From assembly GCA_964016885.1 (NCBI GenBank), contig OZ024750.1, positions 20,770,001-20,834,000 of the forward strand: 64,000 nucleotides of DNA. The letters run 5' to 3'. Both the position numbers and the translations under genes were made by a program. The notes under the pieces were generated by a model. That model did no database searches. It worked only from the letters and a program-made list of their open reading frames with translations, and had not been told where the DNA came from. The DNA comes from Eledone cirrhosa. Taxonomy: Eukaryota. Positions 1-64,000 of this stretch are shown one piece after another; the first letter of the stretch is position 1; each line of letters starts with the position of its first letter.

Positions 1-605
1 CTTCATTGAAAAGAGAATCAATTTGTTTTCTTTGCAGCCTCAACGGCAGCAGTAGTTATAGTGGTATCAGAGAAAAAAACAATGTGAGCAGCACCAATAG
101 CAACCGTAGATGCAGTAGTATTAGGAACTGAACAAGTAGCTGAGAACGTTCCAAAGATTAAACTTTTCTCAGATCTTTCAATATGGTAAACGCATAATTG
201 TAGAACTAAAAAGAAAAACGGAGATGTAGAAACAAAACAAATCGAAGAAAATTATACGTGAAGAAAAATGCGTATGTATTTACACACACGCATATACATA
301 CATATGTGTGTGTGTGTGTGTGTTTGTGTATGCCTGTAAGTTTGGATGCGCACATCTCTCTCTCTCTCTCTTTCCCTCTCTCCCTCTCTCTCCCTCTCTC
401 TCTCTCTGTATATGTATGAATGTGTATTAATGCGTATGTATATATATATATATGAACGTATATACATACGTTCGTATGCTTATATATAGGGATATATGTG
501 AATATGATTGTATATAATTGTGTGTCTGCGTGTGAGTGTATAGATGTGAATACATGCATATGCATATGTGTTTGCATATATATACACACATATATATATA
601 TATAT

Positions 606-711
606 AACGAAGGAAATGTGGTAAGGAACCAGGTGGCCCATAACGCACCAAAGTACACAAATCTTAGGGTAGTAGAGTGGGTAATAGGAACGAGTAGCAC
701 CCCTACTCGTT

Positions 712-716
<5 letters not shown>
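606..716 (-). mobile_element. Family A Penelope-like 3'-end fragment in (TA)n, with 14-bp terminal hairpin
   Basis: Same sequence as copies at 23732, 35616 and 51586. About 78-bp tail, then ataggaacgagtag-caccc-ctactcgttcctat; (TA)n on both sides. Confidence 0.75.
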
Positions 717-756
<40 letters not shown>

Positions 757-919
757 ATATTCAGACAGAGGCAGAATGGGAAATATCGAGAGAGCGAGAA
801 GTCAAATAATGTCGATTAGCGACTATATGTAGATAGTAACATTCAAACTCTAGTAGTATGATGCTGCTGATGTTTCTGCTACTGCTGTTGCTGCTGCTGC
901 TACTACCACTAATGATAAT

Positions 920-1490
920 AATTGTTTCCACTTTTGGCACAAGGCCAGCAATTATCCCAGTGTATTACTGGTACTTTATTTTAACGACCCCCATAAGGAT
1001 GAAAGGCAATGTTATCCTTGGCGGGATTTGAACTCAGACCATAAAGGGCCGTAACTCTTTGCTACTAATGATAACAATAATGGTTTCTTATATAGGCACA
1101 AGGCCAGCAATTTTGGGAGAGGCGAAAGTCGATTAAATCGACCCCAGTGCCTTAATGCTGCTTTATTTTATCGACCCCATAAGGATGAAAGGTAAAGTTA
1201 ACCACTGCAGGATTTGAACTCGGATCATAAAGTGCCGTAACTCTATGCTGCAAAGCATGGTGTCCGACGCTTGATTTCTTATATAGGCACGTGGCCAGCA
1301 ATTTTGGGGAAAGGGAAAGACGATTATATCGTTCCAGTGAATTACTGGTACTTTATTTTATTGACCCCGTAAGCATGAAAGGCAAAGTTAACCTCGGTGG
1401 TATTCGAAATCCAAACGTAAAGTGCCATAAATCTCTGTCACGAAGCATGTTATCCGACGCTCTACCGATACTGCCAATTCATCGCCCTAC
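920..1490 (-). mobile_element. Three tandem tRNA-derived SINE copies (Deu/Nin-type central domain)
   Basis: Reverse complement of B-box gagttcaaatccc plus gcctttcatccttacggggtcgataaaataaagtaccag, seen three times. Confidence 0.85.
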
Positions 1491-1509
1491 TATTACTACT
1501 AATTATTAT

Positions 1510-1700
1510 TAGGTGGATTGGCAGCATCGGTAGAAAGTCGGACACCATGCTTTGTATCATGGGTTCCGGTCCTTTATGATCTGAGTTCAAATCCCACCAA
1601 GGTTAACCTTGCCTTTCATCCTTACGGGGTCGATAAAATAAAGTATCAGTAATACACTGAAATAATTGCTGGGTTTGGGCCAAAAGTAGAAACAATTATT
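1510..1700 (+). mobile_element. Near full-length tRNA-derived SINE
   Basis: A-box-like tggcagcatcggtag, B-box gagttcaaatccc, Deu/Nin-like core, and tail aaagtagaaacaattatt. Confidence 0.9.
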
Positions 1701-1904
1701 TCTTTACTGGCTACTAAAAACAAGAATAGTGACTATTAACATTATACGTGTTAAAAAAGATAACTGATACAACAAAGAATTAACAATAACATTTCCCAAT
1801 GGAAGATATATTCAGGAGTAGCTTAGGAAACATACATATCTTGAACCAATTTAATCTCCAACAGCATCATCGGATGAAACTCCTCACCACTTTAAACTCT
1901 CCAG

Positions 1905-2800
1905 CCAACAAGTGGTTGGTGTAGACCCATTTACTATGACCTTCCTCTCTATATTCACCCATCTTTTAACAGATGTACTGGAGGCAGCACTTTTCATCCA
2001 CACTCAACATCCTAAGTGGAACTTGAGAAAGTTGATGAGGGCTTTGCAAGAGTGGAGAGCGTTTGTCTTCAATCTTTTCAGTTGTGTCCACCACACAACC
2101 ACTTTCGTCACAGCCACGAGTCAGAGGTGTAAAAAAGGACCTGACCTACAACCAACAGTAGCTGTTCGAAAAAAAAAACTCCACAAGCCAGCAATAGCCA
2201 GTCACTCGACGGCTGCGTGTAAATCATTCTCGTCACAATGCACGCATCTCAGAGATCTCCGCATGACAGCACTTTCTCTCCAACCGGCACTGTTCCACGG
2301 TAGCACTGCCAAGCCAGAATTTCTAGAACTTGTCTTTAGTCCCTCGCTCAAACGTCCTACGGATCAGACTGGCTAGATTGTCGTCGCTAGAGTGGAATTT
2401 CCACTTACCGCATTCCCCGATTGGTAGAGGAATGTGAGTACTTGACAACATTCCAGATGCAAGGTATTCAATCTCGATCTTCACTTGATTGCAGCTCTCT
2501 TAAAAAGACAAGAGGCGGCAAAACCTGCATGGCGACGGGTGACCGCCCATATTCACTGTTTATGAATATCTGGAGATAACGTAACTTCAGTGCATGTTTT
2601 CACATCCTAAGATATGACACGCGCAGCACTCTCCGTAAAGGGTGTTGGTAGCAGATGGACCGCTTCAGCCGTGAATCCTATTCATTCTACAAGAAAGGAA
2701 AGAACAAGCGCTTCAATCTAGTGAGGCACAGATCGGGGGAAGTCACGAAGGTTAGTCAGTAATAGAGGAAGCGACCTCCAAACACACCGACCTACTTGGA
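1905..2800 (-). pseudogene. Decayed L1/Tx1-clade LINE ORF2 C-terminal region
   Basis: Manual minus-strand translation across stops and frameshifts: LTFVTSPDLCLTRLKRLFFPFL..KRSICYQHP..KHALKLRYL; LIRRTF..LAWQCYRGTVPV..CVHCDENDLHA (Zn-finger-like); LVAVTKVVVWWT..ALINFLKFHL..KRWVN. Clade assigned from recall. Confidence 0.75.
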
Positions 2801-3313
2801 TTGATTTCTCCCCGTTTCAAAATGTTATGTTCCTCTAAGTAGTTGCCTACCACCTCGATTTCCGACGTGATCGACACCATAACGGTCGTCCGCATATGCT
2901 GACAGCTCTTCCATGATTCTGGCTCAATAATCAGTACGTACAAAAACAAGAGGAGAGAGAGGGAGTTCTTGATGGACTGATCATGTTATTTGAATCAGTT
3001 CCAATAGGTGGTCATTTACATTGATCATCGTGCAGATGCCACTACATATTGCAGCGATCCAGCCTCTAAAGATAAGATCAGGATTATAGATTAGTCTACA
3101 GCCTGAGCGTAGGGGAACACACGTTATGAGTAACACAAGTTATTCAGACTGACAAGAATAAATGAGGGGCCGCTGTTCAATACGCGACCATTAATCACAT
3201 CTTCAAAAAGAAAAAAAAAATATTGAGTTCAAATTTAAGCGCATGATTCCAGTGAATGTCAACTGGCGGGTATAAGTTCTTTTTTCTTTCTTGCACACTT
3301 TTGACTCGCTATT

Positions 3314-4808
3314 GTCGTAACTATTTCACAACACCACCATTACCAGGAACAGGAATAACAACAGTAACAACAACAGTTGCAGTAATATAACAGTAACAAC
3401 AACAGTCGTAACTATTTCACAACACCACCATTACCAGGAACAGGAATAACAACATAACAACAACAGCTGCGGTAACATAACAGAAACAACAACAGTCGTA
3501 ACTATTTCACAACAACACCAGGAACAGGAATAACAACAGTAACAACAACAGTTGCGGTAATATAACAGTAACAACAGCAGTCGTAACTATTTCACAACAC
3601 CACCATTAACAGGAATAACAACAGTAACAACAACAGTTGCGGTAACATAACAGTAACAACAGCAGTCGTAACTATTTCACAACACCACCATTAACAGGAA
3701 TAACAACAGTAACAACAACAGTTGCGGTAACATAACAGTAACAACAGCAGTCGTAACTATTTCACAACACCACCATTAACAGGAATAACAACAGTAACAA
3801 CAACAGTTGCGGTAACATAACAGTAACAACAGCAGTCGTAACTATTTCACAACACCACCATTAACAGGAATAACAACAGTAACAACAACAGTTGCGGTAA
3901 CATAACAGTAACAACAGCAGTCGTAACTATTTCACAACACCACCATTAACAGGAATAACAACATAACAACAGCAGTTGCGGTAACATAACAGTAACAACA
4001 GCAGTCGTAACTATTTCACAACACCACCATTAACAGGAATAACAACAGTAACAACAACAGTTGCGGTAACATAACAGTAACAACAACAGTCGTAACTATT
4101 TCACAACACCACCATTACCAGGAACAGGAATAACAACAGTAACAACAACAGTTGCGGTAACATAACAGTAACAACAGCAGTCGTAACTATTTCACAACAC
4201 CACCATTAACAGGAATAACAACATAACAACAACAGTTGCGGTAACATAACAGTAACAACAGCAGTCGTAACTATTTCACAACACCACCATTAACAGGAAT
4301 AACAACAGTTACAACAACAGTTGCGGTAACATAACAGTAACAACAACAGTCGTAACTATTTCACAACACCACCATTACCAGGAACAGGAATAACAACAGT
4401 AACAACAACAGTTGCGGTAATATAACAGTAACAACAACAGTCAGAACTTATTCACAACAACACGATTAACAGGAACAGGAATAACAACAGTAACAACAAC
4501 AGTTGCGGTAATATAACAGTAACAACAACAGTCGTAACTATTTCACAACACCACCATTACCAGGAACAGGAATAACAACAGTAACAACAACAGTTGTGGT
4601 AATATAGCAGTTACAACAACAGTCAGAACTATTTCACAACACCATCAATACCAACAACACGAATAACAACAATAAAAACAACAGTAGCAGTAACATAACA
4701 GTAACAACAACAGTCAGAACTTATTCACAACACGATTAACAGGGACGCGAATAACAACAATAACAACAGTAGCAGTCACATAACAGTAACAACAACAGTC
4801 AGAACTAT
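3314..4808. repeat. 85-bp minisatellite, about 17 copies, with 91-bp variants
   Basis: Unit gtcgtaactatttcacaacaccaccattaacaggaataacaacagtaacaacaacagttgcggtaacataacagtaacaacagca starts at 3580, 3665, 3750. Confidence 0.95.
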
Positions 4809-5628
4809 ACCATTGTATGTGAAACGACATGCGACAATATTTACTAGAACAAGAAAGAAAATATCAATAAATAACATAAAAGAATGATAGATTGTGAGAA
4901 AGTGTGGTGGGTGGGGATAGTAGGTGGTGATGGGAAGAGGCGGGACGACATGTGTGAATGAATTAAAAGAGAGGAAAGTGTGATAGAGAGGAAATAATGT
5001 CTGTGAATGAAGGGGAGAGAGGGGGAAATAAATAAAAGAGAAAGTGTGACAGCAAGAGGGAGAGAGAGATTATATGTGAATCAATGAGGCTAAGAGAAAA
5101 GGAATGATAGATTGTGAGGTGGTGATAACAGTACGTGATGATGAAAGTGAGGAGAGTATGGGAGAGTTTCTGTGTCTCAAGGAGAGAGGAAACGAGAGAG
5201 AAAAGCTGGCAAAGAATGTCTGTGGATCAAGAAGAAAGACAGAATAAAAGATTTATCTTGAATAAAAAGGGGTGAAAATTAAGAATAAAGGAGAGATAGA
5301 TAGAAACATTGAGAAAGTTTGGGAGAGAGGGAAAAAAAGAAAGAGGCTTTTAGAAGCAGGGGTAAAAACTACAACAGCAGCAGAAGAATGGTACACATAA
5401 TGCTAGCACTGTGCGTTATACAGTGTATTTAATCTAACCGTGTGTATATACACATGCACGCACGCATACACATACACATACACATACACGCACACACATA
5501 TATATATATATATATAGTTAAACACACATGCATGTCGCTTTTTGAAGCAAGTGTATACGCGTTCGCACGTGTGAATATATGATTTCATGTAGTGCATGTA
5601 TTGGCATGTGTACAAAAAAGAGTAATAC

Positions 5629-5672
<44 letters not shown>

Positions 5673-5807
5673 TAAAAGTGGAAGCTTTATATATATATGT
5701 ATATATATTTTATATATATTTTATATATATATTATATATATTTTATATATATTTTATATATATATTATATATATTTTATATATATTATATATATTTTATA
5801 TATATAA

Positions 5808-5844
<37 letters not shown>

Positions 5845-6235
5845 GGCATTTACTCTGTCCTTTCTCTCTCTTTCACTTTCTTTCACTCTCGCTCTCTCTC
5901 TTCTTTCACTCTCGCTCTCTCTCCCTCTCTCTCTCTGGCATGTACATACATACGCACTCACACATACGTGTGCTCTTCTTCACACGCACAAACATGCACA
6001 TTACAGAAACTCTAGCAAGGAAAAATGATTAAGAAGAAGAAGAAAAACGAAAGTTAAAAGTAAGAACAATATTAGCAGCATTAATAGCAAGAATACGAAC
6101 AATAACAACATTTATATTCACAACAATAACAGCGACGATAACAACAACAATCCGCAAAGGAACAACAGGAACAACAATAACTGCAACAATAACAAGGCAT
6201 TGCAATTAAAAGGGAACGGCATTATCGTAGACATC

Positions 6236-7375
6236 AAATCCCGCCGAGGTTAAATTTGCCTTTCATCCTTACGGGGTCGATAATATAAAGTACCAGTAAT
6301 ACACTGAGAAATTGCTGGCCTTGTGCCAAACGTGGAAACAATTATCATAGGCATCAACACTATTAACGGTAGATCGTCAGATACAATGCTTTGCAGCATA
6401 GAGTTATGGACCTTTACGTTCAAATCCTGCAGAGGTTAACTTTGCTTTTCATCCTTACGGGGTCGATAAAATAAAGTACCAATAATGCACTGAAGTAATT
6501 GCTAGCCTTATGTTAAAAGTAGAAAGATTTATTAACGGTAGAGCATCAGACACAATGCTTTGCAGCATAGAGTTATGGACCTTTACGTTCTGAGTTCAAA
6601 TCCCGCCGAGGTTAACTTTGCCTTCCATCCTTACGGGGTCGATAACATAAAGTACCAGTAATGCAATAGAGTATTTGCTGGCCTTTGCCAAAAGTAGAAA
6701 AATCTATTAACGGTAGAGCATCAGACACAATGCTTTGCAGCATAGAGTTATGGACCTTTACGTTCTGAGTTCAAATCCCGCCGAGGTTAACTTTGCCTTC
6801 CATCCTTACGGGGTCGATAACATAAAGTACCAGTAATGCAATGGAGTATTTGCTGGCCTTTGCCAAAAGTAGAAAAATCTATTAACGGTAGAGCATCAAA
6901 CACAATGCTTTGCAGCATAGAGTTATGGACCTTTACGTTCTGAGTTCAAATCCCGCCGAGGTTAACTTTGCCTTCCATCCTTACGGGGTCGATAACATAA
7001 AGTACCAGTAATGCAATGGAGTATTTGCTGGCCTTTGCCAAAAGTAGAAAAATCTATTAACGGTAGAGCATCAGACACAATGCTTTGCAGCATAGAGTTA
7101 TGGACTTTTACCTTCTGAGTTCAAATCCCGCCGAGGTTAGCCTTGCCTTTCATCCTTACGGGGTCGATAAAATAAAGCACCAGTAATGTACTGGGGTAAT
7201 GGCTGGCCTTACAGCGTCAGAGACAATGCTTTGCAGCATAGAGTTATGGACCTTTACGTTCTGAGTTCAAATTCCGCCGAGTTTCGCTTTGTCTTTCATC
7301 ACTACGGGGTCGATAAAATAAAGTACCAGTAATACAATGGAGGTGGCTGCCCTTGTGCCTAAAGTAAAAACAATC
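6236..7375 (+). repeat. Head-to-tail tandem array of SINE copies, about 7 units, core period 175 bp
   Basis: gagcatca recurs at 6541, 6716, 6891 and 7066; each unit has a B box and the Deu/Nin-like core. Confidence 0.92.
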
Positions 7376-7514
7376 AGTAAGAAATGTAGGAGTGTCAACA
7401 TGAGTAAAATAAAAATACTACAATAACAACATTAACAACAACAGTAGCACAAACAACAACCAATGGTGACATATTTTCCCCTCACTACCAATAACAAAGC
7501 CTACAGCACGAAAC

Positions 7515-7912
7515 AACACAGCGGTTGTCTAGAACAGGTCGTCTGACCTGCCAGAAACAACAGTTCAGTCACCCGTAAATCACGCACATACACACATACA
7601 AACACACATACACAAACATACACACACGAACACATGCACACACACAACCACAACCGCACACACACGCACAAACACACACCACTCACACATAATACAGTGG
7701 GTGCCTAGAACAGTTTGTCTGACCTGCTAGAAACATCAGTTCAATCACCCGTAAATCACGCACATACACACACACACATAAAACACGCACACACACACAC
7801 CCACACAACACACACACAACACATTGGCTGCCTAGAACAGGTTGTCTGACTGCTAGAAACATCAGTTCAATTATCCGTTAATCACGCACACACACACACG
7901 CACACACACACA

Positions 7913-7946
<34 letters not shown>

Positions 7947-8052
7947 CACAGTGGCTGCCTAGAACAGGTTGTCTGACTTGCTAGAAACAACAGTTCAATC
8001 ATCACGCACATACACACATACACACCAATCCACACGCATACACACACACACA
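7515..8052. repeat. Four copies of a ~60-bp unit separated by variable (CA)-rich spacers
   Basis: ggctgcctagaacaggttgtctgacctgctagaaacaacagttcaatcacccgtaaatcacgcac recurs four times with small changes. Confidence 0.85.
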
Positions 8053-8129
8053 GTTCCTGTAACAACTACACCTAAATCATTAACAGTTATTCCCAATAAC
8101 AACATGGGTCAAAGCAGGGGAAGCCCCAT

Positions 8130-8340
8130 ATGTGGTATCTCGATGTGCCAGAAATAGCAACTAAATGTTTCGTAAAACCACGTATGTGTCTTCACTTCAT
8201 TGTTTAACAATAAAATACAAAAAGGATCATTAATCTATAGTCATTGTAAGGTTAAAAAATCTGGTTGGTCACGGCTGGAATGCCTTTTATCATGGGTCTA
8301 TTGCGATCAGGGTGGACGTGGTTATAAACAACAGCAATAA
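8130..8340 (+). mobile_element. Dispersed retroposon 3'-tail fragment; related copies at ~9050-9250 (+) and ~26050-26365 (-)
   Basis: Shared motifs agaaatagcagc, cacggctggaatg, gatcagggctgacc and aaacaac tail. Confidence 0.55.
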
Positions 8341-8354
8341 TTTTTAAAATAGTG

Positions 8355-8412
8355 ACTATTACTACTATCACTGCTACTACTATTACTACTACTACTACTA
8401 CTACCATCACTG

Positions 8413-8443
<31 letters not shown>

Positions 8444-8451
8444 CATCACTG

Positions 8452-8504
<53 letters not shown>

Positions 8505-8816
8505 GTCATTACTACTACTACTATCATTGCTACTACTATTACTACTACTACTACTACTATCATCATCACTACTACTACTACTACTAGTAATACTACTATC
8601 ATTACTACTACTGCTGCTACTACTACTATCATTACTACTACTGCTACTACTACAATTGTTACCACTGCTACTACTAATATTACTATTACTATTACTACTA
8701 TCGTTACTACTACTACTAATACCATTATTGATACTACAGCAACGACTATTAAATACTACTACTAGAATCACTACTGTTACTGCTATCATTATCACTACTA
8801 CTATCACTACTACTAT

Positions 8817-8881
<65 letters not shown>

Positions 8882-8929
8882 TTGCAACAATAAGGACTGT
8901 CAAACAATAACTACTACTAAAATAAAAAT

Positions 8930-8979
<50 letters not shown>

Positions 8980-9306
8980 TAACAAATATAACAGCAGCTG
9001 GATCATTAAACGTTGTTACAACTTAACAACTACAAAACGACGAGACAACGAAGGGGGCATCTCTACTCTTTGGCTAGAAATAGCAGCGAATTCCCTCAAA
9101 TTATTCGACTCTTCCCGCCGTAAGTTAGAAAACAAATAAGCAAAATGTAATCCGGCATAATTCTACATTAATGTGATGGCTGTGACTTGAATACTACTGA
9201 TCAAAGGTCTGGTTGATTGGGGCTGACCTAGGGTTAAAACACAGCAATCAACGCAATACTACTACTACTACTAGTGCTGCTATTGCTGCTACTACTACTA
9301 CTGTTG

Positions 9307-9340
<34 letters not shown>

Positions 9341-9374
9341 AGTGCTGCTATTACTGCTACTATTGCTACTCCTG

Positions 9375-9422
<48 letters not shown>

Positions 9423-9655
9423 TTACTGCTACTACTACTACTACTACTACTACTACTATTACTGCTACTACTACTGTTACTACTACTACTACTACCACTA
9501 CTACTACTACTACTGTTATTACTACTACTACTGTTACTACTACTTCTGTTACTACCACTACTATAACTACTACTGCTATAACTACTACTAACATTACTAC
9601 TAAAACTACTACTACTACTACTACCACTACTATTACTATTACTACTACTACTAAG
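8355..9655. repeat. (TAC)n microsatellite blocks at 8355-8980 and 9255-9655; another at 11930-12065
   Basis: Direct inspection; source of the poly-T/L/Y/V/S ORFs. Confidence 0.95.
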
Positions 9656-9659
9656 TAAA

Positions 9660-11500
9660 TATCAACACAAATATTACCAGTACAACTACCAACGTCAACA
9701 AAACCTCAACGACATCATCAATAACATCAACAACATCGACATATCAATATCAACAACAATAGCAACAACAACAACAAACGTCAAGAAGACAAACATCATC
9801 AAAAGCATTATCAGCACCACGGATAAGTCCACCAAAAACTGTACCACCCTGCAAAACAATAAATCAACGTTTACAACACAGCCACCACTATCATCATCAC
9901 CACCACCAACAGCAATAATAATACTATTAAAAACAACAGTAATACTAACAGTTAAAACTAAACCACCATCACCAACCACAACAACAATAACCTCAAAAAC
10001 AGCAACAGTAATACTAACAGATAAAATAAAACCACCACCGACAGCAACAACAACCACAACAACAACACCAACCATAAAACAACAACAATAGCAACATAAA
10101 AAATAGTAATATTAGCAGTTAGAAGTAAACCACTAACGCCAACCACAAAACAACAGTAATACTAAAACATAAAATACAGCCACCACCACTATCAACAACA
10201 ACAACACCGACCCTAAAACAACAACAACAGTAATACTAACTCGTAGAATATACCCTCCACCACCACCGCCATCAACAACAACACCGGCTATAGAACGACA
10301 GCAACAACAACATCAACAACAACAGTAATACTAATACATAAAATAAAACCACCACCACCACCAATAACTGCAACACCGATCATAAAACAACAACAACAAC
10401 ATTAACAACAATAGTTATATTACCACATAGAACAAAACCTGCTCCACAACCAACCACAACATCAACAACACATATTACCATATAGAACAAAACCTGCCCC
10501 ACCACCAACCACAACAACATAAACAACAACGACCATAAAACACTAATATTACCACATAGAACCAAACCTGCTCCACCATCAACCACAACGACCATAAAAT
10601 ACTAATATTACCACATAGAACCAAACTCCCAACCATCAACAACAACGACCATAAAACAACAACAACAGTAATACTAACAGATAGAACAAAACCTCCACCA
10701 CCATCAACAACACCAACACAACACCGACCATAAAACAACATCACAACAGTAATAATAATAACATAGAACAAAACATCCATCAACAACAACAGCAACAGCA
10801 AATAACACATACTAACACATAAAACAAAACCACCACCACAACCACTGCCAACAACAACAACAACGACCATATAACTGCAGCAACAGTAACAACATCAACA
10901 ACAACAGTAGTATTACCACATAGAACAAAAACCTCCACCCCGACCAACAACAAAACAAACACCGACAACAAAACAACAGCAGTAACAACAACAACAACAT
11001 CACAACACAAAAATCTAACACAGAACAAAACCTTCATCAACAATAAAAACAACAGCAACAACAACAACAACATCAGCATCAACAACAAACATCAAAACAA
11101 GAGAAATACTAACAAATACAACAAAAAAACAACCACCACCACCAACAACAACTACTGCAACACCGACCATAAAACAACAGCAACAACAACCATCATAGAA
11201 CAACAACAGCAGCAACAACAACCAAAAACGCTGAGAGTAAAAACACCGGCATTAAAACCATGAACAAGAAGAAGAAAAGCGGTAGCAGCACCAACAGTAG
11301 CAGCAGAAAGATTAGCACCAACATCAAGAACACCATCACAGCCACGTTAATCAGCTAGTACGACCAACACCAACATTCCACAATCTCAACACTACCAACA
11401 TCCACCACCATCTACCCGACAACGTTTCGCCACCACCCTTTCCATCGTCATCCTAACAACCAACCACTGTCACACACCGTCGCCATTTCCACCACCGCAA
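9660..11500. repeat. Degenerate (AAC/CAC)-rich minisatellite
   Basis: Recurrent acagtaatactaac, ttaccacatagaacaaaacc and accgaccataaaacaac motifs. Confidence 0.8.
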
Positions 11501-11647
11501 CTGGAATAACCCTGGCAAAGAATTTCCTACCACTATATGCATTCCTACCTATATACATACATGTAACACATAATTTAGACACATACGTATCTACTCATAT
11601 ACACACATACATATATATATACCTACATACACAGCCACACACACACA

Positions 11648-11694
<47 letters not shown>

Positions 11695-11695
11695 C

Positions 11696-11761
<66 letters not shown>

Positions 11762-11992
11762 CACATACACGCCTATATATATCACGTCGTCTACATGCAC
11801 ACGCGTTCAAATATATACACATAAATACACAAATATCTATGTATGCGCGATTGTATACACATACTTATACACACACTTGTATTCATACATAGATATTACG
11901 ATACGATTGCAGCTGTTGCAGCGGTAGATACTGCTACCACTACTGCAACAACCACAACAATAACTACTACCACCACCACTACCACCACCACA

Positions 11993-12058
<66 letters not shown>

Positions 12059-12346
12059 GTTACTACTGCAGATCCACTTCTCGAGCGCTACTTTGGAGGG
12101 AAAACGAAACTCACACCGGGTTTGGCTGTGAGTACTAAGACTTAAACTTTGGAAGTACCGTTACAGGGGTTCACCGTCACGTTCAGGTAGGTGAGGTCCA
12201 GAATTCTATATACATGCAAATATCCCACCCCTCCTTATATATATATGTCCTTATGTAAACGCACTCACACTCAGTCATACACACGTGTATGTGATATCTA
12301 TCTATATATCTGTCTATCTATCTTTATCTCTCTCCCCCTCTATCTC

Positions 12347-15135
<2,789 letters not shown>

Positions 15136-15578
15136 ATGTAGAGGTTATATTTAATTTGTTGGGATACAACAAGCAAAATATTTTTATAACTGAATAAAGC
15201 ACTCAACAAATTATTGGAGTAAATATACGATATATTAACAAATGGAAACTATATTTATAAAACCATATTTATTTCATTATACATATTTCAAGGGCCACCA
15301 ATGCAAACTATGGTGCGCTTTCATCAGATAAAATATAATATAGGTTAGTTTTATAAATAAATATTGACATACCCTTAAAAAATCTCCTATCCAGGAGATT
15401 CCAACCAGAATGGTTTCATTTTTTAAGTGTTTGTCAATATTTATTTATAAAACTAACCTATATTATATTTTATCTGATGAAAGCGCACCATAGTTTGCAT
15501 TGGTAGCCCTTGAAATATGTATAATGAAATAAATATGGTTTTATAAATATAGTTACCATTTGTTAATATATTGTATAT
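15136..15578. mobile_element. Penelope-like tail + inverted-repeat element with a hammerhead in each arm
   Basis: About 87-bp tail, arms ~15223-15383 and ~15418-15578, ~35-bp loop, TA tracts on both sides. Confidence 0.85.
15467..15530 (+). ncRNA. Type I hammerhead ribozyme motif (mirror copy at ~15271-15334, minus strand)
   Basis: attttat CTGATGA aagcgcacca..tggtagccctt GAAA tatgta TA atgaaat: canonical core; stem I attttat/atgaaat; minimal stem III. Confidence 0.8.
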
Positions 15579-15705
15579 ATATATACATATATGTCTATAT
15601 ATATATATATTGGTTCGTTAGAATTATTGAGCGGTTGCCACACATCTCGGAAGTTGTTTTTCGCTAATTTCTAAAGCCGAAATACGATTCTCGCTAATTT
15701 ATATT

Positions 15706-15803
<98 letters not shown>

Positions 15804-15806
15804 TCC

Positions 15807-15838
<32 letters not shown>

Positions 15839-15984
15839 GTATATTGTAAGCTAACTAAATATGAAATATGAAATATCGAGAAAAAGTCTTTATGCAAAAG
15901 AGAAAAAAAAAATTAAGACAAAACTTGAAAATATACATATTCAAATATATTCCTATTATCTTTGTTTTTGGAAAGATTATTATT

Positions 15985-16097
15985 AAAATCCCGCCGAGGT
16001 TGACTTTGCCTTTCATCCTTACGGGGTCGATAAAATAAAGTACCAGTAATGCACTGGGTAATTGCTGGCCTTGTGCCTAAAGTAGAAACAATTATTA
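15985..16097 (+). mobile_element. 5'-truncated SINE; similar copies at 24815-24920, 26177-26296, 29637-29742 and 36075-36188
   Basis: Deu/Nin-like core plus tail gctggccttgtgcc..agtagaaacaattatt. Confidence 0.88.
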
Positions 16098-16240
16098 ATT
16101 TTATAATTATTTTGTATATTTACTATTATAATTATTCTTATTATTATTGGTGTTGTTGTTTACGTATGTAACAAAGAGGTTTTAATTGCTGATAAAATAT
16201 TTTTTTGAGGGGTTGTTAATCGTTGTTGTTGTTGTTGTGA

Positions 16241-17585
16241 GGGTGGTGGTGCTGGTGTGATTGTGATGGTTATGATGGTGATGATATAGTTGTGATAGGG
16301 TTAGGGTGGTGATGCTGGTGCTGGTGTGATTGTGATGGTTATGATGGTGATGAGATAGTTGTGATAGTGTTAGGGTGGTGATGCTGGTGCTGGTGTGATT
16401 GTGATGGTTATGATGGTGATGGGATAGCTGTGATAGTGTTAGGGTGGTGATGCTGGTGCTGGTGTGATTGTGATGATTATGATGGTGATGAGATAGCTGT
16501 GATAGTGTTAGGGTGCTGGTGCTGGTGTGATTGTGATGGTTATGATGGTGATGATATAGTTGTGATAGGGTTAGGGTGGTGGTGCTTATGCTGGTGTGAT
16601 TGTGATGGTTATGATGGTGATGATATAGTTGTGATAGGGTTAAGGTAGTGATGCTGGTGCTGGTGTGATTGTGATGGTTATGATGGTGATGAGATAGCTG
16701 TGATAGTGTTAGGGTGGTGGGCGGGTGCTGGTGTGATTGTGATGGTTATGATGGTGATGAGATAGCTGTGATAGTGTTAGGGTGGTGATGCTGGTGCTGG
16801 TGTGATTGTGATGATTATGATGGTGATGAGATAGCTGTGATAGTGTTAGGGTGGTGATGCTGGTGCTGGTGTGATTGTGATGATTATGATGGTGATGAGA
16901 TAGCTGTGATAGTGTTAGGGTGGTGGGCTGGTGCTGGTGTGATTGTGATGGTTATGATGGTGATGAGATAGCTCTGATAGTGTTAGGGTGGTGGTGCTGG
17001 TACTGGTGTGATTGTGATGGTTATGATGGTGATGATATAGTTGTGATAGGGTTAGGGTGGTGGTGCTGGTGCTGGTGTGAGTGTGATGGTTATGATGGTG
17101 ATGATATAGTTGTGATAGGGTTAGGGTGGTGATGCTGGTGCTGGTGTGATTGTGATGGTTATGATGGTGATGAGATAGCTGTGATAGTGTTAGGGGGGTG
17201 GTGCTGGTACTGGTGTAATTGTGATGGTTATGATGGTGATGAGATAGTTGTGATAGTGTTAGGGTGGTGATGCTGGTGCTGGTGTGATTGTGATGGTTAT
17301 GATGGTGATGAGATAGCTGTGATAGTGTTAGGGTGGTGATGCTGGTGCTGGTGTGATTGTGATGATTATGATGGTGATGAGATAGCTGTGATAGTGTTAG
17401 GGTGGTGCTGGTGCTGGTGTGATTGTGATGGTTATGATGGTGATGAGATAGCTCTGATAGTGTTAGGGTGGTGGTGCTGGTACTGGTGTGATTGTGATGG
17501 TTATGATGGTGATGGGATAGCTGTGATAGGGTTAGGGGGGTGATGCTGGTGCTGGTGTGATTGTTATGGTTATGATGGTGATGAT
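16241..17585. repeat. 69-bp G/T-rich minisatellite, about 19 copies, most with one TTAGGG
   Basis: Unit ttagggtggtgatgctggtgctggtgtgattgtgatggttatgatggtgatgagatagctgtgatagtg starts at 16301 and 16370; followed by (GAT)n low complexity to ~18125. Confidence 0.95.
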
Positions 17586-18554
17586 GATGGTGATGAATAT
17601 AATGATCAGGATCAATTCTGTGGAGATGATGATGCTGGCTATGATGACAATGACAATGGTGATAGTGATGACAGGCGTGCTGATACCAATGGTAATGCTG
17701 ATGATCGTGATTTTGAAAATGATGGTGATAGTGGTAAAGTTATTGATGATGATAATGATGATGGGTATGTTGTTGATGATGATGCTATCGATCACGATGT
17801 TACTGTTGATGAGGATGATAGTTTTGATGATGAATGTTGATGATGATGATTATGTTGATGATGATGATTATGGTGATGCTGATGAAGATGATGATGATGA
17901 TGATTATGGTGATGATGATGATCAAGGTGATGGTGATGATTATGATGATTATGATGATGATGATGATGATGGTGGTGATGATATCCAAGGTGGTGATGGA
18001 GATGGTTGTGATGGTGATTGTGATGGTGAGGGTGGTGATGGAGATGATGGTGATGGTGGGGAAGGTGATGGAGATGATGGTGATGGTGGTGAAGGTGATG
18101 GAGATGATGGTGATGGTGATGATAGCTACCAGGACAGTGATGATAACCGTAATACTCACGACAAATGTCAACAGCTTTCCTCTTTTTTTATCTATGTCGG
18201 TAACCCGGTCTATATTCTAGGAACAAGACAACCCCAATTTTCAAAACTGACCTGTTCACCAATATTAGCACCTATAATCACTCACACATACACACACAAC
18301 CACACTCACACATACACACACAACCACACTCACACATACACACACAACCACACTCACACATACACACACAACCAGACTCACACATGCACACACATCCACA
18401 CTCACACATGCACACACAACCACACTCACAAATGCACACACATATACACTCACACACATTCATTCTCTCACGCTCACAAACACACACACGCATATATATA
18501 TATATATATGAAGTGAGTTTATATGAGTTTATATATATTTATATAAGTGTATAT

Positions 18555-18596
<42 letters not shown>

Positions 18597-18600
18597 AAAG

Positions 18601-18631
<31 letters not shown>

Positions 18632-18641
18632 CACACACATG

Positions 18642-18683
<42 letters not shown>

Positions 18684-18832
18684 AATATATATATATATAT
18701 ACTGAAAGAAAGGTCAATATTTTCAGGCCTATTTCTGTCTAGAGATATGGTCAAATTTGGGCCTTAAATCCTTGGTCAGTGCCTTTGCTCCGTGTATGAA
18801 CATATATACATAATATAATATAACATAACATG

Positions 18833-18889
<57 letters not shown>

Positions 18890-19363
18890 ACTGATTTTTA
18901 TCTATCTATACATCTATCTCCCAATGTATACCAATCCTATCTCGTGTATGTTATTTTTTATTAATATATATGTATATTTCTTCATATATGTGTTATTTTT
19001 GTGACGGTTTCATAGCCCCCACCACGCAGCAGTCTGAGAAGCCCCAAGGATCCCTTCGGTGACTTAACGAATTATTTACAGTCGTGCCTTGCATACCCGA
19101 GAATTCTTTACAAAAATCCATAGATGTTTTCAAGTGTTTTATATGCATGCATGTATGCATGTATGTATTGCATATACTACTCTAGTTTTGAGCGGAGGCA
19201 TACTTAGATAATAAAAAAAAGCCACATGCACACACACATGCATATATTTCTCGCTCACCCCTCTCTCTTCCACACACACACACACCACACACGCATATTC
19301 GCATATATACTTTTAACTCTTCGGGAAACCGTAGTGACTGCTGATCAGCGTAGTACTCGAATA

Positions 19364-19401
<38 letters not shown>

Positions 19402-19456
19402 GGAGAGAGAGAATGTGTGTGTGTGTGTGGGAGAGGGGAGTCCTCTACATACATAC

Positions 19457-19503
<47 letters not shown>

Positions 19504-19905
19504 TACATATATATATTTAGGTAGAGACTGAAGACATGAATGGAATGCTTGGTTGGTTCGATAAAGTTATTGATTCTATGAGACTATTATTTTTATGTTT
19601 GTGAAACTGCGTGTCTGTACAGTTGTAAATATGTGACTGTAAGTGCTTGTACGTTTGTGAAAGTGTGAGTCTGTGATTGCATGTAAGTGTGCGTGATTAT
19701 GTAGTTTCGGTATGTTTGATTGTGTATGTGTATGTGTGCTGTGTGTGTGTGTTTGTTAACGTGATCGTTTCGTTGAATTCTTTATCATTCAATTCCTGCT
19801 TCCACAGATTCTGCCAATATACATCGCATACCTGTTTCCTATATTCTTCTATATATATATGTATGTATATCTGTGCATATATGTATAAGGTGGAATGTGT
19901 ATGTA

Positions 19906-19966
<61 letters not shown>

Positions 19967-20284
19967 CCTTTGTTTCGAGAGAAAATAACTATATAGTTGC
20001 ATGTAAGCGTGTGTGTGTATGCACGCACATACATACACATGGATTGATAAGTATATAGATTGCTCTGAATAAAAGTTATAAATACGCTCCTACATACACA
20101 ATTATATGCAAACATATATTGTCACCTACACACGATCACACACACACACGTGGGTAGCTCCCGCACTATATATTACTACTATATATATGTATCTTATACA
20201 TACAGTAAGTATGAAAGAAATATGGACGGAAGCGTATTTAATATTACATTGTTTTTAAACATATACATACGTACTTACATATAT

Positions 20285-20347
<63 letters not shown>

Positions 20348-20599
20348 TATATACGCGTGTGTACCCGTCATACCTGTGCATAGACGATTTTCTTCCAGAG
20401 AAGTAGAGAGGAAGTTACAAAAAAATCTAGAGGAAGAATCGACCCCAATATTGGAGTGGTATTTTTTTTTTCATCATCAACCTCGAAAGTATAGAAGCAA
20501 AATGGACGTCTGCAAGATTCGAACTCAGAGCGCTATAGCAGTAATGATAACGCAGGGACACTTGTGCTCGATGCACGTGTGTCCGTGTGTGTATATATA

Positions 20600-20634
<35 letters not shown>

Positions 20635-20635
20635 T

Positions 20636-20674
<39 letters not shown>

Positions 20675-20684
20675 TTGTACATGC

Positions 20685-20742
<58 letters not shown>

Positions 20743-20780
20743 TTGTACATGCATGTGTATAGATATATAGATAGATATAT

Positions 20781-20812
<32 letters not shown>

Positions 20813-21161
20813 ATAGATATAGGTATATACGCAAGCATGCACATACGTATATCTGCTTGCATTTGTGCTGCGAATATTTTGGGATATACAAACTTGGTTA
20901 TTAGTGTATGATATATTTTATACATGGTCTCTAGTTCAAGATTCGTTCTTCGACGCGTGGCTATTAAATATAGTGGAACTCCAACAGCAATATTCGTGTG
21001 TTTATATACACATGTGCCTGTGGACTTGTATATGTATGTATGCACATCTACACGTGGAATTTCCTATATACTGATACGTATTGGAATGCGCTTACAAACA
21101 GTGCGGACAAAATTTTGTAATGGTGTTGGTTGTGAGTAAATGGTATTTCTGTGTGCGTATT

Positions 21162-21205
<44 letters not shown>

Positions 21206-21380
21206 AATATATATATATAGGTTTGGGGTTATCATAAATGCTTGTGTATACACGTCTCTTTCTATACAACCATCTATACATAGGTTCATTCATGTATATC
21301 TATATGTATTCATGTGTTGTCGAAACGAAATTATGTTCTAAATTTGTTTAAATTGTTTTAGAACTTTCGTATCTATGTAC

Positions 21381-21437
<57 letters not shown>

Positions 21438-21448
21438 GTATATATATA

Positions 21449-21491
<43 letters not shown>

Positions 21492-21502
21492 GTATATATA
21501 TA

Positions 21503-21545
<43 letters not shown>

Positions 21546-21556
21546 GTATATATATA

Positions 21557-21795
<239 letters not shown>

Positions 21796-21796
21796 G

Positions 21797-21878
<82 letters not shown>

Positions 21879-21974
21879 CGCATATATATATATATATATA
21901 TATATTGTACGTATATATATGTATGTACTTATTTATATATATGTACGTATATATATATACGTATATATATATAC

Positions 21975-22011
<37 letters not shown>

Positions 22012-22412
22012 ACGTATATATATATATGTACTTATTTATATATATGTACGTATATATATATATGTACGTATATATATATATGTACGTATATATATATACG
22101 TATATATATGTAATGTATATATATATATATACGTATATATATATATATACGTATATATATATATATGTACGTATATATATATATACGTATATATATGTAA
22201 TGTATATATATATATATACGTATATATATATATATACGTATATATATATATATGTACGTATATATATATATACGTATATATATATATGTACGTATATATA
22301 TATATACGTATATATATATATGTACGTATATATATATACGTATATATATATATATACGTATATATATATATACGTATATATATATATATATATATATACG
22401 TATATATATATA

Positions 22413-22910
22413 TATATGATAAAGAACACAAGAGCGTCTACAACATCAACAGATTTTTATTGTCTTACAATGTTTCTTCCTTACGTAACCGTAGGATTCT
22501 TCAGAGCTATAAAAGGGGTTTGATTGGAGTTACGGACTCTACCAACCAAACATTCAAGAACAAAGAGTAAAGACAGTAAAGAGCAAAAGCAGAGGACGAT
22601 AAGTCTAATTTTGCAGCAAAATTAGACTTATCGTCCCCTGCTTTTGCTCTTTACTCTCCTTACTCTTTGTTCTTGAATGTTTGGTTGGTAGAGTCCATAA
22701 CACCAATCAAACCCCTTTTATAGCTCTGAAGAATCCTACGGTTACGTAAGGAAGAAACATTGTAAGCCAATAAAAATCTGTTGATGTTGTAGACGCTCTT
22801 GTGTTCTTTATCATATACACGGCTATGCTCCAAAGCATAGAGCTAATTATTATGCTGCCAATACCTTAATGGGACACGGGTATACAATACCTGACTCCTA
22901 TTAACCTAAG

Positions 22911-22916
<6 letters not shown>
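22413..22916. mobile_element. About 400-bp near-perfect palindrome plus ~100-bp tail (Penelope-like), hammerhead in each arm
   Basis: Arms 22413-22614 and 22616-22817 centred on ttttgc-a-gcaaaa; unique tail to 22916; (TA)n flanks. Confidence 0.88.
22720..22770 (+). ncRNA. Type I hammerhead ribozyme motif
   Basis: gct CTGAAGA atcctacg gtta cgtaaggaa GAAA cattg TA agc. Confidence 0.78.
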
Positions 22917-22956
<40 letters not shown>

Positions 22957-23023
22957 GTATATACGTATATATATATATATATATATATATATACGTATAT
23001 ATATATATATATATATATATACG

Positions 23024-23079
<56 letters not shown>

Positions 23080-23081
23080 CG

Positions 23082-23115
<34 letters not shown>

Positions 23116-23116
23116 C

Positions 23117-23150
<34 letters not shown>

Positions 23151-23309
23151 GTATATATATATATATATACGTATATATATACGTGTATATATATATATAT
23201 ACGTATATATATATATATATATATACATTATTATACGTATATAAATATATATATATATATATTATTATACGTATATATGTATATATATATATATATATTA
23301 TTATTATAC

Positions 23310-23377
<68 letters not shown>

Positions 23378-23731
23378 ATATATATATATTATGTATATTT
23401 AGCTATGTATAAATATGTGCGCCTGGCTATCCATGTGCGTGTGCATGTGTGTTTGTGTATGTGAATAGGTAAGCGGTAAATATCTAGTAATTGGTGATTG
23501 CGATCGAATACAACTACGTCTACTAAAATCTCATATGCTGCTGCTGCTGTCATTACTGTTAAAATTACACATCAAACACATATGAAATTAGCTCCCACAA
23601 AATTACAATATACACACTCAACATACAAGCACGTATTGAGTGCTTCGTGAATTGTTTTCTCTGTTTTGGTTTAGTTTTAAGAACACACCATGTGTGTATA
23701 TAAATATATATATATTTATATATATATATAT

Positions 23732-23920
23732 AGCGAAGGAAAAGTGGTAAGGAACCAGGTGGACCATAACGCACCAAAGTACTCAATACTTAGGGTAGTA
23801 GAGTGGGTAATAGGAGTAAGTAAGACCCCGACGGCTGAGCTCAAGCCGTTTCGACGGCTAATTCTGTACTCAATTAGCTGTCGAAACGGCTTGAGCTCAG
23901 CCGTCGGGGTCTTACTTACT

Positions 23921-23925
<5 letters not shown>
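23732..23925 (-). mobile_element. Family A element, ~54-bp inverted arms containing a hammerhead 3' half
   Basis: Arms 23810-23863 and 23872-23925; GAAA cggct-tgagctc-agccg TC. Confidence 0.82.
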
Positions 23926-23957
<32 letters not shown>

Positions 23958-23959
<2 letters not shown>

Positions 23960-24090
23960 ATAAAACTAAATAGTGAGTCTTTTTGCTCTGGCGTTTCGCC
24001 TGTTTATCACAGGGTCATCAGATATATGACGACCCTGTGATAAACAGGCAAAATTCCAGAGTAACGCGACCAACTATTTAGCCTTGATAA
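23958..24090. mobile_element. Diverged palindrome with hammerhead core on the minus strand
   Basis: Minus strand reads CTGATGA c cctg tgataaa cagg c GAAA; the mirror arm reads atgacgaccctgtgataaacaggcaaaattccagagta. Confidence 0.65.
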
Positions 24091-25241
24091 CATGGATATT
24101 AAAATTCTACTTTTGGATTGAGCATTTATTTCTCAAGCGTCAACCACATACAGATATATTTATATATATACCGAATGCTAACATAGTAGAGATTATTCCA
24201 GCTGAGATCATTCACACACACACACATACACACACACACACACAGACACAGACACATACACAGACACACACACCTAAAATGCCAGCGGTTGCAATTATGG
24301 TCTTTTAAGCACTATCAGTCCCGCAGCTAGATGTGTAAACAACTGGTCGACATCAGAATCATTAGGAAGATTTGAAATGTCTGCATCTCAAAATAAAATC
24401 CCACAGTAATAAAAATCTCTATCAATAGTAGTTTTAAAAATCTGGTTCTCTGCTCCTTAGAGACCGAAAAGTGGGCTATGGTCATTTGCTAGGCCAACCA
24501 ATTGTTTAAACACTTACATACTCACACACAGTTACTGTCTAATTGTGTAACGTAAGTTGAAATGATTGAGCTCCCCGTTCGGATTATACAACTTCACTTA
24601 ATGAGCTGTTGCGTCGGCTGATTACCTTCAGTTGTCTCTCGCCTAGACTCAGTTACTTCACTCCACCTAATAGTATTGAGTGCATTTTCGATTAGTTCTA
24701 ATGTGGAACCAGAACATATATATATATAGTTGAAATTGTAGCCGCAACAATGCAGATAACTGTGTTTGTGTCAACTTCCTGACTTTTTCCGGAAGGTAGG
24801 GGTAGAGGAGTTTACCCGAGGTTAACTTTGCCTTTCCTCCTTACGGGGTCGATAAAATAAAGTACCAGTAATGTACTGGATATTTGCTGGCCTTGTGCCA
24901 AAAGTAGAAACACTTATTATATTTTCCATCATCGTAACGACTTTATTCGAATATTCGAAATTTCTAAAACTCATACGCACACAGACACACACTCAAACAA
25001 TCAAACATAGACACACACAAACATACAACCACACATACACACTCATTCACGCACACGCGTGCACACGTATGTATATGCATTGTGGGTATTTCTGGGAGCC
25101 TAAATATTCTGCATGTGTGTTTGTGAGTAATGGTTTTCAATAAAATCTTTGCAGTATATTAAAAGATCTCGAATTTTCTATGTATGGTGTTTTGTGTGCA
25201 TTTCTATATCGCCTTTGTGCCTTTTATTTTATGCCTATACA

Positions 25242-25570
25242 ACTGAATAGTTATGGCACATGTTCTAATGGTTTCGTTGGTGGCCTCGTGATCATAAGAA
25301 TGTGGTTTCAATTCGAAAACGATTGACGTACGTGTTGTGTCTTCGAGCAATATTTTGCTTTAGAATCTAAAGCAATATATTGCTCAAAGACACAACACGT
25401 ACCTCAATCGCTTTCGAATCGAAACCCCATTCTTATGATCACGAGGCCACCAACGTAACCATTAGAACATGTGCCATAACTATTCAGTTAAAGTATAGAT
25501 GAGGCTCCAGTTGATTAGCAGCAGCTGGGAGTTAGTCGTGTAACGGATTGGCGTCCCGTCCAGGGGTTTT
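25242..25570. mobile_element. Second SINE family: tRNA head duplicated as a ~250-bp palindrome, followed by SINE body
   Basis: Arms ~25242-25363 and ~25367-25489; tRNA-like head plus tgttgtgtcttcgagcaa; body motif ggattggcgtcccgtccagggg at ~25546. Related head at ~54118-54235. Confidence 0.75.
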
Positions 25571-26767
25571 CTCTTATAATCTTATGCGTTTAAAAGGCAT
25601 TGAGAAACGGTTAACCGTCATGGTGAAGCGGGATCGGTGTAATGTGATAATCTAACAATTGTATTAATGTGTTTGTATGTATCTCTGTGCGTGTGTGAAA
25701 ACTTAAGTGGTATCTACTCAGTTGCAGCATTTGGACAGGTCATGTAACTTGCCTTCGGTCGATAAAGTAAACAAGCACTGAAGTATTGTAGTCAGTATTA
25801 CAGAATTTTCCTTCCTCTTAAATTGCTAGCTTTCTGTCTAAATCAAAAACTATTTGTGACGTTCGTCGTGTTTTCTTTGTGTATTGTCGTCTTAGTTTAG
25901 CTTCAGATAAACATTGGTGAGGTCGAAAATCCACCTACAGTACTCCACACTTGACAACCCTACTACTCGGGTGCTGTACAATCTATATTACATTATACAA
26001 TGTAACTCCCACCCTACTTTTATATTCATGGATGTAAATTTGCCCATATTTTTGTTATTGTTGATGAAGAAATTTAACCAAAGCTTAGCTCCGATCAGGC
26101 TCACCGAGTCAGCAGAATTCCAGTCGTGACAACCACTTGTTTTTCACACAATTTCATTCAGACTACATTATTAATTTGAGTTCAAATCAGGCCGTGGTTT
26201 ACTTTGCCTTTCATCCTTACGGGGTCGACAAAATAAAGCACCAGTAATGCACTGGGGGTAATTGCTGGCCTTGTGCCAAAAGTAGAAACAATTATTAATT
26301 TGAGTGTCTGCGTTTATTTATGACATAATGTAATCTGGGAAAGACGTGGCAGCTATTTCTTGCATACTAGGCTTAACGAGTTGGACCGAGTGTTTAAGTA
26401 GGGTTTGACAATGCTATCGCTGTGACTGTTTTGTCCAACAAAATAATTCTATGCATTCATTAGTGTATATGTGTGTTCTAACCTATGTATGTATCTGTTT
26501 GAGTGTGCCTGTGCGTGAGGGAACGACTGTGTGTGTTCGACATTATTTGCGTGCAGATATAGCAGCTACGCAAAGTGACGGATAGGACAGAGGTGAAGGC
26601 ATATGTGTACACGGAAATATGTAATAGTTTAAATATAGATCACATTGCATATTTGTGTGCTGGTGACTTATGTATGGTGTATGATCTAACACCTACAAAA
26701 ATATATACACATTTAAAACACATATACTTTCAAGCGTCAGCTTGCGTGCTTCTTTCTATAAAAGTGT

Positions 26768-26845
<78 letters not shown>

Positions 26846-27348
26846 ATGTGTGTGAATATATCCAGCGATACATTAAGTGTAAAGATTTCAAAAATTATGT
26901 TACTGCAAATGTCATCCCAGTTATTACCCTTAAAATTCGTTGCTGGTAGCAATTTTATAGTCGGCCGATGTATTTCGACATTATATTTCTTTTTCAGTCT
27001 CACTCAATCCCCTCTTTCACTAACTCTCTCTAACTATGTCGTTTAATATATAAATATCTTTAATCCATCCCTCTCACTCCTCTTATCATGATATTTATCG
27101 CTCTTTCTATATAATTATCTATATTTTAAGCGACCAGTTGCGTGCAGTATTTGCATTTAGTGATTCTGCCGGTAGTTGGTATAACCACCAAAGATGAAAT
27201 CTATAGTAATTAAACATCGTCTCTCAAGATATAAGACTTTTATATTCAACTCTACATTTCCTATTGGATTCTATCTCAGATACGTTTTTACCAATATGTA
27301 ATATATAACAAAAAATTTGCGCAACTCCAATATTACAATATTACGAAA

Positions 27349-27430
<82 letters not shown>

Positions 27431-27798
27431 CATCCTCATGTTACACTAATTCTCCCATCTCTCTTGGTTAAACAACATCCTTCGCATTTTCAGAGCTATG
27501 GAATTAAATATGTTACAGACGTTTGTGCAACATTTAACCTGGTTCATTTAATGAGTGCAGAGTCTCAACACACCTCCAGTCACTATTAACATTATATATG
27601 ATATTTTAAACTGTTATTTCCCGCATTCTTTGTTACAAATTCAGCAAAGCACATATATGCTACATATATGTGTACACACATAGACAGGCTTAAGCACGTA
27701 CACATAGAGCTACTCACGCACAAACATGCACGCAGGCACATAATCTGTGTTGACTGGAAAATACTTGAAAACCTCTTTAATTAATCTTTAATTATTAT

Positions 27799-27990
27799 TG
27801 GCAGTGGATTGGCAGTATCGGTGGAGGGTCGGACACCATGCTTTCCAGCATAGTTACGTCCCTTTACGATCCGAGTTCAAATCCCGCCGAGGTTGACTTT
27901 GCCTTTCATCCTTACGGGGTCGATAAAATAAAGTACCAGTAATGCACTGGGTAATTGCTGGCCTGGTGCCTAAAGTAGAAATAATTATTA
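27799..27990 (+). mobile_element. Full-length tRNA-derived SINE
   Basis: ggcagtggattggcagtatcggt (A box), gagttcaaatccc (B box), core and tail; similar AT-rich flanks. Confidence 0.92.
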
Positions 27991-28582
27991 GTTAATTTTT
28001 AATTATTCTCTTTATTTTAACCGGCAAGAATTATTTTAACCGGCAATTATTAACATTGCATAAAATATTGTGTATATTTTCTTCATTTCAGGTTTTCATT
28101 GTATTATATTTTACTTTTATTATATCAAATGTTTGTATGATTGCATTTGTGACGTTTATGTTATATGCACCATCTTGTCCAACTGAACAAGTGAACAGAC
28201 GTTGCAGCAACTAAGCTTAAATATTTGAATTGTCTTGATTTAAGTCAACCAAATATGCGTGTCTATGTGTGTATCTATAAGCCTAAATACATGCAACATT
28301 ATTCACTCTAAACACCTTAGGAAGAATTCCTAGTTATTTAATTAAACTTAATATATTCATACTTTCCATATTCTTACACGTGTATTATATTACATCATGT
28401 AAGCTCCATTTTACAATATCGATTAATCGGTATCAATTATATATATTCATTCTCCCGAATGAAACATCTCTAGTCCTGTAGAAGCCATTACTTTGTTAAA
28501 TATTTGTACTCTGCTATGTATTGAGTACCTTACTAACTGTGGTTACCCCCGATTGAACCCGGGATAAACTTATATATATATA

Positions 28583-28628
<46 letters not shown>

Positions 28629-29082
28629 CATATAAATGTGTGTGTGTGTGTGTGAGTAAGCGTGTATGTGTGCACGCGTATATGTGCGTTCTTGTGTTTA
28701 CGTTTACACAGCTTGTAAACCGGCCCTGTTGCATCTCTTTGGTGTCCATTAAACAGTATTCGAATAAATAATAAAGTTGTATTCCACCATTATCGCGGTC
28801 TATGACTACATTTACGAAAGCAATAGGATGGATAAGTCTATGTATTTGGGTGTATTGTACTATTTAAAATTTATTTCCAAAATTATTCCATTCTTTATCC
28901 CACTACGGCATCAAACCAGACACCAATTCCCTTATGTATGAAGCTATACGAACCAAGAATCTTTCCCGGGTGAATTAGCGGCTGATTCTGCCAAACAGTA
29001 GTGACTGACGACCAATATACGTACTATATGTATATGTGTATGCGTCTATGCATATTTGTGTACATATAGATAGATAGATCGG

Positions 29083-29123
<41 letters not shown>

Positions 29124-31004
29124 GCATAGATAGATATGATGTGTTCGCAATTCTTTAGTTTTGGTTGGCCAATTGATTTAAGTTTAGTGAGCAACAGCTA
29201 CATTGAAAGAAATAATAATTGCCTTTTCAGCACACATGTTGCATAATACTATTACATATATGTTCTTTGCGTAGTAGTGAGAATTGATTATTTTTATCTA
29301 TATATAAAGAAATGGACCTCAAATTGTTTGGTTTTCCAAAAATACTGCTGTGCTACTAATTGCCTTTTTTAATGTCAATTGTATGCATTTAAAGACTTTA
29401 TTCGTATTCCTCTTAACGATAGGGGTAGATTTATCCATTTCCCTCACCAGGAAACTGAAAATTTCCATTAAGATGTGTGATTTTCTTTGTTTATTGTCTT
29501 CCTAAAATAGAAAACATGCTTGTACCAAGCTTGCTTTAGAAGATGCTCTTAAGAGTTTTTTTTTCTTTTTAATGATCAAAAGTACGTTTAATACTTTAAT
29601 TAAAACACGAACAGTGTCTATGCTGATATCACACCATCCGCCAAGGTTAACTTTGACTGTCATTAAGGAGTCGATGAAATAAAGCACCAGTAATCCACTG
29701 GGGTAATTTCTGGCCTTGTGACAAAAGCAGAAACAATTATTACGATATGTCAATGACGATATGTATAATCTGTAGAAATGCAGTCTTAATTTTAAGAAAC
29801 CTGAATATGTATTGAAGTCATCATAACTATAGGTGCAATATGTAACCCTGCTCTGCTATTTTGTAACATTTTAAACCATTTTGTTGCCATATTTCTAATA
29901 TAAAATGCCTCTGATTAAATTATAATCGTGAAGATAATGACAAATGTTGAGGAATTTACTAAAATATCTGATTTTCTCATATGGTTTTAGAACATAAAAT
30001 AAAGTTCCATATATATTTATGATACAAGCCTTTTCTATAAGTATAAACAATTTAGAATAAACAATTTTTTATTACAGAGGCAAGGCCGGATTGCCTATTG
30101 TTTTTTCAAATATTTTTCTTTAAATAATCAAGAATGTGTAGGAATTATTTAAATAAATATGTTTTTCATATTACTTCTCTAGTATTTGGGAATATTTAAA
30201 GAGTGATTTTCATATGAAGTTATGGGGGAAGGTTTTAGATAAATAAGATAAACAGCTTCGTATAGTAGAATCAGAAGCATTTTGAGGCAGGTTGGAATCA
30301 GAAATATATTAAAGCTGTATATATATATATTGTTTCCGCCACAAATAAATGAGCAGCAAATGTAGATAGGAGCAAGCATGTTTAGTGTGGATAAGGAGTT
30401 CACTCTGCAGCCACGTGTTTTCGAGAACTGTAGAACCTCGTCTTTGTATGCCTGTATGTATATATGTATGTATGTGTGTATGTACGTATGTGTGTATGCA
30501 TATATTTAAGTGTGTATATATGTATGTGTGTGTACGTAGGTAGGTAGGTAGGTAGGTAGGTAGGTAGGTAGGTGTATATGTATGTAGGTAGGTTTAATAA
30601 TTGTTTATGTCACGTTGTATAGCAACTCGACAAAATATTCATCGATTAACCAAGTAGTAGACTTGAAAAAAATAAACCCTGGCGTCGTTATGATTAACTT
30701 AATCCCTTTAATACGTTGTTCATATGTGGCCGTAACATATCCGCAGTCTAATGACAGGAGCATGTAAAAGAATAAGCACTTCTTCATAAAAAATAAATAT
30801 TTTAAGTTCCATCAAAATATATATATTAAGTTCTACTTGCGAGGTATAAACAGAATATTTCTGCAGTAGATAATATTAAGTGGAATATCTCCTAATATGT
30901 CTATCATAGAAACCATTGCATTTACTAGAAACCATTGCATTTACTAAACTTTCTAGCTGCGAACGTGACCTATAAACTGGTCTCTCGCTCCCCCCTCTCT
31001 ATCT

Positions 31005-31089
<85 letters not shown>

Positions 31090-32332
31090 GCTCTCTCTCT
31101 CTCCGTTGAATGTCTTAAATGCCGTAATCATTAGCACATATTTTTTAACTCTCCATCTCCTCTGTTTTTTTTTTTTACTTCTTTCTTTGTTTATTATCCT
31201 TCTCTCTCAACAGATATTCTCTACTTTCCTTGCTCTCATTATCTAACCCTTTTCCTTTGTAACTCGCTCCCTCTCTAGCCCATTTCTCATGAGCACGTTC
31301 GCTTTTAGACTTATTCTTTGTCTAGACTTCCCATCTCTATCTGTAGACCATTTCCATTATTCTCTCTTCCCCCTCTCTCTCTTTTTCTCTCGATCATTCG
31401 CCTTCCCACAGTATCTCCGGCCTATTTTTCTAGTCTTCTCCCTTTTTTTTCTTTCACTCATCGTTATATATCTCTATAATGTTCTCTAATAAATATAGAT
31501 TTTCACCTCGCTTCTTCATTCAAACGTGTTTTCTTCTCATCGATCATTCAATCGTTAACTCTAATCGACTCCCCCTCCATACCTAAATCCAGTAGCCATC
31601 ATTCATATAAAGGACTATCAGGACACACCACAGCTTCTATAATCACTTGATTGAAGACATACTTTCCCCAGCTGTTACGACAATACATTATCCTTCCAAC
31701 TGTAGAATCACAACATAAATCAAATCCACAGCCCTTATCCTAAATCTCAAACCCACCAATGTATACACGTGCCGCGAGAAATGTTTTACCACAAAACAAA
31801 CATCTATAGCAAACGTCATATCTATACACGAATGCGTGTTTGAATTAGGCCTGCCTATTGTATTACAATCAAAAATGGCGCGAAATAATTTAATGGATCC
31901 CTTTATATATATGTATATATATATATAAAGAAAAAAAGATGAAATCGAAAATGCAACTGGAGTCTTATTTTTGTTTAAATATATATATTTATTTGGTTCC
32001 TTTACCGGTTTCGCAGTTCTTCTTTATACTTTCACTCGTGTAGGACACCTCGGTTATTTTTCATTTTGTAAAAAACCTCACTTTCTAATAGATATATATA
32101 TATATACAGTGAGAGAGAGAGAGAGAGAGAGAGAATATAGTAGTGATTGGATTTCGATGGGGGAAATCGAAGACTGCTTCAACATGTACTGTCTGTTTTA
32201 CTCAACAAGTGAATCACTTATCATACTGTTTCGATGGTGTTCACTCGTGGGTGCAATGAAGGTAATTCCAGGCGTGTTTATATATCATATAGTACGTAAC
32301 ATGAATACATCAATTTCACACTTAAAGGACTG

Positions 32333-32409
<77 letters not shown>

Positions 32410-32790
32410 AGTGCTTGTGTTGTGGATATTGTGCACGAGTCGGTATGCGTTTGTATAAAGGCACTGATGATATTATACCATGGCTGTTACTATAAAGATG
32501 GCTACCACGAACACTATACCCGGTATTTATCGGTAATATTCAAAGAAAAGATTGAATATAGATAATATATAATAACAGCAGGAAAACATCAATAGCGTCC
32601 GAGGTGATTGGCTTCATTTCTTTCCAGCAGCAAAAGTAGAGAATAAACCAACTATATACATTTCCACCATACTACTCTATATTACTTTACAATGTAATCT
32701 TCAATGTATGCTCTGCGACCATGCTCAAGTATATTACACAGTGGATGGATTGTTACGTTCCATTGTTGGATTGCAGAAATATGTTTTCTT

Positions 32791-33306
32791 AGCAGAAAAT
32801 GATAAAGGTATTTTCTCTCAGAATAACATCAAAACATATATTTACAAAATAAGAATTATCGGTTTTAGCTTGTACGCTTTTTCACACGACGGACGTGTAA
32901 AATGCAATTAAATTGCATTTTTTGTTTGTAGTTTTCTTTCTTTCCCTCTTAGTGCTGACCTCAGCCGGTCACCAAGAACCAGCTTCGAAGCCAACAGTTT
33001 AAACAGAACTGATTCTTCCCTGCTATCTCACTGTTGGTGGTGACACGGTTAAGGTCAGCACTAAAAGAGAAAGAAAGAAAACTACAGACAAAAATGTGAA
33101 GTTTTCTCCCTATATATGTTTTATAGAAACAATTTTCCCACATATTCTTATTGTTCTTATTAATATGGAATTTAATTACATCATAAACTTCCGTCATGTG
33201 AAAAAGCGTGCCAGCTGAAACCTGTACAAATAATGCGGAAATACCTATTTTGTAAATAAATATTTTGATGTTATTCTGAGAGAAAATCCGTTTAGCATTC
33301 TCTACT
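32791..33306. mobile_element. About 515-bp imperfect foldback element (MITE-like)
   Basis: Paired segments ttttctctcagaataacatcaaaa/ttttgatgttattctgagagaaaa, ttagtgctgacct/aggtcagcactaa and ccaacagt/actgttgg. Confidence 0.75.
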
Positions 33307-33318
33307 CTTTTTTTTTTC

Positions 33319-33355
<37 letters not shown>

Positions 33356-33605
33356 GTGCTTGTGTGTGTTTGGATATGATCAGTGGCAGAGTGATGGAGG
33401 TATAAATAGTATCGCATCAGGAAGCAATATTCTATTCTCAGCCTAGATTGGTGAATCATTATTACAGTTTAAAAAACTGGGAGACTTAACGAAACGAACC
33501 TGCTACTCTATGACGTACATTTAAATATCATGTATTCTATAGTTTATTGAATATTATTCTTTTATCTTTCTAAATTGAAAGTTGAAATATATGAATATAT
33601 AAATG

Positions 33606-33675
<70 letters not shown>

Positions 33676-33770
33676 CATTCACAGAGAGCTAGAGAGAGGG
33701 AGAGATTTATATATATTTGTATGCATTTATATTCTCTATTTTTTTTAGTATTGAATTAATTAGTTTTACC

Positions 33771-33828
<58 letters not shown>

Positions 33829-35227
33829 ATACACTAATGTATACGGGCTCTTCTGGGATAATCCACTCTAAACACTGTAAAGCCTCGAAATTAATCCTAT
33901 TCCGTATCTGACTTGAATATATAATGAGAAAACAATGTTATTTTCATTGGTTGTCATTGCTGAGATATGTGCAAAGAAGTCGAATATATAGTTTCTTCAT
34001 AGAATAGAGCCAATTTATTTCACGTTTACATTGTTCTCACTTCTTTGTTTGAAAGTATTTTGGTACGAACAAATTTATTTTTTAATACGTTGGCATTCGA
34101 TCTTGCTAATTTTGAACGCTTCCTCAAAGCCTTTATTCCCGTAGTCTGGAATTCAACAAAAAACGCCAACAAATGTAATTACGTTTTTTGGGTGTCCATG
34201 GAATAATGATTTGCAGACAGATATTCACGTGTTATATCTAACTAGTAAAACCATGCCGTCAATAATTGCGACAATAGCGTCCAGCCTATTTACTTAAAGG
34301 TATCCAGGATTGCCATATACCTGACTTATGAAATATATAAACGAATATACAAACTAAAATGCTACGTTTTGATAAATGAATTGTTAGCACAGGTGAAACC
34401 TTACACTGTGATTATTGAAAAGTAGAAGGGATTAAAGAGAAGGTTTTAATGATTTAGATACACAACTACATAAATATATAAGCAAACATACAAAGCGCAT
34501 TATTATGAGTTTTTCTTTTCATCTTGATGTAGCAGGACAATTGGAAAAACCCAAACTCAATACTTCTTTATTTATCACATCCATAAGAATTAATATAATT
34601 TTAACTCTGTAACGTATCAATTAATTTAATATTAATTCTGTAACCTATCAATTAATTTAATTTCCTTTTATGTATCTAGGTTCCTTGAAATTTAAACAGG
34701 AGTAGTTTCTCTCACTAACACTCTCATCCCACAAAAAATTATTTTCCCTATGCTTTTAATAAGATTCTTTAATAACATCAATATTTTTGGGTAATCCTTC
34801 ACTATCTAATTAACTTGACCTCATTTTAACCCCTACCTTTCTCTTCCCCATTCTTTACATTCAAAGCATAAATTTACATTCCTCCACTCCTAGCATAACA
34901 TTTCTACTACGGTTATTCTATCAACTTGACCTCTAACTTTTCTATTGGTCAATTCAAAACCTGTTCCCAAACAGACATTTGTATTAATACTTTCTTTCAA
35001 TAAACATACTTCATCATTTCTGAAGATGGCATATATAGGCATATATATATATGGCATATAATTTGTAATATTTGTTTTACATAGATCTTTAATATGATAT
35101 ACATACCAACATACACATATATATCCCAGAAACGATCGTAAAATGATGATTTTTTTAATAAAAGGAACCTGTTCTTTGTTTTTATTTCATTGTTTTTATT
35201 AATTTATATATATAATTAAAACATTCC

Positions 35228-35594
35228 CATAAAGAGGTACTCAAGTTTCGTTGGGTTCTGGGCTCCAATTTCTTCAACCTGTCATGAGAAAGATAAAGAA
35301 ACAAAGATGATGAATTGATTGTGCTTTTTAAATAACCCCTTTTTCTATACTTTTTTCTTAATTACCTGCCCCTGCCTGAACTCTTTTGTTATATCTCCAC
35401 AAGGAAAGCACAATCAACCATAGGCAGCCATGTTTGTTTTTTATTTTTCTCATGACAGTTTGAAGAAATTGGGGCCCAGAAACCAACGAAACTTAAATAC
35501 CTCTTTATGTCACTGTTGTAATTATTTATACTAAACGCTTCGTATGGACTGAATGTTCTTACTCTTGGATATTTCCACTTAACATTTATTTCAG
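35228..35594. mobile_element. Inverted repeat plus tail element with hammerhead-like motifs (U3 variant)
   Basis: Arms ~35228-35328 and ~35405-35509; minus strand reads agg TTGAAGA aattgg..ccaac GAAA cttgag TA cct; ~85-bp tail ends in (TA)n. Confidence 0.72.
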
Positions 35595-35615
35595 TATATA
35601 TATATATATATATAT

Positions 35616-35750
35616 AACGAAGGAAATGTGGTAAGGAACCAGATGGACAATAACTAACCAAAGTACTCAATACTTAGGGTAGTAGAGTGGGTAATAGGAA
35701 CGAGTAGGACTCCGACGGCTGAGCTCAGCCGTCGGGGTCCTACTCGTTCC

Positions 35751-35753
<3 letters not shown>
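35616..35753 (-). mobile_element. Family A element, 30-bp arms with no loop
   Basis: ataggaacgagtaggactccgacggctgag|ctcagccgtcggggtcctactcgttcctat. Confidence 0.82.
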
Positions 35754-35781
<28 letters not shown>

Positions 35782-36319
35782 CCTTATGATTGCGATTAGT
35801 GGACCAGGAAGTGAAGACACAACAATATTGAATAGTGCATTTAAGCACAAAGCCCTTGTTCCCCGCCTCCTATATAAACTTGTATGTGTATATGCAAGCA
35901 TGGCTGAGAGTTTATAGACATATTCTTAATCATGTCCCCCCGCTTCGATATTGATTTCTGACATCTTGGACAACCGCATTTTACCCTTAACTAAATCGCA
36001 ATTTTTCTATTTATTTCTTGAAGTAAGTTGTACATTTATTTCCTTCGTGTCTCTTGTCTTTGCTACCTGGCATTTTCAAATGCCGCCGAGATTAATTTTG
36101 CCTTTCATCCTTACGGGGTCTATAAAATAAAGTACCAGTAATGCAGTGCGTAATTGCTGGCCTTGTGCCAAAAGTGGAAACAATTCTCATAGATTGGTAG
36201 ACTAGAGACTCTGGAACAATCTACGAGTATTTAGTGACATGTCGAATGTAGAATGTTCGGGATATAAAAACTAACACTAACTCTAATTTCTGTCAAGGAT
36301 TTCCTTTGCATGTTCACAT

Positions 36320-36510
36320 TCGCATTCTGATGTTTTTTTCATGAAAAGAAATCAATTTCCTTCCGTGTAGAATAGTATTAATTTCAAAAACACTAATGGA
36401 TAACTTGTTTGAGAAGTTGAGTGCATCCTTCAAGAAGGGCTCGGAAATTAAGTGGTAGTAATCCTTAATACCAAACTGGGTGAATCTAGAATCTTCCTTG
36501 ACAAGTAAGG
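36320..36510 (-). pseudogene. Decayed Penelope-like (possibly Naiad-type) reverse transcriptase fragment
   Basis: Manual translation KEDSRFTQFGIKDYYHLISEPFLKDALNFSNKLSISVFEINTILHGRKLISFHE resembles the PLE RT region FxQFDIxDFYPSI..ALxF..I.HARKSLLF (recalled, not searched). The catalytic D position reads G. Confidence 0.7.
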
Positions 36511-36737
36511 ATTTGGGTCAAGTAATCCTGGGTACATAGAAAGAGAACTTTACTTTAAGAATTCTGGATAAATGAGAGACGAAGGGTAGAATTCAACTGT
36601 CTCGGAGATGGTTCAATCTAAAATATTCTGTCACTCTTTCTAAAAAAAACAACTAAGATTATACATGAAATAATTTTCCCCATAGATCATCCTAGTTCCG
36701 AAGAGTCGATAGTTCATCCACAGGAATTATTTTGCTT

Positions 36738-36838
<101 letters not shown>

Positions 36839-39094
36839 GAGAAGGATATGTTCCTTGGTAAGATTGTATCCGGTTTTTTTCCGGATTATCACTGCTACGT
36901 ATAAGATTTTATAATTCAGTCCTGTGATATTCGGGTAGATTTTCCTTTCATATACCTGTTTTAACTGGCCACATTACATGCATTTATTCGTTCGGGGAGC
37001 TACGCATTACTGTGTGAGGGTATTACATTGATCCATATTCATAGAATTTGCAATGTTTTCATTTTTAAAAATGTTCATTATTGTTCCTGTTAAGTTGATT
37101 TAAATATTAGCTCATTCCCTTCTGATGATCTTTTGAATTTGGCATATTATTTACTGTTGAGTCGAGATTAATCCTTAGCTGCAGATTTGTATTTGGTCGA
37201 ACATTTAGATTTTTGTTTTATTCATTACTTGGCTTGAGTATTCATAGTGCAATACGCAACCACTTTAGGTACAGTTTTGAGATCTACTTTATTCAGCGCA
37301 CCCAAAAGAAAATTTGATGTCATTTTGACCATAATATATTTTGTCTTTTCAATGTAGATATATATTAGTTCGAACTTCATCGTCAACTGATGTACGCAGA
37401 GGACAGATTATAATTATATTACTGTACCTTGGGTGGCGAATTTAATCGACAATATGGCTTGAATGACCCTAACCTATAAAAAAGATAAAATGTATATATA
37501 TATATGTGTGTGTGTGGGGGGGGGGGGGTTAACTTTTTTTTATTTGGTGAATAATCTCTGTACCTGGAATCGTTGAGTTTTTTCCTTTATAATCCATATT
37601 TGTTTCTATATTTGTTTCAACATAATTGATTATTCGTAAGATTCTCTCGATGCTGGCAACGCTACTAGACACGAAAATGATAAACAAAGAAAGTCAAGCA
37701 TTGTTTCGGTTTTGATTAAGAATCATTGATTAAAAAGCAAATTTACTCTTTCTTTCTTCAGTAGTTTCTGAAATATTAGAAAAGAGAGTGAACCAGACAA
37801 TAAAAATCTGTAGCAATTAATTTTACATTTACGTTTCCGTTGTCCGATATTTTGTAGAAAGTGAATGATAATTGTATCATTTAGCTCTTCCGTAGCAATA
37901 TAATATCTTGCTTAAGTACTCCCACTAGAGAATTTATTAAGTAATTTTGGTTGTCGTAATCATTACAGATTTCAGTTGATCCTTCAAAATCTCGATGCTA
38001 CTCTTTCGATCATACTGCATGATAAATGTCTTAAATATCCTCTCAAGCCAACCAATGAAGTTTCAATGAAATTAGAAAGACAGAAAGTGTGGGCATTCAC
38101 ACCCGGTGGAGAGTATGTATAATTCAAAGATCCAGACATGCGTCATGCAGATACTGTTGAGAATTCATTAAAGCTGTATATACTTCTGATTAATTCAATC
38201 ACTTATGCTTCAATTTCTCTGTCGAGGGTTTAGTCGATCAAGCCATTGAGCGTCCATCAAAAGCGACAAATGATGTATCACTTATGTTTGATACCACAGT
38301 AAGAAAATAGTAAATTCATAAGATAACAAAATGTCAAAATTTGCAAAGTAGTATTAACTTTCAATTGCTTTTGTGTCAGTCATAATCTCTCGTAACATTG
38401 ACTAAGGAATGAAGCATGAATAATGTTACGCTTCATTTAGTATAGGAAATATAGATCCATTTCGCATGTCAATAATTTCAATGAATAGGAACAAAGGAAC
38501 TCTGGGAGAAAGATTGCCAGGCTGGAGAAAATTGCTTTCGAGTCCCATAGTTGGAAAACTCTTCGCTTAAAATCCACGGGTGACTTGTTATTTATTAGAG
38601 AAATCTAGGCGTTCATATTTCGTTCTCCCAAGCACTGAACAGATATATCGACTGAAAATGTATAACCACTGGTAAGAAGTAAATTACGAAAAATGGAATA
38701 TTATGGAAGAATAATTTAATAAAATATGAAAATTTATCAAATTTAAAGCCCCGTTATTCTTTTTATAATGTTACGAGTTCATTATGAATACGTGTCCTGT
38801 TGAGCAAATGTAGCGTGCCTTGAGCTGCCTACAAAAGCAGAGCGTGTGAGTTAGCCGACTTTATCCTTCAACCTAGTTAACAACATCACCTGATCATGGG
38901 TAGCTTTCGCAGAGTCCAATTAGTCTGTCTCTAGTCGGAGGAGGATTCGATATCATATGATTCTTTGAACTATTCGAACACACATTGACCTGTGGTTGCT
39001 ACACCATCTCCTCTTAATATGTTAACTAGACGCAAACAATATGGCTGGTAAGAAACCGTGTCTTTTGAAACAAACTGAAATAAAGTAAACTGTA

Positions 39095-39162
<68 letters not shown>

Positions 39163-40067
39163 GGGTGTGTGTGTATATATTGCCAAAGGTCAGTGAGCAT
39201 CATTAATATAAATACTTAATGCAAGGAGGAAAATACGATAAATATTTTTAGAAAATTATTGACTGGAAAGTTACGACATTATCATTTTAGTCGCTGTCAC
39301 TTGAAGTAGCTGAGAATTGTATTTTCTTCATGTTTTTGTGAATATATGTTTATTTATACACAGAGTAGACTACAAGATGTCTAAATATTGAAGAATTATA
39401 TTGTCCTCTATCATATATATACAATAAATCTTTTGTGTCATCTGTCGTGAAACTAGAACGCGTAAAATAGACTCCACACACACACACACATATATACACA
39501 TACATAAACGTAGACACACAATCATCAACATTGACAGTATATTTGATGTTTCAGAAAATGTGGCTTGTTCACAGTCTGCCCATGGAAACACATTTTGTTA
39601 ACGATATACATATATGGAGCACAAACGACCATAGGAAGGAAACAGGAAAAGAGTAGTCTGTATTAAGAAAAATAGCTAAGTTATTATATATGCTGACATG
39701 TCAGACAGTGTATTTAAGCGAAGCAATTCTTAGATTCCTTTTTTAAGTATGGATGGAAAGCTGCTTATTGTTTTGAAGATGAATAGATTTACTCAATGGA
39801 CTTTCAATTTTAGTTGAATAGCTGTAAAAATTAAAATAAAATGGAAATATAAGATTAGAAGGATTTGGTTTTCTGACATTCTATGAACTCTGCCAATGAT
39901 TTGTTTGACGCTCTATTGCGAAGAATACCTTACTCAAAGGTAATAACTCTTGAAGTCTCGCAGGAAATAATGAGAAATATTTATTTCAGACACCATTTGA
40001 AATTTTACTCGTAAACATACTAGCACTAGACCTCTCAGGTTACAAATCGATGGCTATGGATTCCTTA

Positions 40068-40191
<124 letters not shown>

Positions 40192-40604
40192 GAGCACACA
40201 ATTACTTAATGCACAGACAGATATATTTATATATATATATTTATATAACTACCACTACAGGAATTGAATATTCAAAACCTTAGCGGCATGTCGCATACCC
40301 AATCTCATATATTTTATCTCATGAAAACGTACTGAAACACCATCGTACCTTTAAAATATGTATAATAAAATATATATTTTGGTTATGAGAATATTTTTCA
40401 TTTATTAATACATTGAATAATATTATATATTTATATATATAGGTATATTTTAGGATGGTCATGTTGCTAGTATTGCCAATACACATTTGGACACACGCAC
40501 CATTTTTGTTTCTAATTATTGGTAAGCTCGTCTACGTCACACATTCTGTCACACCCTCAATGACTATCTGTTCTCGCTTGTACCTCCTCTTCTTTCTATA
40601 TAAA

Positions 40605-40900
40605 ATGATTGCTTGCTCAACAAAGATGAGTGTCTCAGTTTTCGCTACATTGATTTTCATTCCAGCCATGCAGCAGTCAGCATCAAATCTATCGAATGTA
40701 AATCACAGATCAACTTCTGTTAAGTTAAGTAACACAATGTCGTCTGCAAATTCCAGCCAACTGATTTCACACTCGCCAGTCGTGATATCACTTCTAACCC
40801 GGCTGTGCATGTCAATCCTGTTGATGTAAATAATGAACAGGAGAGGTGTCCCACATTAAATGGTTTTGAACACCATTTATCTTAACACAGACAGCAACAA
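40605..40900 (-). pseudogene. RTE-clade LINE reverse transcriptase fragment
   Basis: Translation PLLFIIYINRIDMHSR..EISWLEFADDIVLL..DL*FTFDRFDADCCMAGMKINVAKTETL: FADD motif and GMKIN..KT, with an in-frame stop. Confidence 0.85.
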
Positions 40901-41322
40901 GCTGACGATTCACCACTATCAACAGACCCCCTGAGGTCTACAGATACACACAGAGAGATTGGAGCCCTACTACTACAGACCATGTACAAGCCACAGTGGT
41001 CTACAACCAATTACATACTATTCAGAGGTATACAATGATTGCTTGCTCAACATCTGTCTTTATACATATGCTCCAAACACTCTAACCTATCTGTGTTGTC
41101 AGATTTCTTACAATCTGTATCGCAGTATCTTCCAACAGGCTAACTATGTAATTTCTTAACATTCTCACACTATGTGTGTATCCAACTCATGGCTCCTAAA
41201 GAAAAACTTGACTTGCATTCACTCCATATTTACGGATGCTTTGATATAAAAATTTCATTTTCCTCTGCCTTAATTTGTCTGTTATAGGTGGACGTTGCTT
41301 ATTGATTTCTGATGGGGACAAT

Positions 41323-41396
<74 letters not shown>

Positions 41397-42789
41397 GAGT
41401 TATAAACTCAAACAGTCTTTTACAATTAAATAGCTCAAAGAAATATTTCTGAGCCGTGTAATACAAATGAATATATGGATAAACACTGATACAAGTATAT
41501 AAGTGTTTGTATTGCAAATGACCAAGTTAGCTAGATTGAAAAATATTAATTAAATTAATACAGTTTGCCTGTCTCGATTTAAAATAATAAATCAATAAAA
41601 ACAAACCTGTATTGGCAAAAGCCGTGATACCTGGACAAATTTAAATTTCACAACCTAAATTTGTTTCTCAACAATTAAGTGACAATTCCCATTTCTGTGC
41701 TCAACTACCGGTATCCAGAAATTGGTATGTTTCACTTCAAAATACTTAGGAAGACTGAGAGAAATGTGTTGTTGAACGCACATGTGTCCCATCGTTTACT
41801 ATTTGACTTAAGCAAATGATCATGATATATATTTATATATATATATGCAAGTGGAAGCTTAGTAAAATCGAAGCTCTGGCTGTGGCCAAGATAACGACCT
41901 ACAATTAGCAGCAAAGGACTCAATAAGGTAGTAGGCCTCAGAGTAATAACATACGTTTAGACAGCTTGACAAATTGAAGATTGCGACAGGCAGAGCTAGC
42001 CATATAATACCAAAAACAACGAAATATATATATATATACACACACATATATATATACACATATATAAACATTTATATATATATTTATATATATATATACT
42101 TTTTTACTTTGCCTTTTCTACGGAAATACTTAACACACACACACACACATGTATGAGTGTGTGAGGGGGTGTATGACGAATTTTGAACGAAGACATCTAA
42201 ATGTGAAGAAATAATATAGTATTGAATCGTAAATTAGATTGAAGCGTTTCTAACGCCAGAATAATTAGATGAAATGAGATCCATGGAAGTATAAAGTTTT
42301 AAAATTAGTTAAAAAGACAAAGATAACGTTTATAAATAATGATTTAAAAAAAAGCACTAGATATAACTCTATTGATACAAAATTAATTTGAACACAAATA
42401 CGTAGAAAACGTAATTATAACGAAGTGAATGCATTTATAAAGCATTCATGCGTTTATATTGCTTCTTTATTATGTTACTGCTTACAGTATTTGCCCTGTT
42501 GCTAAGCTGTTGTTAAGCTGGTGTTTTATTCGGTTATATCGAACCCACTACATATTTTAGTGTGGCCGATTGAGATAAACTTTGAAATTAAAGGGATATT
42601 GATCGACACACCATTATACAATGGTATAGGCAAACGTAGACGCAAATATACATAAATCTTTCACAATATTACGTACACTGAAATTTACAAGGAAGACGTG
42701 GAGATCAAGATAACAGTGAGTAAATATTTGTACATGGTGTATTGAGTACACTTTCCCCTTGATTGCATTCACTTCCTCTCAATATATAT

Positions 42790-42950
42790 ATATAATAGAA
42801 CAATCGAGGAAGTTTCGTTTACATATGAAAAATGAATTATTACGTATCGACCTGTTACGCACGTTTCGCAGAGGATTGGCTCAAGGTGACCCGTAGGAGT
42901 TATGGACCCGTCACCAGTATCGATCTGCTTCTCAGGATGTCACCGTACTA
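42790..42950 (-). mobile_element. PLE-like 3' end with variant hammerhead (long stem II), ending at (TA)n
   Basis: Minus strand reads CTGAGAA gcaga..ggtgac..gtcacc..tctgc GAAA cgtgcg TA; stem I is weak. Confidence 0.55.
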
Positions 42951-43984
42951 ACTACACACACACATATATATATTTATAATATGTGTGTGTGTGTGTGTGT
43001 GTGTCTGTGGATAATGCACATGAGCTTTCTTTGTTTCATTTTGTTATCCGTTCTTTCCTCTGTTCACTCGCTTATCCTTGTATTTGTCATTCTATCTCTT
43101 GATGAATGTCTAACGCCTGAGACGTTAGAATTCTGTTATTAATGTGTTAAAGCATTATGTATCTTCTTTGTTCTGTATTGTTTTTCTGTATTGCATATCC
43201 GTTTACTTTTCGCATACAGATATATGTACATATAAGTGTCGCTAGTCCTAAGATAGATAATCATAATACAAGTGTATATACATCCATAAATTATATATTT
43301 ATACATACAATAAACCTATGAGAGACTTGCTATCAAAAAACAATATTTTTTCATTATGAAATAATCCTATTTCAGTGTTTTGGTCTGTGAATATGTCACA
43401 TACGTCATTAAAAGTCGAGAATGCCAGACAGCGCTGTTTCAAGATTCGTTAATCTCTGACCACTAACATCCACTCCACCGATACTGAGATGAAAAAAAGT
43501 CTTGAGATGATATATATTTTGTGTGATAAGCATTTGCTGGAGATGATCATTTGTTTAAGTCAAATAGTAAACATCGACTGGAAATGTTCATTTGTACATA
43601 ACATATAGCACTGAACTTAGGTGTTTATAATCATTTTCATATGTTTAATGTATATTCGTTCAACCACAACTATATATATATGCATGTGTGTGTGAGATTG
43701 TTTCTGGTTCAGTTTAATTGCATGTCATACTAAGTATATGTCTACTCCTGTGAGATCAAGTTGAGAAATTCCATGTCATTGAAAATGTTTAGATGGAAAA
43801 AGTACGGCAGTCATGTACATACAGAAACATACATGTACACATAAATAAAATGCCACACTACTTAAATCATTCCAATATTAACTCATAGACAATTCAGTAT
43901 GTAATGTCGATATAATTATTTGTAATGAAAATTTGCTATGAGTTCAGTTTGTTTGCTTCTTATATATAATAATAATAATAATAA

Positions 43985-44285
43985 TAATTGTTTCTATTTT
44001 TGGCACAAGGCCAGCAATTAACCAGTACATTACTGGTACTTTATTTTATCGACCCCGTAAGGATGAAAAGCAAAGTTAACCTCGGCGGGATTAGAACTGA
44101 GATCATAAAAGGAGGTAATGGTTTCTTATATAGGCACATGGTCAGCAATTTTGGAAGAGGGGAAAGTCGATTAAATCGACCCCAGTACGTGAGTGGTACT
44201 TTATTTTATCGACCCCGTAAGGATGAAAAGCAAAGATAACCTAGGCGGGATTTGAAAGCATGTCTAACCCTCTACCGATACTCCT
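43985..44285 (-). mobile_element. Two tandem SINE copies; other minus-strand copies at 60480-60650 and 60870-60958, and an internally deleted plus copy at 58960-59110
   Basis: Reverse complement of the SINE core and tail next to an (AAT)n tract. Confidence 0.88.
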
Positions 44286-44444
44286 TCATTACATTTATTG
44301 GTTGGTGATGCGCGTTTCAATACTGACATGTAACGATCTGACACTACTCTGGAACCAAGAGCTCGTTGGACCTCTGACGTGAACCTATACATCGACTGCT
44401 CACCTGCATGAAGCTACTCCCTGGATATATATTTATATATATAT

Positions 44445-45152
44445 ATACATATGAATGTATATATAGTGTATTTTGCAATACACTGTATGCTTAATTAAAA
44501 GCATTTTGAAGACCTTACGCTATTGTTTTAGAGTAGTTTCAGTCTCACTTACTTAAAATTTTCAGCAAACAGGGGCAGATAAAGCTGACAGAGCTCTGTT
44601 TCGTACTATTTGGTACTTATCAAAGCTAGGTACTCCACCTGTTTGCTGAAAATCATGAATGTTTGATTCTTATAGAATTCTAGTAATAATCAGGAACTGA
44701 TTATACAGAGCGGTTGCCGGTCAAGCAGACATTGAAAATTAGAATTGGTGCTCTGAAATAGCGATATATATATGAATGTATATATAGTGTATTTTGCAAT
44801 ACACTGATATTTCAGAGCACCAATTCTAATTTTCAATTTCTGCTTGACCGGCAACCGTTCTGTATAATCAGTTCCTGATTATTACTAGAATTCTATAAGA
44901 ATCAAACATTCATGATTTTCAGCAAACAGGTGGAGTACTTAGCTTTGATAAGTACCAATCACTCCGAAACAGAGCTCTGTCAGCTTTATCTCCCCCTGTT
45001 TGCTGAAAATTTAAAGTAAGTGAGACTGTCACTACTCTAAAACAATAGCGTACGGTCTTCAAAATGCTTTTAATTAAGCATACAGTGTATTGCAAAATAC
45101 ACTATATATACATTCATATATATATCGCTATTTCAGAGCACCAATTCTAATT
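44445..45152. mobile_element. Retrozyme-like element: inverted pair of ~1.1-mer copies of a 321-bp monomer
   Basis: atgaatgtatatatagtg at 44451 and 44772 (period 321); tttcagagcacc at 44810 and 45131 (period 321); the right half is the reverse complement of the left; TA flanks. Confidence 0.85.
44915..45010 (+). ncRNA. Type I hammerhead ribozyme with U3-A8 core and extended stem I (mirror copy at ~44558-44653, minus strand)
   Basis: Minus copy reads agct TTGATAA gtac caaata gtac GAAA cagagctctg TC agct, enclosed by attttcagcaaacagg/cctgtttgctgaaaat. The plus copy has a damaged stem II. Confidence 0.75.
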
Positions 45153-45170
45153 TTATATATATATATATAT

Positions 45171-45950
45171 ATAACAATTATAAAGTTAGAAAAAATAGTA
45201 GACCGTAGATATATAACTATTTTTTCTTCAATGTCCCGAGTGGTTAATGTCGACAACACACAATCTCACATACTTGTGAAAAAGTATATGTGTATATATA
45301 CATGTGTATGTATGTATGTATGCACATATATGTGTGTACCTCTCATTATTGTCTCAAACTCCCTCACGGTAGAGTAACCACGGAAGTATAGTAACTGCTT
45401 TCAAGCAAACACTATAAACATTTTCAGTCAACCTACCACCCCACTTTAGCCTCTGTATCATATCAATATCCCCCTCCGCCTTCTGCGATATTTTTCACTG
45501 CTACAAGGGATTTAGTCCCCTTTCTTGACCGGTGTATCACGTGATAGAGTCTCCCTCTGACTTTTTGAGATTTTCTCGCATGCTACGGATGTATTTAGAA
45601 GCGCTCTTTGCCCGGGGTATTCCCTTGAAAAGCTGGCTTACCTCACAACAATGTTGCATCTCTATGATGTAACATTTTTGCATACTGACCAGCGAAACTG
45701 TACAGTCGAGACATTGAAGAAAAAATAGGTATATATCTGAGTCTACTATTTATTCTTACTTTATAATTGTTACATAGCTCTGATATCGATTCAATTTCAT
45801 TATTTCGATTATCTTGCCTTTCATAATCATAGAGCAACACTGGTTAAGGTCGGCAACGCACAATCTCACATACTTATGAAAAAGTATATGTGTATATATA
45901 CATAGGTATGTATGTATGCACATATATGTGTGTACCTCTGATTATTATAT
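45171..45950. mobile_element. Complex PLE-like locus: inverted arm, decayed hammerhead and ~110-bp direct duplication
   Basis: 45171-45238 is inverted at ~45706-45772; GAAA ctgtacag TC gaga at ~45693-45711; 45240-45350 is repeated at ~45840-45946. Confidence 0.65.
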
Positions 45951-46061
45951 ATGTATATATATGGGTATGTATGTATAGGGATATACTCGTTCTATTTAAG
46001 TCTCTATGTATATAGATATATATATGCAGGTATATGTATTTTTATACATATATATATAAGG

Positions 46062-46099
<38 letters not shown>

Positions 46100-47009
46100 G
46101 TACTTATAAATATGTGTGAATGTGCGTGTTGCTAGATAGAGACAGCGGGGGAAAGAAGTATATATACAAAGATAAACGGCCTAATTACAGTTAGTAATGA
46201 GGTATTCAAGAGTATTTCTAAAACAAAACAATAATTAATACCCCCCCCCCCCCCACACACACACACACACAAAAAAAATTAAAACAGAAATAATTTCAAA
46301 AAACAAAATCAATGAAATCAATAAATTTTCAAAATCTGAACACTAGTAAAAAATACATTGGAAATTTATGAATAAATCATATGATAAAAGAATTAATTGC
46401 CAGGTCAATACAACAGTATTGGCGGTAAACCATTTTATTCAAGAATATTAAATGTAAAATAAAAAAATGTTTTATGCTGAATTTCAAATATATGGCAAAT
46501 ATTATTGAGGGGAAACTTGCTATAACATGATTTAAAATGTTTATTTAAGTTGTTTAAAATGTCTGAAATTCAAATGGAAATGAGGAATTTACTAACAAAA
46601 ATGTTGACAATCTAAAATTATTATAATATACACTCACATATACATGCGCCAAAACGGGAACATGGACAGACGAACATACATTCAAAGAAAGATAGTCTCA
46701 CAGACATAATATGCATATATATATGTATATATATATTTCGTTGACAAATATATCAATATGCCCAGACATGTAGATATATTGCCCTTGGTACCCTCTCCTA
46801 ACCTCTTTATCATCTATTGCACCATTTAAGTTATACATTTTTGGTGTAATTTTTAATTTTTAAACTTTTAACACATTTTATGACATTATGTGCCTCATGA
46901 ATTCTTTTTCCATATAGCCCTGGCTTCGGGACCCCCCTGCTGGTCATATAACCTTGTTCTGGTGACGCAGCTCGATGGAGCATGCAACTACTGATATACT
47001 CATTTTTAT

Positions 47010-47058
47010 AGGCTCTGAGGATCCCTGCCATGGTGTATGGACGAAACACTGTTAGCTA
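47010..47058 (+). ncRNA. Type I hammerhead ribozyme motif, intact core
   Basis: ggct CTGAGGA tcc..gga c GAAA cactg TT agct; followed by aataaa and ~45 nt running into (TA)n. Confidence 0.78.
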
Positions 47059-47269
47059 ATAAAACAATGTATTTTTAAGCACTCTTTGGTTATCCCTATA
47101 ACTAATATATATATTTATATATATATATATATATATATATAAACAGGTATATAAACATATATACATACATATATACATTTATATATACATATATATATAT
47201 ACATATATGTATATATACATATGTATATATACATATATAGTTAGGGAAGCAGGAAATTGCTTCTATATA

Positions 47270-48088
<819 letters not shown>

Positions 48089-48116
48089 TAATAATTTGTT
48101 AAATTATAATACCAGA

Positions 48117-48150
<34 letters not shown>

Positions 48151-48391
48151 GTATGTATGTTCTTCTGGTTTTATAATTTAACAAATTGTTTCTATTAGAG
48201 AGAGAGAGTCGATTTCTAACATGGTTACAAGACTCCCATTTGAATTTACGCAACATCAACTAGGTAGATATGTATGCATGCATGCATGTGTGTGCAGGTG
48301 TGGATGTAATTGTATGGGTGGATGTGTATGTTTTGAGTTGTATGTTTGCATGTGCATACGCTTTGTTTCTGTACATGTGTATACGCAGTTA

Positions 48392-48745
48392 TTAGATACC
48401 AAATGTTTGGAATGCTTTACATATTTGTACTGTTGCATTAATGGATTGTACTTGTAGTTTCCAAACTAGTCGTGTTCCTTCTGTTTTTGTGAAGCCCAGC
48501 TTCTCAATATTTGTATTAAGGCAGTTATTATCATATCCCAATGTGCCAGGGTAGAGTATCTCCAGATTTTTCATTAGTTCTGCATAAATATTCTCCTTTT
48601 CGCTAATCTTTAATATTATATTGTAATCTGCTGCGCAGCTAACTTCCACTACGGTGCATGCCTTCTTTTCCCTGTCCCATATCTGGTCTGTTATGCCTGC
48701 ACTTTATTGGGGTTTTTACAGAAACATTTCACAAGTACTCTTTCA
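48392..48745 (-). pseudogene. C-terminal restriction-like endonuclease region of an R4/Dong-like non-LTR retrotransposon, decayed
   Basis: Translation VKTPIKCRHNRPD/IWDREKKACTVVEVSCAADYNIILKISEKENIYAELMKNLEILYP..GTLGY..LQVQSINATVQICKAF: RPD..D..E..K..Y pattern with deletions. Confidence 0.8.
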
Positions 48746-49247
48746 TATTATGTATATATGTATGTCTTCCACGTTGATGTAGCTTTTAATGTGTTTGTCA
48801 TCGGGGCTATACTTTATGAAAAACAGTCAAAGAGAGTTTAAGAACACATTTAATTACTAACGGTCGTTTCATCCAAACACATGGCCGGAATAATCTGTAT
48901 ATAGATGTGTGTGTCTATTGGTGTTTTCATCGTAGCTTGTCGTACATGAAGACTCAATATCTTTAATGGTGTATTGGAAAGATAGATGTATTAATATTCT
49001 TGCATCATTGTCAAGTTGGTGTTTCTCTGATGAAGCTGAGCAAACGCAATGTTTGCTGAAACAATGTAGCATCGTTTTCAGCATATTAATGTATTTCCCC
49101 ATATAATCCCATACCTGTATATCTAAACCTACAATTTCTGTCATTTGACGTGACTACCGGTGAAACCATGAAATATTTTGTTAAGTGATTTCTTGTAGAA
49201 TTCTATTTTACGTATATATATACACACAAAATACATTATGCCCATAC

Positions 49248-49286
<39 letters not shown>

Positions 49287-49589
49287 GTATGTATTTATTT
49301 GTGTGTGAACGTGTTCGTTTATACACCATATATGTACACATGAAATCGTATATATATATATATATATAGCGTCTGTTTAGCAATATAATTAACTTCAAGA
49401 AGTAGAAAGTTCAAGCATATAGATACGTAATATTTGTAGACATGCACTTCAGCAAAACTCGGCATAATGAGACGAGGCATACACAGACAGTCACATACCT
49501 ACTTTATAAAAAGAAAGTATCTCAGAAATATCTTAATCAATATGAATCAAATGTGCAGACATATATATATTCTTATACATTTGATTAAA

Positions 49590-50050
49590 GTATATTTATA
49601 CATTCATAAATATTTGAAACAAGTAAAATCATACATATCCATATGAATAAAATAAATACAGACATCCATCTATTCATATACACACGAGTCATGTGAATGC
49701 ATGCATGCGTACATACATACCTACACATTTTTATCAAGTAAAACATACATTCATATCTAGTTGAATAAAAAAAAAAAAAATATCCATGCCTATATACATA
49801 CATAGAAATATTCAAAACAGTTGAATGAAGTAAAGCCAGACATACATACATATTTGAGTAAATAAAAACAGACATGTATTAATTTACATTCAGTCGAATC
49901 AAGAAGCAGATAGACGTACATACAAAAATATTTGAACATGTAAAAGCAGACATATCCATTCATATGCAGTCGAATAGAAAAGAGACATATGTAAATACAT
50001 TCATATACGTAAATTCGAATCAAGTAGAAGCCGACATACATTCATTCATA
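49590..50050. repeat. Degenerate ~55-60-bp tandem repeat
   Basis: Recurrent catacattcatat, agtcgaatcaagtaa and gcagacat motifs. Confidence 0.6.
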
Positions 50051-50076
50051 TACACTCTAATCTAATCATGTGTCTT

Positions 50077-50140
<64 letters not shown>

Positions 50141-50750
50141 AAGACTCTCTCTCTCTCTCACACACACATCATATATATATATATATATTAGCATGTCACA
50201 AAATATAGACACAATGACAAAAAGAAAGAAATGGAAAAGAAAACAATATGCTACGTATGTAAAGATCCGTTGCCGGAAATCTACTGAACGCTCTAACAGA
50301 TAGTTGCAGAATAGAAACTCAAAACAAAATGATTACACTCAGTCACAGTTGCACACAAATATATACACTCATACATACGTGCGCATACACGCGCCACCCA
50401 TAGATTCGTGTATAACAATCGCAGAAACACGTACTTATATAAATATGCTGAATTGGTCCGTTAGACAATAGCTTACTGAAATGTCTGTAATTTTACATAA
50501 AATTTGACAAGTTATTAAGTACTGGGAGCATTGAGAAGGATTTTCGAAGAAGCTATTCAGTAGTTGTAAGCATGTCCAAAATGTAAGTGGTATATGAATG
50601 GTAGGTTGTTGGTATGAATCCATATACCAGATGGTGTAACTGGTACAGTCGTTTAAGAAGGATTAAGTATAACATTGGTATTTGTCCAAGATTGCTATAC
50701 ACTGATTTCAAATCAAGCTTTACTGAATTGGCCGTTCATCCTTTCGAGGT

Positions 50751-50790
<40 letters not shown>

Positions 50791-51523
50791 CTAGATCAGT
50801 ATAGAGGTCAACTCTTGCACTATCCCTCTTTATTACATACGCTAGTTCGCATATTCTCTTTCGTCTATACCGTATAAAGACACAGCATATGCTCTCCAGG
50901 TTTCACGTCCCTATTGGATAATTTGGCGAACTTGAGCTTACATTCATTAAACATTCACAATTCGCTCTACGTTTTATGAAAACATGATTATATATCTAAT
51001 ATTATTAATATAAATTAGACGAAGAAAATCAATAATATGCAATGTTCTTTTATTGATTAAATATTTTACTAGTTTCACTAAATAGACAATACCAATTCAA
51101 GGGATGTCGTCGTCCGTATTTTCCCATAATCGAGTATCCATATATCAGATGTAGCTCTTTTTTCTCAATCTATTTTTACAAAAATATAACGCTACGTACC
51201 TACACACATTCGCATGCGGTAACACACACATTTATGAAACAGAGGAATAGCACCATTTAACGTCAGTTTCGACGATATATATTCCAGATTTCTGATGTAC
51301 AGAAGTAACTTGTAAATAGCTGAGCATTCCCAAGACTGTGTACATTTAATGTAATTCTCAAATAGATTCGGCGTGGCAAAGTATGTTAAAAAGTTGGATC
51401 ATTGTATTATAGCGTCTGTCCATCCGACAGACTTCCAAACAGTTTCCATCTACCAAAAAGTATCTCAGAAGGCATAAACATATATAGAATGATGTATCTT
51501 AGCATGAATTTAACTTGCCACAC

Positions 51524-51585
<62 letters not shown>

Positions 51586-51587
<2 letters not shown>

Positions 51588-51787
51588 CGAAGGAAATGTG
51601 GTAAGGAACCAGGTGGACCATAACGCACCAAAGTACTCAATACTTAGGGTAGTAGAGTGGATAATAGGAACGAGTAGCACCCTGACGGCTGAGCTCAAGC
51701 CGTTTCGACGGCTAATTCTGGACTAAATTTTAGTCCAGAATTAGCCGTCAAAACGGCTTGAGCTCAGCCGTCGGGGTCCTACTCGTT

Positions 51788-51792
<5 letters not shown>
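51586..51792 (-). mobile_element. Family A element, longest arms (~64 bp)
   Basis: Arms 51664-51727 and 51729-51792; (TA)n on both sides. Confidence 0.82.
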
Positions 51793-51834
<42 letters not shown>

Positions 51835-52799
51835 TGTCTTATACTGTATATATAAGATATAAATATAAGACAGTGAAACATATGTAATATTTTATTAAAT
51901 ATCTTATGGTGCAACACTGATTCTTTGTTCGTTTATACTTATACGATTTACTCTACTCTGCGCGAGCATCGAGTGCTCACCCGGCATACCACCTACAGAC
52001 GCATTTTTCTAGCACCTATATATAAATATATATATATATATATAAGCATATATGTATGTACTTATGTGTGTTTGTGTGTGTGTATATAGTATGTCTTTTT
52101 CAGTGAGTTCTTTACTCTTCCACAGTGCCTACGAATTAACAATTGAACCAATTACACAGGCCTTTCAAGACTGATTGTTAAATCAGTTCAATGTTTAGTG
52201 TGTGAGGTGTTGACCAGGTTACCAAGCTACTAATCACACCAGTAATTAATTATGTTAGCTACCAATAATTTGTTTATTGAGGTTGTAATTAATTGATGAA
52301 GATGTGCTACGTCAATTTAATTTCTCATCGCTAATTGTGAATAAGTAATATAAGGTTAACTTTTCCTTTTATTTCCAAAGAGTAAGATTGGAGACGATTA
52401 TGAAGGAGGCCAGGCAAATATTTTGGTGTACGTATTATATATAATACATATATATGTATTATATATAATACATATATAACCCATGCTAGCGTGGAAGAAC
52501 GGACGTAAAACAGTGATGATGATGATGATGATGATATATATAATACGTATTATAAACCATATTCTAGGAACTAACTATGTACGTACTATATATATAGACG
52601 TTTGTGTGCCTATATATAGAAACATATAAGTATGAACATATCCTTACTCTGAGACACAGACACTCATGTACACCCACACAGACACAGAAAAACACACACC
52701 CGCTCTCAGGCACACACAGACACATATACATAGAAATGCTTACGTGCACACAGCAACAGACTTATTCACCCAGATAAACACATGGATGGTGTAGGACAA

Positions 52800-52998
52800 A
52801 AGAAAAGGAGAGACACGGAAAATAAAAACATAGACACTGAGGATGTCACAGAATGTGAGACGAAAGAGCTTTGACAATACATAAACAACCTTCCGGTTAT
52901 CGAAGTAAACAACCAACCGGAAATTTGAAATAAATTGGAGTGGAAACCAACAGGTGCGTGTGTTTTTATTGGCAACATGACCCTCCTAAAGTATAACA
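52800..52998 (+). mobile_element. PLE-like 3' end with hammerhead motif at 52833-52875; decayed relative at ~40525-40595 (minus)
   Basis: gaca CTGAGGA tgtcacagaatgtgagac GAAA gagc TT tgac; runs into (TA)n. Confidence 0.65.
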
Positions 52999-55900
52999 AT
53001 ATATATATATATATATCCATACACATAGAGGCTGTCCCAAAAGTTACTATCTATTTTGTGATATTTATTGCTATTCACTATAGTAAGCTTTGAAGCTCCT
53101 TGTATGCATATATGCGTGGGACTGTGTATGGGATTTCAATAGGCGTAATGTAGGTCAACACAGAACACAATTTCGCTAATTTAGCTTTTCATGTTTGTTG
53201 TAATTAAGATTACATTTTTTTCAAATTGGAGTTAGGTGGTGGCTGAATCCAGTTCTTAAAGATCTGCTGAACCTGTAATACACAGAAGAAACTCACGATT
53301 AGGAGGTTACTGGATTCTAATTTCTCTACACATGAATTAATGCATATATATATTTCCTGCCCACCGTGGGGAAGATGGTGAATGCACTACCGCTGAGGAT
53401 AAGCTTATCAATATCAACGGATATATATAATAGGGAATGGAACGCAGGATATAAGGTAATGCAATTATGTTCGGATTTCAATCTAATTAATCCAACACTG
53501 CCAACCTACATCATAAGAACATCACTGTACAATATATAGCATTAGTCAGACTGAAACATATTTGTTATAATTAAAATAACACAATTTTATAGAAGCGCAA
53601 ACGCCATTACATTTATCACACATAGTATAAATAATCTTCTCAATTATAGACAAGAGCGATGATTAGAAGATGAGCCAATTTTTTTACGTACTTTGTTGAT
53701 TTCCTTTACTGTTACATCGGTATTATTTGAGAAATCTGAAGAATGAAATTCTGTATCATATATCTTAACTAACCTTCTCTTTCTGTATAGTAAATCTGTT
53801 TATTCACAACTATATTCGTTTTCTAAATTGCCCTCGTTTATCATGAAGCAGACATATAAGGTCTCTGCATTGTAAATTATCACAAAACTCGTCAATTCCC
53901 AGCTAGTTCCTATTATTAGTTCTTTTATGTAATGGTATGTCTATCTATTTTCTAGTTTCTATTTTCTTGGTTAATTCGTAGAAACTGAAGTAAATTTTGT
54001 TTGAACATCATCCATCACTTGCACATCCTAATCAGGGCTGGATTCCTAATCAAAAGCTAAGTTGGAGGTGTCTAACTATTTGGGTCATATAATTTATTAC
54101 AATCATCTTTCGAAAAGACGCATGGCCTCGGTGCTTAGATCATTGGGCTCTAATCATAAAGATCATGGGTTCCATTCAGGACGTAGTGGCGAGTTGTATC
54201 CTTGAGTATGAATCTTCATTTCACGTTGCGTCAATCCTTCTCGAAAAGCATGGATATGCCTTGTAATCTCAAACACGTAATGCCTGTCAAACCAAATAAG
54301 AACTCGATTTCTTCAAACACATGCAATCATGAAAAATGTGACGTAAAACGATAACTTTGGGATTATAATTACATTCAGGCGTCTGCAAGCTGACGGACTT
54401 TCGATTATTCTCACATACTAACTGATGGTTACAACCTTGAACATATCTTAGCTAGATTAGCATTTTTCCTTCAGTGTATTACCATTTAAATATTATGGCC
54501 AAATATATACTTTAGTGTTTGGAATCTGATATGAAGTGTTTTACGTCTAATTGATATCCTGACATATTATCAAGCCTACAATTTGCAACTCATATGTTAC
54601 TGTTGTTATTGTTATTTAAATATAAAGATATCCCGACAGCGTTCCACCCATTACAATTATCACCTTATTTTCAAGCTGTGTAACTTAGTCTATATTAATT
54701 ATTTAGTTCTGTTGTTGAAAACAATGGTGTGGTATATACAGCGTGCGTGTAAGAACATTCTCCATGCTTGTGGAGCCCATAAAATGTTCCCTACTAGTTA
54801 CGGGTTCCTTTTGAGGCAATGTTTTACAGCTGGATTCTCTTCTTTTCGCCAAATTTCCACTTGCCATCATGATAGACATATACTGTGAAACAATTCTAAA
54901 ATGGATACACATAAGCATAGTATACACTAGATAGATAAATGGTTGCTTTCTCTAGCAGGCGTGAACGATAATCATATGATGTCAACCTCAGTCACTCCAA
55001 ACAATCCAGTTATACATTTTATATGAGATGATTTATTGGTTTTATAATTTGTTATTTCCACCTATAATATATTAAAATGAAGGCATGAGAAACGTTAAAA
55101 GTCCTTCTCATCATAATAGAAATATATAAGCTTCTTAGCACTGTTGCCACCCTCTATCCTTTTTCATAAATTTCCTCTTTTAAGTGTAATCTGAGTTTTT
55201 CGAATATTAACAATATTCGATTCGTTTGCAATTATGGAAACAGCCTCTTTTTAAGACATATCAGTAGAATGAGCCCGTTGTTCTTGCTCTTGTATTGGCA
55301 TGCAAACAGAACTGCAGACACGAATGTTTTCGTGTGATTATCCTTCATCAATACAATATACTGCTTACCTGACAACTGTCAGAGCTATGATATTTTCTGA
55401 AATATACAGTGACTGATAGGCTTAGATGTTTAGATATTGTTTGCGTCTCATTTATGAATAGAAGGAAAATTGACAGCAGTGTTACATCGTCGTAGGGAAC
55501 GACTTACCTTAAGCTTTACATAATGTGGCATTGTGAATTTAAATATAGCTGGCTCCTCTTTGCTTTTCATTATTCCAGCGTTGGTAATTTATCTCATTAT
55601 GGCAGTGGACTGGCAGAATAATTACATGGTCAGAGAAACCTTGCAGTAATTGTTCAGCTCTTTGCGTTCTAAGTTTTACTTCTGTTATGGCCTACTTTAG
55701 TTGTTGGATTAACCTGTCATCGGTTTAAGAAGGCGACTTCGCATTTAGATGTATTTAATGAAACACACAATGCTGCATACATTCTCCTTATCAGATCTTA
55801 AAAGCGTGATTTCACTGATTAATTGATAAAAAAGACGTGTTAGTTTTGTTTCATCTCATATGTTCCTGACTAGAATCCTTGCCTGCATTCACCCAATCGT

Positions 55901-58003
55901 TGTATCTTGTTTGGTTTTTTTATTTTGCCAGCCATATTGGATAGGAATAGTCGTGATCTTAGTTATTTTAATTCTCTTTGTTGACATCATCTCTGTTTCC
56001 TGTGATACCATGATATTTTGAAGATTTACAGCAGAAACGTTTAATCGAGTCAGCTTTTAGCTGATAGCTGAACGCGTTTGATCTCCGTTGAATTCGGAAT
56101 TTACAACATATCATCTGATGTATATTTTCCCCTAAACGCCCAACGCTCTTTTTATATTATTTCTGTGCCTTTCATCTTTCATTAAATCCGTGTAAGTCAA
56201 TTCAATTACCAATAATCTTCACCTTGAAAAATACGTAAATCTACAATCCTATTTTAATATCTAAGTTGATTTTAACCAAATTGCTTTCACTCCAACTCTG
56301 GGGATTTTCAACTCCCAAACTATAATAGATCATATAAATGCGTTTTATTTTACAACAAATCACAAAATATATCATCTACAGAAATTATCATCTAGAAGCT
56401 ATTTTATCTATAATTTTCTTCAACACAAAAGCATATTTGGCAACTCAATGAAGATATTTGTTTTTAATGGTTTTCGCTTCGAAAATATATGTGCAACCTT
56501 CCCTCGTTGCGATTCACCTGTTTCTCAGCTTTCATATTATAAACGTACATTTCATATAAGTAAATTTTATATAAGGTACCGACATTATTGCATCACATAC
56601 ATGCAAAGACGACTGCTAACTTTATGAATCACAAAGACCAAAAGGTCAGATGACAGATACTAGTTCCCATACTTGCGATATACAAGTACAATCTGAGCCG
56701 ATAGCTTGTTGACCCAGGAATCACATTTATTTTAATACTGTTTCTTCAAATGATAGACAGAAATTTAGAGGGATGGATGGATGTATACCGAGATGTGTAG
56801 ATAGAAAAATGGGTTAATGATGGTATATTGAGCAATGAAAGATTTAATAGATGAATGCGTTTATGAATGAATAGATTACTACAGCAGCGGAGGATAAATA
56901 GAGCGATAAATAAATAGGTATATGACGGTGATAGTGGATGGATGGAGAAAATGATGAAAATATATGTGAATGGATATATATATATATATATATATATAAA
57001 AGGCAGCGCTTGAAGGATAAATAGACAGACAGTTAAATGTGAGAAGAATGGATGGATACATAGATGGATATTTGTAAACTGCATCATAAAACCAAGTAAC
57101 TGATATCCTGCAATATACAATAGTTGACGAAAAGTAGAAGTGACACGAATATATATTTTTACGTATGGAAATCCAACAAAATCGAATTGGTCTACGCAGT
57201 CACAAAATAACAGGACTTAAGTCAAGTTAAGAAAGAATTAAAATTATTCTTGAATAATTCTATATCAGTCTGGTCATGGCAGATATTTTCTAGTAGATCA
57301 CAGCCATGCATCAATTCAATTATAATTAAAGTTTCCAAAAATCCTCCAAATATACATCAGCATCTCTTTCTCTCTCTCTCCCCCTCTCTCCCCCCTCTCC
57401 CTCTCTCACCCTCTCTCTCTCTCCTTATCTCTCTTCTTCACTCTTGTTCTCTCTCTCACTCTCGTTCACTCTTTCACTCTCGTTCTCTCTCTCTCCCCCC
57501 CCTCTCTCTCTCACACGCACACACACTATATATATATATATGTATGTATGTATGTATGTATATTATATATTTATACACACACATACACACATATATATTG
57601 ATATATATAATGTATATATATATATGTATATATGTATAATGTAAAGGGTAAATACATACATTTAAATTCTCATTCTTTCCCATTTATTGTAAGTTCTCCT
57701 TATCCGAACACAGAGAAATATTTTGGTTATAAGTGCAAAATATTTATACATACAATTCTTTTATTCGTCGGTGAATATTCATATTCTACATTTATTCTTG
57801 GTTTTTCAAAGTTTGAGGACTCTTTCAATATTATTAGCTCAGAGAATTGTAAGTATTTTGGTGTTTGATATAGCGTACAACAAGGCAATCTGTGCAAAGG
57901 AACGGGAAAAAGTAATATATCATATTTGCTATTCTCTTTGTACTTTCAACGGGGAAAGTTTTTACAAATTGTCTTTGGCTGTAATATAAAACGTCTTGAA
58001 ACT

Positions 58004-58045
<42 letters not shown>

Positions 58046-58744
58046 GCGTGTGTTTATAGATGCATATCTGTATACATATTGATATACAGATATATAGAAT
58101 GATGTGTGTGGATTGATTATCGATATCATGTTAAAACTAATAAGGGGACAATATTTCTATGAAGAATCCAATGAATTTTAAATACAGCGTACAAGTTTAT
58201 ATAATTTGATTGAGACTGTAAGTAGTAGCTAGTTATTTCCCCTGTGTAACACAGCGTATCTAGATGTTAGTCAGATTGAGCTCTCAAGATACTGCTTTGA
58301 GAAGAGACTAACAATTACATTTATGTACGATCTGAATATATATACGATTAAATATATATGTGTATGATAATTATTGGTTCATCTTGTCAGATTATAGGCG
58401 TCTCAACATCTGCTCAATCATTCCTATAGGTCTATACCCTCCAAACTCTGTTATGTATGTGTTTGCAGGTGTCTATTCGACGTTTCCGTCTTTATTTATA
58501 TTACCTACCTTAGAGGTTTGACAAAGATACATTTCGAAAATAAGTACTTGGGATGATACAATATATTACAAATCTTGAGCTGGTGACCATGCGTGTCCAG
58601 AAACTAATTACAGCAATATATATATATATATATATATATATCCAGGGAGTGTACAATGAAGTTACTGTAGGTTCACTCAGGTGAGCACTCAATACTTAGA
58701 TTCTCGTCTGTAGCGAGCTGTAGTGCTAAACAGAGTGTAGATAT

Positions 58745-58942
58745 AATAATATAAGGGCGATTTGTTATGCCTTCATTACGTTTACTTATTGGTGACGCAC
58801 GTTACACCAGTAGTCCGACGTGCTATTGATTCCAGAGTCGGGTCACGTCGATACAGATCGAACCTTGAGCTGATCAATAGCAAAACACGCGTCACAAATA
58901 AATAACCGTAATGAAGGCTTAACATATCGTCATTGTATTATT
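58745..58942. mobile_element. About 195-bp MITE-like foldback
   Basis: cgatttgttatgccttcattacgtttacttattggtgacgc pairs with gcgtcacaaataaataaccgtaatgaaggcttaacatatcg; inner tgctattgat/atcaatagca. Confidence 0.72.
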
Positions 58943-59105
58943 ACCATTATTATTATTAAGGGCGGTGGCTTGTCAGTATAGGTAGAGTGTCGGACGCTCT
59001 GCTCTGTAGCATAGAGCTGAATCCCTTTACGGTCTGGGTTCAAACCATAAAATAAGGTCCCAATAATGCACTGGGATAATTGCTGGCCTTGTGCCAAAAG
59101 TAGAA

Positions 59106-59161
<56 letters not shown>

Positions 59162-59619
59162 TAAAATTACTATATATATATATATATATATATTTATTAA
59201 AATTACTATATATATATACATATAATTAGTTCGATAAAAGCTGTGACAAATCGTCTTATGAATTGTGCCTGTAATTCACACGTCCAGACTTATCACACTT
59301 CGCGCTATTCTTGATTATGCCTAGGAAATAAAATACTCATCCACAATTACATCCTCATCTACAATTAATACCAGATGGGTTGTGAATGTAACAAAAACAT
59401 CTACTATCACATATTGTGCCACTGCCAGAGAATAATATGGTGACTCCAGGTAACTGTTAAATGCACAGCTGTTTACACGTAAGTTTATCAGTTGAAAGTT
59501 TATCGATCGTGTGAATGCGCACGTCTCTACATATATACCTCCTTTAAACACACATCGTTGTATGTATACATACATGTATGTACACACATTAACACACGCA
59601 CACAGACGTACAGACGCAC

Positions 59620-59679
<60 letters not shown>

Positions 59680-59728
59680 TATATATATATATACACATAT
59701 ATATATACACACACATATATACACATAT

Positions 59729-59785
<57 letters not shown>

Positions 59786-59813
59786 GATAGATAGATATAT
59801 GAAACTATGTATG

Positions 59814-59849
<36 letters not shown>

Positions 59850-59871
59850 CATACATACATAGATTCATATA

Positions 59872-59905
<34 letters not shown>

Positions 59906-60069
59906 CATGAATTCATATATATATCTATATATATATATATATATACATACATGAATTCATATATATATCTATATATATATATATATATATACATACATGA
60001 ATTCATATATATATCTATATATATATATATATATATACATACATAAATTCATATATATATTTATCTATC

Positions 60070-60111
<42 letters not shown>

Positions 60112-61077
60112 ACTACACATACATAAATTCATATATATATATATATATACACACATACATAAATTCTATAATGGAAATAACGTTGAACGTTTGCTTATTG
60201 TACAATATATACACCACCCGCCACAAATCAAACTTACTACTACTATACACTGAATGTCCAAATAACTATTGTAATTTTCTCATACGTGCGTGAAAATCGT
60301 TGATTGGAAATCTGTTTCCAAATCAAGTCTAAGAGATGAAATTGGTTTCCAAAACTAATCACAGGATTGGATGTAGGCTGTGTGTCATCGTGGAAGTATT
60401 ACTGTCAGAACATCAATCTCCTGATCGTAACTGAATTCAAATAACACGATGGTGGGGGTGAGAACAACGATGGTTATAATAATTATTTCTATTTTTGCAA
60501 CAAGGCCAGCAATTATCCCAGTGCATTACTGATACTTTATTTTATCCACCCCGTAAGGATAAAAGGCAAAGTTAACCTCGGCGTGATTTGAACTCAGACC
60601 ATAGCGGGGGTAACTCTATGCTGCAAAGCATGGCGTCTGATACTGCCAATCCATGGTGATGATGTTGAGGTAGGATTGGGGACGATGTTGATAGATGCTG
60701 ATGGTAATTATAATAATTATGCCGATGATGGTTGCATAGATACTGATTTTGATGAAGTTAATTATGATGATTGTGGGGTTGATAATGGTCGATGTGTGAT
60801 GGTGGTGACGATGACAACAACGAGAAAGATGGGGATAGTTTATGATGTAGACGATGATGATAATGACAGTAATTGTTTCTACTTTTGGCACAAGGCCAGC
60901 AATTACTGGTACTTTATTTTATCGACCGTGCAAGGATGAAAGGCAAAGTTAACCTCGGAATAATGCTGAATATAATGATGACATAGATGCTGCAGGTGAA
61001 GTTAATGCTGGGGATGATGGTGAATGCGAATAATTATAACTTATAAGGCAGACAATGGTGATAAATATGTTGGTGCT

Positions 61078-61146
61078 AGTGATTAGCAAAACTAGAAAAC
61101 AGTGATTAGCAAAACTAGATGGCAGTGATTAGCAAAACTAGAAAAC
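61078..61146. repeat. 23-bp tandem repeat, 3 copies
   Basis: agtgattagcaaaactagaaaac at 61078, 61101 and 61124. Confidence 0.9.
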
Positions 61147-61949
61147 TGTTTCATGAGAAGACTCGTGTGGGCTATGGGTTCTCTTCCTTCCTACAAACCT
61201 AGAACATATATTTTAATAATGCCATGATCATATGTGATTAAATTTTACATTGTTTCCCGTCGAGAGCAGACTAACCTTAATCTGTAATTCTGAGTAATTA
61301 TAGAAAGAAATTCAACTCTATCTGGCAGAACATGATTTTACTATTTACTAATTACGTGTAAGTTAGTGATTATATTGGAGAATATGTTGCTGTCGGATGG
61401 TCGTAATCTGAATGGTACCAGTAAAAAAAGTGAAGGACAAAAGAAAGACTACATTGGGGTCATATGTGACGGAGCAGTCCCTATACATACGTTTTCGAAT
61501 TCGGGTAGAAGTGGTTCACGTATGGAACAAGGTAGTTCTTAGAAGAATACCTTGGCGTCACAAATTAAATTTCCGGCTCTATTTCTGTTTTCGTCATTAT
61601 TGAGCTTCGGTGTTTTCAACCGATGAGCCTGCCGGCCATTACGATTAACGGGACAGGCTCCTTATCCATCCAATAAAAACGTATGCCCTTATCGTACTTC
61701 TCGTATGAATTCAGCATGAAATATTTTGTGAAAATGATGAAACTTTGAATTGAAGGCACTTCTCATGTTTACCTAATGATTGGACTAGAGCAAAGTGACA
61801 TAAATTATCTTGCTTAGGAAAGCAACGTACCACCGGGAATCGAATTCATGAAGTTACATTCATTTGGAGAACATAAACCCTAAGCAAAGCACTGTCAATC
61901 TAATAAGGCACAATTCTTAGAGTTCCATGCAATTTCAAATTAAGAAAAT

Positions 61950-64000
<2,051 letters not shown>

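What the first reader, a model, noticed from the sequence alone, without database searches (positions are those of the whole stretch)
44445..45152. Circularly permuted 321-nt ribozyme-bearing monomer inserted as an inverted pair: candidate cephalopod retrozyme/circRNA
Seen: each arm is longer than one unit, terminally redundant with an exact 321-bp period. The two arms have different endpoints, are inverted relative to each other, and sit between TA tracts. The monomer has no ORF, one hammerhead motif and many hairpins (gtgtatt..aatacac, tgctt..aagca, taatcag..ctgatta, and a 16-bp ttttcagcaaacagg stem). Known: metazoan non-LTR retrozymes are small monomers with type I hammerheads that yield circRNAs and are proposed to be mobilised by Penelope-like RT. 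Inference: this is reverse transcription around a circular or tandem RNA combined with PLE-type inversion.
Basis: partly seen in the sequence, partly recalled or inferred. Interest (0 to 1): 0.85.

Follow-up and report, generated by a model that had tools for sequence, protein, structure and literature searches.

The report
Penelope-spread hammerhead retrozyme with dimer switch
This is one of thousands of genomic copies of a 321-base non-coding repeat with a conserved hammerhead ribozyme motif; its insertions carry the marks of Penelope-type retrotransposons, and it likely spreads through a small RNA circle whose ribozyme is predicted to be off in the single unit and on in tandem units.

Summary
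Observation confirmed: two inverted arms (44451-44806, 44808-45154), each about 1.1 units of a 321-bp non-coding monomer with a type I hammerhead, lie between TA tracts. The locus is not special: the family has at least 3,477 exact probe hits, 34 of 61 sampled loci are inverted pairs, and a 315-bp sister family exists. The 3' ends are fixed at two sites about 34 nt apart; 51 of 63 inverted pairs have one end of each kind. This is the Penelope-like element (PLE) 'tail' signature, and coding PLEs of this genome show it too. So the permutation comes from internal priming plus 5' truncation, not random entry. The ribozyme covaries across subfamilies (core 3-8 pair, stems II and III). It is predicted to be blocked by a conserved helix as a monomer circle and to form a double hammerhead in tandem units. 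This fits a circular intermediate, but no RNA data were listed, a test for cleaved templates failed to replicate, and the partner PLE and cephalopod host were not established. Verdict: new member of the non-LTR retrozymes. The scan noted hammerhead/PLE elements earlier in a rotifer and a fungus, not this family.

The parts
44451..44806 (-). Left arm, 356 bp, about 1.1 units (q277-321, then q1-311); 5'-truncated; 3' end at the tail-less initiation site
44808..45154 (+). Right arm, 347 bp, about 1.08 units (q2-321, then q1-27); 3' end carries the tail
44807..44807 (.). Single junction base that matches neither arm's continuation
   Evidence: sequence; family base at q1 is C in 166 of 201 unit rows
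44558..44654 (-). Intact type I hammerhead domain on a 16-bp closing stem; core UUGAUAA (U3-A8) at 44623-44617; predicted cleavage between 44587 and 44586
44914..45010 (+). Hammerhead domain of the right arm; core 44945-44951; predicted cleavage site after 44981; stem II broken by changes at 44962 and 44964
44588..44599 (-). 12-nt palindromic stem III (also 44969-44980 on +); predicted to pair between units to form a double hammerhead, or with the core strand to block the monomer
45118..45154 (+). PLE-type tail, about 34-37 nt, between the two reverse-transcription start sites; the best-conserved segment in the sister family
44425..44450 (.). Left (TA)n-rich target tract
45155..45173 (.). Right (TA)n target tract

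Best explanation
The locus is one insertion of an abundant non-coding 321-bp hammerhead repeat family, likely copied into a TA microsatellite by the reverse transcriptase-endonuclease of a Penelope-like element, and likely from a circular monomer RNA. Shown: copy number, two fixed 3' ends, variable 5' truncation, TA targets, copies longer than one unit, one sequence variant per insertion, and ribozyme covariation. Inferred steps: (1) a tandem locus is transcribed; (2) neighbouring hammerheads pair through the 12-nt palindrome and cut out monomers; (3) monomers are ligated, and in the circle a 7-bp helix sequesters the core so it stays uncut; (4) a PLE protein nicks both strands of (TA)n and starts cDNA at two internal sites about 34 nt apart, rolling on past one unit; (5) the two truncated cDNAs are joined head to head. 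This locus has its two ribozymes on opposite strands, so it would not release a monomer and is likely a dead end.
For: PLE signature: 88 of 93 arms end at the tail or tail-less site; 29 of 34 inverted pairs have one of each, replicated at 22 of 29. The same geometry holds in 3 of 3 inverted loci of a coding RT+GIY-YIG PLE (L067, L071, L073) and in a miniature PLE insertion at window 31924-32093. The tail equals the span between two RT start sites in vitro (PMC11167929). Template: 33 of 88 arms exceed 321 bp; 67 of 88 cross the cleavage site, 9 of them twice. Units within an insertion differ by 4.3-4.4% and share 14% of rare variants, against 7.0% and 0.4% between loci; two long arrays differ by 12-13% between units. 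Ribozyme under selection: 17 of 35 pairs change on both sides (shuffles 5.9 +/- 1.6; 0 of 500 as high); the core 3-8 pair is U-A in 34 and C-G in 3 of 38 rows; 4 of 4 stem II pairs covary. Switch: the blocking helix is 94.6% paired, with A-U to G-C in 6 rows; P 0.99 in the circular left unit; inter-unit stem III P 0.77-0.97 in 5 of 5 scorable tandem loci of 10 tried. For the window's left domain the free two-strand minimum energy equals that of the constrained double hammerhead.
Against: No RNA evidence either way. A pile-up of 5' ends at the cleavage site in sample 1 (6 vs 1.5 expected, 4 loci) did not replicate (2 vs 1.62, N=86), so there is no genomic proof of cleavage in vivo. PLE insertion in vitro used unprocessed RNA and did not need ribozyme activity (PMC11167929). 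No pLTR homology to the monomer was found in 60 PLE loci, and the tail of the best-resolved PLE family is about 63-67 nt, not 34, so the partner is unnamed. Most rare variants (86%) are not shared within an insertion; this fits later mutation but does not single out a circle, and young homogeneous arrays or gene conversion would give the same sharing. L004 joins two subfamily types in tandem. Folds are equilibrium nearest-neighbour predictions; covariation counts are sequences, not independent events. The blocking helix is only partly present in the sister family (4 of 7 pairs in L032).
Confidence: 0.65

Rival explanations
1. Same PLE-driven spread, but the template is uncut linear read-through RNA from tandem loci; the hammerhead fold is kept for protein binding, stability or occasional processing, and circles are absent or a by-product.
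For: Tandem arrays of about 14 and 17 units exist (L113, L190). Unprocessed RNA was the substrate of a PLE in vitro, and eight of nine Xenopus retrozyme dimers did not cleave. Only 3 of 88 arms exceed two units. The chimeric tandem L004 fits a heterogeneous linear template.
Against: The arrays sampled are 12-13% divergent between units, whereas units of dispersed insertions differ by 4.4%. It does not explain a covarying catalytic core together with a predicted monomer-off, dimer-on switch.
Confidence: 0.25
2. The copies are truncated pseudo-LTR ends of an autonomous PLE that was not found.
For: The ends look like PLE ends; resident PLE hammerheads also use U3-A8, and one family has the same UUGAUAA core. 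Retrozyme-pLTR kinship is reported in frogs.
Against: In the loci examined, sequence upstream of q1 is another unit or a truncation point; no arm was seen running into a conserved ORF-bearing body (read from alignment ends, not from an ORF search of every flank). No homology in 60 PLE loci.
Confidence: 0.06
3. A DNA-level product: MITE-like foldback, satellite rearrangement or assembly artefact.
For: The arms are inverted repeats in microsatellite-rich DNA.
Against: Arms have unequal, truncated inner ends and two fixed outer ends; they differ at 12 of 266 sites; independent DNA contigs end at the tail site and run into TA; the RNA structure covaries.
Confidence: 0.03

Closest known systems
Non-LTR retrozymes of animals (Cervera and de la Pena 2020, PMC7229834; Li et al. 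2026, 10.64898/2026.07.22.740005)
   Same: Short (150-450 bp) AT-rich non-coding unit with a type I hammerhead, tandem and dispersed copies, co-existing PLEs; mussel units are 350-390 bp.
   Different: Here PLE tails, TA targeting and head-to-head pairs are mapped; the 2020 main text has no 'inverted', 'tail', 'octopus' or 'cephalopod'. The core is U3-A8. That paper predicts most animal circles leave the ribozyme free to fold (some mussel circles excepted), whereas this one is predicted to be self-blocked. Expression and cleavage are untested here.
Endonuclease-bearing Penelope-like elements, including non-autonomous Chlamys/MRC1 (Craig et al. 2021, PMC8557442; Frangieh et al. 2024, PMC11167929)
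   Same: Partial tandems, an inverted 5'-truncated copy, a 30-40 bp tail on one end only, microsatellite bias, and internal RT initiation at two sites.
   Different: No ORF; the whole element is 321 bp; a full-size hammerhead instead of a minimal one; no detectable pLTR homology to the resident PLE families sampled.
Double hammerheads of newt/axolotl satellite repeats and PLE minimal hammerheads (PMC4209133, PMC7229834)
   Same: Palindromic stem III allowing dimer cleavage; U3-A8 was reported in Schistosoma PLE motifs.
   Different: There the monomer is weak because stem III is only 1-2 bp; here stem III could form 4 bp, but a competing conserved helix is predicted to block it.

Membership tests
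Non-LTR retrozyme | Type I hammerhead in each unit | tested here: met
   Covariation; 46 of 75 sampled units look intact; Rfam match is sub-threshold
Non-LTR retrozyme | Short non-coding unit, GC under 50% | tested here: met
   321 bp, GC 0.34, longest ATG ORF 35 aa
Non-LTR retrozyme | Tandem repeats with two or more hammerheads | tested here: met
   Family level: arrays L113, L190; 9 of 88 arms cross two cleavage sites. Not at this locus, where the two are on opposite strands
Non-LTR retrozyme | No LTR, PBS or PPT | tested here: inconclusive
   No LTR architecture in the loci aligned; PBS and PPT were not searched
Non-LTR retrozyme | Self-cleavage of the transcript | not testable with these tools
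   Needs in vitro transcription
Non-LTR retrozyme | Expressed as linear and circular monomer RNA | not testable with these tools
   No RNA holder listed
Non-LTR retrozyme | Autonomous PLEs in the same genome | tested here: met
   150 GIY-YIG matches scored of 10,596 candidates; 938-aa RT+GIY-YIG ORF
PLE-mobilised element | 30-40 bp tail on one end only | tested here: met
   51 of 63 inverted pairs; tail about 34-37 nt
PLE-mobilised element | 5' truncation, partial tandems, inverted 5' copy, microsatellite target | tested here: met
PLE-mobilised element | 3'-end similarity to an autonomous family | tested here: inconclusive
   None in 60 PLE loci beyond a shared terminal 7-mer with one family; only the top GIY-YIG hits were sampled
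Autonomous PLE | RT plus GIY-YIG ORF | tested here: not met
   No ORF in the unit

The most novel reading that the evidence does not exclude
An animal retrozyme whose thousands of insertions record rolling-circle copying of an RNA circle by a Penelope-type enzyme priming both target strands, with a ribozyme that switches itself off in the circle by a conserved base-paired helix and on only as a double hammerhead. It would be direct genomic evidence for the proposed retrozyme-PLE parasitism, and an RNA-only answer to how animal retrozyme circles avoid cutting themselves.
Probability: 0.45. Interest if true: 0.75.

Novelty: new member of a known kind. Interest (0 to 1): 0.55.

Why it matters
In the papers read, PLE mobilisation of animal retrozymes rests on co-occurrence, shared ribozymes and pLTR kinship, and the way circles escape self-cleavage is left open. 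This family shows the PLE-specific tail and inversion signature on a retrozyme, names the two start sites and a conserved tail segment, and predicts a monomer-off, dimer-on switch. Both questions become testable with short RNAs and a purified PLE protein. The class itself is known, which caps the surprise.

Tried and rejected
RNA evidence: no RNA holder listed; three unlabelled runs of one study, kept as contigs, behave like DNA and say nothing on expression. Cleaved linear monomer as a main template: the first signal (6 vs 1.5) failed the replication written down beforehand (2 vs 1.62; all arms of the new loci 3 vs 1.5, p 0.19). Fold-back junctions centred on the cleavage site: 6 loci vs 2 at a control palindrome, inconclusive. 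The 5' ends instead cluster near q189-195, in the 3' arm of the long stem, in both samples. Partner search: 60 GIY-YIG loci gave no pLTR homology. A Pfam family asked for was not in the library, and a protein search failed on frame and was not repeated. Pol III A/B boxes: none on the sense strand by simple patterns, so the promoter is unknown. Target-site duplications cannot be defined inside (TA)n. Rfam microRNA hits are low-complexity noise., 37 dropped some units, the window's right arm among them, through a de-duplication bug; one search repeats the analysis and is the one cited (one search gave subfamily concordance of 32 of 32 inverted and 20 of 22 tandem pairs vs 0.37 expected). L054/L008-type pairs with ambiguous types were left out of that count.

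Full report
Observation. Two arms are inverted over 327 nt at 95%. Only period 321 gives long exact runs. With q1 = 44807, the left arm (44451-44806, minus strand) covers q277-321-311 and the right arm (44808-45154) covers q2-321-27; one base at 44807 fits neither. Both outer ends run into TA tracts. The unit is 34% GC with no ORF over 35 aa. Rfam gives only a sub-threshold hammerhead match. By inspection the motif is a type I hammerhead with core UUGAUAA, stem II GUAC/GUAC, a palindromic stem III and a GUC site. The right arm's stem II is broken by two near-private changes.

Family. The 3.0-Gb genome gave 2,386 first-look candidates, 40 scored. An exact 25-mer hits 3,477 times, an exact ribozyme 29-mer 471 times, and the reversed controls 0. 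I took loci around the list on contig C1: 70 loci, 9 dropped as duplicates. Of 61, 34 are head-to-head inverted pairs, 23 single arms, 3 arrays or complex loci (left out of arm counts) and 1 other; alignments under 83% identity were ignored. A sister family with a 315-bp unit, about 75-80% identical, has the canonical CUGAUGA core, 2,715 candidates and the same architecture.

Ends. Of 93 arms, 46 end at a tail-less site, 42 at a tail site and 5 elsewhere. The sister family places the tail-less site at about q311, so the tail is about 34-37 nt. In 29 of 34 inverted pairs one end has the tail and the other lacks it; independent ends would give about 15 (my arithmetic from the arm frequencies). 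In 45 new loci the count was 22 of 29. Craig et al. describe this for PLEs: partial tandems, an inverted 5'-truncated copy, and a 30-40 bp tail on one end only (passages of PMC8557442 and its preprint). Frangieh et al. show in vitro that a PLE protein cuts and extends both strands at AT-rich DNA and starts cDNA at two internal sites that bound the tail (PMC11167929, parts 1-2 of 4).

Resident PLEs. The genome holds many: 150 GIY-YIG matches scored of 10,596 candidates. L062 has a 938-aa RT+GIY-YIG ORF with a CxxxxCxxC linker, which fits Neptune/Nematis as described. Its pLTR has a minimal U3-A8 hammerhead and two 3' ends on (TA)n; 3 of 3 inverted loci have one of each, as does a miniature copy at window 31924-32093. 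No pLTR homology to the unit was found in 60 PLE loci. The partner family is therefore not identified.

Template. 33 of 88 arms exceed one unit; 67 cross the cleavage site, 9 of them twice. A doubly cut linear monomer could give at most about 170 nt, so most templates were uncut or re-ligated. Over 342 units in 136 loci, units of one insertion differ by 4.3% (98 inverted pairs) and 4.4% (59 tandem pairs) and share 14% of rare variants. Between loci the figures are 7.0% and 0.4%; four arrays differ by 5.5-12.8% between units. This fits repeated copying of one sequence, but also young homogeneous arrays or gene conversion. The window's arms differ at 12 of 266 sites and share no rare variant. 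L004 mixes two subfamily types. A pile-up of 5' ends at the cleavage site (6 vs 1.5 expected) was retested on a sample fixed beforehand (note): 86 of 87 anchored arms were counted, 5 of them inferred, and it failed (2 vs 1.62).

Ribozyme. In 38 aligned domains that I picked to span subfamilies, 94.9% of cells pair, and 17 of 35 pairs change on both sides against 5.9 in shuffles (0 of 500). The core 3-8 pair is U-A in 34 rows and C-G in 3, and all four stem II pairs covary. Relatedness inflates such counts. U3-A8 is a known variant (passage of PMC4209133). The monomer's predicted best fold is not catalytic: a 7-bp helix pairs the stem I/core strand with the 5' half of stem III. It is 94.6% paired, core position 3 pairs in 38 of 38 rows, and one pair goes A-U to G-C in 6 rows. 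It is lower in energy than the catalytic fold in 34 of 38, though such models underrate three-way junctions. Stem III is a fully self-complementary 12-mer in 23 of 38 rows. The double hammerhead beats two monomers in 28 of 38 and equals the free two-strand minimum in 20 of 38 by my count, the window's left domain included. In real tandem loci, inter-unit stem III has probability 0.77-0.97 in 5 of 5 scorable cases (10 tried; 5 lacked two pattern matches), and the blocking helix has 0.99 in the circular left unit. These are equilibrium predictions, not measurements.

Mechanism. Most likely, tandem transcripts cut as double hammerheads, monomers are ligated (a host RtcB-type ligase is proposed in PMC7229834), the circle stays blocked, and a PLE protein copies it into (TA)n from two start sites, giving truncated arms joined head to head. 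I put PLE mobilisation near 0.9 and the circle as main template near 0.65-0.7. The main rival is uncut linear read-through RNA, which was the substrate for a PLE in vitro; eight of nine frog retrozyme dimers also failed to cleave.

Known and new. The element meets the sequence-level criteria of non-LTR retrozymes (PMC7229834, parts 2-4 of 6 and a term search; preprint 10.64898/2026.07.22.740005, parts 1-3 of 5). Cleavage and circular RNA could not be tested. Six library searches (listings only unless named above) showed no paper on a cephalopod retrozyme or on PLE tails in retrozyme insertions. A 2026 Octopus vulgaris repeat annotation has no 'ribozyme' or 'retrozyme' in its main text (PMC13282606, term search). 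The supplement of PMC7229834, which shows further invertebrate examples, could not be read, and the preprint's supplements are closed; either may hold this family, as may repeat databases. The host taxon was not tested: named PLE homologues are mostly bivalve or bivalve-symbiont records, and that genome size and TA density suit an octopus is my recollection.

Verdict. Real, common in this genome, and a new member of a known class, with unusually clear genomic evidence for PLE mobilisation and a testable self-inhibition switch. Interest 0.55.

Noticed in passing
window 31924-32093: Miniature inverted insertion of the coding PLE family of L062: a tail-less end on the left, a tail end on the right, in a TA tract; same geometry as the finding.
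   Followed up: partly
L230:1487-2102, L211, L032:2437-2882: Sister retrozyme family, 315-bp unit, canonical CUGAUGA core, 2,715 first-look candidates; same two 3' ends; the tail segment is nearly identical to that of the 321-bp family.
   Followed up: partly
L113:2821-7418, L190:458-5957, L112:1245-9169: Long arrays of the 321-bp unit (about 14 and 17 units, 12-13% inter-unit divergence) and a higher-order array with repeats of about 1,170 bp.
   Followed up: partly
L062:2274-7500 (minus), L078, L079, L252, L243: Several resident PLE families carry minimal hammerheads with a U3-A8 core; one has the same UUGAUAA core and a GCAU/AUGC stem II like a retrozyme subfamily. This may be kinship or convergence.
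   Followed up: partly
window 44022-44096 and 44182-44256: Two tandem copies (75 nt, 92% alike) of a short repeat just left of the insertion; from recall it resembles an octopus SINE; not tested.
   Followed up: no
window 44451-45154: Any read-through transcript of this or similar inverted loci would form a long, about 95% matched RNA hairpin, a likely substrate for A-to-I editing or small-RNA processing.
   Followed up: no
window 40734-40848: 115-nt match (79%) to a stretch of PLE locus L078; not examined.
   Followed up: no
L052:8058 (minus), L069:7481: Two canonical CUGAUGA hammerhead motifs unrelated to this family, hinting at further ribozyme-bearing repeat families in the genome.
   Followed up: no
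L010/L011, L024/L025, L156/L158: Pairs of insertions with near-identical flanks, probably segmental duplications; counted once.
   Followed up: no
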